Assembly: GCA_963675745.2 (NCBI GenBank) | Contig: CAXXWX010000026.1 | Location: 480,001 to 544,000, forward strand | Reading direction: 5' to 3' | Length of the DNA: 64,000 nt | DNA from: Phycisphaerae bacterium | Lineage (GTDB): Bacteria > Planctomycetota > Phycisphaerae > UBA1845 > Fen-1342 | In this document: positions 1 to 64,000 of the stretch, in pieces | How positions within the stretch are numbered: position 1 is the first letter of the stretch | How the letters are laid out: each line of letters opens with the position of its first letter | Notes under the pieces: model-generated | The model's input: the letters and a program-made list of their open reading frames with translations, nothing else | Database searches by the model: none | What the model was told of the DNA's origin: nothing | Translations under genes and position numbers: made by a program

Positions 1-72
1 GAGGCTCCCGACGACCAGTGCGCCCAGGAGCAGCGCGGCTCGAACCGCCCGAGATGGTCGGGTCAGCGTCAT
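1..72 (-). CDS. 5' fragment of next flagellar export gene, probably FliP (runs off window)
   Basis: ATG at 72 overlaps the fliO stop (ATGA); reads MTLTRPSRAVRAALLLGALVVGSL, signal-like; identity inferred only from fliO-fliP gene order. Confidence 0.45.
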   Translation of the reverse strand, partial: MTLTRPSRAVRAALLLGALVVGSL

Positions 73-878
73 CCAAGCGCCCCCATGCGCGTCCGCAGCC
101 GGTCCAACGTGCCCGCCAGCGCTTGCTTCGCATCCGCAACCGCTGATCGGCCGTCACTTGTGATCAGGCCGTGTACATCGTCATCCGTACCGGCGTAGGC
201 GCCTGATTCGCCGGTCAGACAGCCCTGGAAGGCGGCGGCGCGACTGTCATCCGGCTCATCGACGGACAGGCCCAGCAGGCGCGCGGCAAGAGCCTCGTCC
301 TCTATGACGTTCAGCACATTCATGGAGTCCGGCCCAACGCCGACCAGCACCAGGCGCGGCCCCAACCGCACCAGGCACAGCGATTGTTTCGGGGACAGCG
401 GCGCACGCGCGACGACCTCGATCAGATGGGCTCGACGCGCCTTGCCGAGCAGCGTCATCCGCGTACCCGCGCTGCCGATCAGACGATAGCCCCACATCAG
501 CAACAGGACGAGCCCCACAACAGCGGCCAGCGAGCCGAGCGTTCGCCACCACCCGACACGATGCTGTGACCCGCTGTCGACCACCACCTTGTTTCCAGAA
601 AGCGACGGACGGGACACGGCCAACGACTCCGACGAGTCGGCGTGTGCGGCCTGGATCGGCGCGTCAGACCTGTCGGGCGCGGGTTGGGAAGTCGGAGTAA
701 CTGCTGAAATCGGTGACCGCGGATCAGGAGAGAACCACGTGTCGTCGTCAGCCAGGCTGAGAAGGTCGTGGTCGCCGCGTGCGGCGGTTTCGGCGGGTGG
801 GCTGTCCGCCAGCGCGACTGCCGCCAACAGACCCGCGACCCAGCAGACAATTGCCATCCTTGGCATGCTCGGGCACAT
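69..878 (-). CDS. fliO: Flagellar biosynthesis protein FliO/FliZ
   Basis: TM helix then IEVVARAPLSPKQSLCLVRLGPRLVLVGVG FliO motif; follows fliN; start uncertain. Confidence 0.85.
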   Translation of the reverse strand: MCPSMPRMAIVCWVAGLLAAVALADSPPAETAARGDHDLLSLADDDTWFSPDPRSPISAVTPTSQPAPDRSDAPIQAAHADSSESLAVSRPSLSGNKVVVDSGSQHRVGWWRTLGSLAAVVGLVLLLMWGYRLIGSAGTRMTLLGKARRAHLIEVVARAPLSPKQSLCLVRLGPRLVLVGVGPDSMNVLNVIEDEALAARLLGLSVDEPDDSRAAAFQGCLTGESGAYAGTDDDVHGLITSDGRSAVADAKQALAGTLDRLRTRMGALG

Positions 879-889
879 GGGCGCTACGC

Positions 890-1498
890 TCAGGAAGCCG
901 GGATCGGCGACAGAATGTCGTTAATGCGGACGCAGAAATTCTCGTTGAGCACGAGCACCTCGCCGCGCGCCACAAGCTGTTCGTTGACAAACACGTCGAC
1001 CGGGTCACCGGCGAGCTTGTTTAATTCCACAACCGAGCCGACGCCAAGTCGCAGGACGTCCTCAATGTACATCTCGGTGCGTCCCAGCTCGATTTTGACG
1101 TTCAGTTCGACGTCGTCTAGCAGCTCCAGGCCAGCCAGCTCGTCCGATTCGGTCCCGCCGTCGAAACTGGGCATCTCGAACTCAGCGGCTTGATCGGTGC
1201 CCAGCCGATTGAGCTCGCCGCCCACCAGTGTGGGCTCACCATCGTCTGAGTCCACCTGATCGGCCGCCGCAGGCGAAGGATCGGCGCTGGCGGCGGTCGG
1301 CTCGTCGGCTGTTTCCGCCACCGGTGTGGACACGGCTGCTTCGTCGTCCGTGGCCGGCGCGCCGGCTTCGGTCTGGTCGGCGGGCTCGGCAGCGGCATCC
1401 GGCGAGTCGTCGGGCGTGGCCTGGTCTTCCTGGGACTGGTCAACCGGCTCTTCGGCGGGAACCTGCGTGTCGTTGTCTTCGTCAGCCATCTGGGGCAC
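890..1498 (-). CDS. fliN: Flagellar motor switch protein FliN with long acidic N-terminal extension
   Basis: C-terminal SpoA domain LLDDVELNVKIELGRT...LNKLAGDPVDVFVN...ARGEVLV. Confidence 0.92.
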   Translation of the reverse strand: MPQMADEDNDTQVPAEEPVDQSQEDQATPDDSPDAAAEPADQTEAGAPATDDEAAVSTPVAETADEPTAASADPSPAAADQVDSDDGEPTLVGGELNRLGTDQAAEFEMPSFDGGTESDELAGLELLDDVELNVKIELGRTEMYIEDVLRLGVGSVVELNKLAGDPVDVFVNEQLVARGEVLVLNENFCVRINDILSPIPAS

Positions 1499-1585
1499 AT
1501 CCTTTTGCAGAGGTTAGGTCATCCTGACCGGGACACGTTACTCGTGTCACCTCACGTGCGACGGCGCGGCGCGCCGCGCGGGCTG

Positions 1586-2119
1586 TCAGCCGGTACGGAT
1601 CGGCACGCAACGGGGAATCAGCACTTTTCTGACGATCTCTGTATCGCGCAGCACATCCGAGAGGGCGTGTTCGAACTGGGCACGCAGCGTTTGCAGATCA
1701 TCCTCGCTCAGCACTCGCGGCGTAGCGGCCCGCATGATCTGGGCGGCCCGGTCAGAGATCTCCCCGATGCGTCCGTCGATCATGGTCTTGAGCTCTTCAA
1801 AGCTCTCGTCACTCTCGGCCGGCACAACCACCGTAACGTCGAGGTCGTAGATAATCGTCTGACCGCTCTTGGTATTGGGAACGCGGAAACCGCGCAGGAG
1901 TTCGATCTCCTTGGTGGCCACGTCGCCGTCGGCCGACGCGTCGTCAAGCACGTGCTTGTCGGCCCCGAAGGCATCCTCGGTCCCGCCGCCCATGAATTTG
2001 ATGACACCGAAGAACAAGGCGGCCTCCGCGATGGCCACGCCGGCCACCAACCCAACGGTGAACATCGATCGCTTCGAGCCTGTCTTCTGCTCGGGACTCG
2101 GTGCGGATTCTTCAGCCAT
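1586..2119 (-). CDS. fliL: Flagellar basal body-associated protein FliL
   Basis: N-terminal TM helix, about 177 aa, position before fliN; start at MAEES chosen. Confidence 0.75.
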   Translation of the reverse strand: MAEESAPSPEQKTGSKRSMFTVGLVAGVAIAEAALFFGVIKFMGGGTEDAFGADKHVLDDASADGDVATKEIELLRGFRVPNTKSGQTIIYDLDVTVVVPAESDESFEELKTMIDGRIGEISDRAAQIMRAATPRVLSEDDLQTLRAQFEHALSDVLRDTEIVRKVLIPRCVPIRTG

Positions 2120-2258
2120 GGTGTGCGGCCCCTTCAGTTGCGTCAGTACCAGTGCCAAACCGTCCCTCACGTTATCGACGATTGCGCGTGAGAGGTTCAC
2201 CGGTGCGACGAAGGTGTGGGGCGGCGGCAGGTGTTATCAGACACCTGCGCCGCAAACG

Positions 2259-2273
2259 GCAGCGCTTGCGCCA
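2259..2273 (-). promoter_or_regulatory. Possible sigma54 (-24/-12) promoter for fliL-fliN-fliO
   Basis: Minus strand TGGCGCAAGCGCTGC fits GG-N10-GC in the flbD-fliL gap. Confidence 0.4.
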
Positions 2274-2341
2274 AGCGGGTCGGTTTTGCGCTATGCACCG
2301 GAAGTGACGCCCCGCACGGGCCGCCGGATGCGGACGCGCTC

Positions 2342-2536
2342 TCAGGCAACCTGGAAGGTCCGCACTGAGCGGCCATACTCAATCGCGCGGGACACAACCT
2401 CATCCAGATCTTCCTTGACGACGTATTGCTCGCCGCCGAGCAACGTGATCAGCGTGTCGGGTGTGCGCTCGATGGTCTTTATCTGCTCGGCGTTCAGCAC
2501 GAACTTCCGGTCATTAAGGCGCGTCAGTTGGATCAT
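2342..2536 (-). CDS. flbD: Flagellar FlbD family protein
   Basis: MIQLTRLNDRKFVLNAEQIKTIERTPDTLITLLGGEQYVVKE is the FlbD/YlzI pattern; follows flgE. Confidence 0.9.
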   Translation of the reverse strand: MIQLTRLNDRKFVLNAEQIKTIERTPDTLITLLGGEQYVVKEDLDEVVSRAIEYGRSVRTFQVA

Positions 2537-2556
2537 TGCCTGCTCCCTCGTCGGCA

Positions 2557-4239
2557 CTAGCGAATCAGCAGCAATAGCTGGTTGAGCAAGTCGCTGCTGA
2601 CACTGATCACGCGGCTGGATGCCTGAAAGCCCGTGCTGGCATTGACCAGTCCGATGAATTCCTGGCCCAGGTCGACGTTTGACATCTCCAGCGCCCCGCT
2701 GCGAACCCAGCCGGCGCCGAATTGCCCCGGAACCGTAATCGCCAGCGCCCCGCCGTTCGGGCCGGCCGAGAAGAGGTTCTCGCGCTCGGCTACAAGCCCT
2801 TCGGCATTAGGGAATACCGCCAGCGCCACCTGGCCGAGCGTGCGCGACAGACCATTCGAGAATGTCCCGCTGACAACACCGGTCTTGTCAACCGAATATC
2901 CACTGAGCGTTCCGGGCGGGTAGCCGTCCTGCTCGTTGAGGATCACGTTTGACGTGGCGGTGGAGAGCCCGTGGATACCGTTGAAATCGATGGCGAATGA
3001 CAGCGGTGTGGCGGCTCCGGTCTGGTCGAGATCGAGCGTGATCTGGTTACCGATGACCTCGCGCACATTGCCGTTGGTGTCAAAGGCCACCGTGCCCGTG
3101 CTCAGGGCGCGCGTCTCACCGCTGGCCTCGGGGGATTCCACAAAGAACCGCCAGACCGGGCCCAGGTTCGGTTTGTCTTCGAGTGCGAACGTCACCTGCA
3201 CCGAGACCGGCGTGCCCAGCGAGTCATACACCGTGAATCCGGTGAAGAGTGACGAGCCGTTGGCCGCCGCGTCCTGCGTGAACTGGAACGGCAGAGGCGT
3301 GGTTGCGTTCGTGCTGGTCATGTCGTTGTTGGCGATTGTGATGCTGTTCTGAGTGCCGGCATTGCTGCGTACCACCAGCGCCCCGTTCTCGACCAGCACG
3401 CCCGGATCGCCCGGAACGCCGGCGATATCCTGAACGCCCAGCACATTCTGTAACCAGGTGGCGTAATCGCCGAGCGTCGTTCCATCGGTGCCCACGACAA
3501 ACGTCTCGGCGGGCAGCTCGCGATCGCCTTTGGCCACGCCCGAGAGCGTGATCGTGTCACCGTCTACGAAGAGCAGCGTATCGGGCGCGTCGGCGGAACG
3601 CAGGTCGGTCAGCGCGGTTGTGTCGGTGGCCGCCGCCCCACCGCCGGCCACCAGCGCCTGTGACGAGGTCTGGGACGATTGTGCGGACACCGCCCCCTCA
3701 GCGCTCAGGTCACCGTCCAGCGAGACATTCTCGGTCGCATGTGCCACGGTCGTCGAGCCAAGCGGCACGACGATATCCTGGATCGTGGTGGGGTTTATGT
3801 TATACGCGTCATCGACGCCATAGCCTTGCACGCGGTATCCGTCGGCGCTGACGAGTTGATTGATGGCATCGAGTGAAAAGGCACCGTCGCGCGTGAAGCG
3901 TGTGTCGTTTTCAGCCGTCTGGAGAATGAAGAACCCATCCCCCTCGATAGCCAGGTCGCCGACGAGTCCGGTAGTCTCGATCGGCCCGTCGCCAAACATC
4001 TGCTGCGTGGTTCCGACGATCACGCCGTGCCCGACCTGCATCGGGTTAACGCCACCCAGCTCGTCGCTCGGCGCCGTACCGGCCTGCAGCGTCTCGTAGA
4101 ACTGCGTCTGAAAGAGCGTGCGCGAGCCCTTGAATGCGGTTGTGTTGACGTTGGCGATGTTGTGGCCGATGGTGTCGATCCGCGTCTGGTTGGCACTCAG
4201 TCCGCTCAGGCCGGTGTACATCGCTGATGACAAACCCAT
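2557..4239 (-). CDS. flgE: Flagellar hook protein FlgE
   Basis: N-terminal GHNIANVNTTAFK, TRDGAF, C-terminal LEMSNVDL; 560 aa. Confidence 0.95.
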   Translation of the reverse strand: MGLSSAMYTGLSGLSANQTRIDTIGHNIANVNTTAFKGSRTLFQTQFYETLQAGTAPSDELGGVNPMQVGHGVIVGTTQQMFGDGPIETTGLVGDLAIEGDGFFILQTAENDTRFTRDGAFSLDAINQLVSADGYRVQGYGVDDAYNINPTTIQDIVVPLGSTTVAHATENVSLDGDLSAEGAVSAQSSQTSSQALVAGGGAAATDTTALTDLRSADAPDTLLFVDGDTITLSGVAKGDRELPAETFVVGTDGTTLGDYATWLQNVLGVQDIAGVPGDPGVLVENGALVVRSNAGTQNSITIANNDMTSTNATTPLPFQFTQDAAANGSSLFTGFTVYDSLGTPVSVQVTFALEDKPNLGPVWRFFVESPEASGETRALSTGTVAFDTNGNVREVIGNQITLDLDQTGAATPLSFAIDFNGIHGLSTATSNVILNEQDGYPPGTLSGYSVDKTGVVSGTFSNGLSRTLGQVALAVFPNAEGLVAERENLFSAGPNGGALAITVPGQFGAGWVRSGALEMSNVDLGQEFIGLVNASTGFQASSRVISVSSDLLNQLLLLIR

Positions 4240-4373
4240 GGTCGTTCCTCGTTATGGCGCGGTGCGCCGCATCTGACTACTCTCGGCCACCTCGCGCGAC
4301 CGGCGCGGCGCCGGCCGTCACACAGTCACCAAACCGCGACCCTGCGCCCGAAGCCTGTCTGGCGGAATCCGCG

Positions 4374-4952
4374 CTAGAGACGCAGTGTGCCGTCCAGTTG
4401 CAGCCAGCTCGGCTTCGCCGTGTTTTCCTGCTTCGCGGCACTGTCTGCGCTCGCGTCGGCGGAGTTGTCGTCGTCCGCCGTCTCATCCGCACCCGCCAGC
4501 GCTTCAACTCCCATCCGCTCCAACCCTTCGAGCGTAGAGATCAACTCCACATCCTGTGCGCCGATCGTCTGGCCAGTATCCAGCTCCAGCACCACCTGCC
4601 CGTCAGCCGCGAACTTCACCGCGGTGACAACACCTGACACGAGCTGCACGGAGCCGTCCGACTGCTCGACCTGGCCCTCGACATACTTGCCCACCAGGTC
4701 CGCGGCTCCCAGGTTGCGCTGCTGGTCGGTCATGAGTTGCAGTGTGTCTGTAAGCTGCCCGGACAGCTCAATACTGCGAATCTGAGAGACCTGGCTGATC
4801 ATGTCAGCGGTCTTCTGCGGCTCGAACGGATCCTGATTCTTGAGCTCGGTGACGAGCAGCTCGAAGAAGTCCTCGCTGTTCATGCTGCCGAAGCTGCTGT
4901 CCGAAGTCTGCGCAGCGGCCCCAACGCCCGCCGCGATCGCACTGGTCTGCAT
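4374..4952 (-). CDS. flgD: Flagellar hook capping protein FlgD
   Basis: FFELLVTELKNQDPFEP motif. Confidence 0.93.
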   Translation of the reverse strand: MQTSAIAAGVGAAAQTSDSSFGSMNSEDFFELLVTELKNQDPFEPQKTADMISQVSQIRSIELSGQLTDTLQLMTDQQRNLGAADLVGKYVEGQVEQSDGSVQLVSGVVTAVKFAADGQVVLELDTGQTIGAQDVELISTLEGLERMGVEALAGADETADDDNSADASADSAAKQENTAKPSWLQLDGTLRL

Positions 4953-5001
4953 TGCCCTGACCCTGTCAGCATGGGGCCCGCGCAAGCGGCGCTCCGCGCG
5001 C

Positions 5002-6300
5002 CTACGCTACAATGTTCACCAGCGACTCCGCCGCCGGCCCTGGTTCTGGGAGGCCATCCGTGGCCACTTCGCGGTCGTCAGGTTCCGACGCCGCCTGGTG
5101 GGAGTCCATTCCCGCGGACGAATGCTCCGCATTCGCGTGTGCCGCGCCCTGGTGACCCTCCTGGTCGGTCGCGGCCTGCTGCGATCCATCGGAGTCGAGC
5201 GAGACATCGGCGGTTGCGACGAGAGGTCGCAGCTCGACCCGCTCCAACTGGATCCCGGCGGACTCCATTCCTTGCCGGAGTGATTCCACATGATCTCTAA
5301 GCAAGCGGTGTGCCAGTTTGTTGTCCGCTTCGATGCTCAAGGTGACGGATTGCTGCTGGGTTTGCAGTTCGACGCGTATTTTTCCCAGCGCGGGCGGGTC
5401 GAGGCGTATTACCGCGCGCGCCCGATCGTGCCCAATCTGCGTGCGCACAAAGCGCATGATCCGCTCGATGTTCGCGTCATTCTTGCTCGCCGATGTATCC
5501 GGCGCCGGCTTGGCGCGGACCGCCGACACGGCGGCCGGACGCGCCGCGTCTCGGGCCGACTGTGGGGCGCCGACCGTATTGGTGAGTCGGCCGGCCGCGG
5601 ACTGGACCGAGGACGTCGACGGCGCGGTGCGTGACACGGCCACGGTCGCCGATGAACTCGTTGGCGCTGCCTCAACGCTCGAAACCGCGCGGGCGGTGGG
5701 TACCGCGAACGTCTGTGGTGTCGCCGGCCGGCCCGCGGTGTCACCTGTCTGAGCGCGCGCCGGCGTGCTGCCCGGCAATGAGATATCACGGGTGGCCGAA
5801 CGCGGTGATTCGACAACCTCACGCCGATGCGCGCGCGCCGGCGGCGCCTCTGATTTGCCAGCCTGGGAATCCCCCTCGGCTTCAGAATTCTGGGCGGGCA
5901 CTGGGGGAGACTGTGGCGCGGGACGCGGCGCCGACGCGCGATTCTCTTGCCGACTCAGCGAGGCATCTTCGAGCGCCTGCTGAAAGGCCGCCTGCTCGCG
6001 CACAATGCCCTGACGCTGGGCCAGCCCCCCCTCACGCCGCTCCCAGGCGCGGCTTCCGACTTCCATGCCGCGTTCCGACTGCATGACGTCGGCGAACATC
6101 TGGGCCGCCCCCGAAGCGGCGTGCTCGTCATTGGCGCGCGCCTCGCGCTCGCGGCGCTCGTCGGGAGACTCGCGATCGCTCCGGCCGGGATCGAGCGGCT
6201 GAAGGCGAATTCCCATCAGTTGCCCTGCGACCGGGAGCAGCGCGTGCGCGGCGCCGCCCGCTGCAAGGCCGCCCGCAACGGGTGGCCGATTGACCTGCAT
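5002..6300 (-). CDS. fliK: Flagellar hook-length control protein FliK
   Basis: Low-complexity N/middle region and C-terminal IRLDPPALGKIRVEL motif. Confidence 0.88.
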   Translation of the reverse strand: MQVNRPPVAGGLAAGGAAHALLPVAGQLMGIRLQPLDPGRSDRESPDERREREARANDEHAASGAAQMFADVMQSERGMEVGSRAWERREGGLAQRQGIVREQAAFQQALEDASLSRQENRASAPRPAPQSPPVPAQNSEAEGDSQAGKSEAPPARAHRREVVESPRSATRDISLPGSTPARAQTGDTAGRPATPQTFAVPTARAVSSVEAAPTSSSATVAVSRTAPSTSSVQSAAGRLTNTVGAPQSARDAARPAAVSAVRAKPAPDTSASKNDANIERIMRFVRTQIGHDRARAVIRLDPPALGKIRVELQTQQQSVTLSIEADNKLAHRLLRDHVESLRQGMESAGIQLERVELRPLVATADVSLDSDGSQQAATDQEGHQGAAHANAEHSSAGMDSHQAASEPDDREVATDGLPEPGPAAESLVNIVA

Positions 6301-6311
6301 GCCAACACCTG

Positions 6312-7013
6312 TCAGCCGGTGTTGCCGCCAGTCTTCCCTGACTCAGGGGCAAACGAATCGAGTTCCAGCAAACGCAGCCGCTCCAGCAGCCCGTTCATGA
6401 CTTGGGTTTCCTCGGCAGTTTTGAACTGATCGAGGATCCGCTGACGCCGCGAGGGTGACAACGCATTCAGCATGCGCACGGCGTCGGCCGGCTCCTTGTT
6501 CCACATGAAGATGAAGTGTTCCTTGGCCTGCTTGGGCGCCATCTTCTCGACGGTCTCCAGCGCGGCCTTGAAGCCCTCCTCCACCACGGCGTTTCGCAGA
6601 CGATCCTGCTCCCCGATCCACGCCTGACGCCGCGCGTCAAACTGCTCGCCGCGTGTGATCAGCTCCTGGAGAGTCTGGTCGAGCAGCTCCTTGCGTGCCG
6701 CCAGATCACCCATGGCGCGCTCGAACCGGGCGTCGAGCAGTTGCTGCTCGTCGAGTTGCGCACGCAGCGCGTCGGCGGTGCGTTGACCGGTCGGCAACGG
6801 CTGATCCTGCTGCGGATCGGCCGCATCGGCACCCTCGGGGTCGTTCGGTTCGGCAAACAGGTCATCATGCTGACCACGCAGCGTCTCGACCATCACGTTC
6901 CAGCGCTGGGGCGTGAGATGGTCGGCGCTAACCAGGTAGCCCACGATCCCGCTCGTGGAGAGGATCGTGGCGATGCAGAAGACCGCTATTGCGCTGTAGA
7001 GTTTTCCCATCAT
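6312..7013 (-). CDS. MotE/FlbB/YlxF-like flagellar protein
   Basis: N-terminal TM, coiled coil, EKMAPKQA...AVRMLNAL helical motif; located between fliJ and fliK. Confidence 0.7.
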   Translation of the reverse strand: MMGKLYSAIAVFCIATILSTSGIVGYLVSADHLTPQRWNVMVETLRGQHDDLFAEPNDPEGADAADPQQDQPLPTGQRTADALRAQLDEQQLLDARFERAMGDLAARKELLDQTLQELITRGEQFDARRQAWIGEQDRLRNAVVEEGFKAALETVEKMAPKQAKEHFIFMWNKEPADAVRMLNALSPSRRQRILDQFKTAEETQVMNGLLERLRLLELDSFAPESGKTGGNTG

Positions 7014-7042
7014 CGCTAATCACTCGGCGGCCGGAGCGCAGC

Positions 7043-7510
7043 TCACGGCGCGCGAAACAGCGTCGTCGAACTCCCGTGCAACCGGCGCGCCACTTCATCG
7101 GTCTCGGCCTGGGTCTGCTTACGCACCTGGTGCTGATGGGCCTGCCAGCGCCGCTCGCGCAGCTTCTCTATGATGCGGACGTTCTTGTGCGCCTCGCGCC
7201 AGGCGTCCTGTAATTTCTCGAGTTCCGTGCGCAGCGCGGCCTTTTGCAGCTCCGCGCGGGTAATCACGCCTTGCTGGTGCGCGATCCATGCCCGCCCGCG
7301 CACCACGCCCGTCGTATCAAGCGCCGCCTGGCGCTGCCGCCCGAGCAGGGCCTGACGCTCGCGCTCGATAGCGGCGATGGCCTCATCACGCTGGCGTTCA
7401 GTCCGCGCAATCTCCGCCTGTTTCGCGGCAACTTTGCGCTCGGCGTCCTGCTCGCGCAGCTCGCGCACACGCAACAGTGTCGCCAATCGGAATACGAAGC
7501 GCTTCGCCAC
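7043..7510 (-). CDS. fliJ: Flagellar export protein FliJ
   Basis: FVFRLATLLRVRELRE N-terminus, IIEKLRER...Q..TDE C-terminus; follows fliI. Confidence 0.9.
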   Translation of the reverse strand: MAKRFVFRLATLLRVRELREQDAERKVAAKQAEIARTERQRDEAIAAIERERQALLGRQRQAALDTTGVVRGRAWIAHQQGVITRAELQKAALRTELEKLQDAWREAHKNVRIIEKLRERRWQAHQHQVRKQTQAETDEVARRLHGSSTTLFRAP

Positions 7511-7516
7511 GCGGGA

Positions 7517-8959
7517 CTACTCCTTCTGAGCCCGGGCCTCGACTGGCCGACGTTTCTCCGCACCGGTCGCCGGCTGTTTCTTGATGATTGAATCACGCGT
7601 TTGATTGATCGCCGCGGCCAGTGACATGAGCTCCGCCCGGCTTTGCTCGAAGTCAGCGCCGCTGCCGCGATCCTGGCGCAGGTATTCATCGATCAGCTCG
7701 CGGGTTTGGACGGCGACGTCGTAGTCCGCGTTGGCTCCCGGCACGTAGGCGCCGATGCTGACCAGATCCTCGATCTCGTGCCAAACCGAAAGCACCTGGC
7801 GCACGCTCGCGGCCGCCTCCCGCTGTGGCGCGTCCACGACATCGTCAGCCACGCGGCTGATGCTGCCCAGCACGTCAATCGCCGGATAGTGCCCGCGGTT
7901 AGCCAGTCGGCGGGCCAGCCAGATGTGGCCATCCAACACGCCACGGGCGGCGTCGGCCAGTGGCTCATCGATGTCGTCGCCTTCGACCAGTACCGTGTAG
8001 ATGCCGGTGATGCTGCCACGTTGCGTGCGCCCGGCGCGCTCCAGCAGTCTGGGCAGCATCGCGAAGACGCTGGGAGGATAACCCTTGGCCGTCGGCGGCT
8101 CGCCCGCCGCCAGGCCGATCTGACGCTGGGCCATGGCGAAGCGCGTCAGTGAGTCCACCATCAGCAACACATCGAGGCCCTGGTCACGGAAGTATTCGGC
8201 GATGGCCGTCGCGTGCAGACATACGCGCACGCGCAGGGCCGGCGGGGCGTCAGATGTGCAGACCACAACCACGCTGCGGGCCAGGCCCGACGGGCCCAAC
8301 TGCTCGCGCACAAAGTCTCCGACCTCGCGGCCGCGCTCACCCACCAGGACCACCACATTCACATCCGCGCGCGTGTGCCGGCAGATCATCCCCATCAGGA
8401 TGCTCTTGCCCACACCGGTGCCGGCGAAGATGCCGAATCGCTGGCCGCGCCCAGCGGTGAGCAGCCCGTCAATCGCGCGCACGCCCAGCGCCAAAGGTTC
8501 TTCAATCGGTCGCCTCTGCATCGCCGGTGGCGCATCGCAGATCAGCGGATAGCGGACATTGAGCAGTGGCGTCGGACCGTGATCCAGTGGCCGGCCCTGC
8601 GCATCAATCACACGCCCCAACAGGTCAGCGCCGACCGGCACGCGCGCCGGCCCCGACCGGCAAATCACCGCGTCTCCCGGCGCAACCCCCGTTGACTCAC
8701 CAAACACCGACAGCAATGTCTGCCCGGCCAGCAAACCAACACTCTCGGCTTCGACGCTCCCGTGTCGGCGCGTCCGGATCTCGCAACGCGCGCCAATCGG
8801 CACCGGCAAGCCGGTGGCACCGATCGTCATTCCCCGCACCGATGCCACCTCGCCGGTTATCGACTCGCTGATTGTCCCGGCCACCTCGTCCGCCAGGGCC
8901 TCGAACAAGCCTACGGCCGGATCGGTGCCATCAATCGTCTCGGCGTGAGCGCGCATCAA
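7517..8959 (-). CDS. fliI: Flagellum-specific ATPase FliI
   Basis: Walker A AGTGVGKS, GERGREV, DSLTRFAMAQR. Confidence 0.96.
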   Translation of the reverse strand: MMRAHAETIDGTDPAVGLFEALADEVAGTISESITGEVASVRGMTIGATGLPVPIGARCEIRTRRHGSVEAESVGLLAGQTLLSVFGESTGVAPGDAVICRSGPARVPVGADLLGRVIDAQGRPLDHGPTPLLNVRYPLICDAPPAMQRRPIEEPLALGVRAIDGLLTAGRGQRFGIFAGTGVGKSILMGMICRHTRADVNVVVLVGERGREVGDFVREQLGPSGLARSVVVVCTSDAPPALRVRVCLHATAIAEYFRDQGLDVLLMVDSLTRFAMAQRQIGLAAGEPPTAKGYPPSVFAMLPRLLERAGRTQRGSITGIYTVLVEGDDIDEPLADAARGVLDGHIWLARRLANRGHYPAIDVLGSISRVADDVVDAPQREAAASVRQVLSVWHEIEDLVSIGAYVPGANADYDVAVQTRELIDEYLRQDRGSGADFEQSRAELMSLAAAINQTRDSIIKKQPATGAEKRRPVEARAQKE

Positions 8960-9753
8960 TCATCCCCCCCCGCTCCTTCTTCGCCGGCCTCACCGCGCAA
9001 GGCCGCCGCCACCCGCTCCAACTGAGTTTCTATCCGCGCATCGATCGTCACGCCTCGACCGCGCAGCACGCACCCACCGGAACCCACGTCCGCGTCAGCC
9101 ACGACCGTGACGTGGTCGAGGCTCTCGCAATGCGTCACGAACTCCGCGACCCATTCGGCCAGATCGTCGCGGTCGCGCGGATTAACGTGCAGGTCGAGGT
9201 CGCCTTGTTCACCACACATCTCCAGCAGACAACGGGCATTGGCCTTGGCCGCTTCAATCAGCGCCGGCGGCTCGAGTTTGCAGACACGCGTGGCGATGGC
9301 GAGCGCCAGTTCGATGGTGCCGGTTTCCGCGGCGGCGAGCAAACGGTGTTTGCGCGCGTCAAAATCGGCCAGCGCGCTGCTTAGCACGTTGATCACGCGC
9401 TGGGCCTGTTCGCGTGTTTCGGCAAACACGGCGTCACGTGCTTCCCGCTGCGCCTCGGCGGTCCCGGCCTCATAACCTTCGCGCTGGCCGCGTTCCGCGG
9501 CTTCCCGCTGAAGCTGGGCGATCTGCTCGCGCGCGTCGAGACGGGCTTGCGCAATCAGGGCGGCCGCCTGGGCGCGGGCGTCGGCGATTAACTTCTCGGC
9601 GCGCTTCTCGAGATCGTGAAATGAGAACGGGCTTGTGGTGGCGAGTTGCTCGCGTTTGATCACGCAGCCCATCGGCAGCGCCTCCTGGCCCGATCCGTGC
9701 TCGCCGGCAAGTGGGAGCGGCTTGATGCCCTCACGCGGCAGAACACTAGACAA
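8956..9753 (-). CDS. fliH: Flagellar assembly protein FliH
   Basis: GxxxG repeats (GQREGYEAG), VNPRD, GGCVL...IDARIETQL; between fliG and fliI. Confidence 0.9.
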   Translation of the reverse strand: MSSVLPREGIKPLPLAGEHGSGQEALPMGCVIKREQLATTSPFSFHDLEKRAEKLIADARAQAAALIAQARLDAREQIAQLQREAAERGQREGYEAGTAEAQREARDAVFAETREQAQRVINVLSSALADFDARKHRLLAAAETGTIELALAIATRVCKLEPPALIEAAKANARCLLEMCGEQGDLDLHVNPRDRDDLAEWVAEFVTHCESLDHVTVVADADVGSGGCVLRGRGVTIDARIETQLERVAAALRGEAGEEGAGGDD

Positions 9754-10798
9754 TCATGTCCTTTTCCGAGCCCTTGCCGCTGATGACCACCTCGCCGGCG
9801 TCCTCCAGACGCCGAACGATGTCGACAATCGCCTGCTGGGCCGCCTCGACGTCGCTGACGCGTACCGGCCCCATGAATTCCATCTCTTCCTTGATGAGCT
9901 GTGCGGCGCGCTCGGACATATTCTTGAAGAGGTGCTCCTTGAGCTCGTCGCTGGCGGTCTTCAGCGCCATGGCCAGCTCCTCGTTGGCGACGTCCTTGAG
10001 AACCGCCTGGATACCCTTGTCGTTGACGTGCAGGATGTCCTCGAACACAAACATCAGTCGGCGGATTTCTTCGACCAGGGTGGGGTTGTCCTGCTCCAGG
10101 CCTTCGAGGATGGCCTTTTCCGCGGCGCGGCCCGCCAGGTTGAGAATCTCGGCCACCGCCGGCACGCCGCCAACGCGTTCAAACCGTTCTGAAACCAGGC
10201 CCGCCAGGCGTTTCTCCAGTCCGTGCTCGACCTCCTTGATCACGTCCGGGCTGGTCTGGTCCATATTGGCAACCCGGCTGACCACGTCGATCTGGCGATC
10301 TGTATCCAGCCCCACCATGATCTCGCTGGCCATGCCCGGCGGGACGTGAGAGAGCACCAGCGCGATCGTCTGCGGGTGTTCCTCTTGCAGGAACATCAGC
10401 AGGTTTTCTTTCTCGGTCTTCTGGAGAAAGCTGAATGGCTGCTTGTGAACCTGGTGTTCGATGGTCTCAATGATGCGCCTGGCTTCATCCGGCGGCAGCG
10501 ACTTCAACAATAATGAACGCGCCCAGGGAAGCCCCCCCATCTTCGAGAACTGCCGGTCCTGGATCAGCTTGTAGAACTCGCGCACAACCTCCTGGCGCAC
10601 ACTGCTCGTAACACGATCCAGGGCCACGATCTCGCGCGAGAGATCCTCGACAAACTCAGCCGGCAACGCCTTCATAAGCTTGGCGGCCGCATCCTGGTCC
10701 AGCGCCAAGAGCACAATGGCGGCCTTTTGCTGGCCGGTGAGATCCTCGACCTTTGTTATCCCGGCTTCCTCGCCAGACCGTCCCATTGCCATCACCAT
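9746..10798 (-). CDS. fliG: Flagellar motor switch protein FliG
   Basis: QKAAIVLL, EHPQTIALVLS, MFVFED, NMSERAA, MGPVRVSDVEAAQ. Confidence 0.97.
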   Translation of the reverse strand: MVMAMGRSGEEAGITKVEDLTGQQKAAIVLLALDQDAAAKLMKALPAEFVEDLSREIVALDRVTSSVRQEVVREFYKLIQDRQFSKMGGLPWARSLLLKSLPPDEARRIIETIEHQVHKQPFSFLQKTEKENLLMFLQEEHPQTIALVLSHVPPGMASEIMVGLDTDRQIDVVSRVANMDQTSPDVIKEVEHGLEKRLAGLVSERFERVGGVPAVAEILNLAGRAAEKAILEGLEQDNPTLVEEIRRLMFVFEDILHVNDKGIQAVLKDVANEELAMALKTASDELKEHLFKNMSERAAQLIKEEMEFMGPVRVSDVEAAQQAIVDIVRRLEDAGEVVISGKGSEKDMIV

Positions 10799-10808
10799 TC
10801 ACCGGGGG

Positions 10809-12533
10809 TTAGTCGTGGTTCTCCACCCAGCGCTCCATCAGGCCGGCCACCACGCTTGGATCCGACTCGGTCAGATCCGCGACTTGCTGCATCATCTTCT
10901 GCATCTGCACCACGGATTCCTCAACCTCTTCGGCTACCAACACACCGTCCGTGGCACGCGACTTTCTAAACGTCGGCGAAGTTTCGTCGTCGTCATCTTC
11001 CGCGTCGCCGGTGGCCCCCGAGGCACGCGGTGAACCGGCCTTCTTATCCTCGGTGGCTGACTGTCGGGCCATCTCGATCGCCTCCTTGGGTAAGCCGAGC
11101 TCCATCGCGTACGCCTCACCCGCCTTCGAGCGGCGCGCCATCCGCAGCATGATTCCCAGCGACATCAGCGCCAGCAGGCCCAATCCAGCCTGTGGTCCAT
11201 AACGTTGGGCCAGGTCGGCAGCGCCGTCGAGTGAGCTCGCCGCGGCCGTAGGCACATCACCCGGCACGCGGTAATACCAGTGCAAGGCGATCGAGTGTTC
11301 GTCTATGCGCGTCTCCTGCCCCCAGATAAGCATGCGAACCTGGTCGCGAATGCGTGGCTGCTCCTGTTGGAAGACCTGCTCTAGCTGCTCGTACGTCGGC
11401 TCCGCACCCTCTTCCACATCGGGGTTCATGCGCGCGTAGATATTGCTCAGGTAGTAGTCCGACAGGAATATCGCCGCGGTTATTTCCTCGACGCCGCCAC
11501 TGGGGGTCTTCTCGATCTTGGTCTCGAGTCCGGGGGTGCCGCGTGTTTTCGTGGTGTCCTGGTTGGTCTGCTCGCGTAGCCCGGCGTTGGCCACGGCCCC
11601 GGTCCCCGTGTTGGCGCGCACACCCGGCTCGCCACTGACCTGGCCAATCGTCGAGGTCATGCTGGTCGTTTCGGTTTCGATCTCGACGGGTGTGGTCGGT
11701 GACTCCGTTGTCATCTGCCGGCTGGTGGCATTCAGTTTAACGGTCACCTCAGCCCGGGCATGCGGGTCGGGCATGTGCCGCAGGATTTTCTCGGTGATCT
11801 TGAGTTCGCGCTGTAATTGCTCGCGGTAGAGACGAGACGCGCTGCCGTCGGCGTCATCCTCAGGGTTCCAGGCCCGCCGACCGCGGCTGTCCAGCACATC
11901 AACATCTTCCGCGCTCAGACCACTCACGGCCCCCGCGACCAGGCGCGCCGCGGCTATGGCCAGGCTCCTTGCGACCGGGGTGCCGTCTTTCATGGTCAAG
12001 GTCACGCTGGCCGTACTGTGATATTCGTGACGGGCCACCAGCGTGCGCTTCGAATTGAGATTGAGGAAAACGCTGGCCTGCTTGACGCCATCGAACGTGC
12101 GCAACACGCGCACCAACTCCTGCTGGAGCGCGACTGTCCACCGGCGCCGATTCTCCTCCTGGGAAATCCACGGATTGGATTCCTGCACCAGGGCTGTAAA
12201 CCCCGAGCTGATGTCGGCGGGCATGCGGTTGTCTTGCTGCAGGCGCGCCAGCAAGGCCGGGCGGTTGGCCGACGCGCTGACATAGACACGCGAGCCTTCG
12301 ACGCTCACGGGCTCGTTCATCGCTTCGAGCCCGGCGCGGATAGTCGCCAGTTCCTCAGGCTGTAAATCCTGCCCGAGCAGGGCCACCATCTCCGGCTTGG
12401 CCGCCCACTGCGCCATCCACACGACCGACGCCGCAATCAGCACGGCGGCGAGCACGATCGCCAGGCGTTGCGACAGCGTCATGCCTTGAAGCTGCGCCGC
12501 GACTTGCGCGAGGATTTTCTTGAGTGACTCCAT
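10809..12533 (-). CDS. fliF: Flagellar M-ring protein FliF
   Basis: Two TM segments, ALQQELVRVLRTFDGVKQASV and TASVTL motifs; between fliE and fliG. Confidence 0.9.
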   Translation of the reverse strand: MESLKKILAQVAAQLQGMTLSQRLAIVLAAVLIAASVVWMAQWAAKPEMVALLGQDLQPEELATIRAGLEAMNEPVSVEGSRVYVSASANRPALLARLQQDNRMPADISSGFTALVQESNPWISQEENRRRWTVALQQELVRVLRTFDGVKQASVFLNLNSKRTLVARHEYHSTASVTLTMKDGTPVARSLAIAAARLVAGAVSGLSAEDVDVLDSRGRRAWNPEDDADGSASRLYREQLQRELKITEKILRHMPDPHARAEVTVKLNATSRQMTTESPTTPVEIETETTSMTSTIGQVSGEPGVRANTGTGAVANAGLREQTNQDTTKTRGTPGLETKIEKTPSGGVEEITAAIFLSDYYLSNIYARMNPDVEEGAEPTYEQLEQVFQQEQPRIRDQVRMLIWGQETRIDEHSIALHWYYRVPGDVPTAAASSLDGAADLAQRYGPQAGLGLLALMSLGIMLRMARRSKAGEAYAMELGLPKEAIEMARQSATEDKKAGSPRASGATGDAEDDDDETSPTFRKSRATDGVLVAEEVEESVVQMQKMMQQVADLTESDPSVVAGLMERWVENHD

Positions 12534-12679
12534 TCGGGCAACTCCCGGTCGGCTCCGCCAACCGCCCACCCCGCTGTCGCGCGGGCACGACCCCGCGGAT
12601 CATCAGTCGCACTCTCAAGCGTCGTCCGCCGGGAGCATCCCCTGATGCGGCCCGGCGCTACCGGTTCGTATGCCGCGCG

Positions 12680-12991
12680 CTAGACGCGCACCTGGCGAAG
12701 CTCTGAGTAGGCGTCCACCAGCTTGTTGCGAATCTCCATCAAGAGCGTGAAGGCCACCTCGGCCTTGCGCGCCGTGGCGAATACCTCGGTGATGTTCTGT
12801 GACTCGCCGGTCAAAAGACGCTGCACACTGTCGTTCGCATCCGCCTGCATCTCGCTGACTTCGGCCAGTTGCGACTTAAGCGCGGCGGCAAAGTCGGTCG
12901 CAGCGCCCCCGGACGGCTTGGCCGCCGCGCCGGCGGCCCCCCCTCCACCACCAACCGGTCGTACGCCCTGGGTAGAAATCGGATCGATCAT
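12680..12991 (-). CDS. fliE: Flagellar hook-basal body protein FliE
   Basis: KAEVAFTLLMEIRNKLVDAYSEL. Confidence 0.95.
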   Translation of the reverse strand: MIDPISTQGVRPVGGGGGAAGAAAKPSGGAATDFAAALKSQLAEVSEMQADANDSVQRLLTGESQNITEVFATARKAEVAFTLLMEIRNKLVDAYSELRQVRV

Positions 12992-13022
12992 GGTCAGCAA
13001 TCACACGCCCGCGCGGGGGCTA

Positions 13023-13421
13023 TCAGGCAAACAGCCTGATCGTATCCCGCATCAGTGTCTTTGAGATATTCAGGACGGCCAGGTTTGCCTCATAGGCGCG
13101 CGTGGCCTCCATCGCGTCGATGTATTCCATCGTGATATTCACGTTCGGCAGTTGAACGTACCCGTCGGCGCCGGCATCCGGATGCGCGGGGTCGTGACGA
13201 AGCTGGAACGGCGCCTGATCCTCGCGAACCTTCGTTACGTGTACTCCCGGGCCCCCGTCCGGGGCACCGGTCATAAACTCGACGAAACGCCGGCGATACG
13301 GCGTGCTGCTGCCGTCTTCCTGGCGCGTAACATGCGCGTTGGCAATGTTGCCGGCTATCACGTCCAGCCGCGTGCGCTGCGCAACGAGTGCCGATGTGCT
13401 GATGTCAAAGGCGTCAATCAT
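13023..13421 (-). CDS. flgC: Flagellar basal-body rod protein FlgC
   Basis: IAGNIANA, PYRRR, DPAHPDA..DGYV.LPNV, RAYEAN. Confidence 0.96.
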   Translation of the reverse strand: MIDAFDISTSALVAQRTRLDVIAGNIANAHVTRQEDGSSTPYRRRFVEFMTGAPDGGPGVHVTKVREDQAPFQLRHDPAHPDAGADGYVQLPNVNITMEYIDAMEATRAYEANLAVLNISKTLMRDTIRLFA

Positions 13422-13855
13422 CCGCTCTTGCCTCTTATGGCGGTCAGTAAGGCACCGTAGCGAGTCTGTAGCAAGTTCAGTGCCATCTGATGATCGAGTG
13501 CGTTGCGGGTCACTTCGGACATCAGTGTTTCCAGCCGGGCGTTTGTTCCGTCGTGAAAAAGCACGTTCGGGGCGCTTGTGACAGCGGGTCGCACGGATAC
13601 CCGACCGTCAGGTCCACCGCAAAATTGCGCGTTTCCGCGCAAGTCCAGTCGTTGCAGCCGATCATCGCGCGAGCGCTTTAGCGCCTCGCTGAGCGACTTC
13701 TGAAACGCCGAGCGATCCAGTTGGCGGGCGCGGTAGTCGGGCGTGTCGATGTTGGCGATGTTCTCGGCGAGAACGCGGTGCCGCTCCTCGGTGAACATCG
13801 CGGCCAGTTCGACGGCGCGCGTCGTTCGAGATGCCAGAATGCCGTCCAGCCACAT
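13418..13855 (-). CDS. flgB: Flagellar basal-body rod protein FlgB
   Basis: RHRVLAENIANIDTPDY and DGTNARLE motifs; start MWLDG chosen. Confidence 0.93.
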   Translation of the reverse strand: MWLDGILASRTTRAVELAAMFTEERHRVLAENIANIDTPDYRARQLDRSAFQKSLSEALKRSRDDRLQRLDLRGNAQFCGGPDGRVSVRPAVTSAPNVLFHDGTNARLETLMSEVTRNALDHQMALNLLQTRYGALLTAIRGKSG

Positions 13856-13895
13856 ATCGCCACACCACCGCCGTGTCACACCCCATCGCGAGCGA

Positions 13896-13911
13896 AGCAA
13901 TCCGCGTACCA
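13896..13911 (-). promoter_or_regulatory. Sigma54 (-24/-12) promoter of the flgB operon
   Basis: Minus strand TGGTACGCGGATTGCT closely matches TGGCAC-N5-TTGC, 40 bp upstream of flgB, next to a sigma54 activator gene. Confidence 0.75.
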
Positions 13912-13920
13912 GCCAGGGTG

Positions 13921-15327
13921 TCAGCGGATGGACACGGACTGACGACGGGGCGCAAATTCCTCCAACGTGCCCTCGTCACGCCATTTCTTCAGTTTGAGCC
14001 CCAGCGTCCGCAGACCAATCCCGAGTGCGCGGGACGTCTTCTCGCGATGGCCGTTGAAACGCCGCAACGCGTGCATGATCAGGTCACGCTCGGCGTCGGC
14101 CAGGATGCGCCCATCGCGATACTCCAGCGCTTCTATAGGCGCGGCGGCGGTCTTGATCGGTCCGGCCAGCAGCGGCGCGACGGCGTTCGCGCCAACCTCC
14201 TGGCCGGATTCGAGCACGCACACGCGTTCACACAGATTCTGGAGTTCGCGCACATTCCCCGGCCACGCGTACTCGCCCAACAGGGCCAACGCCTCACGCG
14301 TGAACTTCGGCCGCGGGCGGCCTTCACGCTCACAGACGCGTCCAACAAAATGGTCCATGAGCAGTGGCGTATCTTCGGGCCGTTCCCGCAACGGCGGAAC
14401 CTCGATCGGCAATACGCTCAGACGGTAATACAAATCGGCCCGGAACTTCGCCTTGGCCGACCAGTCGCGCAGGTCGCGGTTGGTTGTCGCGATTACGCGC
14501 ACGTCGGCGCGACGCGTTACCGAGCTGCCGACGCGCTCATACTCGTGCTCCTGCAAGACGCGCAGCAGCTTCGCCTGGAGCGTCGGCGCAATCTCGGAAA
14601 CCTCATCGAGCAGCAGCGTCCCGCCATCGGCCAGTTCGAAGCGCCCCTTACGCAGGCGGTCCGCACCGGTGAACGCGCCCTTCTCATGGCCGAACAGCTC
14701 GCTCTCGAGCAAGGTCGGGGACAGCGCCGCGCAATTCACGCACAGCATCGGCTTGTCGGCGCGCGGCGAGGCGGCGTGAATGGCACGCGCGATGAGCTCC
14801 TTGCCGGTACCGCTCTCACCGGTGATCAGCACCGTGGCCGTGCTCTGAGCCAGACGCTGGACCTTTTCGAGCACGGGCTTCATGGCGGGCGAATGTCCGA
14901 TCAACTGCCGGTCGCGCATCATGTCTTCGAGCGTGCGGCGCATAGCCTCGTTGTCGCGCACCAGGTCCCGGTCGCGCACCGCCCGCTCAATCAGAATCGC
15001 CAGCTCCTCGGAATCGAAGGGCTTCTGGATGTAGTCAAACGCGCCGAGCTTCATGGCCTCGACCGCCGTTGCAACCGAGGCGTGCGCGGTCATGAGCACA
15101 ACCGGCACATCGATGCCCAGGCGGCGCATCTCGCGCAGCAACCCGACGCCGTCCATGCCCGGCAGCCGCAAGTCTGTCAGCACGACGTCGAATGATCGCT
15201 GGCGGATGCTGGTCAGCGCATCCTGGGCATTATCGAAGGCGAATACCTGGTGGTCCTGGGCGGCGAGTGTCGCCTGGACCGACTCACGCATCAGGGCCTG
15301 ATCGTCAACTACACACACACAAGCCAT
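13921..15327 (-). CDS. Sigma54-dependent response regulator (FleR/FlrC/FlgR type)
   Basis: REC domain, GESGTGKE, GAFTGA, WPGNVREL, C-terminal Fis-type HTH. Confidence 0.93.
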   Translation of the reverse strand: MACVCVVDDQALMRESVQATLAAQDHQVFAFDNAQDALTSIRQRSFDVVLTDLRLPGMDGVGLLREMRRLGIDVPVVLMTAHASVATAVEAMKLGAFDYIQKPFDSEELAILIERAVRDRDLVRDNEAMRRTLEDMMRDRQLIGHSPAMKPVLEKVQRLAQSTATVLITGESGTGKELIARAIHAASPRADKPMLCVNCAALSPTLLESELFGHEKGAFTGADRLRKGRFELADGGTLLLDEVSEIAPTLQAKLLRVLQEHEYERVGSSVTRRADVRVIATTNRDLRDWSAKAKFRADLYYRLSVLPIEVPPLRERPEDTPLLMDHFVGRVCEREGRPRPKFTREALALLGEYAWPGNVRELQNLCERVCVLESGQEVGANAVAPLLAGPIKTAAAPIEALEYRDGRILADAERDLIMHALRRFNGHREKTSRALGIGLRTLGLKLKKWRDEGTLEEFAPRRQSVSIR

Positions 15328-15350
15328 AATTCGTTCCCTTTCACTCCTGG

Positions 15351-16250
15351 CTAGGCCGCACTGATCCCTGGTTGGTCAGCCGGCGGGACTGCCGTTTGGT
15401 CGTTGTCGCTGGGCGTCGGAAATTCGATGGTGAATTCGGCGCCGCCCTCGGCGCGGTTGCGCGCCACGAGCGTTCCGCCGTGTGCCTCGATGAGCCGGTG
15501 CGCGATGGTCAGCCCCAGCCCGGTACCCTGTTCCTTGGTGGTGAAGAACGGGTCGAAAATGCGATCGAGAACCTCGGGAGCCAGACCGGTCCCACGGTCG
15601 CTCACGCGCACGCTCACAAAGCCACCGTCGGCGCAGCCCGCGTGTACGTCGACGATGCTCTGCGGCATGGATGCCTGGGCCGCATTACTGATCAGGTTCA
15701 CGATGACGCGTTGCAGACCATCCGGATGGCCCATCACGCTGGCCTGCGGATCGTCGAGTGTCAGCTCGAGCGTAACGGCGTGATCGTGCAACACACCGTC
15801 GCAGACGTCGATGGCTCGTTCAATGATCTCGCGCAGCGAGCACGCGGTGCCACGACCACCGCGCGGGGCCAGCGCCAGCGTGTCGCGAACCACGCCATCG
15901 ATAGCCGCAATGCCCGTCTCGATCTTGTCGATCAGTTTCAGCGCCTCGGCCGCGTGCCGGCCGCGAACCTCGCCGCGCAACAGCCCGCTATAAAGCTGGA
16001 TCGCGCCGAGCGGGTTACGGACCTCGTGGGCCACTCCGGCCGCCAGTTCACCGAGCGCGGCGAGCCGCCGGCGCCGCTCCAGCTCGCGATCCTTCGAGGC
16101 CAGCTCCCGGCGCAGGCGTTCGACTTCGCCGCGTAGCGTCTCGTGCGTGGCCTGGAGGCGTTGCGCGACGTCCATATACTCGCGCAGCACATCACTTAAC
16201 GCGTCGGGCGTCTCAGCATTCAAATCTTGCGTAGCGGTTTGCGCTACCAT
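15351..16250 (-). CDS. Cytoplasmic sensor histidine kinase (FleS/FlrB/FlgS type)
   Basis: AHEVRNPL H-box, NAAQA N-box, DRGTG, FDPFFTTK, GTGLGL; no TM. Confidence 0.92.
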   Translation of the reverse strand: MVAQTATQDLNAETPDALSDVLREYMDVAQRLQATHETLRGEVERLRRELASKDRELERRRRLAALGELAAGVAHEVRNPLGAIQLYSGLLRGEVRGRHAAEALKLIDKIETGIAAIDGVVRDTLALAPRGGRGTACSLREIIERAIDVCDGVLHDHAVTLELTLDDPQASVMGHPDGLQRVIVNLISNAAQASMPQSIVDVHAGCADGGFVSVRVSDRGTGLAPEVLDRIFDPFFTTKEQGTGLGLTIAHRLIEAHGGTLVARNRAEGGAEFTIEFPTPSDNDQTAVPPADQPGISAA

Positions 16251-16354
16251 CGCATCCTCTTGCCGGGATGATCGGCGTCCGGTTTTTCACGTCCACTTGG
16301 ACCCCGGCCCCGGCTCGAACACCGGCCTGTAACCGGGGCCACACACCCCACAGA

Positions 16355-16819
16355 TCAGCCGCTGATATCTGCGGTCGGATTACCGCGTGTGCGGTTCTGC
16401 TTGGCATACGCCGCATTGGCCGTGCGTCCGCCGGTAACACTGTTGGCCTCCGCGGCGATCATCTGTTTCTTCACCGAGAGCAAGGCGCCGTCCTCCCGGT
16501 CGGCCTTGAGGATCACCTGCAACGTCTTGTTGATCTCCTCGAGGATCACGCCGGCCTGGTTCCGCAAATCCTCGGGCAGCGAACCATAGGTGCCGCCCCA
16601 ATTGCGCCGATACGGGGCAAGCTGCATGTTGAGCTGTGCGAGCCGGCCGACGAGGTTCTGACGCTCGCGCAACAGGTCGAGCAGCTTCTCGGGCTGGTCG
16701 CCGGAGATGAGCCCGCGCTGCTGGTCCGCCAACTGGCGCAGTCGCCGGTACAAATCGCGTTGCTGAGTAAGCAGCTCCATCAAGCGCTGCGCGTCGATCG
16801 CTTCGGAAGTCTCTCGCAT
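16355..16819 (-). CDS. flgN: Flagellar export chaperone FlgN-like protein
   Basis: Helical 154-aa protein, LRQLADQQRGLISGDQPEKLLDLLRERQNLV pattern, flagellar context. Confidence 0.65.
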   Translation of the reverse strand: MRETSEAIDAQRLMELLTQQRDLYRRLRQLADQQRGLISGDQPEKLLDLLRERQNLVGRLAQLNMQLAPYRRNWGGTYGSLPEDLRNQAGVILEEINKTLQVILKADREDGALLSVKKQMIAAEANSVTGGRTANAAYAKQNRTRGNPTADISG

Positions 16820-16856
16820 ATCGGGGCTCCTGTTAGTGGCTTCCTGCCCGTTGCTA

Positions 16857-19226
16857 TCAATCGGTCAGCATCTCTCGAAAGAGATGCGATGAGGCCACGG
16901 CGGTCAGGTATTCGTCCCACTCACCGCGGTCGGTTCCTTCACCAAGCTCTCTAAATGCCTGGTCCGGGATGTTGCGCAGCAGCCACTGCGCGCGCACGAC
17001 GGCCCGAGCCGCCTCCGACATCTCCCCCAGCCGCAGGTGGATGTTGGCAAGTTGCACCTGTGCGGCCAATGAAGCCGGCTCTTGCTCGTAACGCACTGCG
17101 GCCTGTTCATACGCCTCCAGCGCCTCCCGCAGCGCGTCAACGGTGCTCAGCGCCAGCAGACAGTCGCCGCGGTTGAACCGGGCCAGCCGCTCGAGTGTTG
17201 CCGCACTTGGTCCCTGCTCACCCGGCGCGGGGATCTCGCCCAGAAACGCCTGATACAAGTCGGCGGCCAACCGCAAGCGCCGCTGAGCCTGCTGTTCGTA
17301 CGCCTCGGGATTCTCGCTGTCGGCCGCTTCGGCGCGCAGCGCCAGCGCGCTGCGCCGGTATGTTTCAGCCAGCAGAAATCGAGCCTTCGCGCGCTGGCTG
17401 CCATTCGGGTAGAGCGTGTCGAGGGCTTCGAGTTGCGCGATGGCGTCGGCGTAACGCCCCTCGCGGTAAAGCAGTTGACAACGCCGCAATAAGGCGGCGC
17501 GGAATTCCTCGGCCTCCGGACCGAAGTGCTTTCCGTCCAGCAGACCATCCAGCATCTGCTCGGCTTCTTCGTAACGCTCGGGGCCCAGAGCAATCAGGCA
17601 ATCCGACGCGTGCAGCATCGCCCGAGCCGCCTCGGGAAGTGCGGGGAGCTCGTCGATGAGCCGGCGATAGGCCGCCACCGCGTCTTCGAGTAGCCCATCC
17701 ACCTGGTACCCACGGCCCAGGTTCAGCAGCGCCTCCGCCAATCGCGGATCGTCATCGACCAGGTTCACGAAGCTGGTGAGCATACGCCGCGCGTCTTTCA
17801 CCAAGCCGCAGCGGTCGTATTGCTCCGCGGCATCCCAGAGCAGTGTCTGGTAGCGTTCACCATCCTCAACGGCCAGGGGGGCCGCCGTCTCGAAGCTGCG
17901 CGCCGCTGAACAGCGATACTCCGCCTCTTCGACCCCCGGCGGCATCTGGTCGGCAGCCTCGACGTATGTCCGGCCGAGACGCTCGTAGAGCACCGATCTG
18001 ATCTGCGGCATGCTCTCGGGCGTAAGCTCGACCGCCAGTTTCAGGTATGCCAGTGCCGGCACCAACGCCCGCCGCTCGTGCTGACGCTCAAACAGCTCCA
18101 CCAACGCCACGCGCAAGGCCGTTCGTCCACGCTGGGTCAGCGACGGCCGCACGGCGGTCTCCGCGGCGGCGTCGCGAAGGGCCTGCAATGCGGCCGAGTG
18201 TCGCTCGAGCATGCTGAGCGCCTGCCCGCGACCGACAGTCGCCGAGATCCACACATCGTCCTCGGGGTGCATCTCCAGCGCGTCGCTGAAAGCGCGCAGC
18301 GCATCGCGCGGTCGCAGTTCGGCGAGCTCCAGCTCGCCGAGCAGGCAGCGGTTCAAAGCCGGCAGATTCCCATGCTCAGCCAGCGCTTCCATCGGCAGCG
18401 GCGAGGCTTGCAGCCATTCATCCACCCACTGGATCACCGGCGCCGCTTCGTCCATGCGCCCTTCGGCCACAAGCAGCGATGCTTCGAGGTATTCCGAATA
18501 GGCCTTCAGATCGGAGCTCTTCAGACGATCGCCGAAGCGTTCCAACAACTGCCGGGCCAGCGCCTGATCGCCGACGGTGAGAGCATCATCAAAGGCGCGG
18601 CGTAGAGCCCACCAGGTGTCGTGGGGATCGGCGCCCTCGTCGGCCAGTAGCGTGTACAGGTAGCGCCGACGCTCGGCGGCGTCATCGGGTCGTCCCCCCA
18701 GCAGGGCAACCAGGCGGCGGATCATCCGCCGACGCGCGTCCGCTGTCGGGTCTTGGTCGAGCGCCGCGCGATAGCCCGCAATGGCGTCGTCCGCGCGCCC
18801 GCACCAGTCGCGCGCGGCGGCAATGCGCTGGAGTCGCTCCGCAGTCGGCGGCATCCCCATCTGCTCGGCCTGCTCGTGGTGCTCGACGAGCAGCGCCAGA
18901 TTCTTGGGGTTGGGGACGTCGCGCCGAGACTCACGCTGATATATCAGGTTGGCGAGGAAATCATGCAGCCGTGCCTGCTGAAGCGCCGGCAGCGGTGGAT
19001 TGTTGGCGAGCAGGTTCGCCGCCGCGTCAGCCGCATCGCTTTCCTCTCCAGCGCTGGCCAGAAGCTGGATGTCCGCCATCAGGGCTTCAAAGCGAGGCGG
19101 CACTGGCGGCGGTCGCAGGCGATACAGCGCAACGCCGATCATCGCAGCGGCCGCCAACGCGACCGGGACCTGCCAACGACCCGCCAGAAACTCGGCCAAA
19201 GCTCGGCCAGTTCGCATGTTGCTCAT
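16857..19226 (-). CDS. Membrane-anchored tetratricopeptide repeat protein
   Basis: N-terminal hydrophobic helix, multiple TPR-like units (EALLNLGRGY...AVAAYRRLIDELP); start uncertain (19217-19304). Confidence 0.8.
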   Translation of the reverse strand: MSNMRTGRALAEFLAGRWQVPVALAAAAMIGVALYRLRPPPVPPRFEALMADIQLLASAGEESDAADAAANLLANNPPLPALQQARLHDFLANLIYQRESRRDVPNPKNLALLVEHHEQAEQMGMPPTAERLQRIAAARDWCGRADDAIAGYRAALDQDPTADARRRMIRRLVALLGGRPDDAAERRRYLYTLLADEGADPHDTWWALRRAFDDALTVGDQALARQLLERFGDRLKSSDLKAYSEYLEASLLVAEGRMDEAAPVIQWVDEWLQASPLPMEALAEHGNLPALNRCLLGELELAELRPRDALRAFSDALEMHPEDDVWISATVGRGQALSMLERHSAALQALRDAAAETAVRPSLTQRGRTALRVALVELFERQHERRALVPALAYLKLAVELTPESMPQIRSVLYERLGRTYVEAADQMPPGVEEAEYRCSAARSFETAAPLAVEDGERYQTLLWDAAEQYDRCGLVKDARRMLTSFVNLVDDDPRLAEALLNLGRGYQVDGLLEDAVAAYRRLIDELPALPEAARAMLHASDCLIALGPERYEEAEQMLDGLLDGKHFGPEAEEFRAALLRRCQLLYREGRYADAIAQLEALDTLYPNGSQRAKARFLLAETYRRSALALRAEAADSENPEAYEQQAQRRLRLAADLYQAFLGEIPAPGEQGPSAATLERLARFNRGDCLLALSTVDALREALEAYEQAAVRYEQEPASLAAQVQLANIHLRLGEMSEAARAVVRAQWLLRNIPDQAFRELGEGTDRGEWDEYLTAVASSHLFREMLTD

Positions 19227-19446
19227 CCAGAGCGGTAACCGGGGCATCCTGCCTGGCGGCGCGGACTCCGTCCTTTCTGTCAGGCCCTGACAGACAGCCG
19301 CCACGAATAACTAAGACACTCTATCGGCCGAATGCACGGGATGGCCGCACCGAAAGCCCCGGGCGTCGTATGGTGGATAGCGGTGGTTACAGATTGAGGC
19401 TCGGCGCAGCCGATACTGATGCAGGCGTCCCGAGACGGGGCTGACT

Positions 19447-20850
19447 ATGTCCGATAATCGAGCAGACGTGGTGCTGCTCACGACAGACGAAACCGTCATT
19501 TCCGCGGTGATCCGCAGGCAGCCGCCCGGCGCCCGCCTCATCACGCTGGCACCTGGGCATCTCGAGGACCAGACGGTCGGTCCCTGCCTCGAAACCGAGG
19601 CCTGCTGGGTCGATCTCGACGACACCCGCCCGGTTGATCTGCCTGACGCTCATGCGTACGTCTTCTTCCATTCCGACGACAGCGTGACCCGCGAAACGCA
19701 TCCCAGGGGTATCCTTGTCCGCAAGCCCCTCACCGACACCGCGCTGGATGTGCTCTGGGCACAGGCCACGTTGCCGGCACGCCGCGTTGATGAGCGCAGC
19801 CTGCCGGAGTGGATCGTCGAGTTTCATGAACAGCACCTGCCGGAGTTCTGCCGTCGGTGCGTCAAAAGCCTGCCGCAGCACCTCGGCTACCGCCGCGTGT
19901 CGCTGTATCTGCACGAACCGGAGCAGGATCTGTTAAGGCTGGCCGAGTGCAACCACCCGGAGCGTGTGGCCCTGGCTGTCCCCATGACGACCACGCCCGC
20001 GCCGCTGATGGTGGATGTCGTGCGCAGTGGGCAGATGTTGATTTCCAGCGATGTTGATGCTGAATTCAACATACGCCAGTTGCCGACGCGCGGCCGCTGC
20101 CGGCGTGATGACGATCGAGCCTGCCTGATAGCGCCGCTGTACAGCAATGGCGAATTGCAGGGTGTGCTCAATTTCAGCGAACGCGCCGATCGCGAAGCCG
20201 GCCGGAAATCGCTGCCCCTCGACGCGATCTTCCGCTTCCTCGGCCGCGCGCTTCAGCACGCCCGCGATCATGATCGCGCTCGAACCGAGGCGACCATGGA
20301 CGGGCTCACCGGGCTCTTTAATTACCGCTGGATCGTCGAGACGCTCGAACGTGAAATCAGGCGTGCCCAACGGTACGGCACGCAAGTCTCGATCGTGCTG
20401 CTCGACATCGACGGACTGAAGGCGATCAACGACACGTGGGGCCACGCCGCCGGCGACGATCTGCTACGCCATGTATCCGGCAAAATCACGAGCGAGCTGC
20501 GGCGGTTTGACTCGGCGGCACGTATCGGAGGGGATGAGTTCGTAATCCTGCTGCCCTCGTCCGACCTGCCCGGCGCCCGGAGAGTCGGTGAGCGCGTACG
20601 CACCTCCATACGTTCAGATCCGGCCATGTTCCGCGGCGAGCCACTGGCGGTGACAACCAGTGTCGGCGCAGCGGAATGGCGTGCCCCCTGGACCGCCAGA
20701 GCTCTGATCGAGGCCGCGGACCAGGCCATGTACGCCGCCAAACGCAGCGGTGGCGATGCCTGCGCGTGCGACGTAGATCTCCCCGCGTCAGACCCACAAG
20801 CGGCCCTATCGGCGGCGCGCCTGCCCAGCGCGCGCGGACACACGCATTAG
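19447..20850 (+). CDS. GAF-GGDEF diguanylate cyclase
   Basis: DGLTGLFN, DIDGLKAINDTWGHAAGD, intact GGDEF with RRFD I-site five residues upstream; GAF-like middle. Confidence 0.92.
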   Translation: MSDNRADVVLLTTDETVISAVIRRQPPGARLITLAPGHLEDQTVGPCLETEACWVDLDDTRPVDLPDAHAYVFFHSDDSVTRETHPRGILVRKPLTDTALDVLWAQATLPARRVDERSLPEWIVEFHEQHLPEFCRRCVKSLPQHLGYRRVSLYLHEPEQDLLRLAECNHPERVALAVPMTTTPAPLMVDVVRSGQMLISSDVDAEFNIRQLPTRGRCRRDDDRACLIAPLYSNGELQGVLNFSERADREAGRKSLPLDAIFRFLGRALQHARDHDRARTEATMDGLTGLFNYRWIVETLEREIRRAQRYGTQVSIVLLDIDGLKAINDTWGHAAGDDLLRHVSGKITSELRRFDSAARIGGDEFVILLPSSDLPGARRVGERVRTSIRSDPAMFRGEPLAVTTSVGAAEWRAPWTARALIEAADQAMYAAKRSGGDACACDVDLPASDPQAALSAARLPSARGHTH

Positions 20851-21042
20851 CGCGGCCTTTGAGAACTTCCATCACGCGGCGGTGTATCACGGCTCTGTGA
20901 GGCGTGAGGTTCGCGTCAAGACCGCGTCATTCAAGCCCAGCGGCACGCCTAGCGCGGTTTCAGCAACAGTCCGTTGCCCATACGCGGGTGGGGCGGGCGT
21001 CCCGCCCGCCTAGGTACGCGAAACAAATAACGCCGGTTTCAC

Positions 21043-21083
21043 TTGACAGACGCCGATTAATGTATTAGTGTTATAATACATTA
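21043..21083 (+). promoter_or_regulatory. Sigma70 promoter overlapped by YtrA/GntR-type operator palindrome
   Basis: TTGACA at 21043-21048; perfect inverted repeat TAATGTATTA-N6-TAATACATTA at 21058-21083 upstream of gntR. Confidence 0.8.
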
Positions 21084-21228
21084 GTTAACTAGGACACAGG
21101 TACGACCGGCGACATGACGACGCTCAGGCAGACGACAAGAAACGCGACACTCCGGTGCATCGGCAATCCCTGGCGGGGATCGCCGGCACTGAGCCGCCGA
21201 CACAGGCGCGGCGCACAGGTGAGCAATC

Positions 21229-21609
21229 ATGCACTTCGAGCTTGATCCCAAGAGCGGCGTGCCGTTCTACCGGCAGATCATTGATCAAATCCAGTTCGCC
21301 ATTGCCGACGGGCGTATCGGCAGTGGTGATCGGTTGCCGACCGTCCGGCAACTCGCCGTCGAGCTCAAAATAAACCCGAACACGGTCGCGCGGGCGTATC
21401 AGGAGCTCGAAATCAAGGGCATTGTCAACACGCAGATGGGCAGTGGCACGTTCATCGGCAACGGAAAAGTCGAAATCTCGGAGATCGAGCGCAAACGCAT
21501 GCTCGACCAGATCTGCACGGAACTACTGTCACGCGCGTCCACCTACGGCTTCACGCTGGCCGAGGTGATTGCCGCTCTGCGCGAACGCGAGGAAGAACGG
21601 CCGGGATGA
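21229..21609 (+). CDS. GntR family transcriptional regulator, YtrA subfamily
   Basis: PFYRQI...GDRLPTVRQLAVELKINPNTVARAYQELE; short helical C-terminus. Confidence 0.93.
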   Translation: MHFELDPKSGVPFYRQIIDQIQFAIADGRIGSGDRLPTVRQLAVELKINPNTVARAYQELEIKGIVNTQMGSGTFIGNGKVEISEIERKRMLDQICTELLSRASTYGFTLAEVIAALREREEERPG

Positions 21610-22124
21610 TCAACGCGTTCGGACATTACGACACGACACGCGGCTTGCCGCATATCCAGCCGCTCCGCTCGCGGTTGCGGCGAATGCGGCGACCAGTCCT
21701 CCAGGCGCTGCTCGTGGCGGCCGCGGGCGCAATTGTCTGGCTGAGCCGCTCCACGAATGGCACCGGGGCGGGAGAAGGTGTGCTGTCGTCGGCCGGCACA
21801 TGGCTGAGTAAACCGCAGCCTCTGTTGCCAAGGGCCATCTGTGACGGCCGCGACGAGCACCCGTCGACCACCGAAGCGAGCAGTCGCTGCAAACTGACCA
21901 TCCGCCTGCCGATGTCGGACGGTCGCACGTTTGCGGCGGTTGAGTGCAACTATGAACGGGTTTTACGAATGCCGCCGTCGGCAACCACCGACGCACCGGA
22001 ACGGGCCACCGCGAGCCACCCACGATGGGTGTGGCTGGTGTGCGCGCTCGTGCCAATTCTCCTGGCCTGCGTGCTGGTACCGGAGCCAGAGCAGCCCATC
22101 AACTCGAGGAGGCCCAAACCGTGA
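21606..22124 (+). CDS. Hypothetical membrane protein (two TM segments)
   Basis: ATGA overlap with gntR and GTGA overlap with the next gene; two hydrophobic helices. Confidence 0.6.
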   Translation: MINAFGHYDTTRGLPHIQPLRSRLRRMRRPVLQALLVAAAGAIVWLSRSTNGTGAGEGVLSSAGTWLSKPQPLLPRAICDGRDEHPSTTEASSRCKLTIRLPMSDGRTFAAVECNYERVLRMPPSATTDAPERATASHPRWVWLVCALVPILLACVLVPEPEQPINSRRPKP

Positions 22125-23269
22125 TTGAGAACACACAGAACATCTTGGGTCGTTCGCTGGAGAAATTCGCGATCAGCTCACGCGCGGATTACCGCTTCGC
22201 ACCGTTTAACGCGCTCTTGATGCTGGCAGTCATGCTGGCCGGCCTGGTGACGCACGTTATCGTGTATGAGTTCGAAGTGGCCGCGGTCATCTACGCCATC
22301 GGCGCCGCCCTCGTGCTGCTGGGGACGTTCAGAGTACACCAGATCTGGGAGAGCGTGGTGATTGGCGGCGCCATGGTGGCGCTGGCCGGTTACCTGCTGT
22401 TCGACCACCTCGGCATACCGCCCCGTGTGCTGGTCGGGTCCACCGCTCTGGCCACCATCATCGCACCTAGTATTCAAATCGCGTACCAGTGGGAGCGCGG
22501 CGTGCTCTTGCGTTTCGGGAAATTCAAGGGCATCCGGGGAGCCGGGATCTTCGCGGTCGTGCCCGTGGTCGACAAGGTGGCTCAGTTCGTCGATCAGCGC
22601 ATCCGCGTGACCGACTTCCGCGCGGAGACCACACTCACCAAGGACACGGTGCCGGTGAACGTGGACGCGATCGCCTTCTGGATGGTCTGGGACGCGGAAA
22701 AAGCCGTGCTGGAAGTCGAGGACTTCACCACGGCGGTCACGCTGTCAGCCCAGACCGCTCTGCGGGACGCAATCGGCCGAAGCGAGCTGGCGGAACTGCT
22801 GTCGCACCGGGATCGTCTGGGCAAGGAGATCCAGGAAGTGCTGGACGCCAAGACGAACCCCTGGGGCATCACGGCCCAGTCCGTCGAGATCCGCGACATC
22901 ATCATTCCCAAGGCGCTCGAAGACGCCATGAGCAAACAGGCGCAGTCCGAGCGCGAGCGCCAATCGCGCATCATCCTCGGTACGGCGGAGACGGAGATTG
23001 CCGAGAAGTTCGCCAAGGCGTCGGAAGCCTACCGCGATAACCCCGTCGCCCTGCACTTGCGTGCGATGAACATGGTTTACGAAGGCCTCAAGAAGAAAGG
23101 CTCGATGGTCATCGTGCCGTCCACGGCCGTCGAGACGATGGGCCTCGGTGCGCTGGGCGGCCTGACAGCGTTGGGGCAACCACGCGCCGACATGTCCGCG
23201 GAGGCCGCACTGAGTGAGCCCGACCGACCGGAGGCCGGTCCCACAGACACTTCGGCCACGCAGCCTTAG
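22121..23269 (+). CDS. SPFH/stomatin (slipin) family protein with extra N-terminal TM helices
   Basis: QWERGVLLRFGK, TKDTVPVNVDA, AQTALRDAIG, WGI...VEIRDI, AMSKQAQSERER; GTG start after GAGGAGG. Confidence 0.9.
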   Translation: MIENTQNILGRSLEKFAISSRADYRFAPFNALLMLAVMLAGLVTHVIVYEFEVAAVIYAIGAALVLLGTFRVHQIWESVVIGGAMVALAGYLLFDHLGIPPRVLVGSTALATIIAPSIQIAYQWERGVLLRFGKFKGIRGAGIFAVVPVVDKVAQFVDQRIRVTDFRAETTLTKDTVPVNVDAIAFWMVWDAEKAVLEVEDFTTAVTLSAQTALRDAIGRSELAELLSHRDRLGKEIQEVLDAKTNPWGITAQSVEIRDIIIPKALEDAMSKQAQSERERQSRIILGTAETEIAEKFAKASEAYRDNPVALHLRAMNMVYEGLKKKGSMVIVPSTAVETMGLGALGGLTALGQPRADMSAEAALSEPDRPEAGPTDTSATQP

Positions 23270-23304
23270 ACGCGCCCCCAAGACTGCGGCACCGGCTTTC
23301 AACT

Positions 23305-23355
23305 GTGGCACTGGTTTTCAACCAGTGCGTATCACCGGTTGAAAACCGGTGCCAC
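23305..23355. repeat. REP-like 23-bp inverted repeat pair, possible bidirectional terminator
   Basis: GTGGCACTGGTTTTCAACCAGTG / CACCGGTTGAAAACCGGTGCCAC between convergent genes. Confidence 0.75.
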
Positions 23356-23374
23356 ATGGGTTTTGGGATAGCTT

Positions 23375-24184
23375 CTACTGTGTGATGCGGTGCAGGTGCG
23401 CGACGCTGTCGATGCGGCTGAGTAATTCGCGGTCGGCAATCGGCCGCTCAGACGCCGCCGGAACGAACAACGTGAACCCGGCGTGCAGCACGTGGGCGTA
23501 GTCGCAAATGTCGCGCAGCGCGAAACGATGCACGGTCGATGTCATCAGCGGGTGCGGCGTCGAGTAAACCGCCGAGACGACGTGCTCGGGCGGGTAATAG
23601 CGCAGCAGGTGTGTCCGCAGGCGCTCGAGGCGAACCGGTTTCGAGACGCGTGTCGTGTGCAGACACGTTTCCACGGTGCCAATCTGCCAGATGAGGGCCG
23701 GAACGTCGGGTTGCAACGGCCGACGCCGCAAGAGCAGGTCCGTGGCCTCGTACATCTGTAGCCCCGTGACACACGGATCGATCATCAACTCCGCGAACAA
23801 GCTGTCCATCGCCGAGATGCCCGGTAACACGCGAACCGTAAGATTCAGCAGCCCGGCCATGTCGCGGATCAGGAAGGGTGCGTAAACGCCGACGATCGGG
23901 TGCCCGTGCATCGCAAATGTGACCGGCGGGTGATCCAGGGCTGCGTCAATGACACGCGCGGCCATGTGGTGATAGGCGCCCAGCCGGTGCTCGCCGTCCC
24001 GATAGCTCGTCTCGAAGAGCCCCGTAACGCGCGGGCATAGGGTCTCCAGGAACGGACGCGTCGCCACGCCCGTATCCACGTAGAGCACTTCATTTGAACG
24101 GCGGATGGCCCGCTCGGTCTGGCGTGTGATCTGGTCGACGTTCAGGACGCCGAGCCCGACGATGTAGATATCAACCACGGTCAT
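23375..24184 (-). CDS. Borosin-type SAM-dependent peptide alpha-N-methyltransferase (tetrapyrrole methylase fold)
   Basis: IVGLG..QIT, YxDGxxRxxxY (YRDGEHRLGAY), xGHP, LPGISAMDSLFAELMIDP, YEATDLL, WQIG, TLFVP motifs as in OphMA/SonM. Confidence 0.85.
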   Translation of the reverse strand: MTVVDIYIVGLGVLNVDQITRQTERAIRRSNEVLYVDTGVATRPFLETLCPRVTGLFETSYRDGEHRLGAYHHMAARVIDAALDHPPVTFAMHGHPIVGVYAPFLIRDMAGLLNLTVRVLPGISAMDSLFAELMIDPCVTGLQMYEATDLLLRRRPLQPDVPALIWQIGTVETCLHTTRVSKPVRLERLRTHLLRYYPPEHVVSAVYSTPHPLMTSTVHRFALRDICDYAHVLHAGFTLFVPAASERPIADRELLSRIDSVAHLHRITQ

Positions 24185-24845
24185 CCCCCTCTTGCAGGGC
24201 GTGGATCAACCCGAGCAACTTCTCGTACCGCCCACCGGCATCGCTGGCACGGACGGCCCGCGCGGCTGCCTTCGCCGCCGCCGAATCGACATGATGATTC
24301 CACGGTGGATTCGCCGCAGCCGGCGGCTTCGGCTTGTCCGAAACGGCGTCGAGCGGCTCGATCGCGGCGGAATACGCCACCGTCAGCCCCTCCTCCCCTG
24401 AGGCGACGACCGTGGGCGTGAAGCGGACAAGCCACTCGATCTCCGGCGGTGCCCCGCTGCTCGGCTGGTCAGCGCGCGCATCGCGATCTGCGGGCCATGT
24501 GTGCAGAGAAGCCGCGTACGCGACATTTGCGCCGGCCCCCGGCGTCTGGGCCACCTGCGGAGCCAGTCGCAGCAGCAGCTTGACTTCGGGCAACTCTGGC
24601 GACGGCGCAGCATCCGCCTCCTGAGATTCGCGCTGTGGCGAGTCTTCCGCCGCCGCGTGACCATGCCCCACCGCGCCCCCCAGCAGGCCCAGCAGACGCT
24701 CGTCACGGCGGATCAGGATGTCCCGCTCTTGCTCGCTGAGGTCATAGCCTTCGAACGCCCGCTCCGGATCGGTCAGCGCCAACTCACAAAACGCATCGTC
24801 CAGCGCCGTCCGAACCAGAAAGTCAGCCACCGACTTGCCCGCCAT
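24171..24845 (-). CDS. Putative split-borosin precursor/partner with N-terminal BBD (LigA-like) helical domain and two internal repeats
   Basis: VADFLVRTALDDAF...DPERAFEGYDLSEQERDIL resembles the borosin-binding domain; overlaps the methyltransferase start; ATG at 24845 chosen. Confidence 0.72.
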   Translation of the reverse strand: MAGKSVADFLVRTALDDAFCELALTDPERAFEGYDLSEQERDILIRRDERLLGLLGGAVGHGHAAAEDSPQRESQEADAAPSPELPEVKLLLRLAPQVAQTPGAGANVAYAASLHTWPADRDARADQPSSGAPPEIEWLVRFTPTVVASGEEGLTVAYSAAIEPLDAVSDKPKPPAAANPPWNHHVDSAAAKAAARAVRASDAGGRYEKLLGLIHALQEGDDRG

Positions 24846-25089
24846 CTGTATTGCCCTCACACGTAAGCGTGCGCTGTGCGTCTGACATTGTCGGATGATC
24901 ACCGCACTATAACGGCACACCCGGCCGCGGGAAGTCTCGGACCGGTGGAGCACCAACTGGCAAGGGAAGAGCTGGTTGGCGTCAGAAAGGCAGGTGAACA
25001 GAACGCACGCAGCGGCAACGCCGCCACACGTCATCACCATCGCGTACGAGGGCATTGGTGCGGCCGGATACCAACACGGCGGCCCGGCA

Positions 25090-25340
25090 AACCCCGCCCC
25101 GGAGGGGCTTGGGCAAATAGCCACGGGTGGAGCGCAGCGTAACCCGTGGATAGTAACGATCCCCAATGAACCTCCGCCCTGAAAGGGCGGCGGAGGGACA
25201 GCCGATTGGAGTACCGCCGGGTTCCTCGGCAACTCCGTTCCACCGCCCTTCCAGGGCGGGATGCGCGACAAGAACACACCCGGTCCACGGGTTGCGCTGC
25301 GCTCCACCCGTGGTTACACGCCCACGCCCCATTGGGGCGA
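25090..25340. repeat. Composite palindromic repeat element (REP/MITE-like)
   Basis: 30-bp inverted repeats 25121-25150 and 25284-25313 (one mismatch) enclosing CCGCCCTGAAAGGGCGG and CCGCCCTTCCAGGGCGG hairpins. Confidence 0.8.
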
Positions 25341-25546
25341 CGGCGCGGCTGCGACTGGTCGGGACGCTGGTCATGACCGTCGGATCGGCGTTGATCATCT
25401 TTGCCCGGGCCGCGACCGGTGCGGGCTAGGCAACGGCGTCACGGTGGGCGCTCCGCCGAATCACGTACGACGACACGGACGCCGCGCGGGCGATTACTCG
25501 CTAGAATTGACCAACGGCCCACAATAGACCGCCACACGGAGCAGCC

Positions 25547-26704
25547 ATGCCCCCTCGCAAAAAGACTCGCCAGGTTCTGGTCGGAAATGTCAGGCTCGGC
25601 GGCGATGCGCCGATCGTGCTTCAATCCATGACCAGCGGCCACACGCACGCGATCGATGCCTGCATCGCCGAGGTGCAGAAACTCGCCGCCGCCGGCGCCG
25701 ATCTGGTTCGCGTCGCCGTCCCCGACAAGAAGGACACAGAGGCCCTGCGGCAGATAATCGCCGCCAGCCCGGTGCCGATCGTCGCCGACGTACACTTTCA
25801 TTTTCAGCGCGCCCTCGAAGCGATCGAAGCGGGCGCTCACAAAATCCGCCTGAACCCCGGCAACATTCAGGACCGCGCCAAGGTCGAGCAGGTCATCGCC
25901 GCCTGCAAGGAACGCGGCATCCCGATCCGCATCGGCGTTAACGAAGGTGGTATCGTCGAGCGGCGCGACAAAGACCTGCGCGCGGCGGAGCAGCAGATGC
26001 TGCGCGGCGACCATCACGCCGGCTTGATCAAACTGATGCTCGACAAGCTGGCGGAGTATCTGCGGATTTTCGACGACAACGACTTTCACGACCTGGTGAT
26101 CAGCGCCAAGGGCATTGATCCGCGGCTCGTGATCGATGTCTACACCGCGATCAGCGAGCGCTGGGACTACCCCCTGCACCTGGGCGTAACGCACGCCGGC
26201 ACACCCGACACGGGGCGTATCCGTACGATCGCGGCGTTGGGGACGCTGCTGGCCAACGGCATCGGCGACACGATCCGGATCAGCTACGCCGCCGACCCGG
26301 TGTACGAGGTTGAGGACGGCAAGGAGTTACTGTGCACGCTCGGGCTGCGGGCACGAACGACGCCGGAGCTGATCGCCTGCCCGTCGTGCGGACGCATCGA
26401 GGTGGACTTGTTCAAGCTGGTCGAGGACGTCAAGCGCACGATCCTGACCGAGATCGGGCTGCCGATGAAGATCGCGGTGATGGGATGTGTCGTCAACGGC
26501 CCCGGCGAATGCGAAGGCGCCGACGTGGCGATCTTCGCCGGCAAGGGACGCGGGATCATCTATGTCCAGGGCCAACAGAAGGCGACCGTGACCGAAGACA
26601 AGATGCTCGAGGCGCTGCTGCACGAGTGTCGGGAGTTCGCGCGCCGAGTCGAGCGCGGCGAAGCGCGGCTCATCAACGCCCCAATGGACATCACGGCCCC
26701 GTAG
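25547..26704 (+). CDS. ispG: (E)-4-hydroxy-3-methylbut-2-enyl-diphosphate synthase
   Basis: QSMT, ADVHF, RLNPGNI, IRIGVN, PLHLGVT, GIGDTIRIS, CPSCGR, MGCVVNGPGE. Confidence 0.97.
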   Translation: MPPRKKTRQVLVGNVRLGGDAPIVLQSMTSGHTHAIDACIAEVQKLAAAGADLVRVAVPDKKDTEALRQIIAASPVPIVADVHFHFQRALEAIEAGAHKIRLNPGNIQDRAKVEQVIAACKERGIPIRIGVNEGGIVERRDKDLRAAEQQMLRGDHHAGLIKLMLDKLAEYLRIFDDNDFHDLVISAKGIDPRLVIDVYTAISERWDYPLHLGVTHAGTPDTGRIRTIAALGTLLANGIGDTIRISYAADPVYEVEDGKELLCTLGLRARTTPELIACPSCGRIEVDLFKLVEDVKRTILTEIGLPMKIAVMGCVVNGPGECEGADVAIFAGKGRGIIYVQGQQKATVTEDKMLEALLHECREFARRVERGEARLINAPMDITAP

Positions 26705-26836
26705 CGGCCGACGTCCCCGTCGGCCGTCCAAACACCGAAGGACGGTTCCACACATGTAGCGGCCTGCGCCCCGCAGGCCGTCGATGCGCGAAGAGGTCTG
26801 CGATATCGCCACGGCCTGCGAGGCGCAGGCCGCTAC
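26701..26836. repeat. GTAG-headed REP-like palindromes (two families)
   Basis: GTAGCGGCCGACGTCCCCGTCGGCCGTC (identical copy at 34043) and inverted pair GTAGCGGCCTGCG.../...CGCAGGCCGCTAC at 26756-26836. Confidence 0.75.
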
Positions 26837-26894
26837 GGAGCATTACATCGGACCATTGAGTATTGCGCGGAACGTTGGCTCAACGGGCGGGCAA

Positions 26895-26965
26895 CTGGGG
26901 ATAGAGGATTCGAACCTCTACTAACTGATCCAGAGTCAGTCGTGCTACCATTACACCAATCCCCA
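26895..26965 (-). tRNA. tRNA-Gln(CTG), intact copy, CCA not encoded
   Basis: TGGGGATTGGTGTAATGGTAGCACGACTGACTCTGGATCAGTTAGTAGAGGTTCGAATCCTCTATCCCCAG folds as a cloverleaf. Confidence 0.95.
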
Positions 26966-26986
26966 CGACCAGAACAGTTTACGGCC

Positions 26987-27054
26987 GGGATAGAGGATTC
27001 GAACCTCTACTAACTGATCCAGAGTCAGTCGTGCTACCATTACACCAATCCCCA
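26987..27054 (-). pseudogene. Second tRNA-Gln(CTG) copy with defective 3' acceptor strand (89-bp tandem duplication)
   Basis: Identical body but ends ATCCCGG instead of ATCCCCAG. Confidence 0.8.
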
Positions 27055-27064
27055 CGACGAGAAC

Positions 27065-27093
27065 AGTTTACGGCCTGAACGGCCGGCGATCAA
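27065..27093 (-). promoter_or_regulatory. Sigma70 promoter of tRNA-Gln
   Basis: TTGATC-N17-TAAACT about 10 bp upstream of the tRNA 5' end. Confidence 0.65.
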
Positions 27094-27162
27094 CACCGTG
27101 TGCGCTGCTCTTGAGCGGGGCGGAAATCGGACTGGTGCCGGCGCCGCCGCTGATCGGCGCGC

Positions 27163-27666
27163 TCACAGCCAGCCGGCGATCGGCTGGACATGGCGGGCAA
27201 ACTCGCGCGTGGGCATGTTCACCGTGCCCCACTTGGGCGAGCGCATGCGTGCGTGAAGCTGATAATCGTCCAGCGGCACACCGGCAAACACGTAGCGCTC
27301 CTCCCGGAAGACATGGACGATGTCGGGTGGCGGCTCAGCTTCGACTTGCAGCCAGTAGGCGAAAACGAGCAGCGCCCGGAAACCGTCGCCGAACACACCC
27401 TGCCACTGGGCCAATCCGTCCAGATCATCCTGCGTCACCCAGTTTTCCCAGGCGGGCTTGCAGGTGCGCTTGCGGGCGGCCCAGCGCCGCCCTTTCACGT
27501 CGACCAGCCAGTTGGTGTTGCTCTGTGAGTAAACGATGAAGTCGAAGCTCTTGAGTTTGGCGTCGCGAAAGGCGGCCCGCTTGGCCTCGTCCACGGCGAC
27601 GTAGGGAACCTGTCGAGCGCGGAGATAGTCCTCGAAAGCGGCCTCGTAATGAACGTGCGATTTCAC
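27163..27666 (-). CDS. HYExAFE family protein (PD-(D/E)xK nuclease-like)
   Basis: HYEAAFEDYLR, SFDFIVY, LVDVKGR motifs. Confidence 0.85.
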   Translation of the reverse strand: MKSHVHYEAAFEDYLRARQVPYVAVDEAKRAAFRDAKLKSFDFIVYSQSNTNWLVDVKGRRWAARKRTCKPAWENWVTQDDLDGLAQWQGVFGDGFRALLVFAYWLQVEAEPPPDIVHVFREERYVFAGVPLDDYQLHARMRSPKWGTVNMPTREFARHVQPIAGWL

Positions 27667-27841
27667 GCCGACCCCTCGCTAGCCTCGCAGAGTGGGAACC
27701 GGCGCATTATGCGGCCGGCGCTCGTGATCGCCAAGTGAAGCCCGCCCAGCGCCTTGCCAAATGCGCGGCCAGCCCGGATATTCCGGCCTCGCGGGCGAAA
27801 GCCCGCCCTATGTGATCGAAGCAGATATGTGTGGAGTTCTC

Positions 27842-29395
27842 ATGGCACAGAGCACAGACAACCCGGCCGAGTCCGGCGACCTGGCCAATCACTACGAACG
27901 GCAACGCGCGGAGGTTCTCGCGCGCCGCGCGGCGGATTGGCGCAACGGGGCCATCGTCTACCAGGTGATCGTGGATCGCTTTGCCCCCGCGCTCGACCTC
28001 GACGCCAAACGACAGCTCTATCCCGCGCCCAAACGGCTACGTGAGTGGCACGAGAGCCCGGCGCGTGGCGAGAAGCTCGACGACGTGCAGGTTTGGAGCC
28101 ACGAAGTCGACTTCTGGGGTGGCGATCTTCAGAGCCTGCGCGGCAAGCTGGACTACGTCGAGGAAATCGGCGCCGACGTGCTTTATCTCAACCCGATCCA
28201 TAGCGCCTACACGAACCACAAGTACGACGCGCTGGATTACTTCGCCGTCTCGCCCGAATACGGCACGCGCGATGACGTAAAGGCCCTGGCCGACGATTGC
28301 CATCGCCGCGGGATGAAGCTGGTGCTCGATGGCGTCTTCAACCATGTCGGGCGCGCATCGGAGTGGTTTCAGCAGGCGATCAATGACGCAGACAGCCCGT
28401 TGCGCGAGTGGTTCTACATCGGCGATCAGTATGAGTTCGGCTATCGCGGCTGGGCGAATGTCAAAAACCTGCCCGAGCTGCGCCTCGAAAACCCCGCCTT
28501 GCAGGCCAGGATATTCGGCGACGCCGATTCGGTGGTACAAGGCTATCTGCGCGACGGCGTTGACGGTTGGCGGCTTGATGTCGCCTTTGATATTGGTTTT
28601 GTGATCCTCGACAAACTAACCACGGCCGCCCACGCGGCCAAGCCCGGCTCGCTCGTCGTCGGCGAGATCTGGAGTTACCCCGAGGAGTGGGCTCCGGCGC
28701 TAGACGCCGTGATGAACTTCCACGCGCGTCAGATCATTCTGCACCTGGCGCGCGGGCATATGTCAGGCGCGCACGCGGGCCGCCTGCTGGAGCGCATGAT
28801 CACCGACGCGGGCCTGGACGCGATCCTCAAAAGCTGGATCATCCTCGACAACCACGACACGCGCCGGCTCAAGGCCGAACTGCCCGAACGTTGGCAACAG
28901 CGCCTGGCGCAGGCGCTTCAATTCACACTGCCGGGCTCGCCGTGTGTTTACTACGGCGTCGAGCTGGGCATGGATGGCGGGGACGATCCTTGTAACCGAG
29001 GTCCGATGCGCTGGGAGCTGGTCAGCGATAACAATGCGGATTTGCAGTGGATGCGGAAGCTGGTCGCGCTGCGACGCGGCAACCGCGCGCTGAAGTTGGG
29101 CGATTTCCGCCTGCTGGATTCCGAGCGGACTCTGGCGTTCATGCGCCGCACGGACCGGCTTCACGAGACGACTATTGTGGTCGCAAACGCGACCGACGGG
29201 GAACTGACCGACGTGATCCCGCTACGCGACTCCAAGCTGATGAACTGGGACAAGCTGCGCGACGAGTTGAGCGGAGTCGAAGCGATGGTGTTCTCAGGAA
29301 TGCTGCGCGTCACCGTGCCGCCGCGGACAGTCCGCGTGTTTCGGCCGATTATCGCGGACACGGGTGAATACTCGGCCCACAAGCGCGTGCAGTAG
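27842..29395 (+). CDS. GH13 glycoside hydrolase (cyclomaltodextrinase/neopullulanase-like)
   Basis: DRF, GGDL, NHKYD, LDGVFNH, GWRLDVA, GEIW, DNHD catalytic regions; ATG after GGAG. Confidence 0.92.
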   Translation: MAQSTDNPAESGDLANHYERQRAEVLARRAADWRNGAIVYQVIVDRFAPALDLDAKRQLYPAPKRLREWHESPARGEKLDDVQVWSHEVDFWGGDLQSLRGKLDYVEEIGADVLYLNPIHSAYTNHKYDALDYFAVSPEYGTRDDVKALADDCHRRGMKLVLDGVFNHVGRASEWFQQAINDADSPLREWFYIGDQYEFGYRGWANVKNLPELRLENPALQARIFGDADSVVQGYLRDGVDGWRLDVAFDIGFVILDKLTTAAHAAKPGSLVVGEIWSYPEEWAPALDAVMNFHARQIILHLARGHMSGAHAGRLLERMITDAGLDAILKSWIILDNHDTRRLKAELPERWQQRLAQALQFTLPGSPCVYYGVELGMDGGDDPCNRGPMRWELVSDNNADLQWMRKLVALRRGNRALKLGDFRLLDSERTLAFMRRTDRLHETTIVVANATDGELTDVIPLRDSKLMNWDKLRDELSGVEAMVFSGMLRVTVPPRTVRVFRPIIADTGEYSAHKRVQ

Positions 29396-29467
29396 CGTGC
29401 GGCTTGCCGCATTGTCTTACTGAATACCACACGAACACACGCAGCCCCGCCTCCGGAGGATTCTGTC

Positions 29468-30262
29468 GTGGACGAATCAGGTGGATATGCCGAGCAATTC
29501 GTTTCGGAGTTCTACGACCAGGTAACAACGTACGACGATCGGCCAGACGTTGCCTTCTGGGTCGATTACGCGCGCAAAGCCGCCGGTCCGGTGCTGGAAC
29601 TCGGCTGTGGCACGGGGCGTGTACTGATCCCAACCGCACGCGCGGGCTGCGAAATTACCGGGCTCGACCTGGCTGAACCGATGCTGAACGAGTGCCGTCG
29701 TCGGCTGGCCGCGGAACCGGACGACGTGCGCGAACGCGTCGAGCTGGTGTCAGGCGACATGCGCGACTTCGAGCTCAAACGACAGTTCAAGCTGATCACG
29801 ATCCCCTTTCGCCCGTTCCAGCACTTGGTGACCGTCGAAGACCAGATGGCTTGTCTGGCGTGCATCAGGCGACATCTGGCCGACGACGGCCGCTTCATTC
29901 TCGATCTCTTCAATCCGTCCATCCCCCACCTCGCCGATCAGGCCCGGCTGGAGGAGTACGGCGACGAGCCGGAATTTACCATGCCCGATGGCCGACGGGT
30001 GGTGCGTCGCGAGCGCGTACGTTCGCGCGATTACCACAACCAGGTCGCTCAGTGCGAGTTGATCTACCACGTCACCTATCCCGATGGCCGCACCGAGCGT
30101 CTCGTACACCGCTTCCCCATGCGCTATCTCTTCCGCTTTGAGACCGAACACCTGTTGGTCCGCTGCGGGTTCAGTGTCGAGAGCCTGTTCGGCGGCTACG
30201 ACAGGCAGCCATATGGTGAGGAATACCCCGGCGAACTGGTCTTCGTCGCAAGAAAGGCGTAG
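29468..30262 (+). CDS. Class I SAM-dependent methyltransferase
   Basis: VLELGCGTGR, GLDL, GDMRDF motifs. Confidence 0.9.
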   Translation: MDESGGYAEQFVSEFYDQVTTYDDRPDVAFWVDYARKAAGPVLELGCGTGRVLIPTARAGCEITGLDLAEPMLNECRRRLAAEPDDVRERVELVSGDMRDFELKRQFKLITIPFRPFQHLVTVEDQMACLACIRRHLADDGRFILDLFNPSIPHLADQARLEEYGDEPEFTMPDGRRVVRRERVRSRDYHNQVAQCELIYHVTYPDGRTERLVHRFPMRYLFRFETEHLLVRCGFSVESLFGGYDRQPYGEEYPGELVFVARKA

Positions 30263-30388
30263 CGGCCGAACCCCGTGTCGGTCGTTGTTCAGACGGAAGT
30301 GGCGGCCGACGTCTTCGTCCGCTGAGGAACGCATGCGTCATCCGGCACCCCACCGCCGCCGCCGGCACACGATATGGAGCATTGAGTC

Positions 30389-31162
30389 ATGACGGACCCA
30401 GCGAACCTCAAGCCACTTGTCGTACGCATGAATTCCTTCGGCGTGAAGCTGGTGCTGGTGGATGTGGTCCACGGTCGGCGTCTGCTGCTGAATGACAGCA
30501 CGCGGCATGGCAGCCAGGCGCTGGACGCCGGCGCGCAGCCCGAACCGCTCGACTACTACCACCGTGAGGGACCGCTGGCCGACGTGTTCGCGGCGCGTAA
30601 CGCCATCGATCCCGGCGGTGCGGTGGGCATCATCGGCCTCGGGGTCGGCGCCATGGCCGCATATGCCGAACGCGGACAGCGATTCACGTTTTTCGAGATC
30701 GATCCGGCGGTGGCCGAGATCGCCAGTGACTCGCGCTACTTCGGCTTTCTGAGCTCCTGCCGCGGCCAGTGTGAAACACGCGTGGGCGACGGATTGGAGC
30801 TACTGAATGACACCACGCCGGGCCAGTTCGGCCTGCTGATTCTCGACGCATTCAGCGCCGACACCGTGCCCGAGCACCTGCTGACCAGCGCGGCGATTGA
30901 TGTGTACGCGTCCCGACTCGCCGAAGGCGGCTGGCTGCTGTTTCACACATCCAACGTACACATCGAACTGGCCCCCATTGTCGCCGGTCTGCTGAACGCC
31001 GCGCGATTGCACGGCCTGGCACGCGACGACCTGGCGATAAGCGACGAGGAACGCGCGCGTGGCAAACTGCCATCGCAATACATCATCGCCGCGCGCCAAG
31101 CCGCAGACCTGGGCTCCCTGACCACAAACCCGGCCTGGCACGCGCTGCCAGGCATTCAGTAA
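30389..31162 (+). CDS. Spermidine synthase-like SAM-binding protein (stand-alone C-terminal domain)
   Basis: HGSQ, YYHREGP, IIGLGVGAMAAY, FEIDP, GDG, LDAFSAD..PEHLLT, HTSN. Confidence 0.8.
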   Translation: MTDPANLKPLVVRMNSFGVKLVLVDVVHGRRLLLNDSTRHGSQALDAGAQPEPLDYYHREGPLADVFAARNAIDPGGAVGIIGLGVGAMAAYAERGQRFTFFEIDPAVAEIASDSRYFGFLSSCRGQCETRVGDGLELLNDTTPGQFGLLILDAFSADTVPEHLLTSAAIDVYASRLAEGGWLLFHTSNVHIELAPIVAGLLNAARLHGLARDDLAISDEERARGKLPSQYIIAARQAADLGSLTTNPAWHALPGIQ

Positions 31163-31252
31163 TCCACCTCTCCGAATGGCGGCCTGCGCGCCGCGGGCTA
31201 TCGGAGCGGCGCGGCGTTTTGTGTGTTCGTTGGCCGACGAAAACGTCGGTTG

Positions 31253-32782
31253 CTACTTTGTCTTTCCCGGCCGCCAGACGGGGTCGTGCTCGTCGATCTT
31301 TGCCGGCTCGAACCAGCGGGTCAGCGTCATGCGCTGCTGGGTGTTGAAGGCGATGCCTTCCTTGCCCTGGATGTGCAGGTCGCCAAAGAACGAGCCCCTC
31401 CAGCCGGTGAACGGGAACCACGCCATCGGCGCCGGCACGCCGACATTGATTCCGATCATGCCGGCGCTGAAGCGGTGCTTGAATTCGCGCGCGGCCCGGC
31501 CATCGCGTGTGAAGATGACGGCTCCGTTGCCGTATTCGCACAGCGAACCGAGCTCAAATGCCTCTTCAAGCGTGTTAACGCGGGCAACCGAGAGCACCGG
31601 CCCGAAGATCTCCTCCTTCGCGACGCGCATGTGCGGCTTGACGTGGTCGATGATCGTCGGGCCGAGAAAGAACCCGTCGGGGGCGTCAGGCACACTGACC
31701 GAGCGGCCGTCGAGGGCCAGTGTGGCCCCCTCTTCGGTGGCGCCGTCAAGGTAACCCCGGACGCGATCGAGATGCGCGCGGCTGATCACCGGCCCCATGT
31801 CGACTTCCGCATCGGTATCGGTCCGGCCGGTCTTCATGGCCGCGGCGGCCTCGCACAGCCGGCCGACAAACTCGTCGGCCGCGGCCCCCACCGGCACAGC
31901 CAGGCTGCCGGCCATGCAGCGCTCGCCGGCGCAACCAAAGGCCGAGTGCTTCATCCCCCGCACGGTCGGGTCCATATCGGCGTCGGGCATAATGATGACG
32001 TGGTTCTTGGCCCCGCCGGCGGCTTGCACGCGTTTGCCGTGGGCCGTGCCGGTCTCGTAAACGTGCTTGGCCACCCTGGTCGAGCCGACGAACGAGATTG
32101 CCCGGATGAGGGGATGTGTCAGCAGAGCGTCAACGCACTCTTTGCCACCGTGCACGATCGACACCACACCCTCCGGCAACCCGGCTTCGAGAAGCAACTC
32201 GCCGAGTCGGATCGCCGACAGCGGCACGCGCTCGGACGGCTTGAGAATGAAGCAGTTGCCGCAGGTGACGGCCGACGGGAGCATCCAGAGCGGCACCATG
32301 GCCGGGAAGTTGAAGGGCGTGATTCCGGCTACGACGCCGAGCGGGTAGCGTATGGTCTCGCTATCAACGTCGGGGGCCAGGTTCGCGACCAGTTCGCCGC
32401 CGATCAATGATGGAATCCCGCACGCAAACTCGACCATCTCGATGCCGCGCTGGATGGACGCGCGCGACTCGGCAAACGTCTTACCATGCTCGCGCGTGAC
32501 CAGCTGGGCGAGTGACTCGGTGTGCTGCACGAGCAACTCGCGGAATCTGAACATGATCCGGGCCCGGTCGGGGACCGGGGTATCGCGCCACCGCGGGAAC
32601 GCGGCCTGCGCGGCGCGGGCTGCGTCGTCCACGTCCTGCTCGGCGCACAAAGGCGTGTGCGCGATGACCTCGCCGGTCGATGGATTCCATACATCGACGC
32701 ACCGGTCCGTCTGGGCCGCGCGCCACTCTCCGCCGATCAGACACTTGCAGCTTGGTATGGCAGTCATGGGTTCCTCTCTCAT
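31253..32782 (-). CDS. mmsA: CoA-acylating (methyl)malonate-semialdehyde dehydrogenase
   Basis: TPFNFP, KPSERVP, FVGST, GGAKNH, GCAGERCMA, EEIFGP, GINVGVPAP. Confidence 0.95.
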   Translation of the reverse strand: MREEPMTAIPSCKCLIGGEWRAAQTDRCVDVWNPSTGEVIAHTPLCAEQDVDDAARAAQAAFPRWRDTPVPDRARIMFRFRELLVQHTESLAQLVTREHGKTFAESRASIQRGIEMVEFACGIPSLIGGELVANLAPDVDSETIRYPLGVVAGITPFNFPAMVPLWMLPSAVTCGNCFILKPSERVPLSAIRLGELLLEAGLPEGVVSIVHGGKECVDALLTHPLIRAISFVGSTRVAKHVYETGTAHGKRVQAAGGAKNHVIIMPDADMDPTVRGMKHSAFGCAGERCMAGSLAVPVGAAADEFVGRLCEAAAAMKTGRTDTDAEVDMGPVISRAHLDRVRGYLDGATEEGATLALDGRSVSVPDAPDGFFLGPTIIDHVKPHMRVAKEEIFGPVLSVARVNTLEEAFELGSLCEYGNGAVIFTRDGRAAREFKHRFSAGMIGINVGVPAPMAWFPFTGWRGSFFGDLHIQGKEGIAFNTQQRMTLTRWFEPAKIDEHDPVWRPGKTK

Positions 32783-32970
32783 TCCTCGTCACGCCCCCAC
32801 CCCGAACGCTTTCGGAGTCGTGAACAGTATACGCGCCCGCAGCGTCCACGGCACGTATCAGCGGCCGGCTATCGCCGCGCGGGCTTTACAGATGGTGGCG
32901 GTGGCGGCAAGATTTACTGCCCAAAGCGTACTGATCCGGAACCGGCTCACCTCCGTTCAAGGAGCATACC

Positions 32971-33840
32971 GTGCCACGAATCGTCCGAGGCGGACTCATC
33001 CAGGCAACTCTGTGTGAACCAGCCACTTCACCCGTCGCGAAAATCAAGCAGGCCATGATCGAGAAACACGTCGAGCTGATCGGCCAGGCCGCCAAGCAGG
33101 GCGTACAGGTGCTCTGTTTGCAGGAGCTGTTCTACGGGCCATATTTCCCCGCCGAACAGGACCGCAAGTGGTACGAGTTGACGGAGCCGGTTCCGGACGG
33201 CCCCACGACGGAGTTGATGTGCGACCTGGCGGGCAAGCACAACATGGTCCTGGTGGTTCCGGTCTATGAAGAGGATCTGCCGGGGATCTACTACAACACG
33301 GCCGCCGTCATCGACGCCGACGGCAGCTACCTCGGCAAATACCGCAAGACGCACATCCCGCACTGCGAGCCGGGCTTCTGGGAGAAGTTCTACTTCCGCC
33401 CCGGGAATCTGGGCTATCCGGTGTTCGAGACGCGCTATGGCAACGTGGCCGTCTACATCTGCTACGACCGGCACTTCCCGGAGGGAGCGCGCTGCCTGGG
33501 GCTAAACGGGGCGGAGATCGTGTTCAACCCCTCGGCAACCGTCGCCGGGCTGTCCGAGTATCTCTGGAAGCTTGAACAGCCGGCGCATGCGGTCGCGAAT
33601 CAGTACTACGTCGGCGCCATCAACCGCCCGGGCACGGAAGGCCCCTGGAACATCGGCGAGTTCTACGGCACATCGTACTTCTGCGACCCGCGCGGCCAGA
33701 TCATGAGCGAAGCCGCGCGCAGCGGCGACGCGGTGGTCGTCGCCGATCTCGACCTCGACATGATCCGCGAGGTGCGCAACGTGTGGCAGTTCTTCCGCGA
33801 CCGACGACCGGACGCTTATGAAGATATCGTGATGGATTGA
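32971..33840 (+). CDS. Beta-ureidopropionase (nitrilase superfamily)
   Basis: Glu-Lys-Cys triad (LQELF, YRKTHIP, ICYDRHFPE), FWEKFYF, QFFRDRRPDAY; pyrimidine catabolic context. Confidence 0.88.
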   Translation: MPRIVRGGLIQATLCEPATSPVAKIKQAMIEKHVELIGQAAKQGVQVLCLQELFYGPYFPAEQDRKWYELTEPVPDGPTTELMCDLAGKHNMVLVVPVYEEDLPGIYYNTAAVIDADGSYLGKYRKTHIPHCEPGFWEKFYFRPGNLGYPVFETRYGNVAVYICYDRHFPEGARCLGLNGAEIVFNPSATVAGLSEYLWKLEQPAHAVANQYYVGAINRPGTEGPWNIGEFYGTSYFCDPRGQIMSEAARSGDAVVVADLDLDMIREVRNVWQFFRDRRPDAYEDIVMD

Positions 33841-33889
33841 TTCCGCGCTTGTGGGCCGCTTGCGGCCGATCCGGACGCTGTCAGTGGCG

Positions 33890-34124
33890 AGATCTGGCGC
33901 GAGAATCCCGTGGCTGAAGGCGCTGGTGCGAGAACTGTCGGTCGCTGGTGCGAGAATCCCTTCTCGCACCGTGTTGCAGGATCGGAATCCTGCGATAGCG
34001 GAGTGCGAGATAGGAATCTCGCACTAGCACTGTAGCACTTATGTAGCGGCCGACGTCCCCGTCGGCCGTCGTACGTCGAAACGGCAACTTCACGTCAACG
34101 GCCGCCGAGGACGTCGGCCGCTGC
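33890..34124. repeat. Cluster of GGTGCGAGA/TCTCGCACC palindromic repeats plus GTAG REP pair
   Basis: Repeated GCTGGTGCGAGAA units; 57-bp unit 33974-34030 recurs at 35862-35918; REP pair 34043-34124. Confidence 0.75.
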
Positions 34125-34140
34125 CGGTGGTCAAACGCGA

Positions 34141-35622
34141 ATGACCGACAACCGCCTCAGCAACGCCGACATCGCCCCCGTCCCGCTCGACAAACGCACG
34201 TGGGGCGTCGGGTCGATCGCTGCGCTGTGGGTCGGGATGGCGGTCTGTATCCCCACCTACACGCTCGCCGCCGGCATGATCACGCAAGGTATGAGCTGGC
34301 GGCAGGCGGTGCTGACTGTCGCGCTAGGTAACCTGATCGTCTGTTTCCCGATGGTGCTCAACGCGCACGCCGGCACCAAGTACGGCATACCGTTTCCGGT
34401 GTTGCTGCGCGCGTCGTTCGGCATATACGGCGCCAACATCGCGGCGTTGATGCGTGCCCTGGTCGCCTGCGGCTGGTTCGGCATCCAAACCTGGATCGGC
34501 GGGGCGGCAATCTACATTCTCTTCAGCATCATCTTCGGATTCACACCGGCAACACCGGCTGAGCATCTGCACGTCGGCGGCCTGGCTCTCGGGCTGTCGG
34601 CGGGACAGCTCGCCTGCTTTCTGCTGTTCTGGGCGGCCAACGTCGCTTTGATCCTCCGCGGTATTCAATCGATCAAGTGGTTGGAGAGCCTCGCGGCACC
34701 GTTTCTAATCCTCGTCGGCGTGGCGCTGTTGGCGTGGGGAGTGTCACGGGCCGGCGGCTTCGGCGTGGTACTCTCCGAGGAGACCGTCGCCAAGGTGCGC
34801 GGTGCGGCCGGCGGTGACTTTGATTTCTGGCGGGCGTTCTGGCCGAACCTGACCGCCATGGTCGGCTTCTGGGCCACACTCGCGCTAAACATCGCCGAGT
34901 TCAGCCGCTACGTGAAACGCCAACGCGACCAGATCCTCGGGCAATTCCTGGGCCTGCCGCCCACGATGACGCTGTATTCCTTCATCGGTGTTGCGGTGAC
35001 CTGCGCGACGGTGGTGATCTTCGGCGAGGCGATCTGGGACCCGGTTGTTCTGCTGGGCCGCTTCGGCAACCCGGTGCTGGTCGGCTTCGCACTGTTCGCG
35101 CTGAGCATCGCCACGCTGACGACCAACCTGGCGGCCAACGTCGTCGCGCCGGCCAATGCGTTCAGCAACCTCTGGCCGCGCGCCATCAACTTCAAGGCCG
35201 GCGCGATGATCACCGCCGCGATCGGCGTCATCATCATGCCGTGGCGGCTGTACACCGACCTGACGAATTACATTTTCACCTGGCTGATCGGTTACAGCGC
35301 GCTGTTGGGCTCGATTGCCGGCGTGATGCTGGCGGACTACTACCTGATCCGACGCACGCGACTGAACGCCGACGACCTGTACCGCGCCGACGGCGAGTAC
35401 GCCTTCGGCGGCAGCGGCTTCAACTGGCGCGCCCTAACCGCCCTGGCCGCGGGCATCCTCCCCAGCGCGCCGGGCTTCCTGGCACAGGCCAGCGGCGGCG
35501 CGATCGACGTGCCGGACATCCTCGACACGCTGTATACATATGCGTGGTTTGTCAGCCTGCTGGTCGCCGGCGTGGTACACGTCGCACTGACCGCGGTATT
35601 CCCGCCACCAGTCGAACGATAA
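34141..35622 (+). CDS. NCS1 family nucleobase:cation symporter
   Basis: GTKYGIPFPVLLRASFG, GWFGIQTWIGG, FWATLALNI..FSR, NLAANVVAP, PWRL; many TM helices. Confidence 0.95.
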   Translation: MTDNRLSNADIAPVPLDKRTWGVGSIAALWVGMAVCIPTYTLAAGMITQGMSWRQAVLTVALGNLIVCFPMVLNAHAGTKYGIPFPVLLRASFGIYGANIAALMRALVACGWFGIQTWIGGAAIYILFSIIFGFTPATPAEHLHVGGLALGLSAGQLACFLLFWAANVALILRGIQSIKWLESLAAPFLILVGVALLAWGVSRAGGFGVVLSEETVAKVRGAAGGDFDFWRAFWPNLTAMVGFWATLALNIAEFSRYVKRQRDQILGQFLGLPPTMTLYSFIGVAVTCATVVIFGEAIWDPVVLLGRFGNPVLVGFALFALSIATLTTNLAANVVAPANAFSNLWPRAINFKAGAMITAAIGVIIMPWRLYTDLTNYIFTWLIGYSALLGSIAGVMLADYYLIRRTRLNADDLYRADGEYAFGGSGFNWRALTALAAGILPSAPGFLAQASGGAIDVPDILDTLYTYAWFVSLLVAGVVHVALTAVFPPPVER

Positions 35623-35699
35623 TCAACACGCGTTCATCTCGTCCGCCGGCGCGGGCTGCTTGACGCACGCACACCACTGGCAGGTTGATGCCGTAGTGG

Positions 35700-35920
35700 C
35701 GGCTGGTGCGCCGCTGGTCCGATGCGGCCGCTGGTGCGAGAATCCCATCGACCGCTGGTGCGAGATTCCTATCTCGCACCCACTCCGGCGGGAATCCCTT
35801 CCCGCATCCTGCCCGCGGGAACCTCTTCTCGCACCAGCGTGCAGGATCCTCCCACACTGTCTTGCAGGATCGGAATCCTGCGATGGCGGAGTGCGAGATA
35901 GGAATCTCGCACCAGCACGC
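35700..35920. repeat. Second GGTGCGAGA/TCTCGCACC repeat cluster
   Basis: Multiple GCTGGTGCGAGA and TCTCGCACC units, including the 57-bp copy at 35862-35918. Confidence 0.75.
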
Positions 35921-36023
35921 ACCGGCAGGATGCCAATGGTGTCCGGGAGTTTGCCGGACATCGGGTAATACCTAACATTGTCCGTACTTGCGCCCGGGGC
36001 GCGTTTCTGCTCTACTGTGGCGC

Positions 36024-37080
36024 ATGGCCCACAAGGACACGCAACGCGAACCGGTGACGCCGATTCCTCGGCGGCCCGATGACGGCGGCGGTGCCAGATC
36101 GACGAGCACCTGCGCCATCTCCACAGCTTGCCGGCCCACGGCAACCGCACCTTCTTCTACGACCAAGGACCTGCTGGCCTTCTTCAATCTCGCCCGAAGA
36201 CGCCTTCGCACCGCACCGGCGACGCCTCTTCGGTATCCACGCCGCCGCCAAAAGCACCGTCGCCGACGCCCAACGCCTCTTCGATCCGCAACGGTTGCAG
36301 CCGATTTTCGAGGACCTCAAGCACCGCGCCAACATCCAGCCGCACGACGCCCGCCTCGACCAACTCACCCGGGAACTGATCGCCGTCGACGGCACGTTCT
36401 TCAACGTCGCCAGCCGCATCCCCTGGGCCCTCTACAACCGCAAGTCCGCCGGCGACGCGCCCAAGAAGACCGGCCGCCGCGGAAAGACCACCCGCGGCAA
36501 CGTGCGCGCCACGTGATTCGACATCCTGCGCGGCGTGCCGGAGCACTTCACGCTCACCGGCGGAACGGCTTCGGAAGGCGGGCAACTGCAAACCAGTCTG
36601 CGGCCCGAACACTGTTACGTGCTCGACCGCGGCTTTCAGTCTTACCACCTGCTGGGCGACATCATTCAGGCCGACAGCGATTTCGTGGTGCGGCTGCGGA
36701 AGAGCGCCCGCTGCGAAGTGCAGGCCGCACATTCCGCCGGTGGCGGGGGACGGCACCGATGGGCGTCTGTTGACCAGTTGCGTAGACCTGCCGGCGGAGC
36801 TGATCGCGTTGATCTACAAGCATCGTCTGTCAGGTTGAGCTGTTTCTCCGCTGGTTGAAGTGCATGCCGCAGCCTGGAGCACTTTTATTCCGAGTCGCCG
36901 CAGGGCATGACGGGCTTTACGTGACGCTGTCGTTGCTGTCGCGCTGTCCGAGCGTGGACTTTTCGTTGATGAGCATGGTGATGAACGGTTGGAAGAGGCC
37001 CTGGCCGTGGCGCCAAACGCCGCACCGAGCGCAGCGTGCCGCCCGGCGGCGACGTGAAAAGGCGGCGCAAAAAAGGCGAG
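36024..37080 (+). pseudogene. Degenerate IS4-family transposase
   Basis: Fragments across frames: AVDGTFF (first D), YVLDRGF (second D), FVVRL, and IYKHR/QVELFLRWLK (YREK motif, frameshifted); in-frame stop at 36514; no clear terminal IRs. Confidence 0.85.
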
Positions 37081-37298
37081 GCCCCCGCGCCGGTCCGGTC
37101 GGTGTATGCGCCCCAGGCGCTCGCCGCGGCGCTGGTGCGCCCCTTCCATGTTCGCCGTCAATCTCAATGCACTCAATCTACGGCCCAGAAAAGGTCGGCA
37201 GGAGGTCAAGAATACCGGTGCCAGGATTATCTCGCCCGACGGCGCGGGCGGCTGGTGATGGCGGTTCCCACGATGCACGCTGTGAGCAAGAGCGCTGG

Positions 37299-38567
37299 TC
37301 AGGCCGCACATTCCGCCGGTGGGGACGGCCCATCGGTCGGTGTCGCCGGTGTCGGTGGGCCGCAGATCGGGGATGGTCTTGTTGGGGTCCCGCCGTCGGT
37401 TCGCCCCGTCAGTGCCGCCATCGGTCCCGCCGTCGGTTCGGTGCCATCGGTGCCATCCCCGCCGTCGGTGCCATCGGTGCCGTCGGTGCCATCGGTGCCA
37501 TCGGTGGATGGCACGTAGACGGCGTAGCGCACGTCGTCGTCCTCGGTGGCGTAGCTGAGCACCGGGCGTCCATCGGGGAGATATACCATGCTGATGCCGT
37601 AGGACAGGTCGTCTTCGACGTCGCTGGTTGACCAATGATCGGTCGCCCACCAGGTGAGCCTGATGCCGCTGCTGCGGAGCGCGATGACGGGGTCACCGTC
37701 ATCCTGGTGTATGAGGGCGCCGATGCCCCAGTTGGTCGCGCTGGTGACAAGCTGCCGGTTCCAGGTGGTGCCGTCGGCGGAGGTGAGGTAGTAGACCTCG
37801 CCGTCGCCGCGCGTGACGAGGATGGTAGCCTGGCCATCGGGTCGATAGCGCAAGATCGCGCTCGAAATCGCGGCATGAGTGTCGTCGACGACGGTGGTGT
37901 GCCAGTTACTGCCGTCGTACCAGGCGAAGCGCAGGTCCCAGGTCGGCAGATCGAAATAGGTGATTGCCGGGTTGCCATCGGCCTGCACGTCGATACAGGT
38001 GTGCAGGCCCGTGGTGACATCGCGATCATCGCCGTCATCGATGATCTGCACGTTCCAGGAGTTGGTGGCGTCGAGCTCGGCGTAGCGGAGCTGGTTCTCG
38101 GTGTAGGCGCGATAGCTGACCCCGGGCCGGCCGGTGGGCAGGACCACCATGCTCGGATCCCAGCCCGACCAGTCGTTCGCGCCATCGACCCGCACGGTCT
38201 GCCAGGTGCCGTCGACGCGCTCGGCATACATCAAGTCAAAGTCGTCCTGCTCCACGTAGATGATGGCCGGGTTGTCGTTACCGAGGACAACCAGCGTCAC
38301 CTCGCTGCCGGGCGTAGCGGCGTGGACATCGGCGACGACCTCGGTGTGCCAGGCGTTGCCATCGTTCCAGGCGTAACGCAGGTCGGTGCCCTGGTAAGCG
38401 ATCGCCGGGTAGCCGCTCGGCAGCACGGTGATGCTCGTGCGCGACGGCAGATTCTCATCGTCGATCGTCGTGACGGACCAACCGTCCGCCGACGCCGTGC
38501 CGGCGGTGCCGCCGACGGCCAGGACCAACCCAATCAGAAGAGCTGTACGGCAGTGACGCATTTGCAT
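37299..38567 (-). CDS. Secreted repeat protein (probable beta-propeller) with (TDG)n tail
   Basis: Signal peptide ending ASA; about 7 repeats of P-x-I-x-Y...LRYA...W-x-x-x-V-D; start MQMRH chosen. Confidence 0.75.
   Translation of the reverse strand: MQMRHCRTALLIGLVLAVGGTAGTASADGWSVTTIDDENLPSRTSITVLPSGYPAIAYQGTDLRYAWNDGNAWHTEVVADVHAATPGSEVTLVVLGNDNPAIIYVEQDDFDLMYAERVDGTWQTVRVDGANDWSGWDPSMVVLPTGRPGVSYRAYTENQLRYAELDATNSWNVQIIDDGDDRDVTTGLHTCIDVQADGNPAITYFDLPTWDLRFAWYDGSNWHTTVVDDTHAAISSAILRYRPDGQATILVTRGDGEVYYLTSADGTTWNRQLVTSATNWGIGALIHQDDGDPVIALRSSGIRLTWWATDHWSTSDVEDDLSYGISMVYLPDGRPVLSYATEDDDVRYAVYVPSTDGTDGTDGTDGTDGGDGTDGTEPTAGPMAALTGRTDGGTPTRPSPICGPPTPATPTDGPSPPAECAA
37415..37512. repeat. 9-bp tandem repeat (GCCATCGGT/GCCGTCGGT)
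   Basis: Directly visible; encodes TDGTDGTDG on the minus strand. Confidence 0.85.
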
Positions 38568-38813
38568 GACAAGTGCCTCCCATGTGGCGGGAATCCGCCG
38601 GTGCGGCGCCGCACTCGGTATCATCGGCGCCCTGTAATCAGCGACTGTAGCGGGAGAGACGGTGCTCAGGCAATACCCTCGGCTGCGGTTCACCATCCGC
38701 GTCGGGCCGGCGCGGGGACTTCGCGCGCCGCTCATCCCGCGCGGCGTCGATTCATGCTATATTGACGGGATAGTGATGCGCGTCATATCACCGCGTGACG
38801 ACAGGAGAACCGC

Positions 38814-40208
38814 ATGTCCGCAGCCAAACCGCAGAGCCGTGTTTCGCTACCAGTCAGCGACCATCAGCCGGCACCCTACACCGGCCCAAGCCGCGACGAG
38901 ATCCTCAGCCTGCGCAGGGAGTACCTCAATCCGGGTATCCTGACGTACTACAAGGAGCCGCTCTGCATTGTCGAAGGGCACATGCAATACCTCTGGGATG
39001 AGACCGGCCGCCAGTACCTCGATGCAATCGCCGGCATCGTCACCGTCTCGGTCGGCCACTGCCACCCGAAGATCACCGAGCGCGTGCGCGAACAGGTCGG
39101 CAAGCTCGTCCACACCACGACGATATATCTGCACCCCACCATCGCTCAATATGCGCGCGAGCTCGCCCGCCGCATGCCCGACGGCTCGGACCTGAAGGTC
39201 TCCTACTTCACCAACTCCGGCAGCGAGGCGAACGAGCTCGCCGTGCTCATGGCCCGCATGCACACCGGCCGCCACGAGGTGCTTTCGCTGCGCAATTGTT
39301 ATCATGGCGGCTCGCGCGCGACGCTGGACCTCACCGCCGTCGGAACCTGGAAGTACCCGGTCGCCGGCCCCGGCGGCGTGAAGCACGTGCCGCCCGGGTA
39401 TTGCTACCGTTGCCCGTTTGGCCTGACCTACCCGGCGTGCGACATGAAGTGCGCTCGCAGCGTCGAAGACGTGATCCGCTATGAAACGTGTGGACAGGTG
39501 GCGGCGTTCATCGCCGAGCCAATCCAGGGTGTCGGCGGCGCGGTCTGCCCGCCGCCCGAGTTCTTTGGCATCGTCTACGATATCGTGCGCAAGTATGGCG
39601 GCCTGTGCATCGCCGACGAGGTGCAGACCGGCTTCGGCCGCACGGGCGAGCATTACTGGGGCTTCCAGAACTGGGGCGTGGTGCCCGACATGGTCACCAT
39701 GGCCAAGGGCATCGGCAATGGCGCTCCACTCGGCGGCTGCACCACCAAGCCCGAGATCGCCAAGCACATGGCCCAGCGCCTGCACTTCAACACCTTCGGC
39801 GGCAACCCGGTCTCGGTGCTCCAGGGGCTGTCAACGCTGGAGATCATCGACGAGGAGAAGATCCAGCAGCGCGCCAAGGACGTCGGCGGCTATCTCAGGC
39901 AGAAGCTGCTCGAATTGCAGGAAAAGCACGCCCTGATCGGCGAAGTCCGCGGCCTGGGCCTGATGCTCGGCGTCGAGCTGGTGAAGGATCGCGAAACGAA
40001 GGAGCCCGCCGTCGCCGAAGCCGCCGACGTGGTGGAGAAGGCAAAAGACCGCGGCCTGCTGCTCGGCAAGGGCGGCCTCTACGGCAACGTAATCCGCATC
40101 AAGCCGCCGATGTGCATCACGAAGGCCGATTGCGATTTTCTGGTTGATTGTTTGGATGAGTGTATGGGGTATGGGGGGCGCGAAGAAGCCGCTACGCGAC
40201 CGTGGTAA
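38814..40208 (+). CDS. Class III PLP aminotransferase, AGXT2/PYD4-like (probable beta-alanine aminotransferase)
   Basis: NSGSEANE, YHG, EPIQGVGG, IADEVQTGFGRTG, TMAKGIGNG, HFNTFGGNP; substrate inferred from context. Confidence 0.88.
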   Translation: MSAAKPQSRVSLPVSDHQPAPYTGPSRDEILSLRREYLNPGILTYYKEPLCIVEGHMQYLWDETGRQYLDAIAGIVTVSVGHCHPKITERVREQVGKLVHTTTIYLHPTIAQYARELARRMPDGSDLKVSYFTNSGSEANELAVLMARMHTGRHEVLSLRNCYHGGSRATLDLTAVGTWKYPVAGPGGVKHVPPGYCYRCPFGLTYPACDMKCARSVEDVIRYETCGQVAAFIAEPIQGVGGAVCPPPEFFGIVYDIVRKYGGLCIADEVQTGFGRTGEHYWGFQNWGVVPDMVTMAKGIGNGAPLGGCTTKPEIAKHMAQRLHFNTFGGNPVSVLQGLSTLEIIDEEKIQQRAKDVGGYLRQKLLELQEKHALIGEVRGLGLMLGVELVKDRETKEPAVAEAADVVEKAKDRGLLLGKGGLYGNVIRIKPPMCITKADCDFLVDCLDECMGYGGREEAATRPW

Positions 40209-40315
40209 GAGCCGCACGACCATAGCAACCTGCGTGAGACAAGATGTCATCAGGCGGCGGTGCCACAAGCTGCCATATTTTGTGGCATTTTTCTGATGGC
40301 ACCTATTGCAACGGG

Positions 40316-40734
40316 ATGGAGTTGCGATATTATGCGATGATGCTAAGTCCCTCGGCACAAAACGAACTTCAACGCGAGCTTGAACGCCTCCGGACTCTCG
40401 CCGGAGCGGTTGAGGCAAGATCAAGGGCATTGAGGCGCTACTTGAGCCAGATATGGGGTTAAGCGCCGACGGCGATCAGTCGGCGCGCACCGGCGACAAG
40501 GAGACGCTAGCATCGCGAATTCGCGCAATCTTGCACAACACAACGAAACCGATATCAACGCGGCAAATCACCGCGATGTTGAAGTCCCAGGGTGTCGAAT
40601 CGCGTGGCAAAACCAGCCTTGCGACGCTCGTATCGAGTGAATTGTGGCGTTTGGCACAACGCCCCGATAGCGGCGTGAGCAAGGTGCATCATGGTGTGTA
40701 CCGCTATCGACGCCCGACGAGCGAAGGAGAGTAG
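40316..40734 (+). pseudogene. Small coiled-coil plus winged-helix protein split by a 1-bp frameshift
   Basis: Frame A (ELQRELERLRTLA...ALRRY) and frame B (RIRAIL...PISTRQITAML...VSSEL..L...VHHGVY) join with one extra G near 40444. Confidence 0.55.
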
Positions 40735-40883
40735 GCGACGCCGCGATCTTCGATGAAAAGCCCGGTCGAACCGCAGACCAACGGAGCACGACCGGGCTTG
40801 GTGACTGAGTCCCGTACGGAGGACCCGATGCCAACGGGCAGCCTCCTGCGGGCTCGGTCCGTATTATACCACCAGAAGCGATG

Positions 40884-40956
40884 GTGTGCCACTGCTCTTG
40901 AGCAGTGCGGAAGCCGCATCGCGCTCGGACGACACTGCTCAAGAGCAGTGGCACAC
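40884..40956. repeat. Perfect 24-bp inverted repeat pair (REP-like)
   Basis: GTGTGCCACTGCTCTTGAGCAGTG / CACTGCTCAAGAGCAGTGGCACAC. Confidence 0.85.
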
Positions 40957-41070
40957 ATTTGCAGCACACGCGGCGGGCACAGCGCACCATCATCTCGCTC
41001 AGTGATGCGCGCCGTCGTCGGGCACGGTGGCCCGCCGCTACGGGTGAACTGAAGCTACCTTCTTGCTGCC

Positions 41071-41198
41071 CTATTCCACAAACCCCAGCGCCTCCTCGTG
41101 CATGCCGCCGGTGATGGGGCCTTCGATTTCCTTGGTGCTGATGTCGTCCCGAACCGGGTAGACGTGCGCGCGTTGCATGTGGCCGACACGGCGCTGCT
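41071..41198 (-). pseudogene. Decayed duplicate of the 3' end of the preT-preA fusion gene
   Basis: Aligns without gaps to 43243-43370; TKEIEGPITGGMHEEALGFVE* versus TKEIEGPITGGMHEDALEFVE*; Cys codons mutated. Confidence 0.88.
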
Positions 41199-41379
41199 TG
41201 CCGCGTAGGCACACGCGGTAATTGGTGCCTCGGCGTGGCGGTCGAATGGCTATGGGACCCAAGAAGACTGTTGGGCCGGCAGGCCCGACGGCGTATGATG
41301 GTTCTACCGCGCGTACGGGCGTCAGTGCGGCCTGAATGTCGCGGATTCGGGGGGATACGGATCAGAGGGGCGAGGAGAA

Positions 41380-43071
41380 GTGAGGATGGAGCTTTCGTTT
41401 CTGGGGCTTACGGCGCGACGCGGCGTCGTTCTGATCGTGTGCGCACTCTGCGCCGGCGCGACGCTGGCCGATGTCCCCGCCTTTATGCAAAAGCCATCGC
41501 CGCAGCATATTCGCATCATGTGCTACAACGTCAACTGGGACTCTATCTTCGAGAACGGCGATCCCGACAATCACGATTGGCGCGCGTACGACATGTCTGA
41601 CCAGTTCGTGCGCGTTGTAACGGCGATAGACCCGGACATTGTCTGCCTTCAGGAGATCAATTCGGATCGTAACCCGCAGGACGTAGCCGACATTCTGGAC
41701 GCCGCACTGCCGCTGGGTGGCGGGGAGATGTGGCGGGCCCATAGTGGAACGGACAATGTCATCGCCGCCCGCTTCGACCTCTCTATGCTCGCCACCGACA
41801 CGATTCCAACGACCAATCGCGATCAGGCGATGGCGCTGGTCGATTTGCCCGACGGCACCTACAGCACCGATCTGTATCTGATGAATGCCCACTTCAAAGC
41901 CGGCGGGACCAGCAGCGACATCAGTCGGCGCCAACAGCACGCCGACGCAATCATTCACTGGATCGGCGATATCAAGACCGCCGGCGGCTACATCAACCTC
42001 CCCGCCGACACACCCATCGTCGTGCTCGGCGACCTGAACGTGTATGACACCGACCCGGCGCATCACCTGACCACGTTGATCACCGGCGACATCGTTAATC
42101 AGGGAACCTATGGATCTGACGTGGCGCCAGACTGGGATGATACCGACAACACCGACGCCCTGCCGTTGCACAACGCGGTTGGGCCGGACTTCTACACGTG
42201 GCGCGCTGACTCAGGCTCGTATAACCCCGGCGCACTGGATCGCATCATCTACACGGACAGCGCCGCCTCCGTCGACCACGGCTTCGTGCTGAACACCACC
42301 ACTATGAGTTCCGGTGACCTCGCCGCCGCCGGCCTGCAAGCCAACGATGTCGTCATTGATCCCGGCAGCGGATATTTTGATCACTTGCCCCTGGTCGTTG
42401 ACCTGCTACCGCCAGGCGCGCAACAAGAGTACACGCTGACGATCAACATCATCGGCAATGGCTCCGTAACCCAGGTCCCAGACCAGGCGACTTACACGTA
42501 TGGACAGGACGTGGACTTGACGGCGAACGCCGCCATGGGCTGGACGTTTGACCACTGGAGCGGCGATCTCGGCGGCAGCGCCAACCCCGAGACTATTACC
42601 ATGGACGGCGACAAGACCGTCACCGCGTACTTCACTCAGGACCAATACACGCTGACGGTAAACATCGTCGGCAATGGCTCCGTAACCCAGGTCCCAGACC
42701 AGGCGACCTACACGTATGGACAGGATGTGGACCTGACGGCGAACGCCGGCATGGGCTGGACGTTTGACCACTGGAGCGGCGATCTCGGCGGCAGCGCCAA
42801 CGACGAGACGATCACCATGGTTGGCAACAAAACGGTCACGGCCGTCTTTCTCGTGCTGGATATTGCCGGCGATCTCGATACCGACGGCGACGTGGATTTT
42901 GCCGACTACGCGATCTTCACCGATTGCATGGCCGGCCCGGACGTGACGACGCCGCCAACAGGGTGTGATCCGGCCGATTTCGCCGAGGCTGACATGGACA
43001 GCGACGGCGACGTCGATATCGACGACCTCAGCCTGTTCCAGGTCGCGTTCACAGGCGACGGATGGGGATGA
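41380..43071 (+). CDS. Secreted endonuclease/exonuclease/phosphatase (EEP) protein with two InlB-B-like repeats and dockerin-like tail
   Basis: Signal peptide; YNV, CLQE, NAHFK, GDLN, LDRI, DHLP motifs; two 72-aa repeats; GDLDTDGDVDFADY and DMDSDGDVDIDD. Confidence 0.88.
   Translation: MRMELSFLGLTARRGVVLIVCALCAGATLADVPAFMQKPSPQHIRIMCYNVNWDSIFENGDPDNHDWRAYDMSDQFVRVVTAIDPDIVCLQEINSDRNPQDVADILDAALPLGGGEMWRAHSGTDNVIAARFDLSMLATDTIPTTNRDQAMALVDLPDGTYSTDLYLMNAHFKAGGTSSDISRRQQHADAIIHWIGDIKTAGGYINLPADTPIVVLGDLNVYDTDPAHHLTTLITGDIVNQGTYGSDVAPDWDDTDNTDALPLHNAVGPDFYTWRADSGSYNPGALDRIIYTDSAASVDHGFVLNTTTMSSGDLAAAGLQANDVVIDPGSGYFDHLPLVVDLLPPGAQQEYTLTINIIGNGSVTQVPDQATYTYGQDVDLTANAAMGWTFDHWSGDLGGSANPETITMDGDKTVTAYFTQDQYTLTVNIVGNGSVTQVPDQATYTYGQDVDLTANAGMGWTFDHWSGDLGGSANDETITMVGNKTVTAVFLVLDIAGDLDTDGDVDFADYAIFTDCMAGPDVTTPPTGCDPADFAEADMDSDGDVDIDDLSLFQVAFTGDGWG
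42430..42850 (+). repeat. 216-bp near-identical intragenic tandem duplication
   Basis: Units start at 42430 and 42646, both encoding YTLT...GWTFDHWSGDLGGSAN...KTVTA. Confidence 0.9.
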
Positions 43072-43242
43072 GCGCGAGGAGTCGGATCGCACGCCCGCTG
43101 CTGGTGAAATGGGCGTGTGGTACGGATAGCTGGTTGAGTTCGCGCATCTCCTGACGCCGGCGCGGCGGCTTCGCCTGTGATCCATCGCGCGGGGGGCGGC
43201 CGCTACACTCGGAATCTGGCGCTCCGGAACGGCCGAAGCGTG

Positions 43243-45828
43243 CTATTCCACAAACTCCAGCGCGTCTTCGTGCATGCCGCCGGTGATGGGGCCTTCGATT
43301 TCCTTGGTCGTGATGCAGTCCCACACCGGGCAGACGTGACCGCACAGCACGCAGCCGACGCAGCGCTGCTCGTCGACTTCGGCTTTGCGCTTGAGCGGGT
43401 CGAAACGCATCGCCTGGTTGGCACCGTCGTGGCAAACGATGTGACACAGGCCGCAACCGATGCACTTGTCGGCATCCACCGTCGAGATCACGTGCCTGGT
43501 CTGATGATGCTCGGACGGGTCAACCGTGAACTCGAGCCCGCGGCCGACCAGCTCCGTTACCGACGCAAAGCCCTTGGCCTCCAGGTAGTCTTCCAGACCG
43601 CCGCACAGCGACGCGACGATGCGATAGCCATAGCGCATGACGGCGGTGGTGACCTGAAGGTTCGAGGCCCCCATCAGCAGGAACATGGCCGCGTCCCGCC
43701 AGGTCTCCAGTCCGCCGAGACCGGAGACGGGCAGGCCTAGCTCCTTGCTCTGGGCCAGCTCGGCGACGAAACGCAGGGCGATCGGCTTGACGGCCGGCCC
43801 CGAATAGCCGCTGATCGAGCCGCGGCCCTGGATAGTCGGCATCGGCGCGAACGTGTCGAGATCGACCTCGGTGATCGCCCGCAGCGTGTTGATCGCCGAG
43901 ATCGCGTCGGCACCGCCGGCCTTGGCGGCCAACGCCGGCGGGAGCATGTCGGTGATGTTCGGCGTCATCTTGGCCATGACCGGAATAGAGACGGCGTCTT
44001 TCACCACGCGCGTGAAACGCTCGAGCATGTCGTAGGCCTGGCCGATCTTGTGCCCGGCCCCCTCGACCGCCATCTGCGGGCACGAGAAGTTGAGCTCGAG
44101 CATGTCGGCGCCGGCGCCGGCGGCGCCGCGGGCCAGCTCGGCCCAACCCTCGTCCGAATAGCCCATGATGCTGACGATCAGCGGGCGGTCGGGGTAGTGC
44201 TGCTTCAACCACGCGATGTCCTTGAGGTTCTGCTTGTACGGGCGCTCGCTGATCATCTCGATGTTTTGCAAGCCGATGAAACGCTGGTCGCCGTGGTGCA
44301 GCGCATTAAGCCGCGGCGTCGGGTCGATAATCGCGTAGTCCTCTTCCAAACCGACGGTCTTGAACACCGCTCCACCCCAGCCGGCGTCAAAGGCCCGCGC
44401 CACCATCTCGGCCGTGTTCCCCACCGGCGATGACGACAGGCAGAACGGGTTCGGGAACTTCAAGCCGCAGAACTCGATTTCGAGACTGGGTCGCGTTGGC
44501 CTCGGCACGCTAACGGATGTGCGCAGCGGAAACGCGACGGCAATCGCCTCAGCGGCCATTTTGCCGTCCAGCACCGATGACGCGACCGTCTTGCCCACCG
44601 CCGCCAAGTCACCGCCGGCGAAAATCCGCGGATTCGAGGTCTGGAGAGTCTCCGCTTTCGTCTTTGGGCGACCGCCCTTCTCTCGTTTGAGCGTGCCGAG
44701 CAACTCCTGTGAGTCTTCCGACAGGCCCGCGCCGATCGCCTCAACCACCACGTCGGCCGGCAAGGTGAACGTCGAACCCGGAATATCCACGGCGTTGTCG
44801 GGCACAAAGCGCCCGGGCCGTTTCCAGCGAGTCTCCACGCCGCGCACAGCCTTGATCCGCCCATCCTGCCCGACAAACCGCGTCACGCGGCAGTTCGGTT
44901 TGAAGCGGATGCCCTCTTCAAATGCCAGCGTCTTCTCTTCGACGTCGGCGGGCAGCTCTTCCATGGCCTCCAGCGAGACCGCAAACACGCGCGTTGCGCC
45001 GAGTCGCTTGGCGGTGACCGCACAGTCCATCGCCACCGATCCGCCGCCGATTACGACGACACGTTTGCCCTTGACCGCCTTGCGAATCTTGCGCAGGCCG
45101 CGCTCACTCTCGCACTGTGCGAGGAAGGTATCCCACGGGTGAATGCCCTCCAGGTTCTTGCCCGGGACCTTCAATCGATAGGACTCATCACAGCCGGTGG
45201 CCAGAAAGACGGCGTCGTAGCCATCCTCGAGCAGCGCGCTTAGATCGTCGGCCGTCTCGAGCGCGTGACCGCATTCAAACTGCACGCCCAGCTTCTCAAT
45301 CAGGCCGATCTCGTGATCGAGCAGGTCGCGTGAGAGGCGGTGCGCCGGTATGCCATAGCGCAACAATCCCCCCGGCTTGGGCATCTTCTCATAGACAACG
45401 GCGGCGTAGCCCTTGAGCGCGAGACTGGCGGCGGCCGAGAGCCCGGCCGGTCCGGAACCGACTATTGCGATCTTGCGGTCACCGGGCGGCGGTGCGTACA
45501 AAACCTGCATGCCTTCGCGGCGTTCGTAATCCGCCAGAAACGCCTGAAGCTCATTAATGCGAATGGTCTCGTCGAGTCCGGAGCGCGTGCAGCCTCCCGC
45601 GCACAGCCGGCAGGTCGGGCAGACCTGGGCGGTCGTCGCGGCCAGTATGTTGTTTTGGCGCAGCGTCCGCACAGCGCCACGTATGTCGCCAAGCCGCAGC
45701 TTGAGAATAAACGTGGCCGGATCGGTGTCCGCCCCGCAGCCCGTGTTGCACGGCGCATCGTGGCACAACAGGCACCGCCCCGCCTCTGCGATGGCCCCCT
45801 GCAAGCTCAGAATTCCGTTGTTATTCAC
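43243..45828 (-). CDS. preA: Dihydropyrimidine dehydrogenase, fused PreT-PreA single chain
   Basis: CLLCHDAPC Fe-S domain, GSGPAG, GGGSVA, then NPFCLSS, ELNFSCP, KMTPN, SAINT and C-terminal 2x[4Fe-4S]. Confidence 0.93.
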   Translation of the reverse strand: MNNNGILSLQGAIAEAGRCLLCHDAPCNTGCGADTDPATFILKLRLGDIRGAVRTLRQNNILAATTAQVCPTCRLCAGGCTRSGLDETIRINELQAFLADYERREGMQVLYAPPPGDRKIAIVGSGPAGLSAAASLALKGYAAVVYEKMPKPGGLLRYGIPAHRLSRDLLDHEIGLIEKLGVQFECGHALETADDLSALLEDGYDAVFLATGCDESYRLKVPGKNLEGIHPWDTFLAQCESERGLRKIRKAVKGKRVVVIGGGSVAMDCAVTAKRLGATRVFAVSLEAMEELPADVEEKTLAFEEGIRFKPNCRVTRFVGQDGRIKAVRGVETRWKRPGRFVPDNAVDIPGSTFTLPADVVVEAIGAGLSEDSQELLGTLKREKGGRPKTKAETLQTSNPRIFAGGDLAAVGKTVASSVLDGKMAAEAIAVAFPLRTSVSVPRPTRPSLEIEFCGLKFPNPFCLSSSPVGNTAEMVARAFDAGWGGAVFKTVGLEEDYAIIDPTPRLNALHHGDQRFIGLQNIEMISERPYKQNLKDIAWLKQHYPDRPLIVSIMGYSDEGWAELARGAAGAGADMLELNFSCPQMAVEGAGHKIGQAYDMLERFTRVVKDAVSIPVMAKMTPNITDMLPPALAAKAGGADAISAINTLRAITEVDLDTFAPMPTIQGRGSISGYSGPAVKPIALRFVAELAQSKELGLPVSGLGGLETWRDAAMFLLMGASNLQVTTAVMRYGYRIVASLCGGLEDYLEAKGFASVTELVGRGLEFTVDPSEHHQTRHVISTVDADKCIGCGLCHIVCHDGANQAMRFDPLKRKAEVDEQRCVGCVLCGHVCPVWDCITTKEIEGPITGGMHEDALEFVE

Positions 45829-45863
45829 TGGAACACTCCGACAAAAAGAGGAGGTCTCTCGCC

Positions 45864-47261
45864 TCAGACCTGTCCCGGGCGGGAGCGCGGCACAAACTGG
45901 CCGTGCCCGTTGCGGCCCACGAACTTGTAGTTGTCAACGACCTGTACGCCGCGGCTGAACGTGTGCTCGGCAAAGCCAGCCAGCTCCCAGCCCTGGAACG
46001 GGCTCCAGTCGCAGTTGGTCTGCATCTTCCGCCAATCGACACGCCGCTTGTTGCGCGGATGAATGATTGCGATGTCGGCGTCGCTGCCGACCTGGAGCGT
46101 GCCCTTCTGCGGATAGAGCCCCATGATTTTCGCCGGCGCCGTGCAGCACTTCTCCACGAACTGGTTAACCGTGATCCGCCGGCCGAGCACGCCGCGCGTG
46201 TAGACTATCGGCAGGAGCGTCTCCAACCCGGGCATACCCATCGGGATCTTGGTCCAGTCGCCCTTCCACATGGCCTTTTGCTTGCGGTTAAACGTGCAGG
46301 TGTCGGTCGATACGGAGCAGACGTCGCCGTTGCGCAGCCCCTCCCACAGACGTTTCTGGTCGTGGAGCTTTTTGACCTGCGGACAGGTTCCGAACAGGTG
46401 GCCGTCTTTCCGTTTGAACACACTGTCATCAAGGGCGAGGTATTGGGCGCACGTCTCCGCGAGCACGTGGACGCCGTCTTCCTGGGCCTGCCGGACCAGG
46501 TCGGCCCCCTCGCCGGTGCTCATGTGTACGACGAAGAGCCGGCCACCGGTGACGCGGGCCCACTGAATGGCCCGCTGGATGGCCTCGGATTCGGTGAAGC
46601 ACGGGCGCGTCATCGTGTGCAGGTATGCGCCGTATTTCTTCATCTCGGCGCGGTTATGGTGGCGCTCGATGAGCATGTCGAGCACGCGGCTCGACTCGGC
46701 GTGAACACACAGCATGCCGCCCACGTCACGCAGCGTCTCCAGCGCCTCGTACATGGCCGCGTCATCAGACTGCCAGCCCTCCTTGGCATAGATCATGAAC
46801 TGCTTGAAGGTCGGGATGCCCCCATCGATCATGCGCGGGATGTCCTTCTTCTGCCGGGCCCAGTTCGTGATCGCAATGTGGAACGAGTAGTCCACGCAGG
46901 CCTTTCCCTCGGCTCGGCCGCGCCAATTGTCCACGGCCTGTTGCAGCGTCTCCTCGCCATAGGGAATCGCGAAGTCGATCAGCGTGGTGACGCCGCCGCA
47001 GGCTGCGGCGCGCGTGCCGGAGTCATAGTCATCGGCGGAGACGGTTCCGCAGAACGGCAGCGCCAGGTGTACGTGGGCATCGACGCCGCCGGGAATGACG
47101 TAGCGCCCCCGCGCATCGATGATCTGCGCGCCGTTGGTGCTGCCCGCGGCCAGGCGATTGCCGATGGCGGCAATTCGCTCGCCGCGGATTCCCAGGTCGG
47201 CGCGCGTAACCTCACCGGCCGTCACCAAACGTCCCCCTCGGATAATCGTGTCGAAGTTCAT
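45864..47261 (-). CDS. hydA: Dihydropyrimidinase
   Basis: PGGVDAHVH, GGVTT, FKQFM, VHAE, VVHMS, ETCAQYL, STDTC, IPMGMPG. Confidence 0.93.
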   Translation of the reverse strand: MNFDTIIRGGRLVTAGEVTRADLGIRGERIAAIGNRLAAGSTNGAQIIDARGRYVIPGGVDAHVHLALPFCGTVSADDYDSGTRAAACGGVTTLIDFAIPYGEETLQQAVDNWRGRAEGKACVDYSFHIAITNWARQKKDIPRMIDGGIPTFKQFMIYAKEGWQSDDAAMYEALETLRDVGGMLCVHAESSRVLDMLIERHHNRAEMKKYGAYLHTMTRPCFTESEAIQRAIQWARVTGGRLFVVHMSTGEGADLVRQAQEDGVHVLAETCAQYLALDDSVFKRKDGHLFGTCPQVKKLHDQKRLWEGLRNGDVCSVSTDTCTFNRKQKAMWKGDWTKIPMGMPGLETLLPIVYTRGVLGRRITVNQFVEKCCTAPAKIMGLYPQKGTLQVGSDADIAIIHPRNKRRVDWRKMQTNCDWSPFQGWELAGFAEHTFSRGVQVVDNYKFVGRNGHGQFVPRSRPGQV

Positions 47262-47535
47262 GGCGTTCCCTCGGAGTTGTTTCCACGTCGGTCTTACGAT
47301 GCTCATTCTCTGGCAGAGCATCACCAGCGGTCAAGCGTTTCGCCGTGGATACCAACAGCGCCGAGTCCAGACGGAACGCGGGAAAGGTCCATGGGGAGTC
47401 TCCCGCGCCTGGCTAAGGCGTGGCGTTTTGTGACGTGAAGACGTGGCCCGCATGTGGGGTGCCAGCAAACACTGGTTTTGCGCAAGAGCATATCCGCGCG
47501 GGCAATAGCTGGATGGGTGCGACCGCGGTTTGAGT

Positions 47536-48441
47536 TTACTCGTCACCCGCTGGAAACGCCCGCTCAACCGTCTCGAGATACGCCCAGCGTTCTTCGATCT
47601 GCGCCCGCAGATCGTCAGTATCGACGTCGATGGACGAATAGCGCCGCTGCCGGCTGATGTACTCCTCAACCGGAGTTCCGTTCGGCCGCACATTGATGCG
47701 CCAGCGCACGCCGTCAAACACTTCATAGACGGGGAACAAGCCACACCGAACGGCATAATCCACCAGGTCCACGCTCTGAGTCGGCTCACTCTTCCAGCCG
47801 GTCGGGCACGGCGAGAGCATCAGCAGAAAACGAAAGCCCCTCAGGCGTTTGGCCGTATTGAGCTTGCGCAGAAAGTCATCGCGGTGCGCGACTGACAACG
47901 TCGCGGCATAGGGCACACGGTGCGCCGCGATGATGGACATGATGTCTTTTTTGTTCTCGCGCTTGCCGCGCGGCGTGGTTGTCGTGCGAACATGCGCCGG
48001 CGTGGCGCCGCTGCGCTGCCCACCGGTGTTGCCGTAGATCTCGTTGTCGTAGCAGAAGTAGATCATGTTCTCGTTGCGCTCGGCGGCGGCCGAGATGGCG
48101 GCGAGCCCGATGTCATAGGTTCCGCCGTCACCGGCCCAGCACACGACGGGGCGTTTGTCGCCGTTAAGATCGCGCACCGCGGAGATCCCGGTGGCCATGG
48201 CCGACGAGCTGGCAAAGGTGGCCGCCATGGTCGGCACGGCATACGCGCTCGTGGGAAAAGCGCCCGCCGCCACGATTCCGCAGCAGGCCGGGATGACCAG
48301 GGTCGGCGTTTGTTTTCCCAGCGCCTCACCGAGCCACTGTAACCCCAGCGACATGCCGCAGCCGGCACAATTCGTATTCCCGGCGCGCAGCAGGCACTCC
48401 TGGCCGTCTGGTCGGACCTGGGTTTTGATTTCGGTGCTCAT
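47536..48441 (-). CDS. porB: 2-oxoacid:acceptor oxidoreductase beta subunit (TPP-binding)
   Basis: CAGCG, AGDGGTYDIG, YDNEIYGNTGGQRS, SPCPTGW. Confidence 0.9.
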   Translation of the reverse strand: MSTEIKTQVRPDGQECLLRAGNTNCAGCGMSLGLQWLGEALGKQTPTLVIPACCGIVAAGAFPTSAYAVPTMAATFASSSAMATGISAVRDLNGDKRPVVCWAGDGGTYDIGLAAISAAAERNENMIYFCYDNEIYGNTGGQRSGATPAHVRTTTTPRGKRENKKDIMSIIAAHRVPYAATLSVAHRDDFLRKLNTAKRLRGFRFLLMLSPCPTGWKSEPTQSVDLVDYAVRCGLFPVYEVFDGVRWRINVRPNGTPVEEYISRQRRYSSIDVDTDDLRAQIEERWAYLETVERAFPAGDE

Positions 48442-49610
48442 ACGGCCACCTCCTTCCAGATCGGGTTCTCAACATGTTTGCGCGCCACCAGATCGTCAAC
48501 GATTTCGTCCAGCATCGACGGCACCACGTCACCGCCACCGAGCCCGACGATATAGTCCTGCACCAGCACATCGGCGGCACCGTGCAGCGTCGCGGCCACC
48601 TCTTTCCAGAAGATGCCGCCCGACCCCGCCGAATGATTGCGGTCGAGCACGCCGATCTTCTTGGCCGGACCGATCGCGGCCATCAGCTCATCGCGCATGA
48701 ACGGCCGGAACATCCGGGCTTCAACCATGCCGATTTTCTCGCCGCGCTCGCGCCGCGCGTTGACCACGTTGCGCAGCGTGCGCGACATGGAGTTGCAGGC
48801 GATCAACACGTGTTCGGCGTCCTCGGTGTGGTCAACGCGCATCGCCCCGGGCGGGCGCCGGCCAAAGACTTCCTCGAACTCGTCAACGGCCTCGCGCAGC
48901 ACCTCGGGCACACGCTCCATGGCCCGCTGTATTTCGCGGCGGTGGTGTTCGGTCTCGCGCGGAAAGGTCATGCCGCCCACGGTGGCGGGGTGCTCGTAGC
49001 GCAGCCGGTGTGGCACGACGCAACGAGGCAGGTAGCGGTCCACCAGATCCTGCTCGGGCAGGTCGGTCACCATCGACGTATGTGAAACGAGGAAACCATC
49101 CATCGCGATCAACGCCGGCAGCAGCACGCGCTCGTCTTCGGCCACGCGAAACGCCAGCAGCACGGTATCGACGACGTCCTGGTGCGATGCGCAATAAAAC
49201 TGGATCCAGGCCGCGTCGCGCAGCATGAGACTGTCACCCTGATCGACCCAGATGTTCCAGGGCGGCCCAAGCGTGCGGTTCACCGCGATCATGACAATCG
49301 GCAGGCGGTAATAGCCAGCCGCGAAGACATTCTCGATCATATAGGCCAGCCCGTTGGACGAGCTCGCCGTGAATGCCCGCGCGCCGTCGAGCGACGCCCC
49401 CATGCACACGCCCATGGCGCTGTGCTCGGATTCGACGTTGATGATGCGCCCCTTGGTGAAATCGAATGCGCTCAACGTCTCGACAATCTCTGTCTGGGGG
49501 GTAATCGGATAGGCTCCCGCGACGCAGCCCAGTCCATCGCGGTTGGCCTCACCCGCCACGGCCAGCGTATATCCGGCGGCGTAGTTCCCCGTTGCCAGTG
49601 CACGTGCCAC
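48438..49610 (-). CDS. porA: 2-oxoacid:acceptor oxidoreductase alpha subunit
   Basis: AYPITPQT, VESEHSAM, TASSSNGL, NR, DGFLVSH, FRPF, GLGGGD. Confidence 0.92.
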   Translation of the reverse strand: MARALATGNYAAGYTLAVAGEANRDGLGCVAGAYPITPQTEIVETLSAFDFTKGRIINVESEHSAMGVCMGASLDGARAFTASSSNGLAYMIENVFAAGYYRLPIVMIAVNRTLGPPWNIWVDQGDSLMLRDAAWIQFYCASHQDVVDTVLLAFRVAEDERVLLPALIAMDGFLVSHTSMVTDLPEQDLVDRYLPRCVVPHRLRYEHPATVGGMTFPRETEHHRREIQRAMERVPEVLREAVDEFEEVFGRRPPGAMRVDHTEDAEHVLIACNSMSRTLRNVVNARRERGEKIGMVEARMFRPFMRDELMAAIGPAKKIGVLDRNHSAGSGGIFWKEVAATLHGAADVLVQDYIVGLGGGDVVPSMLDEIVDDLVARKHVENPIWKEVAV

Positions 49611-49641
49611 GCGCGCTCTCCTTGTTTGCTATCCTCATGGA

Positions 49642-49689
49642 TGGCACAGGCGTCTCGCCTGTGGGCTCACAGGCAAGGTGCCTGTGCCA
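49642..49689. repeat. REP-like inverted repeat pair inside the por operon
   Basis: TGGCACAGGCGTCTCGCCTGTG / CACAGGCAAGGTGCCTGTGCCA. Confidence 0.75.
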
Positions 49690-49715
49690 CCGTGAAAACC
49701 ATGTCCGCGGTCAAC

Positions 49716-51944
49716 TCAAAGCTCGGCCATGAAGATCACGCCGCGCGGACATTGTGACGCACACACGCCGCAACCTTTGCAGTATTCGTAATCAAACTTG
49801 TAAGACGCCTGCCCGTCTCGCACGAGCACGCCCTCCGGGCAGTACGCCACGCAACGATCACACGAGTTGCACACCCCGCAACTGAAGCAGCGGGCGGCTT
49901 CGACGGCCGCCGGTCGATGGCCCGGGTCATCCACCAGCCCGAGGCGCACCTCGGTGAAGCTCCGCCGCCTGAGATCCGCGGGCATGACCACGCCGTCCTC
50001 CCGCGGCGCGTGCCCGAATATGTGCATCGAGATGACTTCGGGGCCGGCGATCGGCTCAGCGGGAGGCGGGAAGAGGTCCTCGCCCGTCAAAGTACGATGC
50101 ACGTGCAAAGCCGCTCGATGGCCGCTGCCGATGGCCGCCGTGACGGTCCCATCGTTGCTGGCGAAATCGCCGCCGGCAAACACTGGCCCGCCCGCCAGAC
50201 CGAGCATGACGCTGCCGTCTTCGTTGTGAATCTCCGCCCCTTCGGGCAGAATCGAGAGATCGTGTGACTGCCCCAGGGCCAGTATCACCCGATCACACTC
50301 CAGATCGAATTGGGCATCGGGGCCGGTGTCGGGCTCGGGTCGCGGACGCCCGGAATCGTCCGGCGTTCCCAGGCGCATCCGCTGACAGACCAGCAGTGTC
50401 TTCTCGCCTTCCCGATGAACGCGCAACGGCATGACCAGTTCGTGCAGTTGCACGCCCTCTTCGATCGCTTCGTCAATCTCCTCACGAATCGCCGGCATCT
50501 CGGCGCGCGTGCGCCGATAGATCACGCGCACGCTGGCGGCCCCGACGCGACGGGCGGATCGTGCCGCATCCATCGCCGTGTTGCCGCCACCCACCACCAG
50601 CACGTGCTCGCCGTGCAGGCTGCGTTGCCCGCGGCGCGCCTGATCGAGGAAGTCGATCCCCTGCTCGACGAACTCTGGAGACAACCCACCCAGGTTCAGT
50701 GCCCGCAACTCCTGCAATCCGGTCGCGACAAAAACGGCGGCGTATTCTTGTGAGATGCGCAGCAACGCCTCACGATCGATGCGGGCTCCCGTCCGCGTGC
50801 TGACGCCGTGGCGCAGGATGTAGCTGATCTCGCGATCCAGCACTTCACGAGGCAGGCGATAGGCGGGAATCCCCGTGCGCATCACACCGCCGAGCTCCTG
50901 GCCGGCCTCGAAGATCGTGACCGAGTACCCCAGCCGCGCGAGGTGATACGTCGCCGACAGACCGGCCGGGCCGCTGCCGATCACCGCGATCTTGATATCG
51001 CGGTCGGGCTTGGTGGGCAACGGCAGTTGGCCACGATCGGCGGCGTAGCGTTCCAACTCGCGGATATTCACGCCACTGTCATACTCGGCGCGGTTGCACG
51101 CCTCCATGCACGGCGCCGGGCAGACGCGCCCGCAGATGCCGGGAAACGGCGACGTCCGCAACAGCGTTTGCAGGGCATCGTCGACTTGATCCTTCGCCAG
51201 CAATTGCAGAAAACCCTGCACATCATTGCCCGCCGGACAGTTGGCATTGCACGGCGGCGTGAGCTGGTGTCGATCCGGCTGCCGCGACGCCCACTCGCCG
51301 GTGTGCAAGCGCGGCATCTCGCCGACAAACTCATCGTCGAGCAGTCCGACAACCTGTTTTGAGGCCGCCGCGGGCTCGGCGATGATTCTCTCGCCGGGGA
51401 GTTGTGCGGAGCGCACCTGCTCAAAGGCGGCCTTGGCGGCCGACGTATTCCCGCCGCCAAACCGCATCTCGTCCAGCGTGGCGGTCACGGCGTTCAAATC
51501 CAGCCCGAACACCTTTGCGACAGCGCCGAGAATAGTCGTATTGACGATCGGCACAGTCTTGGTGCCCAGCCCGTTGGCCACGGCGATGCCGGTGGCATCG
51601 ATAGTGGCGACGTTACGGCCGGGGAACATCTCTGCAAACGTCTCGGGGGGATCGGGTGTGTTCAGAATGAGCCAGCCGTCCGCCTTCATCCCGGTCACAA
51701 CGCGCGGCGCGATCAGCGTGCGATCCAGCAGAATGACGTGGTTCGGTTCGCGGATCTGATTGCTGGTCGTGATTTCGTCGTCGCTGACGCGGACGAAAGC
51801 CTGCACGGGCGCCCCCGAGCGCTCGGCCGCGTACACGCCGAAGGCCTGCACGTATTTACCGCGAAGGAAGTATGCGGTGGCGACCAGCTTGGCGAGCGTA
51901 ACACCGCCCTGACCACCACGTCCAAAAATAGTGATTTCGGTCAT
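49716..51944 (-). CDS. Fusion: 2-oxoacid oxidoreductase gamma subunit + GltD-like FAD/NAD(P) oxidoreductase + delta-type 2x[4Fe-4S] domain
   Basis: GRGGQG/ERSGAPV (gamma); CPAG...CGRVCPAPCMEAC, GSGPAG, GGGNTAMD..YRR (GltD); CNSCDRCVAYCP and CKGCGVCASQCP. Confidence 0.9.
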   Translation of the reverse strand: MTEITIFGRGGQGGVTLAKLVATAYFLRGKYVQAFGVYAAERSGAPVQAFVRVSDDEITTSNQIREPNHVILLDRTLIAPRVVTGMKADGWLILNTPDPPETFAEMFPGRNVATIDATGIAVANGLGTKTVPIVNTTILGAVAKVFGLDLNAVTATLDEMRFGGGNTSAAKAAFEQVRSAQLPGERIIAEPAAASKQVVGLLDDEFVGEMPRLHTGEWASRQPDRHQLTPPCNANCPAGNDVQGFLQLLAKDQVDDALQTLLRTSPFPGICGRVCPAPCMEACNRAEYDSGVNIRELERYAADRGQLPLPTKPDRDIKIAVIGSGPAGLSATYHLARLGYSVTIFEAGQELGGVMRTGIPAYRLPREVLDREISYILRHGVSTRTGARIDREALLRISQEYAAVFVATGLQELRALNLGGLSPEFVEQGIDFLDQARRGQRSLHGEHVLVVGGGNTAMDAARSARRVGAASVRVIYRRTRAEMPAIREEIDEAIEEGVQLHELVMPLRVHREGEKTLLVCQRMRLGTPDDSGRPRPEPDTGPDAQFDLECDRVILALGQSHDLSILPEGAEIHNEDGSVMLGLAGGPVFAGGDFASNDGTVTAAIGSGHRAALHVHRTLTGEDLFPPPAEPIAGPEVISMHIFGHAPREDGVVMPADLRRRSFTEVRLGLVDDPGHRPAAVEAARCFSCGVCNSCDRCVAYCPEGVLVRDGQASYKFDYEYCKGCGVCASQCPRGVIFMAEL

Positions 51945-52238
51945 GCCGCGACCTCGTTTGAGAGACCGGACGTCGATTGACGCGTAGCGCCGGGACACTC
52001 TCGACCCCGGCTACATCCACGAGACATGCTATGCGAATCTGCTCCAAAGCAAAACCCGTTCCGTGGCCGGCGGATCGCGCTGATTCGCGTAGTTGACTTA
52101 GCCTGAATGACTTAGGGGGCCACGGTCGGCCCAAATGCGGGGACCCGTCGCTGCGGGAAGTGCGGAATTCTCGTCGCGCCTTTGGGGAAACCCGCGCTAT
52201 GCGCTGCCAGGCGCGTCGCACGATACCGTGCCCGATCA

Positions 52239-53312
52239 CTAATTGAACGCCACTCGAATCTTCCCCTTCTGCCAGTCCTTGACCAGCAATCGTACTTCCT
52301 CAATCGTCTCCTCGAGTCGGCGTGAGGTCAGCACCATCGACTCGTACAACCGGTCGTCGCGCAGCGCCTTGGCAACGCTGCCGTCGCCCTCCGACATCAG
52401 CGCCGCCGCTTGCTTGAGATAGCGGAGCACATCGCCCGCCTCGTTCAGGTCGTCGATCAGCACATGCGAGACGTCGGCGACCCGCTGGTCAACGTTGTCG
52501 AGCGAGGACTCCATCTTGGTCATCACGCCGCCGGCCTTCTCGGCCGCGGTTTTCACGTCGCCAGCCGCCTGGCGCAAGTCGGCCATCAATATCCGGCCAT
52601 CTTCCGACATGCTGTAGGCGTTCGCGATGGTCTCCTTCAGCCGGCTTTTCTGTTCCGGGTCTCCGAGGATTTCGTTGAAATGCGCCAGCAGCGCGTCAAG
52701 CCGCGCCGCCGCACTGGCCAGGTTTCCCGTGGCACCCTCGAGCGTGTCAACTTCGTGCGGATCGCGCGGCGCGAGCATTTTCTCCATGGCTTCCAGTACG
52801 GGGCGCATGGCCGCGGCGGCCTCACCAATCTGGCGTGCCGTGCGATCGAGATTCGACGATATTTCCTCGGGCAGGACAGCACTCATGGCGTCCTTGGTCA
52901 GCCCCACCATCACGCCCTTGTCGGGCGGCAGGTGCGTTGCCGAATGCCCGGGGATGATCCTGATCGGCGGGCGCCCGCCGGCGAGCAACCCGGCCTCGAA
53001 CGTCTCCGCCAGGCTGTCGTCCGGGATGCGGAACTCCTGATCAATAGCGACAACCACGTTTACCCCCCCGCTCAGATCATCCGGATTCACAAACTCCACG
53101 GTGCGGACGTGCCCGATTCGCTTGCCGAGCACCGTGACCAGCGTGCCGGAACGAATCCCGGCCGCCGAGTCAAACCGGATGTTCAACGCGTATGTGTCGC
53201 CCCGAATCAGCCAGCGCGGCCCCTGGCCGAACAGCACCACCAGCGCGCCCAGCGCCAGGATACCGACGAGTACGAAAACTCCGACCATCAGATTGCGGCG
53301 TGTATCGGTCAT
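52239..53312 (-). CDS. MlaD/MCE family protein
   Basis: VGVFVLVG TM, FDSAAGIRSGTLVTVLGKRIGHV MCE motif, helical C-terminus. Confidence 0.88.
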   Translation of the reverse strand: MTDTRRNLMVGVFVLVGILALGALVVLFGQGPRWLIRGDTYALNIRFDSAAGIRSGTLVTVLGKRIGHVRTVEFVNPDDLSGGVNVVVAIDQEFRIPDDSLAETFEAGLLAGGRPPIRIIPGHSATHLPPDKGVMVGLTKDAMSAVLPEEISSNLDRTARQIGEAAAAMRPVLEAMEKMLAPRDPHEVDTLEGATGNLASAAARLDALLAHFNEILGDPEQKSRLKETIANAYSMSEDGRILMADLRQAAGDVKTAAEKAGGVMTKMESSLDNVDQRVADVSHVLIDDLNEAGDVLRYLKQAAALMSEGDGSVAKALRDDRLYESMVLTSRRLEETIEEVRLLVKDWQKGKIRVAFN

Positions 53313-53434
53313 GTTGCATCTCCCTGTCACGGGGCCGGCCGCCACAGCGGGCGGGTTGCCCGGCTTGCTCGTTGTCCGGTTGCCTCTCGGCGGCTAAACT
53401 ACGTGTCGCCAAGGTCGCAGCGAAGGAGACCCAC

Positions 53435-53812
53435 GTGGCCGGTAAACTCGAAGGCAAAACCATCCTTGTAGTAGATGACGACCCTGATCTCGTCGTTGCG
53501 TTGACCACCAGTCTGTCCGAAACCGGCGCGACTGTCGAGACGGCCAGCAACGGGAACGACGCGGTCAAGCACGCCGAAACGCTAAACCCCGATCTGGTGG
53601 TGCTGGACATCATGCTGCCGCAGAAGAGCGGTTTCCTCGTGCTCGAGCGTCTCCGCCAGATCCAGCCTCCGCCCCGCGTGATCATGATTACCGGCAACCA
53701 GGGCCGGCGCCACCGGCAATATGCCGAAGCCCTCGGCGTCGACGAATACCTCAACAAGCCCTTCCGCATGGAACGCTTGCTGGAAGTGACTGAGAATCTG
53801 CTGAGCGACTGA
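53435..53812 (+). CDS. Single-domain response regulator
   Basis: ILVVDDD, LDIMLP, MITG, KPF; GTG start after AAGGAG. Confidence 0.92.
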   Translation: MAGKLEGKTILVVDDDPDLVVALTTSLSETGATVETASNGNDAVKHAETLNPDLVVLDIMLPQKSGFLVLERLRQIQPPPRVIMITGNQGRRHRQYAEALGVDEYLNKPFRMERLLEVTENLLSD

Positions 53813-54090
53813 ATCCGGCCGGCGTCAGCGGCGGGTTGGATTCGTGTCGTCTGGATCGACAACCGGCCCACATCACCTCGACACGCGGTGCGTTTCGCGC
53901 AGCACCAGCGTTCATCATCTGATGGAAGTCACCCGCCAGAGCCGTTGACGCGCCGCGTCGTGGCCGCGAATATACCGAATCCGCGTCTTAAGGCGCGACA
54001 ATTGGCAAGGTAACCCGCCACGCGGTGAGCGCGGACCGGCTAATCAGAGGCGGGGAGCGAAATCGCTGAATCCTCGGAGGAGACACTTCA

Positions 54091-54939
54091 ATGTGGCAAC
54101 TGCTGATACTGGGAATGCTTCTGCAACAGCCCGCAACCGTCGGACCTGTGGCCGAGACCGAGACTGCTGAGGTCGGGCCGCGCTACGATGTCGGCGAGAC
54201 GCACATCATGATCCTGGCCTTTCTGGAGCAGCGCTACCTGTTTTTCGAGAACTTCCTCGACCGCTTGCCGAGCTCCGGCCTGCGGATCCAGTACCGATTG
54301 CAGGGTGAGGATGTCGTCAACCTCGTGCAGGTGGGCGAGTTGGTGATCGACGAGGCTGTGGACGATACCGGCAAATCGATGGTCGACCCCAGTACGATCA
54401 CCGACGAACGACGTAACGCCGTGCGCGATGTCAACATGAAGCCCGAAGACCTGCGCGCGCGCGGCTGGATGTTCGGCGGCTCGCTCGAGGCGGCCGACCG
54501 GGCGGCAACCGTCATCAAGCACGTCAAGGGCTCGATGCGCTGCGTGTTTGCCGCTGAATCCGAGGAAATCGTGATTCCCCACGCGCTCGAATACCTGAAC
54601 AAGAAGCTGGACGATCCCCGCCTGGCCGAGCTCGGCATCGAGATCAAGCTGATCCCCTCGCGCGACCCCGCCGGAGACCCTGAGCAACAGAGAGAGATCG
54701 GCGTAATGCTGACATCCGGCGAGAGCAAGTTGCGGAACGTCGAGTTTTGTGACGCCTGGCTGAGGCCGATCGCGTTGCGGGCTCCCATCGACGCCAAGAC
54801 CAAAGACAATGAGACCTACAAGGCTTATCAAACCGGAATGAACCCGATCACAAACGACTCAACGCTGATTTTGTCCGTATCGCCCGAGGTCAGCGATCGA
54901 CGGGTTGAGCTGAATCTGACGGACGTGAAGTTGCCATAG
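54091..54939 (+). CDS. Hypothetical exported protein
   Basis: GGAGG RBS, short hydrophobic N-terminus, typical codon usage; no family recognised. Confidence 0.7.
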   Translation: MWQLLILGMLLQQPATVGPVAETETAEVGPRYDVGETHIMILAFLEQRYLFFENFLDRLPSSGLRIQYRLQGEDVVNLVQVGELVIDEAVDDTGKSMVDPSTITDERRNAVRDVNMKPEDLRARGWMFGGSLEAADRAATVIKHVKGSMRCVFAAESEEIVIPHALEYLNKKLDDPRLAELGIEIKLIPSRDPAGDPEQQREIGVMLTSGESKLRNVEFCDAWLRPIALRAPIDAKTKDNETYKAYQTGMNPITNDSTLILSVSPEVSDRRVELNLTDVKLP

Positions 54940-55098
54940 GCACTTGACCGGCCGAAGCATATGTGGGACCGGTCTCCGACCTGGTCATCGATGACCTCGC
55001 GGGATTGATCGCGATTGAGAAAGCGTGTGCATCCGATTGCTCTCAAGTCCCGGCAAGCTCGAATGCTCCGGTATGTGGCCCTGTGATTCCCTGAACCC

Positions 55099-56419
55099 TT
55101 GAACGCCGACGCCAAACCTCCAGCCGCCCGAGCGTTAAAGGCCAACATCGCCTACGCGGTCGGCGGCAACATCGCGTTTAATGCGTGCCGAGTTTTGGTG
55201 GTCTTGCTGATCGCCAACTACGCTTCGGCCGAGGCACTCGGCGCGTTTGACGCGAGCATGGCCTGGTCGGCACCTATCGTCACGTTCCTGATGCTCCAAT
55301 TGCGCGGCGCGTATGTAGCGGACACGCGCCACGACTTCAGCTTCGGCACCTACGAGGCACTGCGTTCGGTGTGCATGGCCATCGCGGCCGTTGTATTGGC
55401 CGTGCTGGTCGTCTGGCACGGCTTCCATCAGCCGGTGCTGGCTTTCACCTTGATGCTGGCCGCCGTGGCGGCGGGAAAGATCGTCGGCGCGCTGGGCGAG
55501 GTGCGCTGGGGCGTGTTCCAGCAACGCGAGCGCCTCGAGTTGATGGGCTGGTCACAGGTGTTACGCGGCGTGGCGATGTTGGCCCCGTTCGCGGTCATTC
55601 TGCCGATTGTCGGCGCGCGCGGCGGGGGGCGAGTCGGAATCCACCGTGGTCGCGGCCGCGGCCTGGGCGGTCGCCGTGTATGTTGCCGGATGGGCACTGG
55701 TCGTGGCCTTCTTTGATCGGCCGCGCGCAAGCGCTCTCGGTGGGCTCGATACGAGTTGGACCTGGCCGGCAGTTGTCAAGCTGGCGCGGCAGACCGCCCC
55801 CCTGGGCCTGGTCGTGCTGATCATCAGCCTGTGTGACAGCCTGCCGCGCCTGATGATCGGCACGCAAAGCCAGAGCGGCCTGGCGCGACTGGGATACTTC
55901 AGCGCGATGGCCAACATCGTGCTACCGCTGAACCTGATGGTGATTGCGATGGGCCAGGCGGCCGCCAATCGCACGGCCACGTACTACCGCGACAACCTGC
56001 GCCGGTTCGTCACGCTGGCCGCCAAGCTGCTGGGTGTGACGGCGTTGATTTCCGCCGCCGCCCTGGTCGGCACATTCTGGATCGGTGAATGGGTGCTGCG
56101 GCTGCTTTATCCGCCCGAATACGCCGACTACTTCCCGGAGTTGTTGCTGATCGTCACCGGCGGCGGACTGTTGCTGCTCGCCAGCCTGCTGGGAATCATG
56201 GTCACCAGCATGCGCATGTTCTGGGTCCAGGTGCCATTGCAGACTCTGGTTCTAGTAGCAACCGCGGTCGCCGCCTGGCTGCTGATCCCCGACGATCCCG
56301 TGCGCGGAGGCGCCTGGACCTTTCTGGTGCGCAGCGCCGCCCAATTCACGCTCTACGGCCTGGTCCTGGTAATGGTCATTGTCCGGGCGGCGGGGCACCC
56401 GCCAACCACGACAGCCTAG
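55099..56419 (+). pseudogene. Polysaccharide flippase (Wzx/MATE-like), frameshifted at a G6 tract near 55624-55629
   Basis: Multi-TM ORFs 55099-55716 and 55607-56419 join if one G is removed; NIAYAVGGN start, DSLPRLMI...LGYFSAM motif. Confidence 0.8.
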
Positions 56420-56510
56420 TACACCGGGGGCCCCCCAATAAAACGCGAACCACCGACCCGTCATGATGACGGTCTCGGTGGTTCCCGCTCGCGGCGCAAA
56501 CGCCGCTGAA

Positions 56511-56585
56511 CGACCCCGACGGGACTCGAACCCGCAACCTCCGGCGTGACAGGCCGGCGCTCTAAACCAATTGAGCTACAGGGCC
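56511..56585 (-). tRNA. tRNA-Asp(GTC), CCA not encoded
   Basis: GGCCCTGTAGCTCAATTGGTTTAGAGCGCCGGCCTGTCACGCCGGAGGTTGCGGGTTCGAGTCCCGTCGGGGTCG. Confidence 0.96.
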
Positions 56586-56622
56586 TCCTGAGTCCACCCG
56601 CTTTCCAGCGGATGAGCCATGT

Positions 56623-56650
56623 ATGTTAGGCCGACGGCCGAATATGTCAA
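56623..56650 (-). promoter_or_regulatory. Sigma70 promoter of tRNA-Asp
   Basis: TTGACA-N16-TAACAT upstream of the tRNA. Confidence 0.65.
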
Positions 56651-56882
56651 ACAGGAATCTGCGCGACATTCTGGTCTCGGCAGTTTGTCAGGCGTCGCGC
56701 TGGTCGATAACTTCTTTGCCGTTTAGTATGCCACACACGGGGTATCATCAGTCGCGATCGCGGCATCCCCGGGTGGAGGCACGTACTGCGAAAGGCGCTG
56801 CCCCCCCCTTTACCCAGCGCAAAGAGGTGGCGGCACGTCCAGCGGGCAATAGCGCCCTTTATTATGTGGAGAGAAACCCAGT

Positions 56883-58496
56883 ATGCGGCTGATCGTGACC
56901 CAGAGCGCTGCGATGATAGCGGACGTTGTTTCCGGCCGGGAGGATATCTATATCGGGTCGCATGAACAGTGCCACGTCAAGCTCGAAGATCCGCGCATTT
57001 CCTCACAGCAGGCGGTCATCACACCCGAGGAAGACCAGACCTGGTCCTTCAGCCCTCTGGACAGTGAGCAGCTCGTCCATGTGAACGGGGCGCGCATCGT
57101 CGAGAAGGTCACGCTGAAGACCGGAGACGAGATCAAAATCTGCGACTACGTGATCCGCGTGTTTCCCGATCAGATGCCGACCAGTCCACAGCCCATGTCG
57201 CAGCGGCGCACCCCGGTCGCCCGTTTGACAAAGTTTGTCCAGACGCACCTGCCACCCGGTTCGACGACCAAGAAGATCGACGAACCCATCGCCCTTCAAT
57301 CGGGCGAGCTCAGCCGCATGGGTGAGATCATCGTGCGCCTCGCGCAGACCGACAACCCCGAGCAGGTCATGGATGTGGCGGTCAGGACCATGCTCGAGAC
57401 CCTCGGCGCCCAGCGTGCCTGGATCGGCGTCCGCCGTGTGAATTACGGCCCAATGGAGTACGTTCAGGGCCAGCTCACATCCGGGCAGACGGTCGAGCTG
57501 CCCGAGATCGGCGAAAACCTCAAACCGCGCGTGCTCGATCGACGCCAATTCGTCCTGATCCCGCGCGTAAGTCGGGAACAAAACGTCTCGGTGATCGTCG
57601 GCCCGTTACCCGGTCCGGATGGGCTGCTGGGGATGATCTACATCGACAGCGCCGGCGCCACGCGGCGGTTCGATACGCACGACCTGGATCTCTTCGTGCT
57701 GATCACCGGGTTGATCGCGGCTCAGCTCGATGCGATCCTGCGCCAATTGGCCAAGAACCGCGCGGCTACCATCGCGGGCGAGGTCAGTGTGTCACACGCG
57801 ATTCAAGCTCGCCTCACGCCGCGCAAGCTCCCGCAGTGGGAGGCGCTCAGTTTCGGCGCGTTTCGCGAGCCGGGCAGCGAGCGGACCGGCGACATGTACG
57901 ACATTGTGCGTCTGGGGAACAACCTGGCCGGCGTGATGGTCACGCACACGAACGCCACCGGCCCGATGCCCAGCATGCTGATGGCACAAGCGCAATCGGC
58001 GTTTCGTTTCGCCGCCATGCATCAGGACCCACCGGACGTGTTCCTGAAATCGCTCAACTGGATGCTGTATGACGGGCTCAAGGACCGTGAGCTGAGCTGC
58101 TTCGTAACGCTCATCGATCCGACGAGCGGGCAGATGCGCTACGCCATTGCGGGAACGCTGGGAGCCTACATCATTGGAGGGCGCGGCGACGAACGATCGC
58201 TCCAGCCTGACGCCCCCGCCCCGCCGTTGAGCCTCGTCAAGAACCACCCCTACCCGCTTCTGTCAGAGACGCTGGGCGAGGGGGAGACGCTGGCGCTATT
58301 CACACCCGGCATCACAACGGCCACTAATCCGGATGGCGACACGTTCGGCGAGGACAGGTTCGTCAACATTCTGTGCGACGGCTTCGGCCAGCTTGCCAGC
58401 TCCATGCTGAAAGAGATGTTCCACGACTTGCGCGCCTTTACCCAGGGCGGCACTCAGCCCGATGACATCACCGTGGTGCTCGCCCATCACGCATAG
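56883..58496 (+). CDS. FHA-GAF-SpoIIE/PP2C domain protein with degenerate motifs
   Basis: FHA-like N-terminus (VNG...LKTGDEIKI), GAF (LGMIYIDS...FDTHDL), AIQARLTP coupling helix, GDMYD and DDIT. Confidence 0.85.
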   Translation: MRLIVTQSAAMIADVVSGREDIYIGSHEQCHVKLEDPRISSQQAVITPEEDQTWSFSPLDSEQLVHVNGARIVEKVTLKTGDEIKICDYVIRVFPDQMPTSPQPMSQRRTPVARLTKFVQTHLPPGSTTKKIDEPIALQSGELSRMGEIIVRLAQTDNPEQVMDVAVRTMLETLGAQRAWIGVRRVNYGPMEYVQGQLTSGQTVELPEIGENLKPRVLDRRQFVLIPRVSREQNVSVIVGPLPGPDGLLGMIYIDSAGATRRFDTHDLDLFVLITGLIAAQLDAILRQLAKNRAATIAGEVSVSHAIQARLTPRKLPQWEALSFGAFREPGSERTGDMYDIVRLGNNLAGVMVTHTNATGPMPSMLMAQAQSAFRFAAMHQDPPDVFLKSLNWMLYDGLKDRELSCFVTLIDPTSGQMRYAIAGTLGAYIIGGRGDERSLQPDAPAPPLSLVKNHPYPLLSETLGEGETLALFTPGITTATNPDGDTFGEDRFVNILCDGFGQLASSMLKEMFHDLRAFTQGGTQPDDITVVLAHHA

Positions 58497-58615
58497 CCCG
58501 ACGACGGTAGCGCGAACACGAAACCCGGCGTGCGGACAGCCCGTTGTGGACAATCCGCACGCCGGGTGCATGCTCTGCCGAAGCCCGCGCTGTGCGGGCG
58601 CTGTCGCGTTGCGGG

Positions 58616-61240
58616 CTATTCCAGGAAGAAGATCTCGTCGGCGCTGTATCCCAGCATCTGGTAGTTCGGCACGAAGCGCACATCCGGCTCCAGCACCGGC
58701 ATCCAGTCACCACCGTTGAACGACACATCCGCCGCCGTCAGATTCGTATCGGCGAGAGAATCCGCATGGTCGGCCGCCCGGTACGAACCCTCACCGGCCG
58801 GGTTCATGTAGTTGACCACAAATGCCCGCGAGCTCGTGCGCACGTATGTTGTGTCCCCGGCAATGTCGACGTCCGCGGCGCCGGCGACAATGTCCTCGTC
58901 CTGCGTCGCCAGCCCGAGGTCGGTCAATGCGCGGAAGTTGTAGTACGTCCAGCGGTAGAGCGGGAACTCGAGCGGCCCCATGCCGGGAACCTCGCGCAGC
59001 TCGGTGTTTGTCACGGGTACGGGTGTGTCCATCACGCCGCCGGCCGCATGGCAGACCACGCAGGAAAACGCCGCCCCGAGCGCCTCTTCCTTCGGCCGCA
59101 CGCCGTGACCACCCAGCGTAATGCCGTTGGAGTAGGCCGGGTAGTTGGCAATCGCTGCGAAGAACGCCGGTTGCTGCTCGGCGGGCAGGTTCATGCCTTG
59201 CATGCCGAGGAACATCTTTATGAGCGTCCCGTCGGGAACCTTCATCGTGATCAGCTCGTGCGCATCGGAGAATTGCGGATACCACTCGTAGGTCGGGTCG
59301 AGCCCCATCGGAGCGTTAAAGCCCATGAACTTCCGCAGACCCATGTTCGCCGCGTTGAACATGTCGTAGTAGAAATCGGCGCCCGGATCAACGAAGCCAT
59401 CACGATCGGCATCCCACTGCGATGTGCTTCCGGTGGCATAGCGAACCAGGTCGAACGAGACCTTGTCGAAGTAGACCAGGTTCGGGAAGATCTGCATCAG
59501 CGCCATCGCCTGCTTGTCGGGATTCTCCGAGAAGAAGTCGTTCAGCGTGATGTTGCGCGCCTCTTCGGGCGTGATGTCGAGGAAATCCAACGCCGCAAAG
59601 ACGTCGGCATTGGCTCCACCGGTCATAAAGCGATACATCGCATGGGCGTTGTACTGGTAAGCGCCCTCCATCGCTTCGTTGTTGGCCATCACACCATCAA
59701 AGAACCGCGCGTCGAATATCATGCCGTTACCCATGGGTTTGAACGGCGTGATCTTGGCCCCCTCGGCCCCGCGCACCGCCAGGCCCTGGGCAAGGAACGA
59801 GACGCGCCCGTCGAACCACATCAGTGTCGGGCGGACCTTGTACGCCTCCCAGTCTGAGTTGACATCCGCGTCGGTGCCGCCGTCGAGCAGATGGTCGGCG
59901 GAAATCAGCATGCTGTCGCGGCCATCGGCATTGCGACCGAAGTTAAGCTGGCCGCCGTGCCCGTAGGCCGCGTACGTGATACCGGATGAATACGGGATGT
60001 GACAGGTTTCGCACGCCATCACCGCCAGGTGAGCCGGCATGTGCGCGTTGCCGGGCAGGCTGGCGGCATCGTGGCAACTCGCACAGTTGAGCTGGTTCTC
60101 CGGCGAGCCCACCTCGTAGTCGCTGGCCATCAAATCGCCGCCCACGTTGTCGCCACGGACGAACTTGTGGTGCGACGCCGTGTGGCAGGCGACGCAATGT
60201 CGATCGCCACCACCGGCCAGTGCGGCCACCGCATCCGAAGATGCGTGGACATCGTGTCCCTCGCGAAACAGCGTGCCGCGTTTGTACCCGGTGCGGGCGT
60301 GCTCGTGACAACGCAGGCAGGCATGATCACTGGTCATCCCAATTGAGGACACCGCGTCGAGGCTGCGGTCCTGGGCGACTGTCGGCCAGGGCGTCTCCGG
60401 CGTGCCGTCGCCGTCGGCGTCCATCATCAGCGGCATGTCGGCCACACCATCGCCATCCGAGTCGATCAGCGGATCGGGCTGTCCATCCCCGTCGAAGTCA
60501 GTGTCGTCGCGCGCTACCCGGGCAAACCCCTCGGCCGTGGGTGAATGTCCATCATCCGGCGCGAACCCGGCGAGGGCGAACGCTCCATCGGCCGGGTAAG
60601 AGCGGTACTCCTCGGCATGGCAGATCAGGCAATCGAGCCCGGCGTTAACGATGTTTGTCGCCTGCTGCTGAGCGTCCGCCAAGCCCATCTCCGCAAACAT
60701 GCCGGCGAACATGCCCTCCATCATCGGCATGTATCGACCGGGGTGGCACTTGGCACATTCATCGAGGTTCACATCGGAGGTGAAGTTGATCAGCGAGGTC
60801 GACGACGGCAATCCGCAGGCCCGGTCGATCATGCCGTGCGCCCCGCCGCCCGGAAAGAGAACATTGTCGTTGCGTGAGGCCCACTTGTAGTGTACCGAAT
60901 CCTTCAGTTCGTCGATCACGCCGGCGTGGCACTTGATGCACAACTGTCCCACCATATCGCGTCGCACGGCGGCCTGGCTAATGCGTTTCTCACCGAGCAC
61001 GTACTCGTCGGTTTCGGTGTCGTATCGGAACAGGTGAACGTCGATCAGGCTCGAGGGTGTGCAATTCGGATCGACCACACCCCCGCCGTCGCCGCCGTCA
61101 TTGGGCTCGCCGCCATCACCGTCGGCTCCGGGTGTTGGATCGACCGGCGGGGGGACCAGAGCCGGGCAGCCGGCCAGGCCGATGATCGCGAGTAGGAGTA
61201 CCCCGATAGCAGTCCGTTGCAGTAGTGTGCGGGATGACAT
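58616..61240 (-). CDS. Octaheme c-type cytochrome lipoprotein (OTR-like heme core)
   Basis: Lipobox LAGC; eight CxxCH motifs (CIKCH, CAKCH, CLICH, CLRCH, CVACH, CASCH, CETCH, CVVCH); SVHYKW after heme 1; ATG after AAAGGAAA. Confidence 0.88.
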   Translation of the reverse strand: MSSRTLLQRTAIGVLLLAIIGLAGCPALVPPPVDPTPGADGDGGEPNDGGDGGGVVDPNCTPSSLIDVHLFRYDTETDEYVLGEKRISQAAVRRDMVGQLCIKCHAGVIDELKDSVHYKWASRNDNVLFPGGGAHGMIDRACGLPSSTSLINFTSDVNLDECAKCHPGRYMPMMEGMFAGMFAEMGLADAQQQATNIVNAGLDCLICHAEEYRSYPADGAFALAGFAPDDGHSPTAEGFARVARDDTDFDGDGQPDPLIDSDGDGVADMPLMMDADGDGTPETPWPTVAQDRSLDAVSSIGMTSDHACLRCHEHARTGYKRGTLFREGHDVHASSDAVAALAGGGDRHCVACHTASHHKFVRGDNVGGDLMASDYEVGSPENQLNCASCHDAASLPGNAHMPAHLAVMACETCHIPYSSGITYAAYGHGGQLNFGRNADGRDSMLISADHLLDGGTDADVNSDWEAYKVRPTLMWFDGRVSFLAQGLAVRGAEGAKITPFKPMGNGMIFDARFFDGVMANNEAMEGAYQYNAHAMYRFMTGGANADVFAALDFLDITPEEARNITLNDFFSENPDKQAMALMQIFPNLVYFDKVSFDLVRYATGSTSQWDADRDGFVDPGADFYYDMFNAANMGLRKFMGFNAPMGLDPTYEWYPQFSDAHELITMKVPDGTLIKMFLGMQGMNLPAEQQPAFFAAIANYPAYSNGITLGGHGVRPKEEALGAAFSCVVCHAAGGVMDTPVPVTNTELREVPGMGPLEFPLYRWTYYNFRALTDLGLATQDEDIVAGAADVDIAGDTTYVRTSSRAFVVNYMNPAGEGSYRAADHADSLADTNLTAADVSFNGGDWMPVLEPDVRFVPNYQMLGYSADEIFFLE

Positions 61241-61389
61241 GTCTTTTCCTTTTCCGAAACAAAGATAGCGGATGACCGAAACACCAATTGCGCCGCCCCC
61301 ACGCCGGCTACCCGATGGAGGCCACCCAACGGCGTTACCTCCCACCCCGCGAGCACCGGCCGCGACGCCAAGCGCTATTGCTGGCGATC

Positions 61390-61419
61390 ACTCTATCGGC
61401 GTTAAAGCACAGGTGTCAA
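61390..61419 (-). promoter_or_regulatory. Possible sigma70 promoter of the cytochrome gene
   Basis: TTGACA-N18-TAGAGT about 150 bp upstream of the start. Confidence 0.5.
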
Positions 61420-61904
61420 TCTATGCATGGAGACTGCGCGCCGCGCGAGCAAGGCCTCCTCGCAGCACCTGTCTGGCAGGCGCGCCGACAAGTTCGCATC
61501 CGGCGGCCGGCGGATTCGACGGTGCGCGATCGCCGGACTCTGCGCATAAAGAGAGCGGCCACACACACTGCCCATGCGAGCGTGCCGCCACCGCGAATCA
61601 CGTGTGGCGACCTGCCCCCGGGACGCCGAGGCGTCGCTGGGGCGATGTGTGCGGACCGCTCCGTGAAAGTCTGTAGCCTGTTCAGATTGTGCTAATCAGC
61701 CGAGCAGTAGCGACTGTTCTGAGCACACCGTCAGCCATTGAGCCGGCGATGTGCGTGGCGCAAATCGGCATACCCGTTCGGACCGGGGTTGATCGGGTCT
61801 GGGTTGATGGGGACGGTCCGCTCGGGAATGCCCGGAATGTCGCGTTGTTTGCTCAACGTAGCTTACCACAGTCTGTCTGGCCTCGAGCTTTCAGTTAGGT
61901 CCGT

Positions 61905-62132
61905 CTAGCGTTTGGCCTTTTTGGTCTTTTTGGCCTTTTTGGTCTTTTTGGCCTTCTTGACCTTCTTGGCCTTTTTGACCTTCTTCGCCTTCTTGACCTT
62001 CTTCTTGGTCACCTTCTTCTTGGCGACCTTCTTCTTGGTTGCCTTCTTCTTTGTGACCTTCTTCTTGGCAACCTTCTTCTTGGCCACTTTCTTCTTGGCG
62101 GCCTTCTTCTTGGTGGCCTTCTTCTTGGCCAT
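61905..62132 (-). CDS. Lysine-rich histone H1-like nucleoid protein
   Basis: AGGAGG RBS; 75 aa with 46 Lys arranged as KKKxx pentamers then KKx trimers. Confidence 0.85.
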   Translation of the reverse strand: MAKKKATKKKAAKKKVAKKKVAKKKVTKKKATKKKVAKKKVTKKKVKKAKKVKKAKKVKKAKKTKKAKKTKKAKR

Positions 62133-62164
62133 ATGCGTCCTCCTAGGAGAGAGACACGGAATCC

Positions 62165-64000
62165 TTACGCCAAACTAGGCGCATCCACACGATCATCAAA
62201 GCGGACGCTGACGCGTTTGCTCACACCAGTCTCTTCCATCGTCACACCGTAAAGCACGTCAGCCTGCTGCATCGTCCGCTTGTTATGCGTTATGACCACA
62301 AACTGCGAGTGTGCCAGAAACTCCTGCAAGCAATCATTGAAACGTCCAACGTTCGCTTCATCAAGGGCCGCGTCCACTTCATCCAAGATTGCGAAAGGCG
62401 ACGGCCGGCTCTTGAAAACCGCCAGCAGTAACGCAACCGCCGTCATCGTCTTCTCGCCGCCCGACAGCAGCGAGATCGATTGTGGCTCTTTTCCCGGTGG
62501 CCGCGCGATTATCTCGATACCACACTCAAGCGGATTGTCAGCGTCTTCCAAAATGATATCGGCTTTTCCACCGCCGAATAGTTTACGGAACAGTCCTTGA
62601 AAATGCTCGCGAATATTCTCAAAACTTGCCAGGAAACGTTTGCGCGACTCTTCGTCCAGCTCGACGATCAACGACTCGAGCTGTTCGATCGCGTCCAGCA
62701 GATCCTGTCGTTGTGACCGCATGTTCTCGTGGCGCGGCGTGAGTTCGTCCAGTTCGCGGAGCGCGTCGAGGTTCACGTTGCCGAGCCGCTGGATCTTCTG
62801 GCGCAGCGTTTCGATCTCTTCCCTGATGGCATCCCAGTCGCGCTCCTCGTGCCGGTAGTCGGTGTAGAGCGCCGCCAGGTCCAGCGACAACTCATCAGCC
62901 ACGCGGGCCACGAGGTTCTCTTTGCGGACCTCCGCCTCGCGCGCGGCGATCTGCCGCTCGTGCATCTGCGCTTCGCGCTGCTCGATGACCGCGTGAATAG
63001 CGCGCGCCGCAGCGCCGCACTCCTCGATGCGTTGGCGCAACGCGTTGCGCTCGGCGCCGAGCTCTTCGATGGCGGCCCGACACTCCCGCAATTCGTGCAA
63101 AACCACCGCCTCACGCCGTTCCGCGTTCGCCAGGTCACCATTGGCCGCATCGATGGCACGCGCCGCTTCGGCCTCTTCGTTCTGCGCCGTTTCCCGCTCA
63201 CGCAGCAGGGCTGCCAGGCGCTCCCGCAATTCGGCGAGCGCGGCCTCGCCCGCCGTGCGCCGTTCAGCGCTGCGTCCCACATCGACGCGTGCTTCAGTCA
63301 ACTGCTGTGAGAACGCCCGCAAGGCGCGCTCCAGTTCGCCAAGCTCACGTTCCAATGCCCCGATTTGCGATTCGTGCGCTCGCCGCGCCGCATCCACGGC
63401 CTCGCGTTCAGCGTGCAGGCCCGCCAGTTCGTCGGTTTTCTCTTGCAGTTGCGCGCGCAGGCTTTTCAATTCGCCGGCCATCGCCGATCGCTCTCGATCG
63501 ACGCGCGCCAGTTCGTCATCGACGCGCGCCAGCGCTGCCTGCTGTTCGGCGTGTTGCTTCTGGGCGACGGCCACGCGCCCCAGTGTGGCCTCGCGCTGTA
63601 CTTGCGCGTCGGAGAGCGCTTCATCGAGCTCGAGCCGCGCGCGGGTCGCCCGCTCCAATCGCGTCTCGTCTTCGTCGAGCTGGGCGCGTAGCTGGCGGAT
63701 TTCAGCCTTGCGGCTGATCAGGCCGGTGGTGGCCTGGGCCGCACCGATGGTGATCTGTCCCGTAGCCGTGACGGCATAGCCGTCCAACGTGGCAAACGCG
63801 TAGTCTTCGGGAGCATCACCGCTCAGACGCAGCGCGTCGTGCAAGGAGTCCACGACAAATACGTGTCCCAGCAATGCTTCGGCCAGCCCGCGGTACTGAT
63901 CATCACACAACACCCAATCCGCCGCACGCGCCACAACTCCGGCCAGGCCGTCAAAGGCATGCTCGGGCACCGCGGGCCGCAGGCGGTCCAGCGCGATGAT
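62165..64000 (-). CDS. smc: Chromosome segregation protein SMC (C-terminal part; 5' end outside window)
   Basis: Hinge remnant (ATLDG), long coiled coil, [31 protein letters not shown]. Confidence 0.97.

What the first reader, a model, noticed from the sequence alone, without database searches (positions are those of the whole stretch)
23375..24845. Two-gene split-borosin-like peptide backbone N-methylation system in a probable planctomycete
Seen: two overlapping minus-strand genes bounded on both sides by palindromic repeats. The 269-aa protein has the motif order of borosin alpha-N-methyltransferases (YxDGxxRxxxY, xGHP, PGISAxDxLFAxLxIDP, YEAxD, WQIG, TxFVP). The upstream 224-aa protein starts with a helical segment like the borosin-binding domain (DFL...D.....DPE.....Y.LSE.E...L). 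Known: OphMA and SonM/SonA methylate backbone amides of a core peptide tethered through this domain. Inferred: this is a RiPP-like or protein-modification system that standard annotation would call 'tetrapyrrole methylase + hypothetical'. No protease or transporter is adjacent, so the product may be a methylated protein rather than a released peptide.
Basis: partly seen in the sequence, partly recalled or inferred. Interest (0 to 1): 0.85.

Follow-up and report, generated by a model that had tools for sequence, protein, structure and literature searches.

The report
Borosin methylase with capped internal substrate
Two overlapping genes encode a distant relative of the enzymes that methylate peptide backbone nitrogens and a partner protein carrying that family's docking domain, and the partner likely gets methylated in its middle, which is closed off by a conserved end cap missing from the well-studied systems.

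Summary
Observation confirmed. The 269-aa protein is a borosin-type N-methyltransferase: model TM 0.86-0.89 to OphMA/SonM; Arg67, Tyr71, Glu146 and Trp166 match borosins, and YabN lacks the Arg, Glu and Trp. The partner's first ~55 residues match SonA's docking domain.

In relatives both ends are kept (118 of 150 listed proteins) and the middle runs 26-176 aa, from core-like Thr/Val/Ile strands to polyproline. The cap was not found at canonical borosin loci (0 of 17) and is lost in 5 of 9 natural fusions to the enzyme. These enzymes branch apart from SonM-like ones.

The flanking palindromes are unrelated genome-wide repeats. No protease or transporter recurs nearby. Methylation is untested, two active-site Tyr are replaced, and no complex prediction was available. 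The scan met this family before in Acidobacteria (e1-3991803). Verdict: new, untested variant of type IV split borosins.

The parts
23375..24184 (-). Borosin-type SAM-dependent alpha-N-methyltransferase (269 aa; likely true start GTG 24178, 267 aa). Keeps Y61, R67, Y71, GHP 94-96, E146, W166, Q167; has F57 and H93 where OphMA has Y63 and Y98.
24171..24845 (-). Partner / putative precursor, 224 aa, overlapping the enzyme start
24672..24833 (-). Partner residues 5-58: five-helix LigA-like borosin binding domain (BBD)
24489..24596 (-). Partner residues 84-119: beta-hairpin repeat 1 (predicted strands 88-99, 107-116); candidate methylation region
24351..24449 (-). Partner residues 133-165: beta-hairpin repeat 2 (predicted strands 136-150, 153-164); homologous to repeat 1
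   Evidence: hhalign 97.5%, E 8e-12
24186..24308 (-). Partner residues 180-220: conserved C-terminal helical hairpin ('cap'; predicted helices 189-200, 206-219; R206 97%, L213 95% conserved in 118 relatives)

Best explanation
This is a self-contained two-gene split-borosin-type cassette in which the partner likely docks on the methyltransferase through its five-helix domain and is likely N-methylated on backbone amides in its internal variable region, with the C-terminal helical cap predicted to act as a second anchor that holds this region as a loop. Shown: the two overlapping genes, the borosin fold and catalytic Arg/Tyr, the BBD, strict linkage, the conserved-ends/variable-middle layout, and loss of the cap in some fusions. 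Inferred from SonM/SonA and OphMA: an enzyme dimer, BBD binding, SAM-dependent N-to-C methylation of an extended hydrophobic strand. Inferred here only: the targets are the hydrophobic strands (first candidate residues 87-95, after a ~27-residue flexible linker); the cap binds the enzyme; and the product stays a modified protein or is cut by host proteases.
For: Enzyme: all 25 PDB sequence hits are borosins. The family profile scores 120-154 bits on borosins versus 29 on the only other hit. Model pLDDT 94, TM 0.82-0.89, every listed row a borosin. R67 is in 23/23 clade, 15/15 canonical, 0/14 YabN; E146 in 23/23, 14/15, 0/14; W166 in 20/23, 14/15, 0/14. The tree joins it with canonical borosins at 98/90. 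Partner: SonA is the top of 48,161 chains (Z 5.7, rmsd 2.4, 51 of 52 residues), and the profile hits SonA at E 0.01-0.03. Linkage: a BBD lies upstream in 58 of 58 metagenome loci with enough DNA and 32 of 32 genome loci. The middle is hypervariable (26-176 aa); short members carry core-like runs such as poly-Thr (L013), VVVVIVVAIVAF (P0322) and TITITG (P0329), like the tails of canonical partners seen. Nine proteins fuse the partner to the enzyme N-terminus, the published type 0 layout in which methylation falls between BBD and enzyme. Five of the nine lack the cap, in at least two separate branches.
Against: No member of this lineage is shown to methylate anything in what I read. F57 and H93 replace tyrosines whose loss slows SonM (Y58F 15-fold, Y93F 2-fold) and reduces or abolishes OphMA activity (Y63F reduced, Y98F/A undetected), though relatives keep Tyr at these sites in 34 and 12 of 95. 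Identity to solved borosins is only 23-26%, and the AU test did not reject a grouping with YabN (p 0.096). AlphaFold folds the middle into paired strands (block pLDDT 64-85), and the strands are 56-81% conserved versus 21-28% for linkers, which fits a folded domain as well as a core. The BBD Z-score of 5.7 is below the level the tool calls distinctive for helical folds. Four of nine fusions keep the cap, and a deletion that creates a fusion could remove the cap without any functional meaning.
Confidence: 0.55

Rival explanations
1. The enzyme is a true backbone methylase, but the partner is mainly an adaptor or effector subunit: the beta-region is a stable domain and the methylated site is a linker, the cap, or a third protein recruited by the beta-domain.
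For: Strands are conserved and predicted as a sheet. No recurring protease or exporter in 112 loci. BBD-like domains also occur on non-substrate subunits (TglI, LigA) and BBD-GNAT fusions. In SamA1 the methyl mark serves as a signal and is not in the released peptide.
Against: The middle exists with zero, one or two hairpins or as poly-Thr/poly-Pro in the same lineage, which is unlike a required folded domain. No third gene travels with the pair. No fold match above Z 4 for residues 82-167.
Confidence: 0.27
2. An early-branching relative with different chemistry on the same partner (side-chain or terminal methylation), or with weak or no activity.
For: Long branch (1.3 changes per column) to the canonical group; AU p 0.096; F57/H93 substitutions; YabN model score 60 bits.
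Against: The Arg and Tyr needed for amide activation are invariant in 95 of 95 and the Arg is absent from YabN. The full borosin fold is kept.
Confidence: 0.15
3. An ordinary tetrapyrrole (corrin/siroheme) or MazG-associated methylase next to an unrelated hypothetical gene.
For: Pfam TP_methylase over cut-off; database names such as 'precorrin methylase'.
Against: NCBIfam Cob/Cbi/YabN scores are far below cut-offs. Tetrapyrrole methylases score under 30 bits on the family profile. No MazG domain. Strict linkage to a BBD protein.
Confidence: 0.03

Closest known systems
Type IV split borosin SonM/SonA, Shewanella oneidensis (PDB 7LTC, 9CGW; PMC8429565, passages read)
   Same: Separate ~265-aa enzyme and BBD-led partner; same fold (TM 0.86); Arg67 and Tyr71 kept; BBD superposes over 51 of 52 residues.
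   Different: 25% identity. The partner is 224 aa rather than ~70, the candidate core is internal and duplicated, and a C-terminal cap follows. SonM Y58/Y93 correspond to F57/H93 (mapping through OphMA numbering).
Type 0 fused borosins FpeAM/SkoAM (bioRxiv 10.1101/2024.01.09.574750, parts 1-3 of 4 read)
   Same: BBD, then internal core, then enzyme: the layout of nine fused relatives found here.
   Different: The window's system is split. I could not obtain the type 0 sequences, so whether they share this lineage or the cap is untested.
Type VIII split borosin PmoA/M and SamA1 (bioRxiv 10.1101/2021.12.24.474128, whole text read)
   Same: Methylated region lies inside the precursor with sequence after it.
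   Different: Type VIII carries the BBD on a large enzyme and uses acidic DV/DI repeats in ~600 aa. SamA1 has an acidic tail and a dedicated pepsin. Neither is described with a helical cap.
Divergent, untested borosin-like groups noted by Imani et al. (20-member Streptomycetales/Halobacteriales cluster, 28.5% to OphMA) and Lee et al. (type IV groups between outgroups and characterised borosins)
   Same: Same enzyme size, low identity to OphMA, same phyla among relatives. This lineage probably overlaps those groups.
   Different: The main texts describe them as type IV-like with no further conserved domains and do not describe the partners. Their supplementary tables were not available, so overlap is not verified.
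OphMA (PDB 5N0P; PMC6108569, passages read)
   Same: Best fold match (TM 0.88); Y66, R72, Y76, Q172 equivalents kept.
   Different: Fungal, fused enzyme-clasp-core with a C-terminal core and a macrocyclase.

Membership tests
Borosin alpha-N-methyltransferases | Borosin NMT fold, closer to OphMA/SonM than to other TP methylases | tested here: met
Borosin alpha-N-methyltransferases | Catalytic Arg and Tyr (OphMA R72/Y76, SonM R67/Y71) | tested here: met
   R67, Y71 in 95 of 95; Arg absent in 14 of 14 YabN
Borosin alpha-N-methyltransferases | YGHP motif Tyr (OphMA Y98) and OphMA Y63 | tested here: not met
   H93 and F57; Tyr kept in 12 and 34 of 95 relatives; SonM Y93F and Y58F remain active but slower
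Borosin alpha-N-methyltransferases | Monophyly with characterised borosins to the exclusion of YabN-N | tested here: inconclusive
   Tree support 98/90 but AU test p 0.096; characterised enzymes were represented by relatives only (L062, E 2e-74 to SonM)
Borosin alpha-N-methyltransferases | Passes the published BorosinMT / YGHP_v3 / DCLFAD_v3 models or RODEO score | not testable with these tools
   models lie in supplements that were not held
Type IV split borosins | Discrete enzyme without BBD plus adjacent BBD-fused precursor | tested here: met
Type IV split borosins | Short precursor ending in a C-terminal core | tested here: not met
   224 aa ending in a conserved helical cap
Type IV split borosins | Precursor binds the enzyme through the BBD | not tested
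Borosin RiPPs | SAM-dependent backbone alpha-N-methylation of the precursor | not testable with these tools
   needs expression and MS/MS
Borosin RiPPs | Proteolytic release of a peptide product | tested here: inconclusive
   no recurring protease; son cluster also encodes none
YabN / tetrapyrrole methylases | Score over curated cut-off; MazG domain | tested here: not met
   60 versus 525 bits; Cob/Cbi models 12-20 bits

The most novel reading that the evidence does not exclude
An undescribed structural type of borosin, near the root of the family, in which the precursor is clamped to the enzyme at both ends (BBD and cap) and presents an exchangeable internal loop. In this planctomycete the loop is a duplicated beta-hairpin, so the product would be a backbone-N-methylated beta-sheet protein rather than a released peptide, with methylation switching its folding or assembly.
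Probability: 0.3. Interest if true: 0.75.

Novelty: new variant of a known kind. Interest (0 to 1): 0.5.

Why it matters
Characterised borosin enzymes mostly act on free C-terminal tails. An enzyme that methylates an internal segment of 26-176 residues and very varied sequence between two fixed handles would be a useful tool for placing backbone N-methyls inside proteins. It would also test the proposal that borosins began as split BBD-precursor systems. A two-gene system with no other recurring gene is a clean test of what bacterial borosins are for. Cultured carriers exist (Streptacidiphilus neutrinimicus, Hamadaea tsunoensis, Streptomyces spp.).

Tried and rejected
Coupling analysis of BBD+cap (269 rows, effective 130): the top couplings were within domains and BBD-cap pairs formed no coherent patch, so it is inconclusive. 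Foldseek of the whole partner model gave no match at E<=0.001. VIA-align gave only Z<4 for the beta-region and cap. ESM Atlas gave two unnamed clusters at 0.78-0.79 for the whole partner and nothing for residues 80-224. A mobile-element reading of the palindromes was rejected, and GC is like the genome's (0.64/0.68 versus 0.63). Viral contigs: 95 pattern matches, none confirmed. Rfam found only two tRNAs in 23200-27200. No convincing promoter or terminator for the pair. Neighbour clustering of 681 ORFs from 112 loci found no family shared across lineages and none of the window's flanking genes recurring in place. Paper searches for borosin with Planctomycet, Acidobacteri, follower, 2025+ and polyproline terms (listings only) showed no paper on this architecture. 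The journal versions and supplements of the two genome-mining papers were not held and may list these genes.

Full report
Observation. Two minus-strand ORFs lie at 23375-24184 (269 aa) and 24171-24845 (224 aa). Overlap is the rule: 75 of 92 intact pairs overlap by about 4 or 8 nt. The enzyme probably starts at GTG 24178. The pair sits between a converging GntR/orphan/SPFH unit and a diverging ispG. The two flanking palindromes are different sequences with 32 and 18 copies across the genome and are not part of the system. The genome holds one copy of each gene. The closest relatives (75-83% identity) come from records titled Phycisphaerae or Planctomycetota, so a planctomycete host is a sound inference.

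The enzyme. All 25 PDB sequences matched are borosin methyltransferases. A 95-row family profile scores 120-154 bits on them and 29 bits on the single other hit. The model (pLDDT 94) matches OphMA, dbOphMA, MroMA and SonM at TM 0.82-0.89 and 23-26% identity. By the alignment, Y61, R67 and Y71 correspond to OphMA Y66, R72 and Y76; R67 and Y71 are invariant in 95 of 95. Against 14 YabN N-terminal domains, the closest known outgroup, R67 is in 23 of 23 clade members, 15 of 15 canonical-type enzymes and 0 of 14 YabN; E146 and W166 behave alike. Against this: F57 and H93 replace OphMA Y63 and Y98. In SonM the matching mutants are 15-fold and 2-fold slower; in OphMA Y63F is reduced and Y98F/A gave no detectable methylation.

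Its place. A 54-row tree (22 rows of the 74-row set dropped as redundant or long, two fusions added) joins all borosin-like rows at 98/90, apart from YabN and tetrapyrrole methylases. Eleven canonical rows, including a SonM relative, form a clade at 100/99 on a long stem. The capped lineage forms a group at 88/98, and its beta-hairpin members group at 100/99. The AU test did not reject a forced clade+YabN grouping (p 0.096), so the tree alone is not decisive. No characterised enzyme was itself in the tree. Imani et al. mention an untested 20-member divergent cluster with Streptomycetales and Halobacteriales, and Lee et al. mention type IV groups between the outgroups and characterised borosins. 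This lineage probably overlaps them; I could not see their tables.

The partner. The model (pLDDT 73.6, pTM 0.37, so domain placement is not resolved) has five helices at 6-64, four strands at 88-164 and two helices at 189-219. The best of 48,161 chains is SonA (Z 5.7, rmsd 2.4, 51 of 52 residues), followed by DesB, the MroMA clasp and LigA. The Z is modest, but a 21-row profile independently hits SonA at E 0.01-0.03, and weak Pfam/NCBIfam hits are to the same LigA-like group. Residues 84-119 and 133-165 are a duplication (hhalign 97.5%). Identity among 60 close relatives is 68% for the BBD, 56-81% for the strands, 70% for the cap and 21-28% for the linkers.

The family. A profile search found 1510 proteins at E<=0.001; of the 150 listed, 118 have BBD and cap, 25 BBD only (several look truncated or are fusions) and 7 cap only. 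The query held both domains, so this share is biased upward. The middle is 26-176 aa (median 108), and the cap lies within 17 residues of the end in 116 of 118. Middles include two hairpins, one hairpin, poly-Thr, short Val/Ile/Thr strands and polyproline. A BBD lies upstream of the enzyme in 32 of 32 genome loci (31 with cap; L030 is broken) and in 58 of 58 metagenome loci with at least 900 nt upstream (55 with cap, 3 fusions; 22 of 80 were too short). Three of the genome-locus caps were found only with a profile that contained them; an independent profile found 25 of 30. The cap was found at 0 of 17 canonical loci and 0 of 4 intermediate loci (1.5-3 kb flanks; my profile found the BBD partner at only 4 of the 17), where the visible partners are short and end in a free tail. 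Nine proteins fuse partner to enzyme; four keep the cap and five lack it, in at least two branches, and all nine retain Tyr71 and an Arg at or beside position 67.

Context. Pfam on 128 neighbouring ORFs from the genome loci and clustering of 681 ORFs from 112 loci show no recurring protease, transporter or regulator. A few actinobacterial short-core members carry 2OG-Fe(II) oxygenases or a sulfotransferase. The cassette is patchy: 3 of 61 related genomes including the host, and none of three in the same genus (68-97% complete). It was found at clade level in 2 of 401 phylum genomes and in 6 of 201 Streptomyces at E<1e-69. It was not found in viral contigs.

Mechanism. By analogy with SonM/SonA, the BBD docks on an enzyme dimer and an extended hydrophobic segment after a flexible linker is methylated N-to-C using SAM. 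Here the linker is about 27 residues and the first such segment is 87-95. Internal cores have precedent (type VIII, type 0, SamA1). Conserved ends around a freely varying middle point to the middle as substrate. Loss of the cap when the partner is covalently tied to the enzyme suggests, but does not show, that the cap is a second anchor. I give 0.55 to this reading, 0.27 to an adaptor partner with a folded beta-domain, 0.15 to other chemistry or weak activity, and 0.03 to a tetrapyrrole enzyme. No complex prediction was available, and coupling analysis was inconclusive.

Novelty. It works like a split borosin and meets the sequence and fold criteria of the enzyme family except two tyrosines. 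It fails the type IV criterion of a short precursor with a terminal core. Papers seen: both genome-mining preprints (Imani whole text; Lee parts 1-3 of 4), passages of PMC8429565, PMC6108569, PMC10549244, PMC11751858 and PMC12353581, and part 1 of PMC11395268. None of what I read describes a capped precursor; searches are named under Tried and rejected, and unseen supplements may list the genes. An earlier scan note (e1-3991803) reports the acidobacterial branch and says it is in a published table, which I could not check. Verdict: a real, untested, architecturally distinct variant of split borosins; interest 0.5.

Noticed in passing
L034:2734-5885 (Haloarcula sp. CBA1115 plasmid NZ_CP010533.1): Short BBD partner + related enzyme (35% identity) + prolyl oligopeptidase, with a divergent ABC transporter: an archaeal borosin-like cluster with a candidate maturation protease.
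   Followed up: partly
L020:5276-7482; L015:1941-3299; L017:2233-3591; L029:5384-7617: Pro-rich partner with the enzyme fused to a 2OG-Fe(II) oxygenase (L020); a divergent 2OG oxygenase near the pair (L015, L017); a polyproline partner followed by an Stf0 sulfotransferase (L029). Suggests extra tailoring of the middle region.
   Followed up: no
L162:3347-4800, L165, L170; proteins P0259, P0263, P0276, P0285, P0292, P0299: Natural partner-enzyme fusions in the type 0 layout, with or without the cap.
   Followed up: yes
L048, L049, L050 (Streptomyces-group genomes): Intermediate lineage with ~75-aa partners ending in a conserved YFH(I/L)RE-x-G-x-Y-x-DD tail and SGHP in place of YGHP.
   Followed up: no
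window 26895-27054: Two tandem near-identical tRNA-Gln(CTG) genes in an 89-nt direct repeat.
   Followed up: partly
window 23304-23356, 25095-25339, 26756-26836: Three unrelated palindromic repeat families dispersed at 32, 18 and 131 places in the genome; REP-like by my recall.
   Followed up: partly
window 21229-23269 and 27163-27666: GntR regulator, orphan ORF and SPFH/band-7 membrane protein in one run; a HYExAFE-family protein next to the tRNAs.
   Followed up: no
L030:5748-6393 (Coleofasciculus MAG): Pair appears broken: BBD ORF ends early and only the enzyme's second half is present.
   Followed up: no
L186 (G1036:C75:4693-5364): A canonical-level borosin match inside a 1080-aa frame in another planctomycete.
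   Followed up: no
G000 whole genome: Only this gene matched PF00590; other tetrapyrrole-methylase-family genes were not found, which may reflect incompleteness (91%) or search sensitivity.
   Followed up: no
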